From: Ruditapes philippinarum
Taxonomy: Eukaryota
Direction of reading: 5' to 3'
DNA: 64,000 nucleotides
Assembly (NCBI RefSeq): GCF_026571515.1
Contig: NW_026856735.1
Coordinates: 124,001 to 188,000, forward strand
Both the position numbers and the translations under genes were made by a program. The notes beneath the pieces were generated by a model. It ran no database searches and was not told the origin of the DNA. It saw nothing but the letters and a program-made list of their open reading frames with translations. This document shows positions 1 through 64,000 of the stretch, piece after piece (positions within the stretch are counted from its first letter, which is position 1; each line of letters starts with the position of its first letter).

Positions 1-3000
1 CTAATTCTGGGCCTGTTATTGCCCCCATGAAACTCGCCATTATTTGTCCTAATGGACCTTCTACGTTTGAAAGTAAAAAGGCAAATCCGACCGATATAAG
101 GCCATAGATTACAACAACAGCCTTAGATATATTAGCCCCCTTTTCGTCTGAAATATCTTTCAGAAAAACTTTGATGAAATCTTCGTACGTAACCGCGGAA
201 AGACTACTTAAACCTGAAGAAATTGTGCTGAGTGAAGCCGCTGCTAAAGCAGCTATAAATAGCCCCGGTAAACCTGGATAATTATGAAACAATTCAAGGA
301 TTGTGAATGGAATAATTTGATTCAAGTTTTCTACTTGACCAGATGCAAGTGGATCACAACCTTTGTTCGAAAAATATGCAAATATCCCGAGACCCTGAAT
401 CATAACTAAAATCCATGTTAGTGAATATATAGGTGCTGCGATGTAAAATATTTTCCGTGCAGCTCCGATACTCGGAGTTGAGTTGATTCTCTGTATCCCG
501 GCTTGAGTTATAGCTAGATGGAGAAACTGCGAAGGGGCACCAATCACAAGCGTCCAGAAAGTATGACGTAATGTTGGATCTGGGTCAAAGTTGAAGAAGT
601 TCAGGCGAGACTTGCTAAATGTGAGCACGTTTGACATGCCTCCAGCGTTTGTTGTAGTTTTTATAAGAACTGAAATGGAATAAATACACTTTTGCAATGT
701 TGTGAAAGGAAGTTAAAGATAGACTACAGTAAAAACCCGCTTTACGACCACCCCGTTTTCGAGACCAACCCGCTCATACGAACGATTTTTCAAAGACCCG
801 ATTTTTTTATTATTTATTTTAATGATCGCTAACCCCGACTTTTAGACCACCCCGTTATTCCGTAATACGACCAGTAACTTCAGTCCCATTTCGTAAATTC
901 TGTACATTTGGAAACCCATAAATACGACCGCGGGCACACTCTCACCTAGATATTGACATGCATGAAATCTTTTTGACACGTGATGTAAACAACAGTTGTC
1001 CTAGTTTTACGACATTTAACGACATCCAATTTACGGCAGAGGTCAAAGTTACTTTGTATCAAACCCGGAAATGATCAATAATTTCTTAATTTCACACCTT
1101 TAATGTCATAACTGGAGGATTAAAACAACAAAATATTGAACAGAAAACTTTCAATAAGTTTTTAGAGGTGTTGCTGCTATCATTATCTCTTTCGTTCCAT
1201 AATTTTAAACAAAGATAAACATGATACGATTAGGTTTTTGAAGTTGTTATCGGCGATGAAAACTGTGAAAATAATTAAAGGTTAATTGGTCGATGTGCTT
1301 TGTAGTAAAATGGTGATTTAATTGAGTAAGTTATGTCATTCTTTTAACACGAATGTAAAAATGTTTTTGTGTTTAAAGACATTCATAATTTATTTTGTAC
1401 CTCTAAAGAAGTTTAAAAAATTTATAATGTTAAAAAGTAAAAGAAAATAAATGAAAATAAAAAATAAAAGTGTATGCTTAATATCTTCTTATTTGAAATA
1501 AGTTAGCCCAGAATTAAACATGTGTACAGTACATGGTATCCCTTAATATATTGCCTGGTTTTCTGTTTGACCAAACTCATTAATGAGACCAACCCGCTAT
1601 TAAGACCAGATTTGTAAAGTCCCTTCATTGGTCTCATTAGCGAGTTTTTACTGTACATATAATTGTTGTGCGAAAGAACCATTTAGCGTATTTTAGAGTG
1701 TGAGTAGCGTATATGTAAATGCAATTCGAGCAAGCTTAGCCTGTCAACCAAGCGACATACTTTCCCTACGCTTTAAATTCGTCGATGATACCTACAATGG
1801 AATTATTGAATTCAATTATATACGTTTTCTGACTCCCTTGCCGTAAACGTAAGAATCGGTCATAACCTCTGAATGACTAATTTGAGCGTCAGTCTTGCTC
1901 TATCATATAATGAACGTGTACTTAACAGATTGTTACGATGGCTTATGGCAGCATGTCTAACACGTATACGACGTATATTTTAACTATTGTATTGTCATTT
2001 TACTCAAATGTTCTCACACATTTCTGCAATGCGCTACAGTGATTCACCAGATCTACTACCAACATTATGATGATGCAAGTATGTATTTCGAATTTTCATT
2101 GGCTAAAACACTTTGTATTCTATACAGTTTGTACGGCATAACCAAAATACACACAAATGACCAATTTATTTATACATCGTAAGCGATTAGTTTTGCGTTT
2201 GCTCTAAATGACATATATCTAGATAAATTATCATTACTTTAGAACAATAGTTAAAAGTTAGAAAGCTATGATGACGTTGTACTTGATTTTTTTTTATTTT
2301 GCAGCACAAGCTTAACTATAGTCTAAAGTCTGACCTCATCTTTTTACATGAGTGTCTTTTCTGCGTTTCTTTAAAAACAAAATAAAGTTGCTAGGATTTC
2401 CTATGAACTTATCGTCAATAACGATATGTGTTATTACAAATTCGTTGAAAAGGTTTCTGACGGTCATATTTATCTCATTCAAGCTATATTTCCACATACA
2501 TCCCGTCAGTAACTTGTAAAGCATAGTATATAACTGATTTCACGGCTTGTTAATTTCAGATGTAAAGTCTTATCACCAATTTCAATTTCTAGTCATGACC
2601 ATTTTATCTTTTACGAGTTATGCATCATAAAGTTACAATGTATCATCAAAATTTATATATAAACCTTTTTAGGTGTTTATAAAAAAACATTCTACACATA
2701 TTTAAATAAATGATACGTCATCTTGAGTGAAAAGCGGACGTAAATTACAGGACAGGACTATGTCGGTGAAATGTTGAACGATATAAAATCCACATTTGAT
2801 AAAGCACACTAAATACACGATTAACGAGGGGTAAGTTTAAGAGTAAGCTCATCTGTAACGTTTTGTAGGTAACCTTATCATTGGTTTTTCATTGGTACCA
2901 ATATTTACGAACAAAATTTGTCATTAATTTACAGTAGTTTTGAAAAGTTTTATTTATGACGTCATTCAAAATGGCGATCTTGATCTGATTTCCATTGTTA

Positions 3001-4384
3001 AATGGAACTTAAAAAACAAGAATAAAGATCATAAAGATCAACAAGGCATAGGCAACGTTCACAGGACCCCGCCCCCGGACACACCCAAGCAGGACACCCA
3101 GAAGGCACCAAACAAGCACCCGGAGTGGACACAAGGGCGAGACATGTAATTAAAGACACCTTGAGTGTTGTTACACAAATAATAGCACCGATTTATTTCA
3201 GAGTTTGTTTCGTAATTATCTTGTGAATTTCTGTTTGTTTTTGGTGCCTCAGACATTAATATTTTATGTGTTTTTTTTAGGTTTTTGGACATCAGTGGAG
3301 TCATTGAAAATGTAATATTGCTAATTTACAAAATGTGAAAAAGTGCAGAATTGCAAATTATCTTTTTCCCACTCTTTATAATAGTGCATCTTTCTTGAAC
3401 CATAGCGGAATAAATATAATATCTACCCTAGACAAAGATATGTCCTCTAAATAGGTGCTGCAGGACAAATAATCTTCCCATGATCAATACAAAAAGTTTG
3501 ACAATTTTACCAGCAGGATATCAGGGCGTCTATAATCCGATCACGATCTTTAATGTGTTTGATAAGAAAGAGCTCAGCGTGGTTCAGGTGGACATGTATA
3601 TGTACCAATACATCATAAAAAATGACCTTTAAAGAATTAAACAGCGAAATAAAATATCTGTAGATAAAAATGATAAAAACCTAAGGTCGATCACTAGTTT
3701 ATTCAGCACCTTAGACCTGCGAGTCATGAACTTAATCTTGATGATAACCTTAAAGTAAGAAATAAAGCTGTTACCTGCAAGTATGCCTACAAGCATGACG
3801 AGGGATTGAAAGACGTCAGTCCATATGACGGCCTTGAATCCTCCAATGGACGTGTAGATGATGGAAGACGTTGAGAAGATAAGAATTGATGACCACATTG
3901 GTAGTTTGGCGACTGATTCCAAGGCCAACGCTGTACCATACATAACAATGCCCATGTAGAACGTATAATGGATAACACCTAACGTAACGGCAACGTAACG
4001 TACAGAATTAGTTTTGTAACGTAGAAAATAGTACTCGTACACGCTGGTGACTTTCAGAGGGTGGAATATCGGTACAACAATAAGCGCAGCAAGTAGATAG
4101 CCACAAATGACACCAACACATTGCATGGCATACTGGAGACCATAGGCGTATGCTTCCGCCGGAAATCCCAAAATTAAGATGGACGACTGGAATGACACAA
4201 CAAAAGACAATCCCACTGGCAGCGAACTCAGTTTTCTATCCCCAAGGAAATAATTTTCCGTCGTGTTATGTTTTTTATCCCGTAATGCGAAAAATACTCC
4301 TATTGCAACAGAAATAAATATAAGAAGTCCAAAAACAACAAAATCCGGCACAGAAAATGAGCGTGCGAGCGTTTCGGCGTCCAT
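1..4384 (-). CDS. SLC5 sodium:solute symporter, SMCT/NIS/SMVT-like, copy A (3' end runs off the window)
   Basis: Exon 1 4384-3775 (MDAETLARSFSVPDF...NYFLGDR...GFPAEAYAYG...YTSIGGFKAVIWTDVFQ), donor GTAACA. Exon 2 starts at 669 after a TTTCAG acceptor and reads VLIKTTTNAGG...FDPDPTLRHTFW...GCDPL...PGLPGLFIAALAAASLSTISSGLSSL to the window edge. Phase-1 intron joins in frame. A pyrimidine tract plus AG just upstream of the ATG suggests a further 5'UTR intron. Confidence 0.93.
727..1653. mobile_element. Non-autonomous Tc1/mariner (pogo/Tigger-like) DNA transposon in the intron of SLC5 copy A
   Basis: TA|CAGTAAAAACCCGCT ... AGCGAGTTTTTACTG|TA: imperfect TIR, TA TSD, repeated subterminal GACCA(A/C)CC motifs, no ORF. 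Confidence 0.8.
3015..3146 (-). mobile_element. 3' end fragment of a non-LTR retroelement/SINE
   Basis: GC-rich island. On the minus strand it ends GAACGTTGCCTATGCCTTGTTGATCTTT...TTCTTGTTTT, matching the end of the insertion at 10547-10700. Confidence 0.5.
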
Positions 4385-7300
4385 TGTTCTATCTAAAAAA
4401 AACGAGAAAGAAAATATTATACAAGCTAGTTTGTTTACAAGTGTTTGTAGCTCTTATGTTCGGCTTAACGCAGATTACTTGTATACTGCCGTTTAAAGTG
4501 TTATTATTTACTTTATATAGCCTCATATTCCTCGGAGCAAAACAAGATTCATTTATGTAAATTATTTACTAGTATACAGCAATTTTCAAATCCATTACAA
4601 TAAAAAGATAAACAGATGGATAACAGATGCGTCTATAAGTTTTATAAAGTTTAAGTATCAAATTGTGTACGTATAATTCTTGTTGATATGTATACTTTTA
4701 ATTGTGTTAAGATATTTTGTTTTGTTTTCGCTTTTTTCTAAACTACAGTAGCAATAATAAGGTCCGATGGCGACTTTCCAGTTTTCGTTGGAGTAAAACA
4801 AACTTCAGATGTCATTCCGTGCATTATTTCATGCACAAGCGGGTACTTGAGTGAAAAAAACCGATCTGAACCACGTGACCCCGACGATTAAATTTTAGAA
4901 CATGTCTGGAGATTGAAAGTACATTTTTTATTCCATACAATTTTTTTTTTTCATCGATGACATATGCCGTTGGATATTTTGTATTTCCTTTTCTGGATTT
5001 ATCATTAACAATGGTTCCCAAACACTTGCGTATATGTCATGAGTATTATTCACTGGAAACAAATAATACCAGAACTTCTACACTAATCTTAAAGAAAGAC
5101 TACCTTAAAATTTACGTGATGTTTTGTGATTTGCAGGAAGCAGAAAAATCGAAAGACCGGCGTATTCATAACCTTTTTTTTTTTCATTATTATTATTAAA
5201 ATGATAGACTTTTAATTTTCTAATGTCTCAGAATATGATTTTGAAGAACTAGTTATGTTACAAAATATATTAAATAAGCTTCCGTGAATAATTTTTCAAT
5301 GTAGTGGTGGATTTAATGAATACCAAATTTATCATGCATACAAGTAATTTCCAGTCAGTCGTAAAAATCAAATGATGCCCAAATAAAAGCCGTGTAAGAG
5401 CACACTTTTATAAACCGCTACAAAAGAAAAGGCGGGAAAAGTAAGTAATTAGTATTGCACAAAATGTGTTAAAAGTCACAGTCAATTTGCTTAAACTTAC
5501 AAGCAAGTGAAGACGCTATCTGTTCTTTCATTCATTGGTATTACTTTATTTTATATTACATTATTTTATGAGATATCAACACTTTGAGCACTGAACCTTG
5601 AGATTTTAATTGTGTTTCATTTCGTTTTATATGTCGCGCTTCATATGTATCAATATACCGGTAATATAATGGTAACAGCAGGGTCAATTTAAAGTTGAAT
5701 AATATGGTAAAATAAGCATAAAATACTAGTATGTAGAATCAGTTTGGGAAATAATGAGTTAATAAAATAAAGTAATGACTTAAGCAGTGTCTGAAAAATA
5801 AAATACGTTGTCTTCTTACTCTGAAACAAACAATCAAAATTGCCGGGGGCTGACTGAAAGGGAATAAACCTTCGTTTTTTATCATATTCGTACTCGGTTA
5901 TATAGTTTTTCTATCAGCTTATAGCTTCACAATCGGAGTAAAATGTTATCTAAAATGTATCTGGAAAGCTAGAAATAAATTTGAAAAGATGAAACTAAAC
6001 AAAATAGTTGTAATGCACGGTTTGGCAAAAGTGAATTCATTTTTCTTTTCTTACTTTTTTCTGACCACTTATGTTGTTCTGACTTCTCGGCAACAATATA
6101 AATACGTACGACTATGTAGTAAATTATGTTATTGGAGTAAATTTTAAAAGAAAAAAAATAGTCGGGATTCGCCTTTCGTCAGAACTTTAAGTGCTTTGAT
6201 AGTTACGCTTCGAAAAGTGCTACCCGACCTTTGGCGTTTAATTATTGAGTTTCTTTCTTGCATTGATTGTGCAAATCATACCATGAACAACCGTAGTATT
6301 TTTTTTTCTATCTTTACAAATTTTATAACATGAGAAACTCGTGTATAGTGACCTTAAAAATGACATATGAAATAAATCTAAAACAAATGAACTCTAATTC
6401 TTCATATGTTTAACCTGAAATCTAGACCATGGTCTGTGTCGTAAGAATAACGAAATTTCCATAACGAAATAAAAGAAACATTAAGGGTCCTCTATTTAGC
6501 GTGATCAAGAGGTGCATGACGACTGGTTTTTGTTCGATTTAATCGGATGCTTTAACACAAACCAATTCTTTTTTTTTTTTTATTTGTTTTTTTTTTTTCA
6601 AAAAGACTAGACTATATTTTGTCATTCTTAGTCACTGTTCTCAAAATGCTTCACGTTTTTTTTTGTTTGCTTTTTTGCGATTTTTTTGTCTAAAAGACAA
6701 ATGTTTTACAAAAGACGAAAAGATACCTTTTCGCCTTAACAACAACTTTAAATAAACCGAGAAAAGGTTCGGCGAAATAAACGTTTTTATTTTCTTTAAT
6801 CTTTGTGAATAAAATAAATTGATTTTGTTAGACTGTCGTATTTAATTGAATTAAAATCAATCGACTTGTACACCATGATCTCACCAATTGGAGGCCATTT
6901 AACCTTTCCGTACGAAATAGCAGTGCTCGGGCACGTAAACAAAATAAAATGATTGTAAAGAAGCTTTAATTTGCGGCGCACAATTATGAAACAGTTTCAT
7001 AATATTCTGGATTTCAGGTTAAGGATATTAAATTGGTTGATACAAAACTATTTATCAGCGATGATTTTTTTCACAGCACAAAATCAACATTAAGGTTACG
7101 CGGATGTGATTTCCCGTGCACTTGTTACCTAGTTATAATGTAAAAAAGATAATAATTACCATATACATGAAGATAAAGCTACAAAAATAATTCAATATCA
7201 TACATTATGCTGATTTGAAGCAGGCAATGAAATAAGAAAAACAACGTGTTGAGGGAGATGCTGCGAGCGATACTCTTCTTGATGTGGCGAAGATTAAGCT

Positions 7301-7585
7301 TAACAAATCCCTTGCTACAATTACTCATAATAGAAACATATTGAAACAGTAATAAATACATGTTATTTCATTTAATGTTTATATTATTCAACTCATTGTT
7401 ATATTTCAGTTATTTATCAACTTATTTGTTAAAATTTGAATCATATTGTATGTGCCGAGATATATGTGTTTTACATTTGCACTTGCCTAACAGTGACGCT
7501 AAAATGCAACACAAACATGACAATTACCCAATACAAAAGCGAAAGTAACGATGTGAAAAAGTATTAATGCTTAAAAGTAAATATT

Positions 7586-8605
7586 AAACAAGAGGGCCAA
7601 AATGGTGCTAGATCGCTCAATTGACCCATCGAACTCATCCGAGCAATTACTTCGACATGCATTCTGACCAAGTTTGATGGCAATTGAGTCCAAAATGTAC
7701 GTGGCTACTAGAGTCTTAACAAGGTTTTTCCATATTTCGGCATTGTGACCTAGCTTTTATCCCCAGGTGTCCCACATTTAAGCTTGACCTAAAAATCATC
7801 AAAACAAACTTTCAGACCAATTTCCAGTATATTTGGATAAATACAGAAGCAATTAGAGAATTATCAAGATTTTTTCTATTTTTAGGTTCTGTGTTCCAAT
7901 TTTTCATCCGAGATAACCAATTTTCAAAGTAATTCGAAAAATTACCTAGACAAGCATCCTAACCAAGTTTGATGACAATTGAGTCAAAAATGTTACCACT
8001 AGAGTGACCATAAGTTTGATCCATACTTGGGCGGTGTCTTAGTTTATGGCCCCAGGTGACCCATATTTAAACTACACCTAGATTTCATCAGACAATTTCC
8101 AGCATATTTGAATCAAAATAGTAGTAATAGAGAGTAAACAAGGTTTTTTTCCCATTTTTTTTTTTGCTCCTAAGACCTAGTTTTTCATCCTAGATAACCC
8201 ATGTTTAAAGTCATCCGAACAATTACCTAAATAAGCATCCTGACCAAGTTTGATGTCAATTGAGTCTAAAAAAGTGAGCACTAGAGTTTTAACATGTGAC
8301 CCATATTCAAATTTTATCTAGAAATCATAAAAAAACACTTCCAGACCAATGCCCAGGATATTTGGATCAAAACAGTACCCACTAGAGTGTTAACAAGATT
8401 TAATTTTTGTATTTTTAGTTCTTGTGACCTAGTTTTCCATCTGAGTTGACCCATGTTCAGACTAATCAGACAAATATCCTGACAACGTTAGGTATGATTG
8501 AGGCAAAAATGTGACCACTAGAATGTTAACGAACAAATGTGGACGGACGACGGACATTCAACGATCCTAATAGCTCGCCCTGAGCCAGCTCAGGTGAGCT
8601 AAAAA
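7586..8605 (-). mobile_element. Helentron-associated (HINE/pearl-like) non-autonomous element with internal tandem repeats
   Basis: One end AAACAAGAGGGCC...GATCGCTCA. Several degenerate internal repeats (CTAGAGTGTTAACAAGG...GTGACCTAG...GACCCA), a (GGAC)n microsatellite, and a terminal palindrome AGCTCGCCCTGAGC-CA-GCTCAGGTGAGCT in an A/T run. A second copy is at 57235-60768. Confidence 0.7.
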
Positions 8606-9289
8606 TTCTTTAAAACGACATAAAGATACGAAAACAAAATTTCTCATTAAGTTTTTGATAAAGTACCTGAACTATTTTAATCGGTGTATCATAAGATATT
8701 TTAATTAAAACGTGCTATTGTCAAATGTGTTTAAATATAATGTTTATTTGTGTTTTAGTTTTATTAAAGCACGACGTTTACCTCTTTTTTTTCTTTTTTT
8801 CGCCTCTAATCAGAGTACGCTTGCACTTGGAAAGTAGTTTGTGTATGTATACACTCAGCTTAAATATTTAATGTAAGAGACTTGCATATTAAATATCAAA
8901 CTATTTGATTGAAATACCATTTCATCATAATAAAGCGTAAAACATACACAACTTGAATGGCTGTCATAATATTTATAAGTCATATGTATGACAAAAACAA
9001 AAGACTTCATCTAGGCAGCTGCCTACAACAATTCCCACGATTATAAGATTGTAAGACACATTAATCTTACAATTTTTATTAGCTTTTTTGTCCTCTTCAA
9101 CAGTAATTGGACTGTGTATATGGATATATGATAGGTATAATCCATTTAGCAAGCATTCCAACTGTATGACGGAGTATTTGCACCATGCAGTCTTTTTTTC
9201 GTCAGGATAAAGATGCAAGAAATTTACCAAATATACACAGAGAGAAGTAATCAAGATGTACTCAGAAAGAAATAACCAAAATCTGCTGA

Positions 9290-12200
9290 AAATACAAAAT
9301 TGATCGCCGAGACCGCAATAAATTTGGAGGGGGAATTCTTGTTTATTCACGTGATGATTTGCCATTCCATGGAGCCAGAAAATTTTGAATGCATGTGTTT
9401 TGAACTATCTTTAAATAAAAGAAAGTGGTGTATCCTTGCTCTTTACAAACCTCCTAATATCAAAAATGAGGATTTTACTATTACTTGCACTAATGTTCTT
9501 GATAGAATTTTAATACAATATGATAACATCCTGCTTCTTGGTGATCTGAACTTTGACATGAACAGGCTTGAAAAATCATCCTACCTTCGCGATATTTGTG
9601 ATACATATAACCTTGAAATTGTTGTAAAAGGAAACACATGCTTTATGAAAAATGCAAGTCAATTGATGTTATTCTAACTAACAGATCAAATTTTATTTGT
9701 AACACAGAAAATTTAGATGTTAGTATCAGTGACTGTCACAATCTAGTAGCTACTACAATTAAAGAGCAGTGTTGTCAAACAAAACCGAAATATGTTAAAT
9801 TTAGATCATACAAACATTTTAATGAGTCTGTTTTCAACACTGAACTTAGCAAAATTCCATTCCATATTGCAGATATTTTTGATGATATTGATGATTCATA
9901 CTGGGCTTTTGAAACACTTTTCAAAGAAGCTGTGGATGAACATGCTCCAATAAAAGAACACAAACTAAGATCACAAAAAGTTCCTTTCATGAATGGTGAA
10001 TTAAGAAAATCAATCTATAAAAACAGGAACTAAGAAATTGCTATTTCAAAAACCGTAAAAACAATAACTGGGAGACTTTCCGCAAACAAAAAATTTGGTC
10101 ACAAAACTAAAAAGAGAGTCAATGGAAAAATATTTCTTTGAAAGGTGTAATGAAGGTCCAAAATCAAGTCACTTCTGGCCAACAATTAAACCATTTTTGA
10201 CATAAAAATCTACAGCAAAATCTGACAGCAAAATTATTCTTAATGAAAATGAGACCCTAATATCAGACCAAAAGGAAGTAAGTAATATTCTGAATGATTT
10301 TTATGTGAATATTGCTTGTGATATTGGTTAAAAAACTGATGCTGATATTGATGAAACACATCCAAGCATAACACAAATATCTGAAAATCATCCCTCAATT
10401 GATACCTTTCAATTTGCTCCAGTGAGCACTGATCAAACTTTTAAATTGTTGAAAAGTTTAAATTCAAAAAAGGCCATTGGTGTGGACAGCCTACCACCAA
10501 AAATAATAAAGCAGGTGCGTATGCCCTGACAAATCCTATAACTTCGTGTCGTTATAACTTATAACGTGTCGTTGCCCTGTCCTTTTTATGTTTGGGGTCC
10601 GCCTGGGCTCCTTGCCATTGGTTCTTGTTGCTGGGTCATATGGGGGTTGCGTTCATTGAACGCCGCCTTTCCTTGTTGATCTTGTTTATCATATTTTTCG
10701 CTTATTAATAAAAGCTTTCAAACATCTCAATTTCCTTCAGCTTTAAAACAAGCACAAATTAAACCTCTGCTCAAAAAGGATGATCCTTTCCAAAAGAAAA
10801 ATTACAGACCTGTCAGTATCTTACCTACTATTTCACAAGTTTTTGAAAAATCTATTAGTGCTCAACTTAGCATACATTTTGAAAACATTTTTCATGATTT
10901 TCTATCAGCATTCTGTAAAAATTTTGGCTGTCAAACAACATTACTGCGCCTCACTGAAGATTGGAAGAGAGCATTAGATAGAAATGAATATTTAGCTGCC
11001 ATACTCATGGATCTGTCTAAGGCTTTTGGCTGTCTTTCGCATGACCTGATTATTCTTAAACTTAAGGCCTATGGTATGTCTGATGCCTGCAAAGTTTTTG
11101 TTTAAAAGACAGCAACAAGTAAAACGAGGTACAATCTGTAGTGAGTGGAATAAAATAAACAAAGGGGTTCCACAAGGGTTAATTCCTGGTCCCCTCTTAT
11201 CTAAGATTTTCTTAAATGATATATTTATTTTATTTTATTAAAAATGGTTCTGTTAATAATTATGCAGATGACAATACCCTCTCATTTAATCATATTAATG
11301 TGGAAACTCTTAAAAGCAAAGTACAAGATGAATGTGTTGTCATGATTAAATGGTTTGAAGACAATCTTATGCAAGCAATCCCTGAGAAGTTTCAGGCTAT
11401 ATGTATAGGCAAACAAACCTGTAAAAATGTGTCTAACTTCCAGATTCTTGATGCCACTATTTCTTGTGAATCTCATGTAAAACTACTTGGTATTGAAATA
11501 GATTCCCTATTAAATTTTGATATTCATATCTCAAATGTTTGTAAAAAGTCTGCAAGAAAAATTAATGTATTAACCAGACTATGTCATCTACTTAATCTGG
11601 ATGCAAAAATTCTTATATACAAAAGTTTTATCAGATTTAACTTTAATTTTTGCCCTTTAGTCTGGCTTTTTTGTAGCAAAGACAATACAAACAAATTGGA
11701 AAAACTTCAACATAGAGCTCTGAAAATAGTTTGTAATGACTTTTATCAACTTTTGAAGATCTGCTTAAACTGACCAATATGCCATCACTCCATATCAATA
11801 GAATTAAACAACTCGCTTTTGAAGTCTTTAAATGTCTTAACAGCATTTCACCTAAGTATGTTCAAGAACTTGATAATGTGCGTTCATCAAATTATAATTT
11901 TAGATACCAAAATACATTAGATGTACCTAAAGTACGCACAACCAATTATGGTAAAAAGAGTTTTCGCTTTGAAGCATCTAAAATCTGGAATAGTTTACCT
12001 AATGATCTCAGATGTACATCTGAGTTAAATGAGTTTAAACGACTAATTGAAACATGGAGTAATGACAAGTGTGTCTGCTCTTTGTGCATTTAAACTTAAT
12101 GTTTCTATTTCACTTGATTCCTGTTTTTGTTTGTAAATAAATTTAGTTATCTTTTCCTTGAATTATGTACTATGTATTTGTATATATGTAAATTATACTA

Positions 12201-12450
12201 TACCTTCATTAGACATGAATGTATTTTCATAATGCTCAGATTTCATAACAATGACTATATGAATTAATTGTATGTATTATTATCTTATGGTGTCTGTTTA
12301 TTTTTGTTGCTGTTTATTTTTGTTTCTTTGTTCCTTATTATTATTTTATATATTTTTGTTCATGTCGGATACAAGCTTAAAGCTTATGTTTTGTACTGTT
12401 AACCATAACCGACTATAAATAAAGTTTGTCTTACTGTCTTACTGTCTTAC
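9290..12450 (+). mobile_element. Decayed CR1/L2-group LINE (APE endonuclease plus reverse transcriptase pseudogene)
   Basis: Frameshifted ORF2 pieces carry RDRNKFGGGIL, LYKPP, LLGDLNFDM, IDVILTN, SDCHNL, NYRPVSILP, AILMDLSKAF, GVPQG, YADDNTL, VKLLGIEID, YGKKSFRF..SKIWNSLP. 3'UTR ends AATAAA followed by (TGTCTTAC)x3 at 12427-12450. Several stops. The 5' boundary is uncertain and could extend a few hundred bp left. Confidence 0.92.
10547..10700 (+). mobile_element. Short retroelement 3'-end insertion inside the LINE RT region
   Basis: Removing it restores the LINE frame AAT CCT ATA ACT TCG|CTT ATT AAT AAA AGC (NPITS-LINKS). TTCG is duplicated at both junctions. Confidence 0.7.
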
Positions 12451-12451
12451 A

Positions 12452-12670
12452 AGTTGTTAAGGTTCAAACTATTCCCTGTGTGTTCATATTTCGCCCAGTA
12501 CTTTTGATTTTTTTCGACGAATCTATCAACCTGGCTAAGGGATGGTCAATATTTCTACTCCGACACCTGCTCGTGTCCGAAAGAATGCAGAGTGGCACCT
12601 GAGGCCATTCTCTTCCAGTAAAGCTAGAACGTTGACTGCCTATAACGTAGGTTTAACTCAAACAAAAAAT
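12452..12670 (+). mobile_element. Degenerate SINE
   Basis: Body GGCACCTGAGGCCATTCTCTTCCAGTAAAGCTAGAA is similar in reverse to the 35545-35775 and 62648-62775 copies; A-rich tail. Confidence 0.45.
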
Positions 12671-13976
12671 AGATACTGTATGATTAAGTATAAAACGAAC
12701 GACTGAAATAAACGAGTTATATAACATATAATGTAACCAGCCATGAACACACACTTTTATCGAGTTCACGTGTACTCAGAGTTACGAAACGATATTTTAT
12801 GACTGAAACATTAAACAGGATAGGATTTATAACGAGATGAGTTTTTTATATATTCACGGCCTAATGTTACGGGATATATTTTTTATGTTCTATTATCGTT
12901 ATTTTGATTTTATCAATTTTAAATTAATTTGATATCAATAGTAAACTTTAGATCATTCTTGACTAGGACTGCTTATTTGGAACACCTAGACAATAATTGA
13001 TAGTCATCACAGATTTAAAACGGATTTATATTAATTTCAACATGTAATCTTTGTATTATAAAAATGCGTTGAGAATATATATATATTACCATCCACAGGG
13101 AAATATAGTATATTTAGGTAAAATTATTATTGAAAAATTAAAAAAATATATATATCTGATTAAAATAAAGACTTAAAAACGTTGCTAAAATATGAGTAAA
13201 AAGTAAGAGTCAGTATAAAACTTCTTATTGCTCCTTTGGAAAAAAACTCGACAAAAATCTTAATCAATATATCGGAAATATACATTTTTATCAATATATT
13301 GAACCTATACATTTTTTTATCAAATTTTATAAAAATTTGAGCAGCATATTTATGATATAAAATCATAAAAAGTGAGTTACGTGATCTTTAATGAAATTCG
13401 AAGAGAGGCACTTCCTGTAAATATTTCATGTATAAGTCGAACAAGATAACGTTTGAGTTATCCGGTAGAACCATTATTACATAGCCGGTTGTACAAGTTA
13501 TTTAATCATCGCATTCTGCACTATTATTGTAATATAATTGAAAACACGTTACCCGAGTAGTAAACAGGTTAAGAGTTAGAATGTGCAACAGAGCATATGA
13601 TATTAACCTATTTTTATAGTTTTGATAGTTTGTCAGGAGAGTGGTTAATTACTATTTCGTAACATTATTTCATTTTAATCAATTTCATGCTTTGAAGTTC
13701 TGAAAATTAAAATAAAATTTTTTAAATGTTAAGAAAAAAATGAAATATATTTGATCTTTTAACAATGACTGTCGTTAAACAGATTATATAGACGTTTTTA
13801 CTTTATTTGAAACCCTTATTTCACTTGCCACATTTTAGACAAGTTTTGGCACACTTGTTCATTTATTTCTTTGTTTATTCAGTCAGTTATAAACACCATG
13901 GCCCCAGTAATCGGCTGTGTTCACTTTTAACTCTGTGGAAAACTAAATGCTGTAAATTTACCTGGTATATATGATT

Positions 13977-14190
13977 TTGTTTGTTTGTTTGTGTCATTTT
14001 ACGCCTTTTTCCAACAGTATTTCAGTCATATAGGCGTGTAGTTTCCTAACCATCGTTCCTGGAGAGTTACAGCAGTACTTGACAACCTTCCTCCGCGCTA
14101 AACTACCAAAGCATCTCCCGGGGATCGAACCCACGCCAGCGAGGTAACTGGATTAGAAGTCATCGACTCTAACCACTCGACCACGAAATT
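13977..14190 (-). mobile_element. tRNA-derived SINE
   Basis: Minus strand: A box GTGGTCGAGTGGTTAGAG, B box GGTTCGATCCC, LINE-like tail ATGACTGAAATACTGTTGGAAAAAGGCGTAAAA, then (CAAA)n. Confidence 0.75.
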
Positions 14191-14319
14191 CACGAAGAAC
14201 TAAAATCCAGTAAATTTAAAACTATTTTAAACAAAAAAATGAAATAAAGTAAAAATGCCTTTCCAGATTTCGAACCAGGGTCTCTGCATTTCCGAACCGA
14301 ACACTCCACTACTCTATGT

Positions 14320-14435
14320 ATATGTTAGTGTTCATCCGTGCTGTTCTACAGAAATTAGAAACTTCGACGGGAGCCATAGCGACAGGAGAATATTTCTAAT
14401 TTTTGTAGAACAGCTAAGGATGAACACTAACATAT
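14320..14435. repeat. Long hairpin (about 42-bp arms), probable end of a hairpin-terminated non-autonomous element
   Basis: TATGTTAGTGTTCATCC..GCTGTTCTACAGAAATTAGAAA pairs with TTTCTAATTTTTGTAGAACAGCTAAGGATGAACACTAACATA. Confidence 0.7.
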
Positions 14436-14973
14436 TTAGTTTCAAGCTTTATTTGGACCTTGATTACGTCACTACGCGGTACTATGAAGCACTATGAAAA
14501 ATAGAAGGCTACTATGAACGGATTTCAATATAGTATCGACTTTTTTCTTCTATGAAAATTAACACGCATAATTTTTAAGAAATACAGCGTTTTCATTGAA
14601 TGACAAATAAAGCTGGACACTAAAATCAGATTCCTCACAGCGATTACCTCCCTTTACAGATTTTAATCACTGCCTTCGCAGACGCCACATGACGATGAAA
14701 GTCACATGACGTAACGTCGAAATTCAAATGTAAATATCGATCGTTACATAGAAAATCTAACGTCATTTTTCTCTTTCTGCTTTATTTTTAATTTTCGTAC
14801 CTACGTTCGTTATAGTTTATCAAAAATTATCAAATGTATACAAAATAATAAAAACTAAATTCAAAAGCTAAAAAATATAAAATATCAGAAATTCTGATAT
14901 ATATCAGACCGTGATGGCAGATATCTATGTGTACTGATACGGGGAGATAACTGCGTAGGAGATTGCTCTTTAA

Positions 14974-15307
14974 TATGGTGGCTGATTTGGAACGCTTTTG
15001 TGCGTCGTGTTGGCGATGGCGACAAGACAAAGCGCCCATTGTCAGACTTTTGTCTTGTCGTCATGTCGCTAAGGATGTACGCCAAACGACACGTTGTCGT
15101 GTGGCGTGTTATCGCGATGTCACAATGTCGCTCGGTTCAAATCGAAGCATTGGCTTATAAGCCAAGCGACAGGGTGACATCGCGAAAACGCGCCGTTTCG
15201 CGTTTTGTCGTGTTGTCGCTAGCGACAAGACATAAAGGCGATAATGTTACAGGTTGCGTTGTCGCTATCGACAACGCAACGTGCAATGTACCAAATCAGT
15301 CGCCATA
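14974..15307. mobile_element. IS3EU-type MITE
   Basis: TATGGTGGCTGATTTGG...CCAAATCAGTCGCCATA termini; flanks CTTTAA/CTATAA (6-bp TSD, 1 mismatch); internal TGTCG/CGACA repeats. Confidence 0.7.
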
Positions 15308-15322
15308 CTATAACGCTATTAT

Positions 15323-15661
15323 TATATTGGCTGATTTGGAACGCTTTTGTGCGTCGTGTTGTCTAGCTACAACACGACAAAGCGCCAAACGGTACGTTGT
15401 CGGACTTTCGTCTTCTCGCCATGTCGCTAACGATGCACGCCAAATCGCGCATTGTCGCTTGGCTCAAATCAAAGGATTGGCTTATAAGCCGAGCGGCAGG
15501 GCGACATCGCGACAATGCGCCGCATGACAACGCGCCGTTTGGCGTGCATCGTAAGCGACAGGACGACTAGACGAAAGTCCGACAATACGCCGTTTAACGC
15601 TTTGTCGTGCTTTCGCTAACGTCAACACGACGCACAAAAGCGTTCCAAATTAGCCACGATA
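15323..15661. mobile_element. IS3EU-type MITE (adjacent second copy)
   Basis: TGGCTGATTTGGAACGCTTTTGTGCGTCGTGTTG ... CAACACGACGCACAAAAGCGTTCCAAATTAGCCA long TIR; TSD not clear. Confidence 0.65.
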
Positions 15662-17000
15662 GTTAAGAGATAAATAGTTTTCTTCTATAAATATAAAAAT
15701 TATCAACATCCCTTGAGTGTCAATTGATATAAACATATAAAGAAAGGAATAGTGGATTCGAACTATACTTTTCATAGCGATTGTTAATTTATAGATGCTA
15801 TATAAACCCTTATTAAAGTAACATGAAAATTGGAAATCCTTCATAAAAAATAGATATATTAAATTATATTACATCTGTATTGGATAGTAACTCTGTGACG
15901 ATTTTGGAAAAGTTCAATTCCTCAAAGGTCAAGTCACCTATCAATCACCGATATAGTTCGAATACCTAATGTCGCCAACCGGGTCAGCAACGTCGTTGGT
16001 TCAAATCCCGTTAATCGCCAACCACACAAACAACCTTGCTGGTTCGAAGCCTTTAGTCGCCAACTGTACAAAGTAAGTGGTTGGTAAAACAATGCTGTGA
16101 ATTTGATTTCGACATGTTAATTTGTCGTATGCTATGACACAATAAATTGCGTGTTATGAAATGAAATTAAAAGACTTGGTGAAAATAAAACATGTTTATT
16201 CCTTTTTAGCCAAACAGTTAAAACTACGGGTTTAAGTGATATTTTCACATCACATTCACGCGTCGTTGAAATGAAAATTTCAGATACAATGCATACAATG
16301 TATTTGGAAGATGGATGAATACATGCAACAATAATTCAAACAACAAGATGAAAACAAAATTATGGCAACATATCAATAAGAGACAATTACTCAAGACATC
16401 TTATATGACAAAAACATATTGGGTTCCTAACACAAATACAAAGAAAAGCAACAACCTAAAACTATTACATAAAGAACATTCTCGTCAAATTATACGAAAT
16501 CATCCTTGTCTGTTAGTTAAAGTTATAAAATAAGTCAAACAAAGATCATTATAATAAATTTCACATTTTTTCATGATATTCAAAATTTTGCTAGAAAAGA
16601 ATACTGGTTCCACAGCAGTTTCTGGTCTCTAGCAGTTTTCCGGCCGTTTATCATTTTCGTTCACGAAATTTTGATTTTATAGAAACCATTTACAATTTGG
16701 CCGTGGCAAAACGTTATGAACAGTGACAGTGATATTTTAGTTAGTGATTCCTGTTAGAATGTCCTGTCATAAATATAACCGTGTCGCTGATTGTTTCAAT
16801 TAACAACGGCATAAAATAAAACCCTAAGAACGCACTTTTATGCATGCGCGAAAAAAGAAAGACTATATTTCATTCAACAAATTAAAACCATTCATACATG
16901 CATTCAGCAACCGTAATCCAAACGCCTCTCACAGAAATCTGATGAGAGTTAGTGTCCTTGGAAATAAACGAAATATATAGCTGCTCCCTGATCTTGTATT

Positions 17001-20000
17001 TTACACAAACCGGTCTTTGTGTCGGTTACAACTTTCCATTTGCATCATTCCTTCGCGTTCATACGAATCTGTAGAATCATCACAATCGGAAGTGTTAACG
17101 GAACATCTCCTCTTCAAACATGAAGGTAAAAATATGGACAACGGAAGTACTGTTTTCTCGCTGACTGGTTCAGGAGTTTTCGGCTGAGTAAACAAACTTA
17201 TAATTGTGCTTATAGATATAACCAAGATGCAACCAATCAAATTAAAGTACATATATGATATGGAATAAAATGTTTGTAGACCGGTGCGGTCGGTATCTGT
17301 CGAGGACGACACGTGATCCTGAAGCGTGGACAAATTTGATATGATTGTGCTCATGTTCATTGGTGTTGGTGTTGTCCGATATGTAATAAGTGAACTATTT
17401 GTCGTATCTGATGCGGAACATTGGTCTGTAGGTCCGAGTGGAAGGTATGGCGCTTTTGGCACAGTTGCTGAGAAGTTTTGACCAAGAATTATCCATAAAA
17501 CAAAGCACATTCCAGTAAAGGTACCAACTATTACTGCCTTCGGTCGGGCTCTTCGAAAAAACACTGATATCAGAAAAAGTCCTGCTTCTGGTCCCGTTAT
17601 TGCCCCCATAAATCCAGCCATTATTTGTCCTAAAGGACCTTCTACATTTGATAGAAGAAATGCAAAACCGACGGATATCAGTCCATAAATAGCAACCACA
17701 GCCTTAGATATGTTAGTTCCCTTTTCATCGGAGACATTTTTAAAAAATACTTTTATAAAATCTTCGTACGTTACAGCGGAAAGACTACTTAAACCTGAAG
17801 AAATTGTGCTGAGCGAAGCCGCTGCTAAAGCAGCTATGAATAGACCCGGTAAACCTGGATAATCATGAAACAGCTCAAGCATTGTAAATGGAATTATTTG
17901 ATTCAAATTTTTCACCTGACCCGATGCAAGTGGATCACAACCCTTGTTTGAAAAATATGCAAATATTGCAAGACCTTGAATCATTACCAATATCCACGTG
18001 AATGAGTAAATTGGCGCAGCGATGTAAAATAATTTCCGTGCAGTTGCCATACTCGGAGTTGAGTTGATTCTCTGTATCCCGGCTTGAGTAATTGATAAGT
18101 ACAGAAACTGGGACGGGGCACCAATAACCAGCGTCCAGAATGTATGACGTAATGTGGGATCTGGATCGAAGTTGAAGAAGTTCAGACGAGTCTCACTTAA
18201 CTTGAATACGTTTGACATTCCACCAGCGTTGATTGTACTTTTGACTAACACTGAAATGAATGAAAGTACGATTGATGTTAAACTGCATTTGTTTTAAACT
18301 ACATCATAACTACTAAGGGAGTTTCCAAAGAAATGTTTTGCATATTTTGTGCTTTCAAAGAGTATATTAAAGGCCTAACAGCAGCCTATTGGTATATCTA
18401 TTTCCCTCTAGACANNNNNNNNNNNNNNNNNNNNNNNNNNNNNNNNNNNNNNNNNNNNNNNNNNNNNNNNNNNNNNNNNNNNNNNNNNNNNNNNNNNNNN
18501 NNNNNNNNNNNNNNNNNNNNNNNNNNNNNNNNNNNNNNNNNNNNNNNNNNNNNNNNNNNNNNNNNNNNNNNNNNNNNNNNNNNNNNNNNNNNNNNNNNNN
18601 NNNNNNNNNNNNNNNNNNNNNNNNNNNNNNNNNNNTGCTTCGGTCGGTTTAATGGATCTGTAACTATAATGGTAGGAGACATTGGAAAGTATTGTGTACA
18701 AATTTCTAAAAATGAAAGGCGTTTTGCAGAGAAAAAAAATCAATTGTTCAATAATATATAAGAATAATTCTTAATTATCTTAGCATATATTTCTGTTTAC
18801 AGTGCCCCAGGTCATTTATGTAAGAAATTCATATGTTATTTTTTTAGGCTTTTAAAACCTCAGTGGAGTCCCTCTAATATGTTTATATAAATAAAAGAAT
18901 TTCTTTGCATGACTTCTGTTGCTACACTGTTTATTTTAAATTACCGTAACGTACTTTTAACACAAGTGTGACAATCCATTAAAATAGCATACACGTATAT
19001 AGGTATCCATTTGTTAGAAAATAAGTTGTTTTTATTTGTTTGGGTCGTCAGACCAAACAAATAATGGTAGCGAAATTTCAGACCCTGATGCTGTTAATTG
19101 CAAATGCAGAAAGTAATCCGCTTTTTTGAAGCGGTTACTTCCCTTTATATGTACACTAACGCTGAAAAATTCAGGGGAGATCACTGCGTAAAGATTGTCA
19201 AATGACAGGCGCATTAATTTTCAAGCAAAATATTTGCCGAATGGTCGAAGAATGCTGTATAAAACTGTATTAACACGAGTGTTGTTTTTGTGATGGGCTT
19301 TATATGCATAGTATTCTTCTCTCATCTAACAATCATTTTCGTATATAAGTTAAAATGCTCTTTGAAGTTTTGCGAGAGTGAGCATCCACTTTTTACTATT
19401 TATGTCATACAACCGAACTGTTACTGGTAAAGTCGCCGGGTTTTTTTAATGCATTTATATACCATTACAAAAATATAATTAACCATGATTACGTGTTGAC
19501 TAAAATAGTAGCTTAAGAAGACAAGGCTGAACAACATGCCGTGATAAAAAATTGCATTCTTGCTTTGGAAAGTAAATATAGCTCTTCATAATATATTACT
19601 GGAATATTAGCAGAACAATTCTTTCAAATTATATAAATAAATGAGATGCAGAAAATATGTGCTTTATTGCAAAACTGTAATTGATTAATATTTATAAATT
19701 ACTTAGCATTTAAATAACTGTATTGTGAATGTCAATCTTTCTTTATTTAAAGGTAGAAACAAGTGCTCTACTAAACTTGATATATATTTAAAAAATTGGT
19801 AAAGTTAACGCACGATAGATTGTTTATAAGCCACAATTTACTGCTTAGACAAGAGTGGGCGAGCATAAAGTTTCAGCTCGTATTTTTTTTTGTTTTTTGA
19901 GCTACCTATAATTTAAACATTATGTAATAAAATGGTTTGATGAAAACGTTTTATTAATACATTAATTTCGGGAATTTCTGCCCTGCGTCAAAAATATATC

Positions 20001-22730
20001 TTAACGCGCCATAGTGAGCTAACAGTGGTAAGTATTCATAATCACATAATATATTATAAGGTCTCAGAATATCCAGATGATATGACATTTTTTGTTCGTT
20101 ATAACATATTGTCAATAAAATGCTGCAGTAGAAAAAAAAGTACTTGCAAATAAAATGAAAAAATATGCAATAAATATTTCAGCTGAAATTATCCTACCTA
20201 AATATTTCTATTAAAGCTCAATGAATTAAGATTAAAGATTAAATATTTAAATAAATCTGCTTCAATAACATCATATCTGATCACGGTTTTAATTTAAAGT
20301 TGAGGTATGGTATATGTGAAATTTATTTTGAAGTAAATAATATTGCGTTTTATCACGAAAATATCTAATGTACAAATAAACATTATAATCATACATCATA
20401 CAACAAAGTTACGCAAGGGAAATTTTCTCATTTAATTTTGACAATTTATGCGCAAATGCATTATATATTAATTATTTCGCACATAAAACCCCAAAAACAT
20501 TTGTAAATATTACAGTTTCATTGATATAATTTTACTAGTTTATGTTCCACTACATCAGTTTTAACTATCTTTGAATTTGTAAGCTAAAATGATATTTTGT
20601 CAGTAACATCTTCCTTGATGTCAGCAAGAAATATAACAAGATCTTTGCCAAACGTTTTATTCATCATTAATGCGTGAATGCAGTTATTTGTTACATTTTT
20701 AAATACCATAATACATTTAACTATTCAATAAAGGCATTAATATTTTATATATACCAAATGATATAATGTAAATTTATTAGTCACTTAAGTGACATGACAG
20801 TTTAGAGTAAGCGTCGGTACCGTCTTTTGTCTAAGGTTCTGAATGACCGGGTCACGTCAATCAGTGGGCGGAGCAATCTCTTCTCTGGCGTAATGTCAAT
20901 TGTGTACGCGGTAAATTGATAAAAAGCTAAAAAGCGTGCATATTTAGACGCTAGATTCAAATAACGTTTTCTCGTTGACGTCATTTTCTGTACTATGTTG
21001 GTTTTCTCATGGGGCAGCCCAATTATAACGATTTGGCATCATAATACTTAATGTAAAAACGTCAAATAACATCGTGCATTTCAAATGTTAAATGTTTATA
21101 CTAAATCACATTACTGTTCACGATGTATTGCACAAAAATACATTTTTGATGTTTTTATCAATTTTTGAATTACGAGCCAATTGACAACAGTTACAATAAA
21201 AAGCAAAACTAGGCCGAAAAATGAGTTAAACATAACCGTAAATGTATTAATGTATACGCATTTCTTCTACGTGACTGCTGCAGCAAATACACAAGCCATT
21301 ACCGTGAGGTGAATTGATATTGTTTGTTTTTGTTTTGCTTTTCTTCTGCACTCCACATCTGCGAACAATTCTGACTAATATTCAAATGCGGCGGATAATG
21401 ACCAAGTGAACTTTTGACCTTACTACACAAGCGTTTTAACATAACTAAGAGAGACAATAATAATCATACTTTGATCGAGAAGAAGGTTAAATAAGCAAGC
21501 AAAAAGGATATACAATGGGCAAAATGTAATGAAACAAGATAANNNNNNNNNNNNNNNNNNNNNNNNNNNNNNNNNNNNNNNNNNNNNNNNNNNNNNNNNN
21601 NNNNNNNNNNNNNNNNNNNNNNNNNNNNNNNNNNNNNNNNNNNNNNNNNNNNNNNNNNNNNNNNNNNNNNNNNNNNNNNNNNNNNNNNNNNNNNAAGGTA
21701 CTGATATAAAGATCTCCTTTGTTACACAACTTTGTATTAATTTCTAATGATTAAGAAATTATTTCTAATTCTTATCAAATATATCTTATGATAATAGAAG
21801 ATTATCAATAAAAACAACAACATTTGTGTTTGTTCTCCATCACACCAAGCTTGGTCTTTGTTGTTATAACCGAATACTGTTGTGATAATTATTACATTCC
21901 TGATAGATGTTTTCTTGTTGTATATACAGTACAGTACATGTATATACAGTTTATATCTTCAGGGCTGAAAGAAAATAATGTACTGTTCGTATTTTAGTGT
22001 AATTAAACGTACGCACTGTATTTGATTTACATGTTGTTTGTATTTATGTAATCAATTAAATTAAATGTTGGGAATATATATTATAAAACAGAGAGATAAT
22101 GTCTCTTAAATGATACGTACCTGCAAGTATCCCTACAAGCATGACGATTGATTGAAAGACGTCAGTCCATATGACGGCCTTGAATCCCCCAATTGACGTG
22201 TAGATAATGGCAGATGACGAGAAAATAAGAATTGATGACCACATTGGTAGTTTGGCTACTGATTCCAAGGCCAACGCTGTACCATACATTACAATGCCCA
22301 TGTAGAACGTATAATGGATAACGCCTAACGTAACGGCGACGTAACGTACAGAGTTAGTTTTGTAACGTAGGAAATAGTACTCGTAAACACTGGTGACTTT
22401 TAGAGGGTGGAATATCGGTACAACAATAAGTGCAGCAAGTAAATAACCACAAATGACACCAACACATTGCATGGCATACTGGAGACCGTAGGCGTACGCT
22501 TCCGCCGGAAATCCCAAAATTAAGATGGACGACTGGAACGTGACGACAAAAGATAATCCAACTGGTAATGACCTCAATTTCCTGTTTCCAAGGAAATAAT
22601 TTTCCGTCGTATTATGTTTTTTGTCCCGGAATGCAAAGAATATCCCAATTGCAACAGAAACAAGTATAAGAAGTCCAAAAACAACAAAATCCGGGACAGA
22701 AAATGAGCGCGCGAGCGTTTCCGTATCCAT
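17001..22730 (-). CDS. SLC5 sodium:solute symporter, SMCT/NIS/SMVT-like, copy B (619 aa)
   Basis: Exon 1 22730-22121 (donor GTACGT), exon 2 18250-17001 (acceptor TTTCAG), phase-1 intron, open through the stop. SSF motifs GGFKAVIWTDVFQ, DPDPTLRHTFW, PGLPGLF, SLSTISSG, FYSISYMY. The intron contains two N-gaps, but the paralogs show no exon is missing. Confidence 0.95.
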
Positions 22731-23649
22731 CTCTCTACAAGAGCGCACGTGTTGATAGTAATCCGACGACTGTTAACTTAATATCCAACTGACATCTGTT
22801 ACTACAGAGATTTTGACTGTAGCATGGCAAATGCGTTTTACTACAAGGACTAAATAAACAGTGTCCCTAAAATAAACAAGATTAGTTACATCATATAACA
22901 AATTATAAAGGTTTTGCGTTCTAAAGTTAAAGGTCAGTGCTTTGTGTTCCTGGTGTTAACTATCATTATCGAGACTTTTGCTTTGATAGGATAAGGGTCA
23001 TTAACGAACGATTTAAATAGTAAATAGTACCACATTTCTCTTCCGTAGAAAAAAATTAAGTAAACTAAAAACATTAAAACCCAATTTCGCATAGTATCAA
23101 AATTTAGGTTCCATATGGATAAAAAAGAAAAGAAAAATGCGCTAACTGATCAGGTAGAAGTTTTACACGCGTTTTCTTTTCAGCAAAATTCGATGGAGCC
23201 AAAATATAAGCAACGCGATCAGGAAATCATATTGCAGTTAAATAACATAACTTCTTATTTTTTATCATTAACGTTCATATATTATATTTAAAGATTATAT
23301 AAAGTACGGTGTACTAATAAACTATACATGTATATAGATCTAGAAATAATCTAACAAAGCTTTGTTTTTATACAGTTTTATTTAAGAATTCAAATATCTA
23401 ATGTATAAACAGAATTTCGTTTTTTTTTTTCAGATTTTATTTATAGCCTATAATTAAATAGAATGAATACATCGAGTTAATCTAAAAAGAAACACGTTCT
23501 ACAAGCAGCCGTATCTAATAGCTATAAAACTGCTCGTATTGTTATCCTTGAGAAAGAAAAACATGCCAATCTAAGCATCAGGGAGAAAAAACGCGCATAA
23601 AATCCAAACACTTAACCGAATTTTTGAGATTACCAATGGTGTCAGACAA

Positions 23650-25670
23650 AACCCTTAAGCTGTACTAGGGAATTGATATATTGAAACCGTTATAAGCTGT
23701 ACTATGGGGAGTTTTACATTGAAAACCGTTTAAGGCTGTACTATGGGGAGTTTAACATTGAAAACCGATTAAGGCTGTACCATGGGAAGTTAAACATTGA
23801 ATACCGCTTGAGCCTGTACTATGGGGAGTTGAACATTGAATACCGCTTTAGTCTGTACTATGGGGAGTTGAATACCGCTTAAGCCTGTACTATGGGAAGT
23901 TGAATACGTTGAAAGAGATTTGCATTTCCCTCTAGTTGAATATCGCTTGAGACAGAGCTAAGGGGAGTTAAAATTTGAAAAAAATTTGATTCTGGGCTAT
24001 GGGAAATTAAATATAGGTAGTTGAACATTGAATACCATTTAAGTCTGTACTATGGGAAGTTGAACATTGAATAGCGATTGAGTCTGTACTATGGGAGTTA
24101 AACATTGAATATAGCTTGGGCCTGTACTATGGGAAGTTGAACATTGAAAACCGTTTAAGGCTCTACTATGGGAATTAGAACATTGAATAGCGATTGAGTC
24201 TGTATTGTAGGGAGTTGAGCATTGAATACAGCTTGAGCCTGTTCTATGGGGAGTTGAACATTGAATAGGGTTTGCGTCTGTGCTATGGGGAGTTGAACGC
24301 TGAATACAGCTTGAACCTGTCCTATGGTGAGTTGAACATAGAATAGCGATTGAGCCTGTACTATGGCAAGTTGAAAAAAGCGATTGAGTCTTTCCTATGG
24401 GGACTTAAAAACTGAAAACCGTTTAAGCCTGTACAATGGGGAGTTGAACATTGAATACCGCTTGAGCCTGTCCTATGGGAAGTTAAACATTGAATAGGGT
24501 TTGAGTCTGTGCTATGGGAAATTGAACATTGAATAGAGTTTGAGTCTGTAATATGGGAAGTTGAACATCGAATAGGGCTTGAGCCTGTCCTATGGGAAGT
24601 TAAACATTGAATAGGGCTTGAGTCTACGCTATGGGAAATTGAACATTGAATAGGGTTTGAGTCTGTGTTATAGGAAGTTGAACATTGAATACCGCTTGAG
24701 TCTGTACTATTGGGAGTTGAACATTTAATACCGCTTGAACTTGTCTTATAAACATTGAATATGGTTTGAGTCTTTGCTATGGGAAGTTGAACATTGAATA
24801 CGATTTGAGTCTTTTCTATGGGAAGTTGAACATTGAATAGGGTTTGAGTCTGTGCTATGGGAAGTTGAACATTGAATAGGGTTTGAGTCTGTACTATGGG
24901 AAGTTGAACATTGAATAGGGTTTGAGCCTGTTGTATGGGAAGTTGAACATTGAATAGGGTTTGAGTCTTTGCTATGGGTTGTTGAACATTGAATAGGGTT
25001 TGAGTCTGTGCTATGGGAAGTTGAACATTGAATAGGGTTTGAGCCTGTGCTATCGGAAGTTGAACATTGAATAGGGTTTGAGCCTGTACTATGGGAAGTT
25101 GAACATTGAATGAACATTGAATTGGGTTTGAGGCGATGCTATTAGAAGTTGAACATTGAATAGGGTTTGAGTCTGTGCTATTGGAAGTTGAACATTGAAT
25201 AGGGTTTGAGTCTGTGCTATTGGAAGTTGAACATTGAATAGGGTTTGAGTCTGTGCTATAGGAAGTTGAACATTGAATAGGGTTTGAGTCTGTCCTATGG
25301 GAAGTTGAACATTGAATACCGCTTGAGTCTGTACTATAAGGAGTTGAACATTGAATACAGCTTTAGCCTGTACTATGGGAAGTTAAGCATTGAATAGGAT
25401 TTGAGTCTTTGCTATGGGTTGTTGAACATTGAATAGGATTTGAGTATGTGCTATGGGAAGTTGAACATTGAATAGGGTTATAGCCTGTACTATGGGAAAT
25501 TGAACATTGAATAGGGTTTGAGTCTGTGATATGGGAAGTTGAACATTGAATACCGCTTTAGACTATTCTATGGGGAGTTGAACATTATATACAACTTGAG
25601 CCTGTACTATGGGAAGTTAAACATTGAAAAACTGTTTTAGCCTGTACTATGGGGAGATGAACATTGTACA
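23650..25670. repeat. 39-bp minisatellite, roughly 50 units
   Basis: Consensus TATGGGAAGTTGAACATTGAATAGGGTTTGAGTCTGTGC; homogeneous centre, degenerate edges. Confidence 0.95.
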
Positions 25671-26284
25671 TTATTTCCATAATATCTCATTAACATTCTC
25701 GACAATATGGGAGTACGAGATCCGACTATTTACTTTGGTTTTTAATGTTCTGAATGGATCTCTCCTCTTCAGCTTTTTTATTTCGACATTAAATAAATAT
25801 CCCTATGACTCGCAACCGTGTCAGGCACAGTATTTACATTGGCATGATGATGATAAAGTGTAATTGTGTGTGTTCGGGTACAACATTTCTTTTGTTAACA
25901 TCACGAACGAGCTTCCGGGAACAAGGTGTTATGCTGTATGATGTTAATGGCTCACTTATAACCATTTTTTGTTTTAAGTGCTTTTTGTCATAGGTCCATT
26001 ATTATAAATTGATTTCATTTTAATAAAATAACAACAAAATATATACTAAAAAGGCGATGAGACGAAAGGTGAATAGCAAAAGTTATATTCAAGAGACGTC
26101 GTAAGAGCTATTTCAAAAACGTTATTTTTGAATTGCATTCTCTTTTTAAAACATTTACGGCGTTATTGCTATCGGTTTTACGGGAGAATATATAGATATA
26201 ATTTACATAACGAGACCAGAAAGAGAAAACGAGACGTGTCCCGGATCTAATACTCTTTAAAAGTTTTAAAACAACATATGCATC

Positions 26285-27960
26285 ATGTCCATTTTGTTGT
26301 TTTTGATTTGTTTCGTGATGAACATAACGACTGGAGTTTATTTGTGCGCCGCCCAAAGTTACAGTGATCAGAGAGCCTTGATTGACCTAATGTTTGACCC
26401 AAGATATTACAGGAAAGATATCCGTCCGGTGAAAAACTTGTCCGAAACCTTACAGGTAATTTCTAAAGATTTTCTTCCGACTTTTAAAGTAGACTGGTTT
26501 ACAACCACGGATTTATATTACAATGTAATATAAATCCGTGTTTACAACGAAACAGTTTCAATAGGAATATCAAATATTGATAAAAACAAGAAATGCATCA
26601 TTTGGAGACGAAATATGGCTTGAAAATGTGAACATTTTTATGATGAATATTGAATATTGTGTTCTAGGACAATTCATTATATGTTATATAAATGACAATG
26701 GATATAACGAAACAGTAAATGAATAAATATTTTAATAAATCTTTTAAGGTAATTTTTATAATCACTCACTTATTTCAGGTCAATTTTACTCACGAAATAA
26801 GAATGGTAGAAGCCCTGGATGTCCCAGCAGCAGAGATATGTGTACTGTCCTATTTTACACTCTCCTGGTTCGACCAAAATTTACTCTGGAACAGTTCCGA
26901 CTTTAATGGTCTATCAACCATCGATCTTCCAGTTGGGTTGATTTGGTCTCCGTCTTTGGAAAGAGCTTCTTCCGAAACATGTGGACCCAACAAAAGACAG
27001 CAAGAATTAAAGACAGCAAAAGTGACATCCAACGGACGTGTGAAGTTAAACATCATCAAATACACATCTGCGTATTGTGTAATCAACATGTTTCTGTATC
27101 CGTTCGATGAACATGAATGTTATTTCTTATTTTATGACTCTAGATATTCTAATAAGGAGTTGAAACTTTATCTTATTGAAGAAGATCTTGTGATAACACA
27201 TAATTACATTGCAAATCAAGAATGGGATATAAAATGGTTGGCGTCTGCAATTTACAACCGACCGATCTATGAAGAGTCTATAAATATCTCAATTGTTTCC
27301 GACCATTTACAGACAAGTCGACGACCAGGCTTTGTTATCATTAACTTGTTTTTACCTGCTTGGCTTCTATCCTGTTTGAATCTCTGTGTCCCACTTATAC
27401 CACCGGATTCGGGGGAACGGTTGTCATTTGCTGTAACTCTCTGCCTAGCTCTGATGTTTGTAAACATGTCTTTAGTCGCTGATATGCCAAGAAATTCATT
27501 GAAGATAGGTGTATTATCATGGGTTCTGTCTGTAGCTGACTTTATGCATACGCTTAGTATTATATGGAGCATAGTCATTATTCGCATATCAAAATTGTCG
27601 AGAGAAACAACAACCATTCCTTCGATTTTTCTGAAGATTCTGATAAAACCAAAACAAGACCACCAGGACGTGCGTCAAGATATTGGCAACGTTCATGGCA
27701 AGCGTGCTGAAAAAGTTGATTCAAAATCTGAAATACCGAAATATGAATCAGAACATATTATAGACAGAAAAACATCGACTAGAAGTTCATGTCACGAAGA
27801 TGTCGGTTTGATAACGTCAGAAAGGGTGGATGGTGTGGAATGGAATGAAGTTTCAAGGTTGCTCGACAAAATTTATTTCTCAGTTTCAATCGTTTTTGTA
27901 ACAATTATGTTAGGTATTAATATATTTATATTCCGTGAAAATTTCTCAGCACTGTTTTGA
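26285..27960 (+). CDS. Cys-loop ligand-gated ion channel, divergent nAChR-like non-alpha subunit (450 aa)
   Basis: Exon 1 26285-26455 (signal peptide, LIDLMF..YYRKDIRPV, donor GTAATT), exon 2 26779-27960 (acceptor TTTCAG), phase 0. W.D..L.W motif, Cys-loop CVINMFLYPFDEHEC (C-x13-C), RRP before M1, PPDSGERLSFAVTL (M1-M2), EWNEVSRLLDK before M4. Confidence 0.92.
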
Positions 27961-28566
27961 ATGATCGGTTTCGGTAGTTTCAGTTTAATGATTATTCTGG
28001 TCTTATATTTATTTTTACAAATTTTCTTAAAAAACATTATTAATATTTCAGTAGTTTAAAATTGAATACAGTCGATAAAGTAAAATTGCATTTGTTAAGG
28101 AACTCCGTGTCAGAGTGTCATCTTAAGACAACTTGCCCTTCACGGGTTCAAATCACACATGCCTCTGGCCGCTGTGGGTTCGAATCTCGCCAGAGACTTT
28201 ATCTTGAACAAGCGTCCCCTAGAATACGACGTTCTCCTTAATGATTCATCATTTCTCTGACGTCATTTGTATAACAATAGATTTAACCGCAAACGGTTCC
28301 CTGTGCTATTTTGTTAGTAAATGTATTGTGGCGAAATTCTTATTGTAATCCATAAATCTAATAATTCTATGAAGAGATCTATCAATTGAGTGATATTTTC
28401 TTAATATCTGTATATTTTGTCGACTATTACACTTAGAGACATCCGTACATGATTGAATACAGTTACTGACAATACTGAATACAGTACATCTTGAATCACA
28501 TGGTTGTTTCTATGTTGTCTGGTTACATGTACAAAGATATAGGCGAGGTCTTCTAATACCTCAAAT

Positions 28567-28855
28567 TATACAGTGTAAATTGAAACGGAAAAGTGTAATC
28601 TGAAATGATAAAGTGTAATTTGAAACAAAACAGTGTAATTTGAAACAATACAGTGTAATCTGAAACGATACAGTGTAATTTGAAACAAAACAGTGTAATC
28701 TGAAACGATGCAGTGTAATTTGAAACAAAACAGTGTAATCTGAAACGATACAGTGTAATTTGAAACAAAACAGTGTAAACTGAAACGATACAGTATAATT
28801 TGAAACGATACAGTGTAATTTTAAACAATACAGTGTAATCTGAAACTATACCGTG
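28567..28855. repeat. 20-bp minisatellite
   Basis: TGAAAC(AAA/GAT)ACAGTGTAAT(T/C), about 14 units, with decayed units continuing to about 29060. Confidence 0.9.
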
Positions 28856-30888
28856 TTCAAAATGTGCAATGATATACCGTATGAAAATAAATTCATGTAT
28901 ATCAAAAAAGAATTCGAAACAATACAGTGAAAAAACCATACAGTTAAATTAGAAACGATACCGTCTAATTTCGAAACGATACCGTGCTTTTAGAATTGAA
29001 ATAGAGTAATTCGAAACGATACAATGTTATATGTTATTCGAAAGGAAACAATGTATTTCGATACTGCACGGCACTAAAGAAATCATGCGATATGACAAAA
29101 TTCCATGAGAAAATTCTACGAGTAAGGCCGGTATTCCATATATACCGTAACGCGTTGCGTGAACGTGAAGCGCGAACGTGAAAAATCAAACAAACGATTT
29201 TCCATTGTATGTATTCCTTATCACCTGTCCCTTAATGAGTACAGGGACAAAAAATAATTCTGGAAAATGTTTAAATCAAAATATAATTCTGACTGTTGCG
29301 AATCTGTTGACTTAAATGATTTCTATAAACATTTTAAAGAATTGACCTCAGAATTAAAAATGGATGAGGATGAAGACTGTATAGATTTTTTTATGATTTT
29401 GATTCTCATGTTGAATTAAACGATTATTTTTTTTTCATTATAATTCTTTTGAAGAAATAATTTTGGTCTCTGTAGAGATTTTTACCAAATTTAGTAAGAC
29501 CGCTTTTAAGATATTATTACCTGCATTTATATATGTACATTTCACTGGATGACTACAATGTTAATTTTAATATTATCATAATGAAGTTTTAATTTTAACG
29601 ATTATTTATTTATGATGAATAATTCATTTGAAAATTGTTTCATTTGTAATAATCACACCAGCAACATTACAGAAAAAAGCGTAAAATTGCCGTCAGTGTG
29701 AATGAACATTCGTTGTATTTTGCTCTACAGCAAATCAAAGAAAAAAGATGTCGTATATTATATAGTTTATCAAGAACCAATCTAATCTTTTAGATTAACG
29801 TTATTCATAAACAACTAATAAAAACCTTACTTTATTATGTTATGTAGCTACTTCAAGAGCCATAAAATGCTACTTAGTACACGTGTTCCAAAAAAACATG
29901 TTTAAAGAACATGAACCTTGAACGGGTTGTGTAACAATTTTTTGGGGGGTCACAGTAACTTATTGTAGCGTATGTTCTGACAATTATTGGAGTATAATAT
30001 CGCCTGCTGTAAAACTAATGTACTTTTCACTTTGACGTGTACGAAAACACGAAAGGTTGATGAACTTGAAACATTGTGTATGTAAATGGGAAAAAAACAA
30101 TTATCCAATCAATACAATTCTGTATTAAATATATATTGTATACGTATATAAATTATATGAATTCACTACAAACTTGAAATAAAGAATATGATATATTATT
30201 CTAAATATTGAAGATTTTTTTTACCAAATTTTAAGCAACTGCATTGTTTACAGATATAAGTACATGTACATGAAAAGACAGACCAATTTACAATTGTGAG
30301 TCCCCGCAGAATCAAAACAATGCGTATGATGCTCAAATGATTAATCAATCAATCAATCAATCAATTACTTAATTGAATAATTCAATTTCTTTATATTTAT
30401 TTTATTTCTTTTTTTTCTTCCTATAATTTTCGTTGCTTTTTGTTTGTTTTTTTTTACATTTTTTTATTTCTTTTTTATTTGCTTGTGCATTAATTAATTA
30501 ATCAATTAATTTGAGTAATTCATTCATTCATTCATTCTCGTTCTTTCGTTCATCGGGTCGGTTGTTTGTTCATTCGTTGTTTACAATGTAATGTTTTATA
30601 TCCTGCATGTTGTGCGATGTTAGTGAATTGGATCAAAGACTATATTATAAAGTCAATTATATCTTGACTCGAAATGAGAACAAATCGTGTAAAATGGCGC
30701 CATACATTTACAATGTGTCCATTGAGGGGCAAATGGATGTTACCGTTAAACCCCTTTTAGATCAACTAGTCTAAATTACGTGCAAAATTATGCATAATAT
30801 GTATGGATTATATTACGTTAATTATTATTTTGCGTACACTCAAGCTGCTTAAAGCCTATGTCACAAATAAAGGGTCAGGGGCCAATCT

Positions 30889-31341
30889 ACACATCAGTGC
30901 AATCTGACCAGGCGGTGTCTACCTGCGCACTTGTGCAGTTCGACCGGGCGGTGTCAACCTGCACACCAGTGCAATCTGACCAGGCGTAAATCTGTGCATC
31001 AGAGCAGTTTGATTAAGCTGTGTCGACATGCATACCAGTGCAATCTGACCAGTCGGTGTCAACCTGTACACCAGTGCAGTTCGACCAGGCGGTGTCAACC
31101 TACACACCAGTGCAGTTCGACCAGGCGGTGTCAACCTCCACGCCAGTGCAGTCTAGCCAGGCGGTGTCAACCTGTACACCAGTGCAGTTCGATAAGGTGG
31201 TGTTAACCTGCACACCAGTGCAGTTCCACCAGGCGGTGTCAACCTGCAAACCAGTGCAGTTCCACCAGACGGTGTAAACCTTCGCATCAGTGAAGTCTGA
31301 TTTGGCGGAGTCGACCTGCGCACCAGTGCAGTTCGATCAGG
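30889..31341. repeat. 36-bp GC-rich minisatellite
   Basis: ACACCAGTGCAGTTCGACCAGGCGGTGTCAACCTGT, about 12 units. Confidence 0.9.
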
Positions 31342-31929
31342 TCTTTATTGGTGTCAACTGGATTTTAGCATTACTGAAATAACTCAAAAAATGAATGTAC
31401 TGTCAAAATTTAAAATACGACAAATCCATTACGAAAATGGGTCAAATGTAACGGATGCAATTCTTAAATAACACATGAAAACAGTTTTACAAATACTAGT
31501 ATTTGCAAATATTATGACGGCGATAACAATTGTGTACATATTAATGTTTATTATAATGTTAACATCGTAATTGATATTTTAATATGTACATAGTTAACAG
31601 GTCTGTTGTACAAATACTGGATATTTTTCCCACATCAGCTCTACTCAAACTTTTAAAGTGTACGTGAACTTACATAAATCAGGTTGCAGGTTTGCCGAAG
31701 ATTGCATATAAACAGAAAATAAATTGGTTCTTTTCAAAAGGAGATATTAATTTATTGTATAAATGAAGCTTTTTATTTATATATATTGCACAAATGGCGC
31801 AATAGAAATATGTTACAGGTTGCTGATGGGATATAAGTTAGATACATGTGTAGGATATACCGGTATTGCAAGGATGAGATCCAATCACAATGCCATATAA
31901 ATACATCGTTATAGATGCTTTTCACATAG

Positions 31930-33136
31930 CAATTATAACACCCCCACCCCCACCCCTTGGCCGCCATTTTGAGGGTCATTTCCAATATATTATTTATGCC
32001 TAGGATAAGACAAGTTAAATGTTGCTCATCATAGACGCTGCCAAATGATGTGAACAGTCAATCAACATTGAAAATCGTTCTCTATTACAGTTGAATATCC
32101 GAAGCACAAATCAAATCTTTCTTCATGTTCTTGGTATGTGCTCATTGTTTAATAATTAAGTTGCATATTTTTGTGAAAAAGTAGAACCTAATGCATAAAT
32201 TCACAAAGTAATGCTATGTCTGAAATTCAGAAATGTTTGTCTGTTGCGACAAATATTGTAACGTCTGGTCGAAACAAAATAAATTGGATAACAAATAAAA
32301 TTGAAATGATTGGTATACTTAAAATAAATGCAAGACAACATGTGCTGATAATATGTCCATTTAAATATTGGTACGAATTGCATAATGTTCGAATGTTTTT
32401 GAGGACGAACTATTCTGCAGTGATCTCCCCTTACTGGCCATAGTGTAACCGGTGCTCAGAGTTAACGGTTGAGGGAGAACCGCCTTAGTGGGCGTGGTTT
32501 TAGCTTTGTAACTTGTAATTTAATGATTGATCAAAGTTGTCTTGGTTCCCTTCCGCTCCGTCGACGAAGACTAAATTTCAACAGAGGCGGAGGAAATGAA
32601 GTGAGTGACACTGCCTCAGTCGGTACCTCTCTCAACGGTTAAGTTTTAGAACGAGCGACTATAGACTGGCTCATTGGCACGTTATTTATTATGTAATGAT
32701 GAATAAGAATATGATATTCAAACACGGCACTATCATTTCATTTAAACGTTTAATTTAATCGCTTAAATGTCTGTGACATGTTGAACATCAGAAAAGCTAT
32801 TTTTTATTAAAAAGATTGAAAACAGTGTGATTCTGTTTAAACAAAACTAAAAATACACAAAATCAAGTTTAAAATTTCCACATGGCTGTACGGACAAATG
32901 CATATTTACTAGACGCCGCGTTCAGCGCGGCGCTCATAACTTTATCGTCTTCATAAAAACAGATAGAAAGTTTTACATACTGATGCAATTATTATATTTT
33001 CTATCATAATAACGTAAAACAGAATTTGACAATTCACGTGAATAAGCTGATTATTTTGATTTTTTTATATTTTGTTTTCTATTAGGAAATCGACCTCCAA
33101 AATGGCTGCCACTTTTGGCAAGGGAGGTAAATATTG
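31930..33136. mobile_element. Possible old non-autonomous DNA transposon
   Basis: Imperfect inverted ends GGCCGCCATTTTGAGGGTCATTTCCAATA and TATTAGGAAATCGACCTCCAAAATGGCTGCC; no clear TSD. Confidence 0.35.
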
Positions 33137-33974
33137 TTTAAATCGGAAACAATCTACACATTTTAAAAAGATAACAACGTTGTAGAAGCATTGTCAGTCC
33201 GTACTCACTCCGAGATGTTTATTGATTGTCGAGAAGTTCCGATTTGATGAGATCTCGCTTTGACCGAGATGTGAGTTCCGTCAGCTGTAGTTGTTTGCGT
33301 CATAAGCAAAAGCATATATTTTGTATATTGACATCATATTTCTTTAATCTTTCCGTAATCTGGGACATTAATGACAAAATTGAAAAGAAATCAGAAGACA
33401 AAAAAAGTATCAGTAAAAAGAGGACTCTGAGCAAGGTACATTTAAACCTGGCTAAAAATAATAAAAGTTATTAGAATCTAAGGAATTTGCAGTTGTGGAG
33501 TGTATGTGAAATCATTGAGTACGGAGGTGCCAGATTAATCATTAATACTGGAGACACAATTTGGCATTTTATACACTTTTGATATAGTGTAAACGATATA
33601 TATTTAGTATGAAATCTAAGTCAGCAAAAATGCCTAAACTATTTTAACACCGATAACCCAGACCCCCCCCCCCCTAAAAAAACCCTTTTAAATACCACAT
33701 TAACATTTGATCTCTATATGTAACATAAATCGCCCGTTTTTACAAAAGATCGACCCGGGCGTACGATTTACTTCAACTGTTTTTATTACCAAAAATACTT
33801 CATACATTTAATTAAATTTAACCATTTGACAAAAAAATAGACCCTGTGACGGATAGTTTCTCTATATATCTTTTAAACATTCCATAACATGAACATGTAG
33901 AGTGTGGTGTCCACGCTCGGTGACTTCTTCGTACATACATGTACTGTACAACACAGTCATTTTTCGAGAAATTT

Positions 33975-34033
33975 TATTATTATTATAATTATTATTATTA
34001 TTATTATTATTATTATAATTGTATAAAATTATT
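33975..34033. repeat. (ATT)n microsatellite running into an assembly gap
   Basis: Direct reading; N-runs follow from 34034. Confidence 0.9.
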
Positions 34034-35544
34034 NNNNNNNNNNNNNNNNNNNNNNNNNNNNNNNNNNNNNNNNNNNNNNNNNNNNNNNNNNNNNNNNNNN
34101 NNNNNNNNNNNNNNNNNNNNNNNNNNNNNNNNNNNNNNNNNNNNNNNNNNNNNNNNNNNNNNNNNNNNNNNNNNNNNNNNNNNNNNNNNNNNNNNNNNNN
34201 NNNNNNNNNNNNNNNNNNNNNNNNNNNNNNNNNNNNNNNNNNNNNNNNNNNNNNNNNNNNNNNNNNNNNAATTGTATNNNNNNNNNNNNNNNNNNNNNNN
34301 NNNNNNNNNNNNNNNNNNNNNNNNNNNNNNNNNNNNNNNNNNNNNNNNNNNNNNNNNNNNNNNNNNNNNNNNNNNNNNNNNNNNNNNNNNNNNNNNNNNN
34401 NNNNNNNNNNNNNNNNNNNNNNNNNNNNNNNNNNNNNNNNNNNNNNNNNNNNNNNNNNNNNNNNNNNNNNNNNNNNNNNNNNNNNNNNNNNNNNNNNNNN
34501 NNNNNNNNNNNNNNNNNNNNNNNNNNNNNNNNNNNNNNNNNNNNNNTATTATTTAATCGGTATTCATGTTTACTCTCTTAGAAGAATCAATAATTTATAA
34601 TGTTCCTTAAACCCCCTACTTTAAAACTGGCGAACTATTAATTTCAATCTGTTTTATGGTGCGACGCCAAACGCATAAATTGACATGTGGGCATGGAACA
34701 AAGTTTATTGCGTCAACTTTTCACAGTTTCATAACTCTTACAAAACATGGCATGTTCTAGATTTTTCTTTGAATTCATGTTTTAATTAAATATATATTGT
34801 GTATATCAATAACATCTATGTTATGATGTTCACTTATAATTTATCTTTCAATGAACAGTAAAGAGCAGAACATGCGTTTAAAATTAATCATACTATATTT
34901 TTGATCAGTTTAAAAAGATAGCGTAGTTAAATGAAATGGCAAGTAAAAAATCATCCATTGAGAAGGAAGGCAAAATTATTAAGGTTTGATCGGGCGTAGG
35001 ATGTTTATGTAGCTGGGAATGGAAAGATATTTTAGACATGTAGCATGCAAGAGTTAACACGATGAAATATTTGGACAACCCGCTATACCGACAAAATCTC
35101 ATGTGGACATAATCTTAGTTTGCAAGCTGGACAAAATCTTTACGAAAATTCTTGTCAAGTTTAATGTGACATTATGTCCATAAAATGTTTAAATCTCATT
35201 ACTCCTCAATATAATGCATTAATACTTACAGTTTAACAAATTTTGACCACTTGTCGTATTTCAAAGAATTTTTGATTTATTTTGACATTTTGCAACAAGG
35301 AAGTACAATTGTTCCTTACACATATTGTGTGATTTAGCGCATTAAAAAGCGAATTAAACACCTTGATTAAAAATGAAGCTACTTGACCCGGGTTTGTGAA
35401 CTCGTTTGTTCACGTTGTAATCTATTTAGTGTAATGCGATACAAATTTATTTTACTAAGTTAAGACTTTTGTGTTCAAACTATGTTTTGTGTAGGTAAAC
35501 TTTCCTTCTTTTTGAATTCTATTTGCGTATCTTCATTCTTTTTT

Positions 35545-35775
35545 TGTGTTCAGTTAAACGTCGCACCAACAAAGTATTGGTCATTTGGCGACTTTCCAAC
35601 TTCACTGGCGGAGGAAGACATCAAGTGCCCTTCTGTGCACGCACGGACGCCTGAGTAGAATTACCGACGTCCCGTATGCTAGCTGGTTAGCTTTATTAGA
35701 TGAAAGAATCAAAAGTTCGAACCCAAAGCGGTGAAGGGCAAGTGTTTTGAAGTTTAACTACTCGGTCACGGACAC
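35545..35775 (-). mobile_element. tRNA-derived SINE (family also at about 4760-4860, 28105-28200, 62648-62775)
   Basis: Minus strand head GTCCGTGACCGAGTAG...GGGTTCGAAC. Conserved body reads GGCGACTTTCCA...GGAGGAAGAC...AGTGCCC...GTAGAA..ACCGAC on the + strand. Confidence 0.65.
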
Positions 35776-35849
35776 TGTCGTCCATTATTATTCAAATATA
35801 TTCAAATGTCAGAAAGCTAAATTTAGCAACCCACCAAAATGTCAGTATA

Positions 35850-36170
35850 TCTTCCTCCCTTTCTTTTTGTTGTGTTTCTTTCTTCCTTTCTGTCTTTCTT
35901 TCTTCCCTTTCATTCCCTCTTCCCTTCTCCTGTTCCCTCCCATCCTTCCTTCCCTCATTCATTCATTCCCCTTTCCTCTATCCCTACCGTCCTTCCCTCC
36001 TTCTTTCCTTCATCCCATCTTTCTTTTTCCTTCATTCCTTCCATCATGTATGTCTTCCTTCCTTCATTCATTAATTTCTTCCCTCCGTCATTTGTTCTTT
36101 CTTCCTGTCTTCCTTCCCTCCTTCATTCATGTGCTCCTTCATCCTTTCCTTCATTCCTCTTTCTTTTTTT
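35850..36170. repeat. Polypyrimidine (CCTT/CATT)n low-complexity tract
   Basis: Direct reading. Confidence 0.9.
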
Positions 36171-37082
36171 TAATATAACATTTGTTATTAAAGTCGTAAC
36201 GTATTATGTGTTTTATATTATATTTATATCAAACAAAAACATCAAAAAGGGAAAATAATTTTAGTGGCACAACGATAGTGAAAATAAAACTATAAAGCTT
36301 ATTAACAATAAACATTTACTCCTTGTACATACACACAAAGATGTGTACTAGCAGTTAAGAACCTGTTACAAAATATCTAAGTTGTATAATATTATCTCCA
36401 GATTTAAGTAATGATAATGATGATTATAGAACGCAAGAATTCAGTTTTAGTTGTATATCTAATTATAACTCTCTCGCGGAATGATACAAACACATGTGGA
36501 TGCCTTACAATAAAACCTAAAGATAATGTTTTCTAGTATGAGAGGTAACTAATAAAATACTTGGTACATGTATACGTTACCAAGGTAAGCATATATTAAC
36601 AATACAAAAGTGATACAATTTTTTTCAAAGAGAAATAAAAACAAATACTATTATCTACAGAACATAATATTTGAAGCAATGCTATGAAAGGTATAAAAAA
36701 TAAAACAACAAGAGGTGAATTCTATGAATATTGAAATCAGGTAGTTGATACAGTATGTACTTGTTTATAATTATAAACCACATTCCGAATTTTACATTTG
36801 AAAATGAATTTTATATATAGATTTTATTATACGCTTCTAATACTCCAATGCACATTACAATCATGTGACCATGGGTTAAAATATGCCATTGTGTTTATTT
36901 GTATGTTTAGAGCAAAAATAAATATACTTATGTAACGCCGAAAAATTGAAGGTCACCTGGCTACGTAAAGTAAACATGTTATACAACTGCCAGATTTAAA
37001 CCGAAAAAAAGTCTTAGCCAACAGTCGTATAGAAACTAACAGAAAGGAACGGCAGACGTACTTTGTGTACACACGCGGAGAG

Positions 37083-39612
37083 ATGGATACGGAAACGCTC
37101 GCGCGCTCATTTTCTGTGCCGGATTTTGTTGTTTTTGGACTTCTTATATTTGTTTCTGTTGCAATTGGGATATTTTTTGCATTCCGGGACAAAAAACATA
37201 ATACGACGGAAAATTATTTCCTTGGAAACAGGAAACTGAGGTCATTACCAGTTGGATTATCTTTCGTCGTCACGTTCCAGTCGTCCATCTTAATTTTGGG
37301 ATTTCCGGCGGAAGCATACGCCTATGGTCTCCAGTATGCCATGCAATGTGTTGGTGTCATTTGTGGATATCTACTTGCTGCGCTTATTGTTGTACCGATA
37401 TTCCACCCTCTCAAAGTCACCAGTGTTTACGAGTACTATTTCCTACGTTACAAAACTAACTCTGTACGTTACGTCGCCGTTACGTTAGGCATCATCCATT
37501 ACACGTTCTACATGGGAATAGTTATGTTTGGTACAGCGTTGGCCTTGGAATCAGTTGCTAAACTACCAATGTGGTCATCAATTCTTATTTTCTCGTCATC
37601 TGCCATTATCTACACGTCAATTGGGGGATTCAAGGCCGTCATATGGACTGACGTCTTTCAATCAATCGTCATGCTTGTAGGGATACTTGCAGGTACGTAT
37701 TACAAAAGCAGATATAATTTCAGAACTTTAAGATGCATCTGGATTTTGAAAACATTAAAAGCCTTTTTATATTTTGTTATTATTTATTACTACCTATGTC
37801 GTAAAATAAGATTTATAACGTGAATGCAAATGCGGGAAACACCGTTACAGAGATTTTAGAAAAAAAGTTTTAGAAATACAACGAGTGTTATTTATTAATT
37901 TGCATCTGTATTTTGAAAAGGAAATATCATTAAAAGGGTTTTTTGGACGTTTTGTTAAACAATTCATACATAATTTTAAGAATTAATTAGATGAAAAGGC
38001 ATAATTTATATCGAAGTAAATGGGTGCAAACAAGTTTATGCATTTTATTTCTGTTGAAATACAAACGGAGATTTTTCCTTCAGGACATTTAATGAATCAA
38101 AATGTTAGAACGTCTATAAATTGTTTATAATTATGAAACTATAAACGAAGCTATATGTTTTCTCTCAGTAAATTCTTGTTAAAATACTAGTTACCTATTA
38201 TAGAAATTATACATTATGATTATAAAGATAAATTATGCATTTTAGAATCTTTTCATCATCATAATCATAGATTAATATCACCATCATAAAAATCATCGCC
38301 TTTTTATGTAATCATTATTATGATCATTTAAACAATCCTCACAATTAAGCTATAACCCTTTCCTGTTTAATTTTCAGTGCTGATAAAAAGCGTCGTAAAT
38401 GCCGGTGGACCCTCAAGTGTCATTGAGCTGAGCAAAAGCCGCTTCAACATGTTTAACTTTAACCCTGATCCTACAGTTCGTCATACTTTCTGGACGCTTG
38501 TTATCGGTGCCCCGTCACAGTATTTGTATTTGTCTATTACACAAGCCGGGATACAGAGAATCAACTCAACGCCGACTATTTCAGCGGCAAGAAAACTTTT
38601 CTACATTGCAGCTCCAATCTATTCATTCACATGGATTCTAGTTTTAATCCAAGGTCTGGCAATATTTGCATATTATTCCAATATAGGTTGCGACCCCCTT
38701 GCGTCGGGTCAGGTGAAAAATTTAAATCAAATTATTCCATTCACAATGCTTGAGCTATTTCACGATTACCCAGGTTTACCAGGGCTATTTATCGCTGCTT
38801 TAGCAGCAGCTTCACTCAGCACCATTTCTTCAGGTTTAAGCAGTCTTTCCGCGGTAACGTACGAAGATTTTATAAAAGTATTTTTTAAAGATATGAACGA
38901 ACAAACCGCGACTAACATATCTAAGGGAGTAGTAGTAGTATACGGTGTAATCTCTGTAGGTTTTGCGTTCATTCTCTCAAATGTAGAAGGACCACTTGGG
39001 CAGATTATGGCTAGCTTTATGGGAGCAATAAGCGGACCTGAAGCCGGACTTTTTCTGATCTCTATATTCTTCCGCAGAGCGCAGGCAAAAGCGGTGGTAT
39101 TTGCCACGTTGACAGGTATGGGATTTGTACTTTGGATAAGTATAGGGCAAAATTTCTCGGCGTCGGTACCCAAAGCCCCGTATTTACCACTAGGGCCTAC
39201 TGACCAATGTAATGCGACAAATGATTCAATCGCGTCCAATATTTCATATATCATCGCGCAGAATCGGACCGACGCAGTATCGGTACTTTTCAACACCAGC
39301 ACTGTTCAAAATATAGTCACAGAAATTGCTGACAGTTCTAGAACTGGGCTTCAAACATTTTACTCCATATCTTACATGTACTTTAATTTAATCGGGTGCA
39401 TCACCGTTATTGCCGTTGGTACGGTTGTTAGTTTACTAACTCAGCCAAAAGTTCCGGAAACAGTCAGTGACAAAGTTGTACTTCCGTTTTCTATTTTTAT
39501 ACCTCCATTTTTAAAAGGAAAACTACCCTCATGTACAGGAGACTCGGAGTCTCCAGATCCTAAGGAACTCCAGGTTATGATAAATGGAACTGACAGAGAT
39601 AGAAACGCTTGA
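37083..39612 (+). CDS. SLC5 sodium:solute symporter, SMCT/NIS/SMVT-like, copy C (614 aa)
   Basis: Exon 1 37083-37692 (donor GTACGT), exon 2 38378-39612 (acceptor TTTTCAG), phase-1 intron at the same position as in copies A and B; all SSF motifs present. Confidence 0.95.
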
Positions 39613-39681
39613 CTATCATAAATACCGGGAAAATATTACATCGCGTTTTCTTCTCAGATATATATATCCGCTTCAATTTAA

Positions 39682-40045
39682 AGGCACATCGTGTCTTAGA
39701 AACGATTTTATTTTCCTTCTCAAGAAAGGGCAAATTTTAGTGTTTTTTTTTACGTAAGTTTCATATCATTTAACAATAACCGTTTAAAAGCGTGTTAGAT
39801 GCTCATTACAAGTAGAAAGTAGCACTGAATGTGTGAAATTATTTGTTCTAAAAATAGTAAAATGTTAACAAAGTAATATATTTACTTTCGTAAAAACACT
39901 CAATCATTATAACTGTTTTAATTGCTAAAAAGGCATCAGAAGCAAAAGATGGTTTAGGCTATAGGGAAACCATAACAGGACAAGAAACAAAACAAAAAGC
40001 TTTTGAAAAATAAAAATAAAAGCATTTATGGGGCATAGTGGGCCT
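39682..40045 (+). mobile_element. Kolobok-like MITE
   Basis: TTAA|AGGCACAT ... GGGCCT|TTAT; homologous to 45194-45515, 48811-49188, 49573-49939 and 56498-56753. Confidence 0.6.
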
Positions 40046-40281
40046 TTATTTAAAGCGTCGTTTTAACTCAATATTTATTTAGAATTCATTTTTAGGTTTG
40101 CATTTAGAGGTACAACCAAATGTCTCGATAAGACTGACAATCACATTTTTCATTATTACATTATAATTTTAAATGTTTAACCATTTTAACTGATAAAATA
40201 TTACAATACTTCAATAAAAATGATACATATACTTTAATCTATGTTCAAATTAAAGTAGTTATGAATTTATATTCACGATAT

Positions 40282-40515
40282 GAGCCGCGTCATGACAAAA
40301 CCAACGTAATGGATTTGTGACCAACTGGATCCAGACCAGCCTGCGCATCCGCGCAGTCTGATCAGGACCCATGCTGTTCGCTATCAGTTTCTCTAATTGT
40401 TATAGGGTTTGTAAGCGAACAGCATGGATCCTGATTAGACTGCGCGGATGGGCAGGCTGGTCTGGATCCATGCTGGTCGCAAACGCATTATGTTGGTTTT
40501 GTCGTGACGCGGCTC
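40282..40515. mobile_element. Fold-back MITE with Sola2-like termini
   Basis: ATAT|GAGCCGCGTCATGACAAAACCAAC ... GTTGGTTTTGTCGTGACGCGGCTC|ATAT; nearly palindromic over its whole length; 4-bp TSD. Confidence 0.8.
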
Positions 40516-40761
40516 ATATATTTTTAGATAATCATACAGCGTATAACGGAACGACCAACATTTTATTAATACATTGTAGTATTTTTGTGTAATTAAACAG
40601 GCCATTTGCCAATATTTGGCCTACATATAATTTCGATTTTAAAATACGTTAGAAAAAGAACCAAATTTATCTTTTCTAGACATTCCTATTTTACTTTGAA
40701 TAGACATTGTACATTTTTATCAGCACTTTTTGCATGTGTTCTTGGGAGTTTAAGGCGAAAC

Positions 40762-41026
40762 TATGGTGGCTGATTTATGCTATGGGCGCCAGACGAAAAC
40801 ACGAAATACGAAAATCTAACCACTTTGTCGTACATGTGTATTTTTATGTTAACACTTTGTCGTAAATAAACTACGACAAAATGCCACAGTGTCGTATGTT
40901 TGTGTTTATGTCTGACGCCCCGAGGAGCGTAAAGCCAAAAACACGAAAATAACTCTGTCGTATTTTCATGTTTCGCCTGGCGTCCTGTGGAACAAAATTA
41001 GGACAACCCACAAATCAGCTACCATA
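40762..41026. mobile_element. IS3EU-type MITE
   Basis: CGAAAC|TATGGTGGCTGATTT ... AAATCAGCTACCATA|CGAAAC; perfect 6-bp TSD. Confidence 0.8.
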
Positions 41027-41351
41027 CGAAACAGAATGTTTGTTTGAGTACAATAAAGGTTTATTTTTCCATTACACATTGTAACAATGTTGTGTATAAT
41101 CTGTATCAGATGCCAGTCTGCTATATTTTTATATCATTAATAAAACGAGTGAAAGAAACATATTTGTCACCCTTCTTTTGTAAACGAACAAATGTTATTT
41201 TCACGCAAGAAAATGTTTTGGAATTATCGGACAGCCGTCAAACTCAAAATGCAAAGTGAAAAGGGGTCACTATAAAATGACTTATCCATTATGAACAAGT
41301 TTCAGCCCTCCATGGCGTTTTGAGGTGTCGGACGTAAATTCTTTAATTGAA

Positions 41352-42417
41352 TTGCGATATGCAATAGTTATAGTATATGAAACGAGTTAGTTACGAGGAT
41401 ATAATGCTGGCAGGGGCGACATCAAGGGATGTTTCTGCTAAAAATTTGATGAGGCCGTTAGGCCGAGACAATTTGTCGCTCAGCCAGTGTTATATCCTCG
41501 TAACTAACGAGTTTCATATACTATAACGGTTTTATCGCAATGCATAATTGCATAATTGCATAATTTTCTGTAAGAGAAATCAGGGCAATAGATAAATAAA
41601 AAAGCAAATAAATAAATAAATCATAAGCTACCTTACAGCTATTTATAATATGGCAGTTGTTTTCGCTTCCGCGAAAAAAAATAGAAAAAAAAAGAAAACA
41701 AGATATACACCATAAAAACTTAAAGACATCTAATTTAAGAGGACATTTAAAGGTGGTTTCCTTTCAGTGGAAATGAATGAGCGGATGAACCTTTTGATTA
41801 TATGACAATAAATTTCATTTCTTTAAATATCTTTGTTTATATATTTTTTTTTATTTTTGCTTCTGGGAATGTTCATTACCCCTGCCCCAATGTAGCCTCT
41901 CTGAAAAGAAATACACTGATATATACAACTCAACATTTTTTAGCTTTTGTTTCCAATATGAATCAATGAAAAAATATTAATACAGTTTTCAAATGCTCAT
42001 TGAAAGTGTTCTGCGTATAATGGGTAAGAAAGAATAAAGAAACCATAGGAAATTTGAAATTATATAATGCAATGTGTTGAAATAGGTCACGGCTATGTAT
42101 TTCTGTTTTGCTGGGCATATCACAAACATCACGTTAATGACCCTAATCTTCTTCACACGTTGTGTATACTTATTGAAAAGGTATTTTCTCTCGTTTATAC
42201 ATTGTAATTGTATCATTATGTATACTATCAATTTTACCGGTTCGCTGGTATTTTTAATTCGTTAAAGTATATCATTGTTTGTGTACAAGAACATATAGCC
42301 CGCTGTGATTTGATACATCTATATCACTATAGATGTTACAGGTAAATTATAATCTCACGTGAACCTAGACAGTATGATAGTGAAAATGATGATATATCGC
42401 CCATAATGCGATAATAA
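41352..42417. mobile_element. Hairpin-ended non-autonomous element (Crypton-like, tentative)
   Basis: Hairpin with about 45-bp arms at 41367-41527, loop containing GAGGCCGTTAGGCCGAG. Inner TTTTATCGCA is inverted relative to TGCGATAATA at about 42407, and TGCGATA occurs directly repeated at both ends. Confidence 0.5.
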
Positions 42418-43027
42418 CGCAACATAAAAGCTATATAGATATCATCACGCAACACTTTACGGTATTATACACTCAGATAATGCATTATCTATTTCTACAT
42501 GTCGCAGGGTAATGATAAAAAATGAGTTATGTAAATTAGCAGTATGTACGAGTTTTTGAATTTTTTGCTTTCCTGGATTTCTACCAACACCAATACCATT
42601 TTGTCTGCTAGTGACTGACTACAACTTAGTAAATATATGATATCTGAATCAGAGATAAAAGACAAATTGCGGATATCAAATGCCACGGAGAAATTTGGCC
42701 ATGTTTGAGGTTCGAACAAGAGCTGTGGCATTTAACGGCGCCAAAGTGACCCCCTGTATTACAACTTCAATTCTCTGTTAATTGAATAAACAATTGAAAA
42801 TTAAACTTTAAAAATAGTTTTTATAGTTTTATAAACGTAAGATATTAACATGCCAGGTAAAATTGTGAGCGTTATGAAAATATGATACAAAATATTAGTT
42901 TTTCTTACCAAAATTCTAAACAGTTACTTACGTAGAGATATCTCTGCATAATTCAATTGTATTTGTTAAGTCACTTTAACTATACACTTGATAAAAATCT
43001 TCCTTCATTAGATAAATTCTAAATTTC

Positions 43028-43328
43028 TAACCAGGTTTCAACGACAACTGGTTATTATAATGCAGAAAGCGGTGGGCGGGCGATCGGGCGTCAACTTTTG
43101 GTTTCCGCTCAATAACTTGAGTCTGCTTTGGCCTATTGACACCAAACTTGCTGTGTTGCAGCTTTGGATTGCCACTAAGATATCTGGGAGCAAGGTCAGG
43201 GTTGTTTGCTTACAACAGAATTTTCAGCTTCTAGTAAATAACTTCAGTGCACGTTGACTTATTGATTGCTGTCACAACAAAACTTTGTCGTTGAAAACCT
43301 GGTTTTCGTGGCATTGCAGTGCTTCTTG
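43028..43328 (+). mobile_element. Small Helentron-associated (HINE-like) element
   Basis: Subterminal inverted repeats AACCAGGTTTCAACGACAA and TTGTCGTTGAAAACCTGGTT, (GGGC)n microsatellite after the 5' repeat, 3' stem-loop GCATTGCAGTGC followed by CTTGT. Confidence 0.6.
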
Positions 43329-43517
43329 TAATAAATTAACACAAATTGATAAAATACCCAAAAAATCCAATTAAAAGATAATTTAGGAATTGAATAAGAT
43401 TTACATGTTGATATGAAATTGACATGTTGATTAATAGTCAACATAAGGTATGGAATAATGTTTCCTCATTAAAATCACAGCTTAACAACAGAATAACAAC
43501 GTAAAGGAGTGCCTACC

Positions 43518-44288
43518 TATGGTGGATGATTTGTGCTATTCGTGTATCCGCCAAGCGAAAATTAACAAGTTAAAATGACGGGGCGCGGAGCAAAAACACG
43601 CTAATTAGCGAGGGTGCCGGGCGAAGTATTATTAATAAAACTTCGCCCCGCAGGGGCGCGGAGTGAGATTTAAGAAATAAAATGGCTGGGTCGCTGGACA
43701 AAAAACACGCATATTATATAGCGAGGGCGCGGGTGGCGAACTTAAATAAATAAAACTTTGCTGCGAGTTCCCGCTAATTAGCGTGTTTTCGTCAAGCGAA
43801 AAGTCGAGAATTTACAAGTTAAAACCGCGGGAACGCGGAGCGAAAACACACTAACTAGCGCCGCCGCAGGCGAAGTTTTATTTATTAAATTTCTCCCAGG
43901 GCCCTCGCTTATTAGCGTGTTTTCGTCCTTCGACCCCGCCAAGCGAAAAGTCAAGAATATACAAGTTAAAATGGTTGGGGCGCGGAACGAAAACACGCTT
44001 ATTGGCGACGGCCCGGGGCGAAATTTAATAAATAAAACTTCGCCCGCGGTGGCGCTAAATAGTGTGTTTTCGCTCCGCTCCGCCGCCGTTTTATTTCTTA
44101 AATCTCGCCCTGTGCCCCCGCAGGGCGAAGTTGTTTTTTTCCATTAAACTTCGCGCCCCAGCTAATGAGCGTGTTTTCGCTCCGCACCCTCGCCAATTAA
44201 ACTCTCACGTTAATTTAATTTAATTCTCGGCTTTTCGCCTAGCGGGGCCGCGGGGCCATAATATGAATGGCACAAATCAGCCACCATA
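43518..44288. mobile_element. IS3EU-type MITE with internal GC-rich repeats in both orientations
   Basis: CCTACC|TATGGTGGATGATTTGTGCTATTC ... GAATGGCACAAATCAGCCACCATA|CCTACC; perfect 6-bp TSD; repeated GCGGAGCGAAAACACGCTAATTAGCG modules. Confidence 0.85.
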
Positions 44289-44510
44289 CCTACCAGAATA
44301 AAAAGAGAGTTACAAGTAAATACGCATTAACTACAAACAATTTAATGTCATACAAATAAACAAAAATACACTTACGTGTAGAAACCAAAAACATTACTGA
44401 TCATTTGTCAAAAATGAGCATTTAAACTAAAGAAAATGACATGAATGAAGAAAATCTCATGGCTTACCACGCTAAATATCTTAATATATGAACTTATTAA
44501 ATCACTTATC

Positions 44511-44840
44511 TATTTTGGCTGATTTTGGACACTTTTTGTGCGTCGTGTTGTCGCTAGCAACAGCACGACAAAGCGCTAAACGGTACGTTGTCGCACTGTC
44601 GTCCTGTCGCTAACGAAGCACACAAAACGGCGCGTTGTCATGCGGAGTGTTGTCACGATGTCACATTGTCGCTCGGCTCAAATCAAAAGATTGGCTATCT
44701 GTATTTAAATAAGGCAAGCGACAGGGTGACATCGCGACAACGCACCGCACGACAACGCGCCATTTTTCGTGCTTCGCTAGCGACAGGACGACAAGACGAC
44801 AGTGCAAAAACGCACCGTTTGTACCAAATAAGCAACCATA
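44511..44840. mobile_element. IS3EU-type MITE (same subfamily as 14974-15661)
   Basis: TGGCTGATTTTGG..TTTTGTGCGTCGTGTTG ... CCAAATAAGCAACCATA; flanks CTTATC/TTTATC. Confidence 0.7.
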
Positions 44841-45193
44841 TTTATCATTTAAGGACAATTTTCAACGAAAAAAAAATGACTGATGAAAGACGGATGTGTA
44901 AGAGTTAAACAAACGCAATGTTATTGGATGTTGAAATGTATCAGAACACTATTTATCGTGTTAAAACTTTGTACATTGAATATGATTTGTAACGGAAACC
45001 TTCAGGTCTTACAACGAAAGTTACTTTTATTACAGCAAAAAGTAATGGTTTTACTTATTGTTTCAAAAGATTCAAACGATCTCATTTAATAATATGTAAT
45101 AAACGAACATCTTTACATGCCTCTTGAAACTCGAAATATGACACTGCATTTCAATTCTTCTGACAATCCGGAAAACACATTGGCTTGAATTAA

Positions 45194-45515
45194 AGGCACA
45201 TCATGTCATAAATATTTTTTTTCTTTCTGCAGAAAAGACAAAAATGTGTTTAAAAAGGTTGTAAAATCGATTTAGAAAATGTGATATGCCTATCACTTAA
45301 AACATAGTACTGAATGTGAAATAATTAATAATAAAGTAAGTAAAATGTAAACAAAGTAGTATTTTGACTTCCATACAAAATTACAAATCACTACACTATA
45401 ACTGTATTAAATGATGAATCGCAAAAATAGCGGAAGATGTCTCAGCTATATATCAAATGGGTAACTATAACAGAAAGCTTATGTAAAAAAATAATGACAA
45501 TGGCTTAATGAGCCT
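45194..45515 (+). mobile_element. Kolobok-like MITE (degenerate)
   Basis: TTAA|AGGCACATC ... GAGCCT|CTAA; colinear similarity to 39682-40045. Confidence 0.5.
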
Positions 45516-46400
45516 CTAAGAAAAAGGTGGTATGAAAAACAGTTGATGGAAAATTGAATTGAAAATAATTTAAAAATGCAATCATTGAATATAAAAAAAA
45601 CAATTTTCTTTTTCATATTTTATACAATTACTGCATGATATGCAGTTTTTTTTGGCATTTTTTTTCTTTATTGGTGATATTAAGCTTACCTGTTTTGAAC
45701 TACTCCGCGAGCTTTCTGTTGACATTATCGGCAAAAGACCCGCAACTTGTAAATTTACATGTCTATATAAAATGCTATTTAAGTGTGTTAATCTTGATCG
45801 AAATACGACTTTTAAAAAGCTTTTGATCCCTAAAGGATAAAATATTGACAACTTAACAAGTTTACTGCCGATCGCACTTTATTTCGACTATCAATTTACA
45901 TCAAACTGTTTATCTTAATCGTTTGAACCATAAATTATACAACACAGTTTCAAATTACATTATGAGTATTAAAAACAACCCTTGTCTCGATGAAACTCCC
46001 TGTCGTAAACCGCCTTGTAATCTTGAGAGAAACTGCTTGATTTCAAAGATAGCATGAACTAGCAATGTCATTACTGCCAAGTTAGAAATACAACCGTTAC
46101 TAATATCCAGGGAGGAGGATTCATTAAGTTTCCTTTTATGTTTCTGGGAGTACAAATTAGCAAAACGTAAAAGTTTTAATGTTTAATAAGTGGGAAATTG
46201 ATAACTGACATAGGTCAGTAATGCAAAGTAATGAATAAATCTTTTGGTGTAACAAATAACAGATATACACATCAAACAACATAATATCTCTATTTACCAT
46301 GTTGTCGACTGTTTATCCGCCAGTCCTGGAGGAGGTAAATTGTTAGACAAAGTTGGACTTATTAAAAGAAAGAAACGATGTTCTCATCAAGTTAAACAAG

Positions 46401-47630
46401 ATGTTGCGTTTCAGTCTAAAACTGTGTATATATTTATTTTTCATCAATGTCAGTTGTATGACTGATTTTATAGTTACATCATTTATTATTTCTTTCCATG
46501 GAATAAGTTTTCAATCTTGTCAAACTAAATGCGATGAAGAAGAAGCGTGTTTGTCCGCACGATATTTACGTAGATATAGTCTATGTGAAATATATGATAG
46601 TTATCTTGACAAGCAATCAAAAGAACCAGGAACTCGGGTGCATATTAAAGATAATTTAAATACAAAATATGACAGCAAGAACAAAACATTGTGTGAAAAA
46701 TCATTCTGTCCTAAACCAATGTTCAACAATGCCGACACACTTGGAAATCTCTTTGGTATAGGCTCAAAATTGGAAATAAAATGTAGTGAGACAAACAAGT
46801 CGGAGATAATACACTGTCTGCCAGGTGGACTTTGGTCAGTAAACGAATTCTTCTGTACATCCAATCTTTATTCTGCTTGTGAAAATCCTTCATTTTTGAT
46901 TGAAGGAAAACTTGGGGCTTTAAATGCTTTTAATGAAACGCATGTCAGTGTTAATGCATCTTGTAACTTGGGATATAACCTGCTTGTCTATGGTAACATC
47001 CTTTGCGAAATTTCTACGGGAATGTGGACTGGGTTTGAAAGCGTTTGCTGTGTAAAACTTCGAATTGCAGATTGGACAAAAATGTATAGTTACCAGCCCA
47101 CTGACAACACGTACAGCATTAAGACTTTATACAAAAGATTACATACATACGAGGATATTAATGCATGTGCAAACGGTATCTATCAAAATGAAGCTATTTT
47201 TGATAACTGGGAAAATGAACACATAAGATATATTAATTTTACAGTTATTTCTGGTGGCACAACTGTAGCTTACATGCTTTTTAATGGATTAGGAACAAAC
47301 AATACGTCTTGGTTTTCCTTTGAGAATTTAGTTCAAAGTTCATGGTATGATTTAACACCTAAGTCTTCTGTTCAAGTTTTCAGTTTGCATGGGCTTCAGG
47401 AAAGTTTCAGAAGATGGTACGTTGCTAGAAACGCAAGTGAGTATGCATCGTGCACAGAGGATGTTGTTTGGTTTGTTGTAACTTGGGGTTTCACTTACAA
47501 ATGTGAGAGATTAGAAGGTCGTCGGTACAAACTGGCAAAAATCATGTATTCGAATAATGGAAGAGCTTCAATATTTGCGGACGGTAATTTTGGACTTGCA
47601 GATAAGTTGGAAATATGGATTCAAAACTAG
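46401..47630 (+). CDS. Intronless predicted secreted protein (409 aa): signal peptide, PAN/apple-like, two sushi/CCP-like repeats, C-terminal domain of unknown function
   Basis: 1.2-kb open frame in AT-rich DNA, with AAGATG start and hydrophobic N-terminus. SCQTKC...CLS......LCEIY is PAN-like; CPKP...C...C...G.WS...C and C...C...C..TGMW...C are CCP-like. C-terminal part has FNGLGT...WFS..NL.QSSW.DL...FSL.G..RRWYV...C..D..WFVV...ADKLEIW. Domain names are from visual motif recognition only. Confidence 0.8.
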   Translation: MLRFSLKLCIYLFFINVSCMTDFIVTSFIISFHGISFQSCQTKCDEEEACLSARYLRRYSLCEIYDSYLDKQSKEPGTRVHIKDNLNTKYDSKNKTLCEKSFCPKPMFNNADTLGNLFGIGSKLEIKCSETNKSEIIHCLPGGLWSVNEFFCTSNLYSACENPSFLIEGKLGALNAFNETHVSVNASCNLGYNLLVYGNILCEISTGMWTGFESVCCVKLRIADWTKMYSYQPTDNTYSIKTLYKRLHTYEDINACANGIYQNEAIFDNWENEHIRYINFTVISGGTTVAYMLFNGLGTNNTSWFSFENLVQSSWYDLTPKSSVQVFSLHGLQESFRRWYVARNASEYASCTEDVVWFVVTWGFTYKCERLEGRRYKLAKIMYSNNGRASIFADGNFGLADKLEIWIQN

Positions 47631-48810
47631 GAAATAAATATAAAGTATATATAAAAATGGATTCATAAATAAGAAGCTTATACGACTGGATTCAAAAAAG
47701 CGATGGCTAAAAATGTATTTATAAATAGGAATGTATAAAATTGAATCAAAAATAACGAATAAGGAACGTATATAAACAGGCTCAAAAGTAATGTTCTAAT
47801 GAAGATGAATTCAAAAAAGAATGTATATAAAATGGACTCAAAAATAATGAATGGATTCAAGAGTTATGTATTTTCTTCAAGAATTATGTATCTATATAAA
47901 TGCCACAAAAGACAGTTTCAGTACCATTGAAAAGAAGAAATACAAAGTATACATGTACTTTTTACCTATGTTCGTTGTCATTATACGTGAAAACTGTTGG
48001 TCTGGTTAATTCATTCTAAGGTAATTTTAATATATTGTTTCCAAATTAAAGGACAAGCAGAAAATTGTTAGGCAATAAAACTTCTTGTAGCGTAGTAATG
48101 GGGTTACTAACATTTATGCTTTTATGACGTCATTTTTATTTTTTTATGATTTTATTTATTTATTTTGCAATTTTCAAAATTTGTCATCTTCTCTTCAAAA
48201 TTTTCATAAAGTATTGTAAATGTAAACATCATTTACAGTAAGCACGCTGCAAAAAATATATATTATGGTGCATATGGGAATTTCCATCGGAGAGCAATTT
48301 TACAAATTAAGTGAATATATTATTTTACATGTGAGAATCATATTCAACATGAAAAGGCAAATTTTGTTTAAGATTCATTTACGTATTCATGAATGATTTA
48401 TAGTAGGGTTTTAAAGCGTCTGAAGTAAGTAAAGGTGCACAAATGATTGGAATGCAGAAACATGTTAATTAATATTGTCTTTACTGACAACACACTACAC
48501 CATTGCTGACTGTGTTAAATTTAGTAATATAACTCTTTCCCTGGAAACAAAAGTCTTGTTGAACATAAATAATTTGAAATAAAGCACAGGTGTTGCAGTA
48601 GCTGAAGATATCATGAAGAATTGTTATATTCGAAAGAGCAGAATGCCATCATTGTAAAACCTATTTCTTGAGATGATTAATATATGTTGTTGTTGTTTTC
48701 CTTAATTAACTTATAAATTGTTGTGTTTTTTTTTCTTTCTTTAATTAACTTATAATTATTAATAAATGGTATTAGGATCGAGTGTGTGCATTTATTTATA
48801 AGTTTATTAA

Positions 48811-49188
48811 AGGCACGTTACGCCTCAGAAACAAACAAATTTTCCCACTTTTAGAAAAAGCAAACATTCGAGTTTTGATATAAATGTATTTACATGTAAC
48901 TAATAGTTTTAGAGCATGATAGATGTCAATTATTTTAAGATAATAATAGATGTGAATAAATTAGTCATACAAGTAGCAAAATGTAAACTACTATTTTGAC
49001 TTACTTGCAAAATGCTAATTCCCTATATAATTGTACCAACGGAAAAAATCGACAGAAGCAAAAGATGGTTCAGATAAAAGACCAATAAGTAATTTCATGG
49101 AAACTTTAACACATAACACCCCCCCCCCCCCAAAAAAAAGACTTTTGAAAACAAAAAAGTAAAAACATTTCTAGGGCATAATGGGTCT
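48811..49188 (+). mobile_element. Kolobok-like MITE
   Basis: TTAA|AGGCACGTTACGCCTCAGAAAC ... GGGCATAATGGGTCT|ATAA. Confidence 0.6.
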
Positions 49189-49572
49189 ATAAAAAATAGC
49201 AATGTCTAATTTACTGTATACTCATACTTGTAATTCATACTAAGTTATTTTACATAACTTAAAAACAAAAGAAAAAAACATTTAGAAATCATTCATTAAG
49301 TATATGTTCTGTATCATTTTTTGTCTTCTAAAAACCACCACCCACAGATTAACGCTTTCTTAATTATTGTTTAAATAACCACCTTGTTTATCAATATCCT
49401 TTCTTAATAATGATTCAATATATCAATATGTTTTGCAATCATCTTTATATATTTCGTTTGTTATATTCTCACCTGCCAGGATTATTAATAATCATCCTTA
49501 TGGTTTAATGTTTATCTTTTATATTTTTTTCTGTAAAATTTATTGTTGTTGTAGTTGTTGTTGTCTTTTTAA

Positions 49573-49939
49573 AGGCCCATTATGTCCTAGAAATGCTTTT
49601 ATTTTATTTTTCAAAATTCTTTTATATTTAGTGTACTTAGATTGATTCCAAATAGTTACTCATTGGCTAATTACCTGAACCACCTTTTCTTTCTGTTGCT
49701 TTTTTGGTAAATAGTATAGTTATATTGATTTGATATATATATTTTTATATGGATGTTAAAATACTACTTTGGTTACATTTTGCTACTTTTCTGACGAATA
49801 ATTTCACATTTATCGCTACATTCTTAGGTAACAAGCATCTAGCATGCCCAGATAATAATATTGATATTTTAAATATAACAAAACTCATCTTTGACCTTTC
49901 TAAAGAAGTAAACATCTATTTGTTTCTAATAATGTGCCT
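49573..49939 (-). mobile_element. Kolobok-like MITE (inverted copy)
   Basis: TTAA|AGGCCCATTAT ... ATAATGTGCCT|TTAA; perfect TTAA TSD. Confidence 0.7.
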
Positions 49940-51019
49940 TTAATAATTGATAAAAATTCTATCTCATTTTTTATCTCTTATTTTATCATTTAGTTGTTTG
50001 AATTTATTTCAAAAGTTTTGGAAACAAAGAGAAACGTTTATAATCAAAATAAATAGAACAACAAGTTGTATTTTTTTAAATTTAATTCTGAGTAAATTTT
50101 TTCCCATTACCTTTGCATTTTTTTGCCGTGTTCAGTGCCGAAATTTTTTTATATAAGACTTTAAAATTTAATGTTAATGGTTAATAGAACTAAGGAAAGT
50201 TTTTTTTTTTAAGTTAAGGTACCCCAAACCTTTAAATTATTAACTTTTTTTCAAGACAAAGTTTCACTGAGCATCTGTAAATCAATTAATATGTTTTTCA
50301 TTACGTTGCCATATCTTCGCAATTTAATTTTGTCAATATAATTTCATTAATCCTTTTTTTACACCGTGTGAACAGTATATTTGAAATGTTATATACGCTT
50401 TTATATTTACTTATTTCAAAACAAATTCCACGAAATACAAAGTGCGAAGTAGGTTTTTTGACATTGGATTCATTAAGTAATATAATTATAAGAACGTTTT
50501 TATATTTCCATTGCCATATTTTTATATATTATAGCATAAAATCGGCTATTTTTCCCTCTTTTGCCCATGTTATAACGGGACCAAAACCATGTGTTAACAT
50601 AGTCGTGCGCGCTCTTGTTATAGCCCGGTTTCACCTATGCGCAATACATACAGGGCCCAGTAAACAAACAAACAAAAAATGATGATTTGGCCTGTTTGCC
50701 AAAGAGTCATGCGCTCTTGTTATATTGAAATTTATTGATTCGAGGGCCTCAGTCGCATATTCAAGTAACTATGCCGGAAAAACGGCGTATAGACATCGGT
50801 GCTAATCTTGGTTGTCGCCCTTTCTAAGAAACGGACAGTTGTCAATGTAAACAAACACAGTACTGTAGAATGGACCGTTCCGCGACGGATATTTTTAACC
50901 AATGAAAGTGATCCGTTTACTTCAGTGCGGTATTGCTTGTTGCTACCCGCCATCTTGTGCTCACAAGCTTTCACTTGGCAACTGCTACATCAAAAGTAAA
51001 TACCGCGGTTTTATTCAAA

Positions 51020-53844
51020 ATGGTGCGTAGATGTGCTTGGGGAACATACAATGCAGATTGCAGGTATCCTGATAAGATGATTGGGGTCAGATTCATAACA
51101 TTTCCTAACCCTAAAACTCAATTTGAGAAGTGTTTACGGTGGATAAAGGCATGCGCTCGACCGCATGAACAGTTAAATGTCAACAGGATTAACAAAAATA
51201 AAGTCGTGTGTTCAACGGTAAATGAATCTGTAAGAAATGCTGAATTAAACATGAAATGATTTACTTAGCCAGGCTGGCTTTTGATTTCTGTTTGACGTGT
51301 GCCAACATGACTACATGTTGTTGTCAGTTTTTTTGACAGCTCAAAGCAACTTATGAAATAGCCTAGCTAGCTAAATGAGCTAGTCTAGTCTATGCCTGAA
51401 TAATGTTGAGACCAAAACTGGCTATCCTTAAAAATAATTACAAACTGCTCCAAACTTTTTTATATTTTCATAATACATTTTATCTTTGACTCTTGTCAGA
51501 AAATTCATTATCAATTCAGTAAAAAAGGCATATGTTGATGCACCATGCTAAATGGCTAACTTCATGGTTGGTAGACTATAGATTATATGTTACAAAAAAA
51601 TAGTGACCATGAAAATAATATAATTTGCTAGAGGACTGATCTTTAAACCATATTATTAAAATAATATTTGGTTATTTTGTTAAACATACAAAAAATACTA
51701 AAAAGCCATTTTATATTATGACATTATGACCCTTTCAGCCGGATCATCGGCGGATGGTTACTCTATACAGATCTTTTGTTTCATTTATAGATCTATGTCA
51801 TATATAGAGCCCTACCTCCATTATTGTTATTTGTATTTATTCTTTTTTAATCACTTATTCTCATAATTACAGCACTTCATGGGAGAAAATGGACAGTTAC
51901 TTATGCATGGTCATATAACCTGTAATATGTCATACACAATTTAAATATAGTTTGAAACTATACATTTCCATTACTGCAATGTAAGAAAGGATGAGCATAC
52001 TGTTCAAAAAAACTGGCTAATACATTTAGCATATTTGTCATAAATTGAACATCTGGTTCAACACGCTGAACAAACAAGTCAGACTCATTTGGACAATATA
52101 CAATGAAATCACAGAATGAACTACCTGTAATCATGAGCTGCCCTTGAACCTGGGCATAGTATGCATGATTTGATTTCAGTACAACCTGGCCATTCTGATC
52201 AGTGTGTAAAAAGAAATTATTTAATTGGCAGCAAGCATCAGCAACAGTCAAGTCTCTGGCACTATAGGGACATTTTATTTCTATAATCCCTACTTTTCCA
52301 TTATCACAGAGTTTTCCATCTGGGGTTGCACCCAAAAATGGAAACTCATTATTTACAACAAAACCACATTCATGAATGTGTCTTCCTGGAAACTGAGCTA
52401 GATATTTAGACTTGGCTTTGCTCTCATTTCTTTTCCCATAAGATATAGATGGGGCATGAATATCTTTACCGGTAGAAAATAAACGTGACAGTAATTTTTC
52501 ATTAGGGGGAGATTTCCTTAACATGATTTCACCAAAGTTTGATGCTGTAAGCCTGTTTTGTCTAGCTTGATGCCATTTTTCAGACATTGCCTGGTTTCTT
52601 GTACATTGCTCTAATGTCTGTGGATCTGTTATTGTATAATGACTTATCAAGTGCTGAAACTTTTCAGGAAGTCTAATTGGTGATGAGTTTGTGACACAGA
52701 GGTTACCACAGCCATTTGTTGTTACAGGAATCAGTGACTTCAAATTTCTTGTCTGAAATTAAAATGCAGTTATATTATTTCAGAGAATCAAGATGTTCAT
52801 CTACATGAGGAAAACCTGCAGCTAAAGATTCAATTATTGGAGAAAGACAAAGAAATTAATAGACTGAAATCAAAATTACAACATTTGGAAAGAGATATGA
52901 AAAAGAAACAAACATTTTCTGCAGAAGGAATTAGAAATAGGGAAAAGGATATGAAAAACTTGTTTAAATATTACACTGGAATAACTTATGTCAACTTTTT
53001 ATTTTTGTTTTCTTTTTTGTTTCCAAATCCACAAGAAACTGTAAAATATGGTAGGACTGACACTAAGCTACTATCAAATGAAAATGCACTTCTTCTAGTA
53101 CTATGCAGATTGAGACATGATTTTGGACTGAAAGATTTGGCAATGAGATTTAGTTTATATTTGCAGTCAACAGGCATTGTATTTAACAAACTCTTAGATA
53201 TTTTATATTTTAAATTTGGCCAGATTTCACTGTGGCCCCCAAGGGATGATATTATATCTAGAATGCCAGCAGAATTTAGGAAAGATTTTCCTACAACCTT
53301 AATTATGATAGATGGTTCAGAATTCAAAACTCAAGTACCAAATGCATTAGCTCTTCAAAGTCAAATGTACAGTGATTACAAATCATCTACAACTCTTAAA
53401 GCTTTAATTGGGTGTGACCCAAGTGGATCTGTAATTTTTATTTCTGAGCTTTTTACTGGTTCAATATCAGATAAAATGATCTGTGAAGAAAGTGGATTTT
53501 ATGCCATATTGAAAGATTTGTTAAACCATGGTTACATTAATCCAGGTGATGGTATAATGGCTGATAAGGGGTTTACAATACAAGAGGAACTTAATAAACT
53601 TGGCCTTGTGTTAAACATTCCCCCATTTTCTTCTTGTTCATCACAGATGTCTTCATCTGATACTTATTTAACTCAAAAAATTGCCAAACACAGAGTTCAT
53701 GTTGAAAGAGTAATAGCTAAAGTGAAGACATATAAATTGTTGTCTCATAAAATTCCTACATCTTTATTTAAACAAGCTAATAAGATCTGGTCTGTTTGTG
53801 CAATTCTTACATTACATCAGAGAATATTTGTAAAAGACAAATAA
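51020..53844 (+). CDS. ISL2EU transposase (THAP, HTH_Tnp_4, DDE_Tnp_4); N-terminal part possibly damaged
   Basis: Exon 1 51020-51217 (MVRRCAWGTYN..FITFP..RWIKAC..VCST, donor GTAAAT). Exon 2 starts at 51873 (TTACAG|CAC TTC, completing CSTHF) and its end is uncertain. Last exon 52784-53844 has a coiled coil, YYTG, LLLVLCRLR..DLAMRF, and the catalytic IDGSE, ADKGF and RVHVERVI motifs. Confidence 0.88.
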
Positions 53845-55733
53845 CTGAGTTGCAATAACATTTGTTTAACAAATAATAACATACTACTGCAAAATTAGTA
53901 GTTATGTTATTACTTGATTGATTTTGGATGAATTTGTATTAAAGATATACTATGCTCAAATTTGATATTAGAAAATATTGATAATTAGTACATAGTAAAT
54001 ATAAAATAAACATGTATTGACTTCACACAAAGTAGATATGTTATGTTTAAAATTCTACATACTATAGGTGGTCACAATATGAATATACATGTATAGTGTC
54101 ATTACAAAAACTGGCATTTTTTTAAAGAAAAGAACAACTTTACTTGACCTGTTCAAGGGAATGCAGCTTCCTATACATAGTTTATTCAATCTTTTATCCA
54201 AATTCAACATATTTAGTAAGAATATCATAGATTTCAATGAATTTCTGTGATTAAAACATTTTACCTAAGAATGAGCAATTCAATTAAACCTTATGTATAT
54301 TACATAGATGTTAAAATATTGTATCTACAAATATATTACCTGATATGACAGAAATGAACCAAGCTGAACTTGACCAAGATCTGTTGTAACTAATGGCCTC
54401 TTTGATGAGAGAAGGTATTCAAGAGGTGTGCCTTTGGCCCCTTTTAACTGCTCTATATCTTTGCTGGTAACCTCTGGAAGCCTGTAATTTATGTGAAAGA
54501 TTTCATAAATTAAAACATTTTAACAAATTTTATACATGTAAAATGTACAAGTATCTGACATTATTGTTAAAATTTATATAAGTAAAACGCCTAAATGGTT
54601 ATAGTTATGTAAGATAAATAAAGAAGGAAATTTTAAAAACATATTTGTAGTTACTTTTTACTTTGTTTAAAATCTTACTTGTACTGAGTGTCAACTTGGC
54701 AAAAAACTGGTTTTCTCTTCCTTGTCTCACAAGCTTTGGCCACCACAACATGGTTAAGTGGGACAGGCTCTATTTTCTCTCCTCTTGGAACATGCCATTG
54801 TTGGGGCACACTTGTACAGCTCAACTGGTCAGGTACATTACTGATGTTGTGTAGTTTCAGTCCTTGAAGGGTTTTTACTAGACCAATAATGTGGGAACAG
54901 TGGCCTGTTAATCTGAAATATACAAGACTGCACATTATTATTGTATCAAATAGTGATTCAACAATGATGATGATAAATCATGAGGATGATGATGATCATC
55001 ATTTTTGTTATCATTAGATCTTTTTTGATTAAGTTGACAGAAAAAATTCACCATGACTCTTTTATCTGTCTATACAGTAAATCGTTTTTACAAAAGCACG
55101 AAAATGTTTCTACAAGACTACATCAGACTCTGTACAATTAGGCCTATTCAAGGATGGTTAAATATATATTTTTTTCTGCATTGAAGAGAATAAATAAAAA
55201 ATCCGACATAGTTATTTAATAAAAAGATCTACATAATGGTGTATAGTCTATACATTTTTTTTATATTTTTCATTTATTTATTTTATTCTATTTTATTAGA
55301 TTATTATTTTTTTTTTTTTTTGGAAAGTGGGAGGGGTGCAATTCATTTTTTATTCTAAAATAGAGAAATGCAGTATCCCCAAAGAAAGCCTACTTAATTA
55401 AGTTGTTGACAATTTTACGTACTCGATTACTTACCCAACCTTACAAGAGCAGTACGACTCTGTTATAGTATCTTTAAGAATCTCAATGTGTAGCGTGTGC
55501 GGCTTTTCGTTTTTCCTCATAGATCTCCAACACCGAGCAACAACCTTTACCTTGGGTTTATCGTCAATATGAACCCTAATTTGATGGACATAGCCTTGTA
55601 GATAGTAATTTAAACCTCTTTTTATAATCCTTTCCATAAGACTTCTATGATTAGGTAGAAAACTAATAGATATATTATCGGGTACATCTTCTAGCGAGTC
55701 GGTTGTTGTTGATGAAACAGGTACGGCCGCCAT
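51958..55733 (-). CDS. SWIM zinc finger plus YqaJ (lambda-exonuclease family, PD-(D/E)XK) protein of the ISL2EU element, 489 aa
   Basis: Exons 55733-55435, 54912-54679, 54481-54340 and 52752-51958; all GT-AG, phases 2/2/0 consistent, 1470 nt. SWIM motif CSCKVG|LTGHCSH spans intron 1. Also SCTSVPQQWHVP and GSFLSYQ, then YqaJ motifs WHQARQNRLTASNFG, YGKRNE, FLGATPDG, IEIKCP, YYAQVQGQL. Confidence 0.92.
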
Positions 55734-56344
55734 TTTGGATGCTGGCTTGTGAGGCATAGCAACAATCACTAGGGATTGCGCAATAGGCGGAAATAATCGG
55801 AACGGTCCATCTACCTGTCATTCAGTTTAACACTCCGATTAACTTACAAAACTAGATAACACAAAATTAATATGAGAAAATGTTTTTTATTTATGTTTAT
55901 GTTGATAAATGCTCTTTATATTTCTTTGAGAGAATAATGCTTAGTGCCTGATTTTTTTGTAAACTTGTTTGCTTGAAAAAAAAAACGATTCTGAATCTGA
56001 TGTCACTGATCTATATGATCTTTTTCTACCGTCAATCTGAAATCATTCTAAGAATATCTGAGGGTCGTGTTTTGTCTTGGGTAGAGGGTAGAGTAATGTA
56101 ACGTTGTTTTTTTTTTTCTTGAGATAATAAATCTCCAAAGGCCAAGCTTTCTTAAATCAATTAAAATTCAAAATTTCGTTCGGTTCCGAGAATTTTCCAA
56201 GTTGTTGGCCCCGGAAAAATGAAACGCATACGTAAAACATAGAATTGGATAAATACCGTCCAAGCACAAGAATTTAATGTAATCGTGTTTTGTATAAACT
56301 ATACATCACGAATCTGTTTGAAAATTTTATGCTATGATAGCGTC

Positions 56345-56475
56345 AACGCACGTTTATTTCGTGTTATAAAGTCTGCAGAGTCCCTCGGAACTGTTGGAGC
56401 CCTCGCCCTACCGGGCTCGGGCCCCAACCGTTCCTCTGGACTCTGCATACGTTATAACACGGAAAAACGTGCGTT
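56345..56475. repeat. Long hairpin, probable end of the element (about 50527-56490) into which ISL2EU inserted
   Basis: AACGCACGTTT..CGTGTTATAAAGTCTGCAGAGTCC pairs with GGACTCTGCATACGTTATAACACG..AAACGTGCGTT; loop GCCCTCGCCCTACCGGGCTCGGGC. Confidence 0.7.
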
Positions 56476-56497
56476 AACCCTATACTATAAACGTTAA

Positions 56498-56753
56498 AGG
56501 CACATTATGCCTCAAAAAACGAACATGTTTGTCCTCCTGTAGAATAGGCAAAAATGAGTAGTTAATGTTATTATATATATAAGTAGCAAACAGTAAACAA
56601 AGTAGTACTAATTCCCAAAAAGCAGCACAAGCAAAATATAGTTCGGATAATTGGCCAGTGAGTATTTTTTTTGTAAACTATAACAGGACAACAAATATAA
56701 AAAAAAACCTTTGAGAAATAAAAATAGGATCGTTTTTCGGGTATCATTGGCCT
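56498..56753 (+). mobile_element. Kolobok-like MITE (internally deleted)
   Basis: TTAA|AGGCACATTATGCCTC ... TTGGCCT|TTTA. Confidence 0.5.
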
Positions 56754-58428
56754 TTTAGGTAAATTATGTTAAGACTTTGCGGATGACATTATCTTAATCA
56801 AAGAAAAAAGCGAAAGCCCAGATGTGTGTACTTTGAGGACAGAGACTCAGTTTAGTCTTAAGTTATTTCCTCATAAAGCCTTTCACTTTAATTTATAGAA
56901 AAAACAATATGAGAAAGTAAATAATACGGAAGTTGTTGCAGGAAAGACTGCGCGTGACAGCTGCTGCCAAGTGGCAAGTATGCTAATGGTAATTTTAAAA
57001 TATGCAAGTAAGAAAGTTGGAACCACATATCTTGATAGTATGATATTGAAAGAAATCATACAAGAGGATCATGATGGTCCTTTTATTGCTAACCTGATTT
57101 TATGGCTCTTAATGGCAATGTACATTTTAAATATATATATATTGTTAGCTTTAAATAAAAAGCGGATATAATGTCATAATCTTAAACTGATATCATAACG
57201 TTCGTATCTGCACCTTAAAAAGTGAATAATAAAGTAAACAAGGTGTTTACATATTTGTGCTGTGTCACCTAGTGTTTGATCCCAGATGAACCATATTCAA
57301 ACTCGACATAGAAAGCATTTAAGCACATTGCTGACAAATGTCATAAAACACAAGGTAAAACAAAGTTTTCCATATTTATGTTCTGACATCAAATGGATCA
57401 TATTTAAAGTTGAGCAAGAAATCAATACAACACGTTTCAGATATTCGGGCTGAAAATATTGCCTCTAGAGTGTGATATAAGGTTTTCCAAACTTTGGGCC
57501 GTGTGACCTAGTTTTTAACCGCAGATGACTCATATTCTATCTTGACTCAGAAATCAAAGAAGCAACCTTTGACAAATTTCTATTATATTTGTAATAAAAA
57601 TATTACTTCAAGAGTGTTAACAAACCTTTTTCCATATTTGTGTTGTGTGACCCCAAATGACCCAAATTCGAACTTGATCTAGAAATTATCTAAACCAACC
57701 TTTGTGACAAATTTTCAGGACATTTGGGCTGACAATATTACCTCAAGAATGTTAATGTCACAGAGTCATTTTGTCTTTGCTAGAATACTCTGTATTTTAT
57801 ACCTATACTCTTTATATCATTCCCCTATCGTCTCTAGTTCAAGCTTCCATATCATTATTCAACTTCATACAAATATACTTCATTTTACCTTTAACACGTT
57901 TACGGGCCTCATTCACTTCATTTTTTTTTTGAATTCGGTCACGCTTACCTTTACGCATGCGCAAAAAAAATGAGGATCTTATAACGAGAGCTGTTGTTTT
58001 CTTCACTGAATCCTTATTTCTATTTTATTTTGTGCCAACAATATAATTACAGGTGTTTTTTATGTTATAAAACATTGTAAACATAAATTACTATGATATG
58101 TGTATGTATTTCGCTTGGAATTATTGAAAGCACAAGAAATGAGACTCTTATAGCGAGAGCTGTTGTTTTCTTCACTGATTCCTTATCTCTATTTTATTGT
58201 GTGTCAAGCATGTAATTACAGGTCTCTCTTCGAACGCCCTATCCTCCTGAGTGAGAACTCCTGTATATCCGTGACATTTGGTGGCCAGTGTGGGGGACCT
58301 TGAGTGTAAGCTCAGAGTCTAACTTACATTGCTCTGTAACTCTGTAAAATTCGAGGACGAATTTCATTAGCAGGGGAGTACGTGACGGTTCAGAATTGTT
58401 CACTATTTAGGGGAGAAGATGTGTAAGC

Positions 58429-60308
58429 GGCCGGATAGCTCAGTCGCCCAGCAAACATACCTATATCGGGCCGATATCGGCTAAATGTCGGAATATCGAA
58501 GTCGGATTTCCGCTATCGAACCGATATATATCCGATATAGACAAACTTATTAAAGACAGGATGATATCGGTCCGATATAGGTCCAATATACATTTATTTC
58601 CTGTTATTCAATTAAATGAGTTTTTTAGTATATTCTTCTCAAATTCATTTCAGCAAGAAATCGATGCTTTTGTAAAGAGTAATTAAGTCGTTTTCATAAA
58701 AAATACTTCGGTGCTATATCGGCTCCATGTCTGTTGCCGATTTAGTGTATAAGTGATTTGCACAACGTGGTATTTTTCTAGCCCACCTGCCATCAGAAGA
58801 AGTTTGCGCCAAAACTAAAAAAAGTGGATTTTTTCTCAAATACTACTGGTAAATTTATAAATTACTTATGCTTTTGAATAAATTCATTGTTGTAGTATTC
58901 GGCGTCATTGATATTTTGAACGTAGGTTTGGGAATTTCATAATTATCTCGCCGAAAATTATTTTGTAATACATTTTCGCGACTGTTTTTAAATTGTTGCC
59001 TGAAATTTAGCGGCTGAGAGAGAATAAACATCAAGTTATAATCTTCTTTTTATTTTTATTAAAAGTTATAATGATGATAGAGATGTCAAATGAAAGTTTT
59101 AATCAGAAATAATGTTATGAAAGTTTTAATCAGAAATAATGAAATGTTGATTACTTTAAAAGAAAAAGATAGTGCCTGCTTGCCTTTTGAAAGGATACTT
59201 TTCTTAACATAGTCCTTTAGTAATAAAAATGTGAATATACTATTATGTTGATATATTTTCTTAATGTTTGAAACATGAATGATTCATTGCAGGTAAATCA
59301 TCTGTCTGTGACATGACAAACATACCCGAATCAGAGTGCTGACAACTGAAATAGCTGGTTTTGGAGAAAGAATAGAAGCTAAAGATGACCAATTGATGCA
59401 ATACAGCAGACTAAAAACTAAACAATTGAAGAAGTTCATATATATCGGGACTCCTGGAGGAACCATGCACAATTGACACTTGACATTATTAACTCATGTA
59501 CAAATTACAAAATGCTGTTTAACTATTCAACATGATAATGTGAAAAAAGTCAGCTATTCTTTTAAAGTTTTACTCAAACTCGTAATAACTGGAGTATGAA
59601 TCAATGTGCAAAATCTAAAATACAGTTACTAAATATATCAGAGATAACAGCTTGACACTTTCTAGACAGATTTTAAGTCTACAGGATGTAAAAAAGCAAA
59701 GGAACAAGTAAGAAAAATGCCATTGAGCTTATTTTATCTAAACAAAAAGTAGTATGAATATAGCAAGGTTGTATTTGCCAGTCACATGACTTAAGTATTT
59801 TTGTTAAAACAATTTAATTTTGACTGATCTTTATAGGAAACATGTAAAGATTAATGTTTAAATTTTAATGTGTGTTAACTTAGCAAGGAAAAATCGTAAG
59901 TTAAACATACATGGTTTTTAAACATTGAAGTATTTATGTGTAAATTATAAAATATATTATGTATATGAATTTTTAATTTTGCTGATGTAATAAAAGGTAT
60001 TGCAAAATAAATATATGTTCTGTTATATGTTAAGGAAAGCAAACCAATATGCTGTTAGAAATAAAAAAGCTTATTATGAATGAAGGTATAATATCGGCTG
60101 TAAGTCGGTATTCGATATCGGCATCCGATATCGGCCCGACTTTGAGCCGGGTTGCACATCCGATGTCGAGCCGACTTCGGATGCCGATATCGGGCCGACA
60201 TTGAAGATGATATCGGGCCGACATCGGTCCTATATGTAATGTTTTCTGGGCCGGGTAGAGCCGCGGTACGGTATTCCGAGGGTCCCGGGTTCTAGTCCCG
60301 GTCAGGCT
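58429..60308 (+). pseudogene. tRNA-derived sequence inside LTR-B, split by a transposon (58429-58446 and 60254-60308)
   Basis: GGCCGGATAGCTCAGTCG // GGTAGAGC...GGTCCCGGGTTCTAGTCCCGGTCAGGC: D arm, T arm and acceptor pairing are recognisable. GGT falls at the anticodon position (Thr-like) but the anticodon stem is degenerate. Confidence 0.7.
58447..60250. mobile_element. Non-autonomous EnSpm/CACTA-like DNA transposon
   Basis: CCCAGCAAACAT ... ATGTTTTCTGGG termini, clustered subterminal CCGATATCGG palindromes at both ends, flanks TCG/CCG (3-bp TSD, 1 mismatch), no ORF. Confidence 0.75.
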
Positions 60309-62647
60309 TCCCCTTTTTTCCCACCCTGTGACATTAACATTATATTTTGAATGAAAATATTACCTCTAAGGTATTAACAAACTTTTTCTATATTTGGATC
60401 GTGTGACTTCAGATGACCCAAATTCGTGATTGAGCTAAAATTATCTAAAACAAACTTCTATTCTGATCAATTTCCGGGATAGTTTAGGCTGACACTTTTA
60501 CCTCCACAGTGTTAACAATGTGTTTCCATATTTTGGCTGTGAAAGTTTTATATTTTTCCTTTCTTTTTTTTTTTTTTTTTTTTTTTTGGCTCCTGTGACT
60601 TAGTTTTTCTGTTCGAACTTGTCCAAGCAATCACTGGAACAAACATCCAGACCAAGTTTGGTTACACTCGAGGCAATAATGTGACAGACTAAATGTTGGG
60701 CGGAGGACAGACGGCGGGCATTCAACGACCATAACAGCTCGTCTTGAGCCAGCTCTGTTGAGCTAATAATATCGCAGAAAGAGCGTCTAGGTGAACGATC
60801 TTCAATGATCAGAAATGCCGCTTATCAGATCGTTTAGTAATAATTTTCTAATGATTTACAAGCAAAAAATACATATATTTTAACGTTTAATTAAGTTTGT
60901 TTTAGTATATTTTCACTTAATCGCCTGGTAAACAAAGGGAGCAGGTGTTGTATGACGATTAGCCGTAAACATAACTTTTTATTTGATTATCAAAAAAAAA
61001 ATGTTCATTTCAATAGCATTTCCTAGTTTTTTACAGAATAATACACTCATATAGCATTCATTTTTGTTAGCAGAAAGCCAATTAGTAATTGTCTCCTATC
61101 CATAAACTTAAAGGGTAAGTATGTATTTTTTATACATGTACTTTTCCATTTTCATAAAAAAATATTTCGAAAACAGAATTATTTTCACATTCAAATACAA
61201 TTATTCGAGATTTTCTTTCCTTTTCTTTTTCTTTCTTTTCTTTCTTTAATTTTAATTAAGCTATGACGCACTTTTTTTTAGATTTTATTTCACATTTACT
61301 TGGATATTCGAACATTATTTGTAACATTAAATGTCGTAAAAACCATGGATATACATTTATTTATGTATTTTTTCCCCTATTACCATATCAGGCTAATATA
61401 ATTAAACGATTATTGTTTAGTTAGTTAGTTTTGTATTTTTGTTTCAATTGAAATAAAGTTTCCTTTTAAAAGGAAAGGCTTGCCCAGTTGTGTCATCATC
61501 ACATCCCTTTAAAACAATTTTTTTTTGAAAAACCTCGTAAAACTCTTTATGATGAAGAAATAATTATAAAAATAATAATAATAATTTGACCTAATATACC
61601 AGTAAAAAAACAAGGTACCTATGTTTTTTACAGGTATAGAGCGTCAATTTATTATCACTATTTTTTTTTAATTATTTGTATTTGTATATCATAATGGGTT
61701 TATTAAGTTTTTTTTTTTTTTTTTTTTTTTTTTTTCGAAAAAAAAGTTTCACTTTTAAAGGGGTAGGTAGGGTAACCCCAAGACTGGACGAGCACCTGTG
61801 CCCATTTGTGCCACAAGTGTTATGCATACAAATTTGTAAAAGAGAAGGACCAGAAGTCCACTGATTATAACTGAAACGGAACATGCTGACGATAACAGTA
61901 ACAACTTACTTTGTAAAAACGAATATTTTTTTGTCAAAAACGATTTGAAATCTGTTGTCTATTGTATAAAACTAATAAAGAAAATAATCAATCGTAAAAA
62001 TACTAACACTGGCTCTCCCACGTGGAGGAAATAAAAGTATCTATCTATCATACTGAAGGTCAGACACTCACATTGATATTTCCATAGACTTACATTATAA
62101 GAAATGGTCCCTAATCCTACCCAAAAATTGAGCTTTCATGCTAGAGGTGATTTTTCTAGCAGAATGAAATGCCTGACACATAAAAATGTTCCTGTTATAT
62201 AGGGGTAGCCATCCTTTTTTTGCAAAATGACTTCAAAGAGGATTACCCCCGTTTCATTGAAATTTTCTGCTGACCACAGGACTGACATACACTTTCTATA
62301 AATGCAGATATCCAAGTCAAAATTATCATAGAGACTCATGAAATATTTCATTTTCCGCAGTATGACGGAATCGCCCGAATTGTCACGATTGCAGCGGAAA
62401 CCAAGACTGGTTTCCCGTTCCATCATGCACTAACAAATGTAAGCAGGAAACCACCAAACCGGAACAACTTTTCCAAAACAAATGGCTTGCCGCCTGTTAT
62501 ACTTAAACTTTTGTAACGCTCTTGTAGACTGTTGAACTTTTTTTTCTATGCGTTTATTTAAGTCGCCGCCGGAAAGCCCATATGGCGACCGTACACTTCA
62601 AGTCGGGCCATCCTTAGAAGCGACCCCCCGAGATTTTTTCGTCGATT

Positions 62648-62775
62648 TTTTCCAGTTTTATTTTGGTGGAAGAAGACCCAGGTGCCCCTACGGGCATTAT
62701 TTCAGGCACGAAAACGGGTACCTGGGTAGAACCACCGACCTTCCGTAAGCCAATACTGGATGGCTTCCCTCACAT
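62648..62775 (-). mobile_element. SINE body fragment
   Basis: TTTCCAG...GGTGGAAGAAGACCCAGGTGCCC...GGGTACCTGGGTAGAACCACCGACCTTCCGTAAGCCA is homologous to 35545-35775. Confidence 0.6.
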
Positions 62776-64000
62776 AGTAAATGTGTCAACTTTGGTGCTC
62801 CCATTAGAATATTTTAGGCATTTTGATAGAACGTAGAATTATGTGCGTTATATTTGTTTCAAATGTTGTCTATTAACCCTTTCGCTGCCAGAGGGTTATT
62901 GTTTTATTGATCACTTATTTGCCAGAAGGTTTCTAAGAAATCACTATATTATTAATTGATATAATTATTATAATTTGTTATTAGTATTATAATAATTATA
63001 TATGTTTCCAAATCTACAAATACACTATAAAAAGCTGAACTATACAATAACAAAAGGATCAAATAATCAGACTGCGACAGAACGAAAATGCACGATGTAA
63101 ACATTATAATGATTGTTTATTTCTATATCAAAAGCCCATATTTTAATGTTTTTAACAATATATGAAACAAGATAAAAAAAATAGTTATCATGCATAATCA
63201 TGTAAGATAACTTACCCGGGTTACGTCTGTACGTCCTGCAGATTTACCTCCCTTATATTATAAATTTTAATGTCGCTATTTAACTATATTGTTTCTACGT
63301 TAAACGGCATAAAGTGTTTAAGAAAACGTGAACCTGGAAATAAGTTAAGCTCACCCCCGGAAATTTAAAATTAGTTGTGATTGAAAGCACTGTCATGAGT
63401 AACGAGATAATTGAGGTAATAAATAGTATAGTTTGATAAGTAGCGATACCAATTTAGTAATCATAAACTAGTAAATGTATGAGTTTAATTAATTCTTAAC
63501 CAAATTATTGAAGCATAAGCAAATGTGTTGTTTTTTGCCAAAAATGTAAGTATGGTGTTGGAGCGTTTACAAACCATTTACTGGTGGATATTCTAATACA
63601 GATCTCCCATTATATATACGAGTAGACCAATTCACGTTTATACATACCAACAATCAACTATTAAAAAATAACAAAAAAAGGAAAAAAAAAATTCCTGACT
63701 TTGGGAAAACAACTTTTTCTTTAGCTTTCCCTTGTATTCAGCCGGTGCAAGGGGATTTAGTTTGTTTTCAAAATTATTTCCTTTATGTACCCGACTCAAT
63801 TTAAAACCGACCCTGCAATTTTCATTAATTTTGTTGGATTAAAAGCTTTCGGGGGATCAAATTTGGGTTCCCAAATTTTTATACTTTTACACCAGCAGAT
63901 GTCAAGTGCTGGGGATTGGGAGCTTTTAAAAAATTCCCCCAATTTTACTTTTAGTTTGTTAATTTTTCTTGGTCCTTCGGGCATCGTTGATGCCAGCACT

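What the first reader, a model, noticed from the sequence alone, without database searches (positions are those of the whole stretch)
50872..55808. Two-gene transposon with mutually interleaved antisense genes: transposase and SWIM-YqaJ exonuclease each carry the other's catalytic exon in an intron
Seen: the order is THAP ex1(+), ex2(+), YqaJ nuclease exon(-), HTH-DDE exon(+), then YqaJ-gene ex3, ex2, ex1(-), bounded by perfect TIRs and an AT TSD. Both genes start near the ends and run convergently past each other, so the pre-mRNAs are complementary over at least 1.9 kb covering both catalytic domains while the coding exons do not overlap. Established: ISL2EU elements pair a THAP-DDE transposase with a YqaJ exonuclease, whose role in transposition I do not know to be resolved. 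Inference: the crossed layout couples the genes by transcriptional interference or nuclear dsRNA and hinders loss of one gene without the other. The 5'-3' exonuclease may resect donor or target ends. I cannot confirm whether this layout has been described before.
Basis: partly seen in the sequence, partly recalled or inferred. Interest (0 to 1): 0.85.

Follow-up and report, generated by a model that had tools for sequence, protein, structure and literature searches.

The report
Clam transposon with two interleaved genes
This is a copy of an ISL2EU "cut-and-paste" transposon of the Manila clam in which the transposase gene and the nuclease gene on the opposite strand each keep their last, catalytic exon inside the other's last intron. 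The layout is real and conserved across a whole clade of such elements, but this particular copy has a broken transposase gene.

Summary
The crossed layout is real. Window 50872-55808 is an ISL2EU transposon of Ruditapes philippinarum with 11-bp perfect TIRs and AT duplications. At least 9 sister copies sit in unrelated flanks.

RefSeq models map at 100% identity to the predicted exons. On sister copy C4356 both genes are annotated and interleave: T1-T2-T3(+), Y4(-), T4(+), Y3-Y2-Y1(-).

The window copy is not an intact two-gene element. An 830-bp deletion removed most of transposase exon 2 and all of exon 3, and a THAP zinc ligand is mutated (C10Y).

The layout extends beyond this family. Four divergent families in this genome and 26 metagenome contigs share it. 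On a transposase tree the 16 crossed loci form one clade (SH-aLRT 99, one change). Forty-six other loci here and 27 metagenome contigs have the simple tail-to-tail, mostly intronless layout.

No RNA data could be obtained. Coupling by transcriptional interference or dsRNA is untested, and single-gene loss does occur. The open literature I could search describes only "two ORFs". The scan noted the same layout on another piece of this genome.

The parts
50870..50871 (.). left target-site duplication AT
   Evidence: every copy is flanked by AT on both sides, with unrelated DNA beyond
50872..50882 (+). left terminal inverted repeat GGACCGTTCCG
51020..51217 (+). transposase exon T1 (THAP N-terminal part, 66 codons, donor ACG|GTAAAT); C10Y in this copy only
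51873..51892 (+). 20-nt stump of transposase exon T2 (acceptor ACAG|CACTTC; completes the THAP C-x2-H). The 830-bp deletion junction lies at 51892/51893; the rest of T2 and all of T3 are missing.
51958..52752 (-). exon Y4 of the SWIM-YqaJ gene: linker plus YqaJ/lambda-Exo-like nuclease with PDG...EIK motif, stop TAG at 51960-51958
52753..52783 (.). 31-bp spacer between the two back-to-back 3' splice sites (CTGAAAT...ATTTCAG)
52784..53844 (+). transposase exon T4: coiled linker, HTH_Tnp_4, DDE_Tnp_4; open frame; stop TAA at 53842-53844
53939..54277 (.). about 340-bp stretch that also occurs as a separate high-copy repeat elsewhere in the genome. It lies in the transposase 3' region and in intron 3 of the nuclease gene.
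   Evidence: more than 30 other loci at 82-85% identity
54340..54481 (-). exon Y3 (acceptor TTACAG|G, donor CAG|GTAATA)
54679..54912 (-). exon Y2 (second half of the SWIM motif, GHCSH)
55435..55757 (-). exon Y1 from the ATG (first half of the SWIM motif, CSC; donor GG|GTAAGT)
55798..55808 (-). right terminal inverted repeat
55809..55810 (.). right target-site duplication AT

Best explanation
The stretch is an internally deleted copy of a mobile ISL2EU DNA transposon family of the Manila clam.

Shown:
- In the intact family members both genes have four exons. The THAP-HTH-DDE transposase gene starts at the left end on the + strand. The SWIM-YqaJ 5'-3' exonuclease-like gene starts at the right end on the - strand.
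- Each gene's last, catalytic exon lies inside the last intron of the other gene.
- The two acceptor sites stand back to back, 31 bp apart.
- Each primary transcript must therefore run antisense through the other gene's catalytic exon, for at least 1.9 kb of overlap. The coding parts of the mature mRNAs do not overlap.
- The architecture is inherited across a clade of ISL2EU elements.
- The window copy keeps perfect ends, an open DDE exon and a complete nuclease gene. It lost transposase exons 2b-3 and a THAP zinc ligand.

Inferred:
- The window copy can at best be moved in trans.
- The crossed layout arose once from the ordinary tail-to-tail, intronless layout. The likeliest route is a tandem duplication of the central [DDE> <YqaJ] segment, followed by splicing to the inner copies and loss of the outer ones.
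- It then persisted because nothing selects for uncrossing. Forced convergent transcription (interference, possibly dsRNA) is a consequence of the layout, not necessarily its reason.
For: - TIR, TSD and independent insertions.
- Domains.
- RefSeq models:
  - XP_060592904.1 (LOC132747520, 497 aa) maps on the four minus-strand exons of the window.
  - XP_060589406.1 (501 aa, THAP-HTH-DDE) and XP_060589407.1 (494 aa, SWIM-YqaJ) both lie on contig C4356. They map at 100% identity on copy L036 in the order T1 449-646, T2 1262-1423, T3 1900-1983, Y4 2975-2184(-), T4 3006-4064, Y3 4714-4574(-), Y2 5158-4925(-), Y1 5889-5575(-).
- All junctions are GT-AG.
- THAP and SWIM zinc motifs are each split across exon 1 and exon 2.
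- Homologues from other animals are collinear over all exons.
- Oyster relatives occur as 517-aa full-length proteins on contigs of about 2.0-2.1 kb and as 359-aa DDE-only ORFs on longer contigs. A 485-aa SWIM-YqaJ protein sits on 1.55-1.74-kb contigs. These fit spliced transcripts.
- Two copies (L035, L036) have all eight exons open. Copies differ by as little as 0.7-1.5%.
- Conservation of the layout:
  - Four divergent families in this genome are crossed and 46 loci are simple.
  - Among metagenome contigs, 26 are crossed and 27 are simple.
  - The transposase tree needs one change of layout, and the crossed side has SH-aLRT 99.
- Simple relatives have single ORFs of 449-507 aa facing ORFs of up to 981 aa.
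- Back-to-back CAG acceptors are kept in crossed relatives.
- Copy L033 carries a partial duplication of the central Y4-T4 segment, so such duplications do happen.
Against: - Splicing therefore rests on RefSeq gene predictions, homology, canonical sites and contig-length arithmetic.
- The tree is unrooted, so 'derived once' assumes the root lies outside the crossed clade.
- The layout in the named species of that clade (Saccostrea, Pinctada, Pecten, Ylistrum, Glandiceps, Branchiostoma) was not seen directly.
- The duplication route has no remnants to support it.
- Nothing measured bears on whether the layout affects expression.
Confidence: 0.85

Rival explanations
1. The interleaving is a selected regulatory device. 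Obligatory convergent transcription makes the two pre-mRNAs interfere or pair as nuclear dsRNA. This ties the dosage of transposase to that of the nuclease, or feeds small-RNA self-limitation, and that is why the layout is kept.
For: - The layout is retained across deep divergence: DDE identity falls to about 45% within the clade and path lengths exceed 1 change per site.
- The head-to-head acceptor arrangement is kept, with spacers of about 31-135 bp.
- The antisense overlap of at least 1,887 bp covers both catalytic exons.
Against: - No expression or small-RNA data exist.
- Once crossed, a layout is hard to uncross without killing a gene, so retention needs no benefit.
- Most ISL2EU lineages do well with the simple layout.
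- Single-gene loss still happens, in the window copy and in L039.
Confidence: 0.2
2. The exons are not joined as drawn. The DDE and YqaJ exons are independent genes driven outward from an internal bidirectional promoter, and THAP and SWIM are separate small genes. Alternatively, the order is the product of one element nested in another.
For: - Each catalytic exon contains an internal in-frame Met upstream of its domain.
- Prokaryote-style gene callers report DDE-only and YqaJ-only ORFs.
Against: - The spacer is 31 bp and is flanked by CAG acceptors on both strands.
- Sequence conservation runs to the 5' edge of both exons and continues into the upstream exons in collinear homologues and in intronless single-ORF relatives.
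- Zinc motifs are split over exons 1 and 2.
- There is only one TIR pair per copy, and 10 copies share the same order.
- RefSeq joins the exons.
Confidence: 0.05
3. The window copy still makes a shortened transposase, using a cryptic donor in the exon-2 stump (CATG|GTCATA at 51909/51910). That donor would keep the frame into exon T4, so this copy would be autonomous.
For: The phase fits: one base is carried over, as for the normal T3 donor. The GT is created by a C-to-T change specific to this copy.
Against: - The donor is weak.
- The product would lack the PPPKRRRL motif and about 75 residues of linker, and it would carry C10Y in the THAP finger.
- RefSeq has no transposase model on this contig in the protein cluster examined.
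- A frame match has a one-in-three chance.
Confidence: 0.05

Closest known systems
ISL2EU transposons (PHIS / Harbinger-like superfamily) as described in Han et al. 2014 (PMC4122938), Han et al. 2015 (PMC4482050) and PMC9179366
   Same: [quoted passage not shown]
   Different: Those papers speak of 'two ORFs' and say nothing of orientation, introns or interleaving. Here both genes have three introns and cross each other. The simple convergent, mostly intronless form is the one found in 46 other loci of this genome and 27 metagenome contigs.
PIF/Harbinger two-gene transposons (transposase + Myb/SANT protein)
   Same: Both have a related DDE_Tnp_4 transposase, and two genes are needed or carried between short TIRs.
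   Different: The second gene is a nuclease with a SWIM motif, not a Myb-like DNA-binding protein. The TSD is 2 bp AT rather than 3 bp TWA. The genes are interleaved.
Interleaved or mutually nested antisense gene pairs in host genomes (for example those listed in Drosophila genome annotation; from my own knowledge, not checked here)
   Same: Exons of two opposite-strand genes alternate along the DNA, and each gene has an exon in an intron of the other.
   Different: Here the pair is the complete coding content of a mobile element, moves as a unit, and has been kept through the radiation of a transposon clade. The two 3' splice sites are only 31 bp apart.
Lambda exonuclease / LHK-Exo (PDB 1avq, 3syy)
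   Same: The C-terminal 200 residues of the minus-strand protein align with these enzymes, including the PDG...IEIKCP catalytic motif.
   Different: It is fused to an N-terminal 230-residue part with a CxCx7CxH (SWIM-like) motif, and it is encoded by a eukaryotic transposon. No partner annealing protein is present.

Membership tests
ISL2EU transposon | DDE transposase of the DDE_Tnp_4 (PIF/Harbinger/IS5-like) type with an HTH | tested here: met
   PF13359 E=4.7e-39 and PF13613 E=4e-07; all invariant columns of the alignment are present in the window sequence.
ISL2EU transposon | THAP domain at the N-terminus of the transposase | tested here: met
   P0001 scores 28.6 bits against the THAP model (cut-off 23.9). 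The window's exon 1 alone scores 20.2 bits. The window copy has C10Y and lacks the end of exon 2.
ISL2EU transposon | second gene encoding a YqaJ exonuclease-domain protein | tested here: met
   PF09588 at 53-55 bits (cut-off 22).
ISL2EU transposon | 2-bp AT target-site duplication and TIRs beginning with GG (PMC4482050) | tested here: met
   AT on both sides of the window copy and of the six sister copies whose two termini were both recovered, with GGACCGTTCCG termini.
ISL2EU transposon | transposase groups with named ISL2EU reference sequences in a phylogeny | not tested
   No Repbase reference sequences were available. The tree holds only relatives found here.
YqaJ / lambda-exonuclease (PD-(D/E)XK) nucleases | catalytic D...E-x-K motif in the conserved fold | tested here: met
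   alignment to 3syy with PDG and IEIKCP matched. The window has ATPDG...IIEIKCP.
YqaJ / lambda-exonuclease (PD-(D/E)XK) nucleases | 5'-3' exonuclease activity | not testable with these tools
   This needs a biochemical assay.
SWIM zinc finger | CxCxnCxH motif recognised by the family model | tested here: inconclusive
   The motif CSCKVGLTGHCSH is present across exons Y1/Y2. Pfam PF04434 gives no hit for P0274 and a sub-threshold 17.3 bits for the Dreissena homologue. UniRef names two homologues 'SWIM-type domain-containing'.
Mutually interleaved antisense gene pair | each gene has an exon inside an intron of the other, on opposite strands | tested here: met
   RefSeq models of both genes on copy L036 show this. 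The window's own minus-strand model spans the DDE exon. RNA proof of the junctions is lacking.

The most novel reading that the evidence does not exclude
The crossed layout is a built-in regulatory circuit of a transposon clade. Each gene can only be expressed by transcribing antisense through the other's catalytic exon. Transposase and nuclease output are therefore tied together, or the element limits itself through dsRNA-derived small RNAs. The back-to-back 3' splice sites sharing one 31-bp spacer would make splicing of the two transcripts mutually dependent.
Probability: 0.2. Interest if true: 0.8.

Novelty: new variant of a known kind. Interest (0 to 1): 0.6.

Why it matters
ISL2EU elements are known, and the role of their YqaJ nuclease is still open. 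What appears undescribed in the literature I could search is an entire, old lineage that carries its two genes interleaved and antisense, with back-to-back acceptor sites.

This gives a natural system, with both crossed and uncrossed relatives in the same genome, for asking three questions:
- whether convergent transcription and antisense overlap regulate a transposon's own genes;
- how such interleaving arises, possibly by duplication and reciprocal loss;
- how two 3' splice sites can share 31 bp.

It also matters for annotation. ORF-based TE pipelines will see two head-to-head 'genes' lacking their DNA-binding parts and will mis-score such elements as defective.

Tried and rejected
I could not look at the genomic loci of the oyster, scallop, Dreissena, Glandiceps or amphioxus homologues.
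The other ISL2EU families of this genome were therefore compared by match coordinates and strands only, not by sequence.
- I did not search with a joined (spliced) model of my own. Exons were searched one by one by reference, and full-length comparisons used database proteins (RefSeq models) instead.
- The inverted-repeat finder at its default length missed the 11-bp TIR, so the TIR was read directly.
- Rejected: nested insertion of two elements, because there is one TIR pair and 10 copies have the same order.
- Rejected: an internal bidirectional promoter, because of the 31-bp spacer with acceptors on both strands.
- Rejected: the 830-bp difference as an insertion in the other copies, because the extra DNA encodes conserved exon 2/3 sequence found in other species.
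- No tRNA-like part was found in the 340-bp internal repeat.
- No microhomology was evident at the deletion junction.
Full report
**What is in the window.**
- The window is G000:C5222:124001-188000 of a 1.4-Gb genome.
- The genome is Ruditapes philippinarum.
- At 50872-50882 and 55798-55808 lies a perfect 11-bp inverted repeat, GGACCGTTCCG, flanked on each side by AT.
- Nine further full-length copies and several fragments exist.
- In the six sister copies whose two termini were both recovered, the same termini are flanked by AT and then by unrelated DNA. These are independent insertions with a 2-bp AT duplication.
- This matches the published ISL2EU signature: target A|AT|T, TIRs beginning with GG, and a THAP-HTH-DDE transposase plus a YqaJ protein (PMC4482050, PMC4122938).

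**Domains and exons.**
- Pfam finds four things:
  - THAP in 51020-51217(+);
  - YqaJ in the minus-strand frame 52743-51961 (E=1.2e-14);
  - HTH_Tnp_4 and DDE_Tnp_4 in 52837-53844(+) (E=4.7e-39);
  - nothing significant in the two minus-strand frames near the right end.
- Those two frames carry the halves of a CxCx7CxH motif: CSCKVG at the end of the first and LTGHCSH at the start of the second.
- The RefSeq protein XP_060592904.1 (LOC132747520, 497 aa) is this copy's own minus-strand gene.
- Its four exons are 55757-55435, 54912-54679, 54481-54340 and 52752-51958. All have GT-AG borders, and together they make 1,494 nt, which is 497 codons plus the stop.
- Its third intron (54339-52753) contains the whole DDE exon.

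**The transposase gene.**
- On sister copy L036 (C4356), RefSeq annotates XP_060589406.1 (501 aa, THAP-HTH-DDE) and XP_060589407.1 (494 aa, SWIM-YqaJ) as neighbouring genes.
- Both map at 100% identity. In element orientation the order is:
  - T1 449-646
  - T2 1262-1423
  - T3 1900-1983
  - Y4 2975-2184(-)
  - T4 3006-4064
  - Y3 4714-4574(-)
  - Y2 5158-4925(-)
  - Y1 5889-5575(-)
- The transposase therefore has four exons, not three, and its last intron contains the whole YqaJ exon.
- The THAP C-x2-H is split over T1/T2 (VVCST|HF).
- The acceptors of Y4 (52752, minus strand) and T4 (52784, plus strand) are back to back, separated by 31 bp: CTGAAAT...ATTTCAG.

**State of the window copy.**
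- All nine other copies have about 830 bp between window positions 51892 and 51893.
- That DNA encodes the rest of exon 2 (GPTDKYPDPLPADGS...PPPKRRRLD...) and exon 3. Both are conserved in oyster, pearl-oyster and scallop proteins.
- The window copy therefore carries a deletion.
- The window copy alone also has Tyr in place of the second THAP zinc cysteine.
- Its DDE exon and its entire nuclease gene are open.
- A weak in-frame cryptic donor exists at 51909/51910. I give it little weight.
- Two copies (L035 at C6232 and L036 at C4356) have all eight exons open. Several copies differ by only 0.7-1.5%. The family has been active recently.

**Are the exons really joined?** I could obtain no RNA reads. 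The case rests on the following.
1. RefSeq models exist for both genes.
2. All junctions are canonical.
3. Zinc motifs are split across exons.
4. Proteins of other animals are collinear over all four exons of each gene. For the nuclease gene these come from Haliotis, Tegillarca, Dreissena, Glandiceps and a Syngnathoides model. For the transposase they come from Saccostrea, Pinctada, Pecten, Ylistrum, Branchiostoma and Glandiceps.
5. Intronless relatives in this genome and in metagenomes have THAP+DDE as one ORF (449-507 aa) and SWIM+YqaJ as one ORF. An example is a 576-aa frame on C10917.
6. In an oyster family of the same clade, full-length 502-517-aa proteins were called on contigs of only 2.0-2.1 kb, while 359-aa DDE-only products were called on longer contigs. 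A 485-aa SWIM-YqaJ protein was called on 1.55-1.74-kb contigs. This is what spliced transcripts beside genomic DNA would give.
7. A 31-bp spacer leaves little room for an internal bidirectional promoter. Crossed relatives keep CAG acceptors at both edges of a spacer of roughly 31-135 bp.

I made no search with a joined model of my own. Exons were searched singly by reference, and database proteins served for full-length comparisons.

**How widespread the layout is.**
- *Within this genome.* I cross-referenced the coordinates and strands of matches to the YqaJ exon, DDE exon, THAP exon and SWIM exon.
  - Besides the 10 copies of this family, four divergent families have the YqaJ exon upstream of, and opposite to, the DDE exon. 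They are on C10829, C8526, C644 and C15782, with DDE identity of 27-49%.
  - C10829 and C8526 show the full order THAP(+), YqaJ(-), DDE(+), SWIM(-).
  - Forty-six other loci have the simple convergent order, and none have the two genes on the same strand.
- *In metagenome contigs.* Among 80 contigs fetched with a DDE alignment:
  - 15 show YqaJ(-) directly upstream of DDE(+), four of them with THAP(+) further upstream;
  - 11 show SWIM(-) directly downstream of DDE(+) with no room for a YqaJ exon between;
  - 27 show the simple order DDE(+), YqaJ(-), SWIM(-).
- *On the tree.* On a maximum-likelihood tree of the transposase (63 rows, quick search), the 16 crossed rows lie on one side of a branch with SH-aLRT 99. 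They sit with the proteins of Saccostrea, Pinctada, Pecten, Ylistrum, Glandiceps and Branchiostoma. One change of layout suffices, against a shuffled mean of 12.7. The nearest outside rows (L056, L057) are simple.
- *Caveat.* The tree is unrooted. Calling the crossed layout derived assumes that the root lies among the many intronless simple lineages.

**How it probably arose and what it does (inference).**
- A strand-preserving swap of two central segments cannot come from an inversion.
- The simplest route is a tandem duplication of the central [DDE> <YqaJ] block, giving T-D1-Y1-D2-Y2-S. Splicing of T to D2 and of S to Y1 would follow, and then loss of D1 and Y2.
- This route would place the two new acceptors side by side at the duplication joint, as observed.
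- Copy L033 carries a partial duplication of just this central block, so the first step is not exotic.
- Once crossed, the layout cannot easily be undone, so its long retention does not by itself show a benefit.
- Its unavoidable consequence is that each pre-mRNA is antisense to the other over at least 51958-53844 (1,887 bp).
- In intact copies the first poly(A) hexamer after the nuclease stop lies beyond exon T3. If it is used, the nuclease 3' UTR would also overlap T3.
- Whether this produces interference or dsRNA is untested.
- The idea that crossing prevents loss of one gene alone is not borne out. The window copy lost only transposase exons, L039 lost only SWIM exons, and L040 lost both catalytic exons together.

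**The nuclease.** The last 200 residues align with LHK-Exo (3syy, E=1.5e-09) and lambda exonuclease (1avq), with the PDG...IEIKCP motif matched. A 5'-3' exonuclease acting on transposon or target ends is plausible, but its role in ISL2EU transposition is stated to be unknown (PMC4482050).

**Comparison with what is known, and novelty.**
- The element meets every ISL2EU feature I could test.
- The papers I could read describe 'two ORFs' and do not mention orientation, introns or interleaving. Repbase entries could not be consulted.
- RefSeq already holds both crossed gene models as 'uncharacterized proteins'.
- I therefore rate it a new variant of a known kind. It is a structurally unusual, clade-wide gene arrangement, solid at the DNA and annotation level and unproven at the RNA level, with an open functional meaning.
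- The scan's first readers noted the same layout on another piece of this genome, and a tail-to-tail ISL2EU on a third piece. Both agree with the survey here.

Noticed in passing
window 53939-54277: About 340 bp inside the element (transposase 3' region, and intron 3 of the nuclease gene) also occurs at more than 30 other loci of the genome at 82-85% identity without the rest of the element. It is a separate short high-copy repeat, either captured by or derived from this family. No tRNA-like part was found.
   Followed up: partly
window 52753-52783: A 31-bp spacer bounded by CTGAAAT / ATTTCAG serves as the 3' splice-site region for both strands. Crossed relatives keep CAG at both edges, with spacers of about 31-135 bp.
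   Followed up: partly
L033 (G000:C13109:75449-83271): This copy carries an extra, partial duplicate of the central YqaJ-exon/DDE-exon block (window 52202-53179 equivalent, 95.6% identity) beside a more degraded full block. It is an example of the central duplication that could have produced the crossed layout.
   Followed up: partly
G000:C10917:37892-39298 and 46 loci listed: The same genome holds many more distant ISL2EU lineages with the simple tail-to-tail layout. It also holds a 576-aa single ORF with SWIM and YqaJ that has no DDE match nearby.
   Followed up: partly
P0127 (Syngnathoides biaculeatus 'syntaxin-binding protein 1b isoform X4'): This RefSeq model fuses a Sec1 fragment to a complete SWIM-YqaJ protein. 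It is probably an annotation chimera caused by an ISL2EU insertion in a fish gene.
   Followed up: no
window 18415-18635, 21543-21694, 34034-34269, 34278-34546: These are runs of N (gaps or masked stretches). I left them untouched.
   Followed up: no
L040 (G000:C11763:6884-9872): This is a rearranged short derivative of the family that joins the left 550 bp to shuffled pieces of the right half. Both catalytic exons are lost together.
   Followed up: no

Follow-up and report, generated by a model that had tools for sequence, protein, structure and literature searches.

Positions 57756–60333 of the window (the whole stretch of 64,000 nucleotides analysed, from Ruditapes philippinarum contig NW_026856735.1) are a single insertion enclosed by a 4-bp TTAA target site duplication (TSD). 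The features are:

57235..60546, + strand: degenerate host tandem repeat, units ~120–145 bp, the insertion target
57752..57755, + strand: left TSD, TTAA, read from sequence
57756..58276, + strand: LTR-A, 521 bp, full-length LTR from a gag-pol Gypsy family primed by tRNA-Ile
57961..58223, + strand: 94-bp duplication within LTR-A, arms 57961–58054 and 58130–58223
58277..58278, + strand: 2-nt linker from LTR to PBS
58279..58296, + strand: primer binding site (PBS), 18/18 complementary to the 3' end of tRNA-Ile(AAT)
58297..58368, + strand: Helenus-type TRIM interior
58369..58380, + strand: TRIM polypurine tract (PPT)
58381..58446, + strand: 5' part of LTR-B, up to the tRNA A box
58447..60250, no strand given: younger, nested non-autonomous DNA transposon, 1,804 bp
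60251..60333, + strand: 3' part of LTR-B, with the remaining tRNA-like region, B box, T-run and terminal CA
60334..60337, + strand: right TSD, TTAA

From the left LTR through the linker to the Ile PBS the insertion is of helper type; the interior, PPT and right LTR are those of a TRIM, and one 4-bp TSD surrounds both. The preliminary description had recognised LTR-A, PBS, interior, PPT and LTR-B as parts of one TTAA-flanked insertion, and each is found where it was placed. The two LTRs are as unlike as it held, since local scores of LTR-A against either half of LTR-B are equalled by 9–89% of 200 shuffles, and the PBS is indeed Ile-like, matching the genome's tRNA-Ile(AAT) genes plus CCA at 18/18 positions. 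The duplication inside LTR-A is present, at 94 bp and 87% identity rather than the ~85 bp first given (its arms are 99–100% alike in five other copies), and the TATA-like word noted in this LTR is missing from the equivalent place in the C907 copy. LTR-B is tRNA-derived and ends at 60333, as described, with a family length of 144 bp; the alternative start at 58420 falls away, as the family LTR begins at 58381 and takes in the second purine run.

The 2.6-kb span is due to the splitting of LTR-B by the 1,804-bp DNA transposon, and this interruption also explains why ARAGORN called no tRNA in the window; none was called in the hybrid L002 either. The nested element, for which 40 matches were scored, has subterminal repeats as well as short terminal inverted repeats, and a 2-bp TSD in 4/4 other copies with both ends located, the duplication being imperfect in the window copy; by these features we take it to be CMC/EnSpm-like. 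The host repeat restarts ~40 bp out of register, pointing to a short unit or a deletion at the insertion site. Contigs from three of four sequencing runs, each from a different study, span the left junction; no contig in the four runs covers the junction of LTR-A and interior with 31 bases on each side, the best extending to 58299.

Two unrelated parents

LTR-A of the window is ~10% off 12 other copies, which differ mutually by 1.3%, and its mutation spectrum is not skewed and shows no sign of hypermutation. As predicted for the autonomous partner, pairs of LTR-A elsewhere flank gag and RT-RNaseH-integrase frames (Pfam order RVT_1, RT_RNaseH, rve; gag PNMA-like), and by the order of these domains between two LTRs, with PBS and PPT, family A is on sequence grounds a Gypsy family. 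Equal 4-mers flank the pairs L010/L017, L007/L019, L003/L011, L018/L023 and L012/L028, while those of L021/L029 differ. Families C, D and E carry pol too, with 57–69% identity to family A pol over the main stretches. The PBSs of these Ile-primed families match tRNA-Ile over 13–15 nt, and the suggestion that the gag-pol elements have the same PBS as the hybrid does not hold, because the family A site matches tRNA-Ile over only 13 nt against 18 (13 of the 18 window PBS positions).

Judged from its letters, the rest of the window insertion derives from an abundant Helenus-type TRIM, ordinary copies of which are below 1 kb and consist of 144 + 107 + 144 bp, LTR-interior-LTR, with PBS and PPT between. 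Such B-interior-B copies, expected from the preliminary description, have TSDs of their own, 4 bp long (for example L033, L038, L041, L049 and L050). Interior and PPT of the window (58297–58380) align to one ordinary copy with 75 matches and 7 mismatches, and bases 1 and 4 of the LTR-B 5' part deviate from the family. The TRIM LTRs are tRNA-like with A and B boxes, and ARAGORN calls a tRNA of varying isotype in both LTRs of 7/7 ordinary copies.

Helper and TRIM had been thought to share their PBS. Instead, the TRIM has a probable Lys site: the genome contains 202 exact junctions of LTR-B, Lys PBS and interior, and a search for exact junctions of LTR-B with the Ile PBS gave 0. The Lys assignment is based on the match to the Helenus-3 sequence in excerpts of its description and on the anticodon of a read-through in C8751, the latter by eye. 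Variants of the Lys PBS agree with the window PBS at 11 and 13 of 18 positions. They also carry five G at the place of the window G-run, which at this locus alone could be TRIM-derived. The linker is uninformative here, since those of family A and the TRIM are the same in length and letters. A second TRIM, Ile-primed, also exists.

Excerpts of the Helenus (TRIMp3) description (Kojima 2024, PMC10886601) show for the bivalve tRNA-Lys group, e.g. Helenus-3_CGi, the features seen here: a tRNA-derived LTR containing an A and a B box, a size of ~400 bp, PPT, 4-bp TSD and tandem arrays, together with a Lys PBS of the kind that our TRIM probably has, and by eye the interior and LTR end resemble Helenus-3_CGi. 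The Ajax label first applied does not fit, as these excerpts describe Ajax as a nemertean element with a 5S rRNA-derived LTR, whereas tRNA-derived TRIMs are Helenus and LTR-B is tRNA-like. The window element itself is a hybrid and not a Helenus member: it lacks two matching LTRs, the left one being that of family A.

Recurrent hybrids and their joints

The window insertion is one of nine simple hybrids of this TRIM with four Ile-primed Gypsy families whose LTRs are unrelated: family A in the window, C907 and C1850 (the further A-interior-B copies with TSDs that had been anticipated), family C in C2814, C12817 and C4462, family D in C4134 (equal to C5442) and C2688, and family E in C5251. LTR-A thus identifies one of at least four partners rather than the sole one. 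All nine have a matching 4-bp TSD, for which chance is ~0.6% per locus, although the TSDs of C12817 and C4134 are weak, their flanks being TA-rich. Among complex helper/TRIM composites with both ends located the TSD matches in 9/12, C529, C322 and C788 being the ones without a match; C10629, C10220, C10977, C12897, C8718 and C5945 lack one end. In C2989 and C8751 the outer LTRs are alike.

Reciprocal forms number 0/19, and no helper LTR turned up after a TRIM interior, both by exact patterns, which diverged copies escape. Four candidate reciprocal matches proved to be mutated TRIM copies, the C10991 tandem is not a TRIM but a duplication of the LTR end from a different family, and four acceptors first considered cellular are family C's own interior. 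The searches were anchored on the Ile PBS and so under-sample Lys-primed partners.

The PBS is of Ile type in seven of the nine simple hybrids and of Lys type in two. In C2688 the 3-nt linker of family D is followed by the Lys PBS, which confines the crossover to the PBS. Twelve joints lie outside the TRIM PBS, and in 8 of them the G-run exceeds what helper PBS and acceptor can supply; in C11261 the sequence continues into the tRNA-Ile body; together these indicate that the G tail was copied from the tRNA. Six of these 12 joints are preceded by at least two native G (background 5–7%, P about 5e-5). The G-tailed LTR ends of long elements (n = 29) lie on the Lys TRIM in 18 cases and on their own family in nine, with one tRNA read-through and one unassigned; none of the 29 landed on another helper family or the Ile-primed TRIM. 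Cross-family helper junctions are likewise absent among the 100 listed of 136 Ile junctions, and since helpers with a common primer site were never cross-joined there, co-packaging of helper and TRIM is favoured, and we infer it. Inside one TSD, C8751 has both a copy of the Ile primer and read-through into tRNA-Lys.

Origin of the hybrids and what they mean

We propose, with a probability of roughly 0.8, that the insertion is a hybrid cDNA, likely formed when plus-strand strong-stop DNA from an Ile-primed Gypsy element switched to the minus strand of the Lys-primed Helenus TRIM, probably with both in one particle, and that Gypsy integrase then likely carried out the insertion. Such an intermolecular plus-strand transfer, already put forward for this locus, is the best mechanism among the readings weighed. 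Copying of the primer tRNA is expected to stop after 18 nt. The helper strong-stop DNA would copy these 18 nt of tRNA-Ile and so end in five G, a tail that could not pair with the helper's own 13–15-nt PBS but could anneal to the C-run of the TRIM minus-strand PBS, the first three PBS bases, common to both, pairing at the opposite end. The mismatched PBS bubble would be resolved afterwards to Ile (7/9) or Lys (2/9), and each hybrid would be a separate record of both elements copied together. The one-way polarity, with the helper on the left, would follow if the 250-nt TRIM minus strand is completed long before the 8–9-kb helper strand. As the R regions at their two ends differ, the hybrids are expected to be dead ends.

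In the established second strand transfer, strong-stop DNA made of U3-R-U5 and a copy of the tRNA end anneals at the PBS; the transfer is intramolecular and PBS-complementary and yields identical LTRs (PMC6088434, PMC12789967, PMC6894440, PMC3187697), whereas here it appears to be intermolecular and cross-family, between elements with different primers. That the retroviral second transfer was found to be intramolecular (reviewed in PMC12789967) counts against our reading. The complex insertions of Sabot and Schulman 2007 (PMC1950507) likewise fuse two elements during reverse transcription within one TSD, but they involve close relatives, the first transfer and three LTRs with near-identical outer ones, while the window has two unrelated LTRs and its joint at the PBS. 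Excerpts on sugar beet describe chimeric TRIMs, also non-autonomous and carrying another family's LTR, but as TRIM-to-TRIM fusions of two elements, with no PBS mechanism given there (PMC13570524). Our hybrids join a TRIM to Gypsy helpers at the PBS. Misaligned plus-strand transfer in retroviral vectors was reportedly seen by Pulsinelli and Temin, and Du et al. 2010 are said to have described LTR swapping between autonomous and non-autonomous soybean elements, with related partners and both LTRs swapped, taking the recombinants as helper-parasite evidence.

The main rival, which we consider unlikely, has the same DNA intermediates joined outside the particle by host microhomology end-joining (Pol theta/alt-EJ), with helper strong-stop DNA, once released, annealing to the minus strand of a TRIM copied by a different helper that is Lys-primed, in which case the hybrids would fail to name the true helpers. 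It would agree with the 2–5-nt microhomology on which the joints rely, and in Drosophila alt-EJ factors are reported, in an excerpt, to drive both the annealing at the PBS and the synthesis of the second strand (bioRxiv 2022.09.25.509424). Yet free mixing should prefer the 13–18-nt Ile PBS partners that are absent from the 29 G-tailed ends and the 100 listed junctions, and the mosaics C15326, C529, C2989 and C8751, with switches within interiors and LTRs, resemble template switching by reverse transcriptase. An LTR family with a Lys site, G, exists and joins the TRIM in one hybrid, but the 10 kb behind two of its copies gave no pol match.

Recombination, conversion or deletion after integration, between an A element and a neighbouring TRIM by way of the short LTR end and PBS start that they have in common, or a truncated TRIM next to a solo LTR-A (or MITE), the TTAA match being coincidental, is largely refuted and very improbable. 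Solo LTRs of family A do occur, the host repeat is out of register, and A and B have ~11 terminal and linker bases in common, sufficient for C1850; but families C, D and E have almost nothing in common with B at that end, recombination between separate insertions gives unmatched flanks (PMC1950507) where 9/9 match, LTR-A in the window is not flanked by a separate TSD, and the full 18-nt Ile PBS is found in genomic copies of neither parent. Least probable of all is a self-propagating family in which two kinds of LTR alternate, or the adoption of LTR-A by a TRIM, as the three A-interior-B copies with TSDs that suggest it are unlike in PBS type and age, the left LTRs are of four distinct kinds, and searches for supporting forms, including the exact-pattern searches for TRIM interior with helper LTR, gave no support.

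Under the preferred strand-transfer reading, the hybrids provide a physical, sequence-only assay for the autonomous element that mobilises a TRIM. No autonomous partner was found for biv-TRIM (PMC6934838), and 61/115 sugar beet TRIM families are without one (excerpts of PMC13570524). The link of Helenus to Gypsy helpers has rested on PBS similarity and TSD length, with the upkeep of the dependence not known, and the excerpted description does not mention such hybrids (PMC10886601); here, by contrast, physical hybrids tie four Gypsy families with an Ile site to a TRIM with a Lys site and contradict the PBS rule for helper choice in the Ruditapes philippinarum genome. They appear to keep a usually invisible intermediate of reverse transcription, a tRNA-copied tail and a PBS mismatch resolved either way, and may be the missing intermediate for changes of TRIM primer tRNA. 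The two LTRs of an insertion can thus be unrelated from the start, and tools that search for LTR pairs or date elements by LTR divergence would overlook such cases. On balance we lean towards the view that one predicted Pol III mini-retrotransposon parasitises a Gypsy clade with another primer tRNA, so that primer match does not select the helper, and that plus-strand transfer can, in nature, take place between molecules and across families. If helper and TRIM are copied together and the last strand jump crosses over, such one-sided hybrids would reveal a TRIM's otherwise hidden helpers, a fossil record assigning helpers to TRIMs in any genome.

The window insertion and its two parents

The preliminary description had read 57756-60333 as one insertion with a TTAA target-site duplication (TSD) and two unrelated LTRs, and this is borne out at those positions, sequence comparison finding LTR-A and LTR-B unrelated.

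Features of the insertion and its neighbourhood (window positions)
50912-51259: presumably a THAP-like piece
51958-52758 (-): frame that we take to be like a YqaJ-like nuclease
52738-53844 (+): frame presumably like a Harbinger-type DDE nuclease
51958-55817: these frames, with what we take to be SWIM-like pieces; likely a DNA transposon of several genes
56337-56483: long hairpin with a 4-nt loop between 55-nt arms of 80% complementarity, inside a 19-nt inverted repeat; perhaps the terminus of the adjacent transposon
57752-57755: left TTAA
57756-58276: LTR-A
between 58276 and 58279: 2-nt linker
58279-58296: primer-binding site (PBS)
up to 58380: short interior, purine tract at its end
58381-58446 and 60251-60333: LTR-B, in two parts
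58447-60250: 1,804-bp DNA transposon splitting LTR-B
60334-60337: right TTAA

The host sequence around the element is a degenerate tandem repeat, whose register is shifted by about 40 bp where it takes up again past the insertion. The left end of the 1,804-bp transposon is at most 98% alike in other copies, and all four copies with both ends found (of six examined) have a 2-bp TSD. All 18 positions of the PBS (18/18) agree with tRNA-Ile(AAT) genes of this genome (14 pattern matches, tRNA-Ile being called at 5/6 loci). The window hybrid is older than most: its LTR-A is ~10% diverged from 12 copies whose mutual divergence is 1.3%, and its TRIM part differs from an ordinary copy by 7-9%.

Searching with LTR-A gave 41 matches from the best 40 of 1,384 candidates scored, often paired 4-10 kb apart, with gag and pol frames between them (RT, then RNase H, then integrase, as in Gypsy) and a 4-bp TSD at five of the six pairs checked. 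The genomic PBS of this family matches tRNA-Ile over 13 nt and is diverged beyond. At G000:C9729:33509-42064 two of its 5' LTRs lie 8 kb apart with identical left flanks, either a tandem duplication or an assembly artefact.

The interior and LTR-B gave 104 matches from the best 40 of 3,656 candidates scored, mostly 395-bp B-interior-B elements or tandem arrays with 4-bp TSDs; ARAGORN places a tRNA-like gene in each of the two LTRs in 7/7 ordinary copies. The family is of Helenus type as defined in the accessible part of PMC10886601, where Pteriomorphia is the sole bivalve subclass given for Helenus; if the host is a Manila clam, the present Helenus family falls outside it. Six clam-related names had no match in the supplement of that paper. 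A pattern search of the genome found 202 exact LTR-B/Lys-PBS/interior junctions and no LTR-B/Ile-PBS junction, and by sequence the TRIM's own PBS appears to be Lys-type. With 13 nt of Ile in family A, a Lys-type site in the TRIM and the full Ile site in the hybrid, the hybrid PBS is neither parent's whole genomic PBS. G000:C7107:58400-60300 (L114) holds tandem units, ~280 bp each, of a second TRIM family; this one carries a complete tRNA-Ile PBS and is ~10 times rarer than the Lys-type TRIM.

Recurrence of the hybrids

The Ile PBS is joined to the TRIM interior in eight rows, once behind LTR-A, seven times behind LTRs C, D and E and never behind LTR-B (0/8). The pol of families C, D and E is related to that of family A, and their genomic PBSs match tRNA-Ile over 13-15 nt. 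The Lys PBS stands behind a non-B end in nine rows: A, D, the two further LTR ends G and F, one B in inverted orientation, and four B copies whose linker carries an indel. The Lys-type site of family G is 13 nt long, and the family has one junction with the TRIM, at a contig end; pol was not found within 10 kb behind two of its copies. Foreign-LTR junctions number roughly 12 and ordinary ones 202, which suggests a share of ~5%, though the search patterns are unequal in stringency.

Simple hybrids (helper LTR, PBS, TRIM units, terminal LTR-B) have matching 4-bp TSDs at 9/9 loci, two of them in TA-rich flanks; chance would give 0.0059 per locus. More complex composites match in 9/12 cases with both ends placed; six additional loci whose ends are not both placed lie outside this count.

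Loci by type and TSD
Simple hybrids, TSD matching: window, C907, C1850, C2814, C12817, C4462, C4134 (same locus as C5442), C2688, C5251
Complex composites, TSD matching: C8751, C15326, C2989, C7059, C3753, C14593, C14422, C1311, C13189
Complex composites, TSD not matching: C529, C322, C788

At G000:C15326:40500-50800 (L076, L077) the 3' LTR of a family-A element turns into LTR-B midway, three TRIM units follow, and one 4-bp TSD encloses all. The composites at G000:C3753, C14593, C14422, C1311 and C7059 are head-to-head or fold-back, their TSDs still matching.

Probable joining at the primer-binding site

Strong-stop copying halts at the modified base 58 of the tRNA, once 18 nt have been copied, and in the genome's tRNA-Ile genes the 18-mer ends adjoining the T-loop. 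Plus-strand strong-stop DNA is a copy of U3-R-U5 and of the primer tRNA's 3' end, and then pairs with the PBS at the minus-strand end (accessible parts of PMC6088434, PMC3187697, PMC6894440). If the two strands came from different elements, the product would be helper LTR, helper linker, mixed PBS, TRIM interior and TRIM LTR, and this predicted layout is the one observed; where the families have different linkers (C2688), the hybrid carries that of the helper. Of the nine simple hybrids, seven have the Ile and two the Lys PBS, two types that came from different searches; resolution of a mismatched PBS bubble toward either version would give such a mixture. As the pathway implies, a minus-strand switch on normal transcripts cannot join a complete U3-R-U5 to a tRNA-length PBS. 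We favour intermolecular plus-strand joining as the origin of the hybrid cDNA (probability about 0.93), and joining within the particle is likely; joining by host end-joining, the main rival, drawn from the accessible parts of PMC12786077 and an alt-EJ preprint, is improbable. The preliminary description, which had also proposed joining of this kind, is partly supported: it invoked a PBS shared by both elements, and that premise is reversed by the Lys-type site of the TRIM, which makes the case more interesting.

Among contigs from four runs of four studies placed on 57400-58700 (the assembly itself may derive from one of these runs), those of three bridge the left flank/LTR-A junction by >31 bases, and the best across the LTR-A end stops at 58299, below the 31-base standard. 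The contigs therefore do not confirm the inner junction, and assembly error is formally possible at any single locus; the matching TSDs speak against it.

The 18-mer of tRNA-Ile ends in five G that have no pairing partner in the short PBSs of the helpers. Among the LTR ends listed, 49 run into the Ile PBS and then four or more G, of which 20 belong to the second, Ile-primed TRIM and 29 to long elements; the latter lead into the Lys TRIM (18), their own family (9), a tRNA body (1) or sequence without assignment (1). Twelve distinct joints lie outside the TRIM's PBS; at 8/12 the G-run is longer than helper PBS and acceptor supply, and at least two native G precede 6/12 (background 5-7%). At the TRIM PBS, window included, the origin of the G-run is ambiguous because the TRIM has its own G-run there, which in the model would be the annealing site.

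At G000:C8751 (L123) an LTR end is followed by a reverse copy of ~65 nt of Lys tRNA (read by eye), and at G000:C11261 (L129) by one of tRNA-Ile including CCA. Both extend well beyond position 58 and are integrated read-through strong-stop DNAs. C/D elements at G000:C812, C4234, C11639, C944, C14212 and C6470 are internally deleted or rearranged, the break beginning at the tRNA-copied G tail; one identical joint occurs at two loci, so a derivative of this kind may have moved again.

Insertions that combine helper and TRIM across unlike PBSs and have unrelated LTRs did not come up in our literature search, which was largely of journals outside subscription. In the accessible parts of the sources, the second transfer is intramolecular in three retroviral studies (PMC12789967), the fused elements of PMC1950507 differ in that their outer LTRs are alike, PMC13570524 mentions two TRIM-TRIM chimeras (main text compared), and no partner was found for biv-TRIM (PMC6934838).

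Polarity and the probable contents of particles

Reciprocal forms account for 0/19 matches (17 TRIM variants, one read-through, one without assignment), and in further searches for reciprocal or swapped forms 4/4 matches were mutated TRIMs. Timing, together with the full length of the TRIM's PBS, would account for such an absence. Mis-jumping may be commoner in helpers whose PBS match is poor, so the number of hybrids need not gauge each helper's share in moving the TRIM.

At C8751 both primer copies are enclosed by one TSD. The four helpers have 13-15 nt of PBS in common, a closer match than the Lys site; by eye, none of the 100 junctions listed of 136 joins a helper LTR to another helper family's interior. 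None of the 29 long-element G-tailed ends lands on the Ile-primed TRIM, a weak control given the rarity of that TRIM. These counts fit particles that hold one helper family and the TRIM as passenger.
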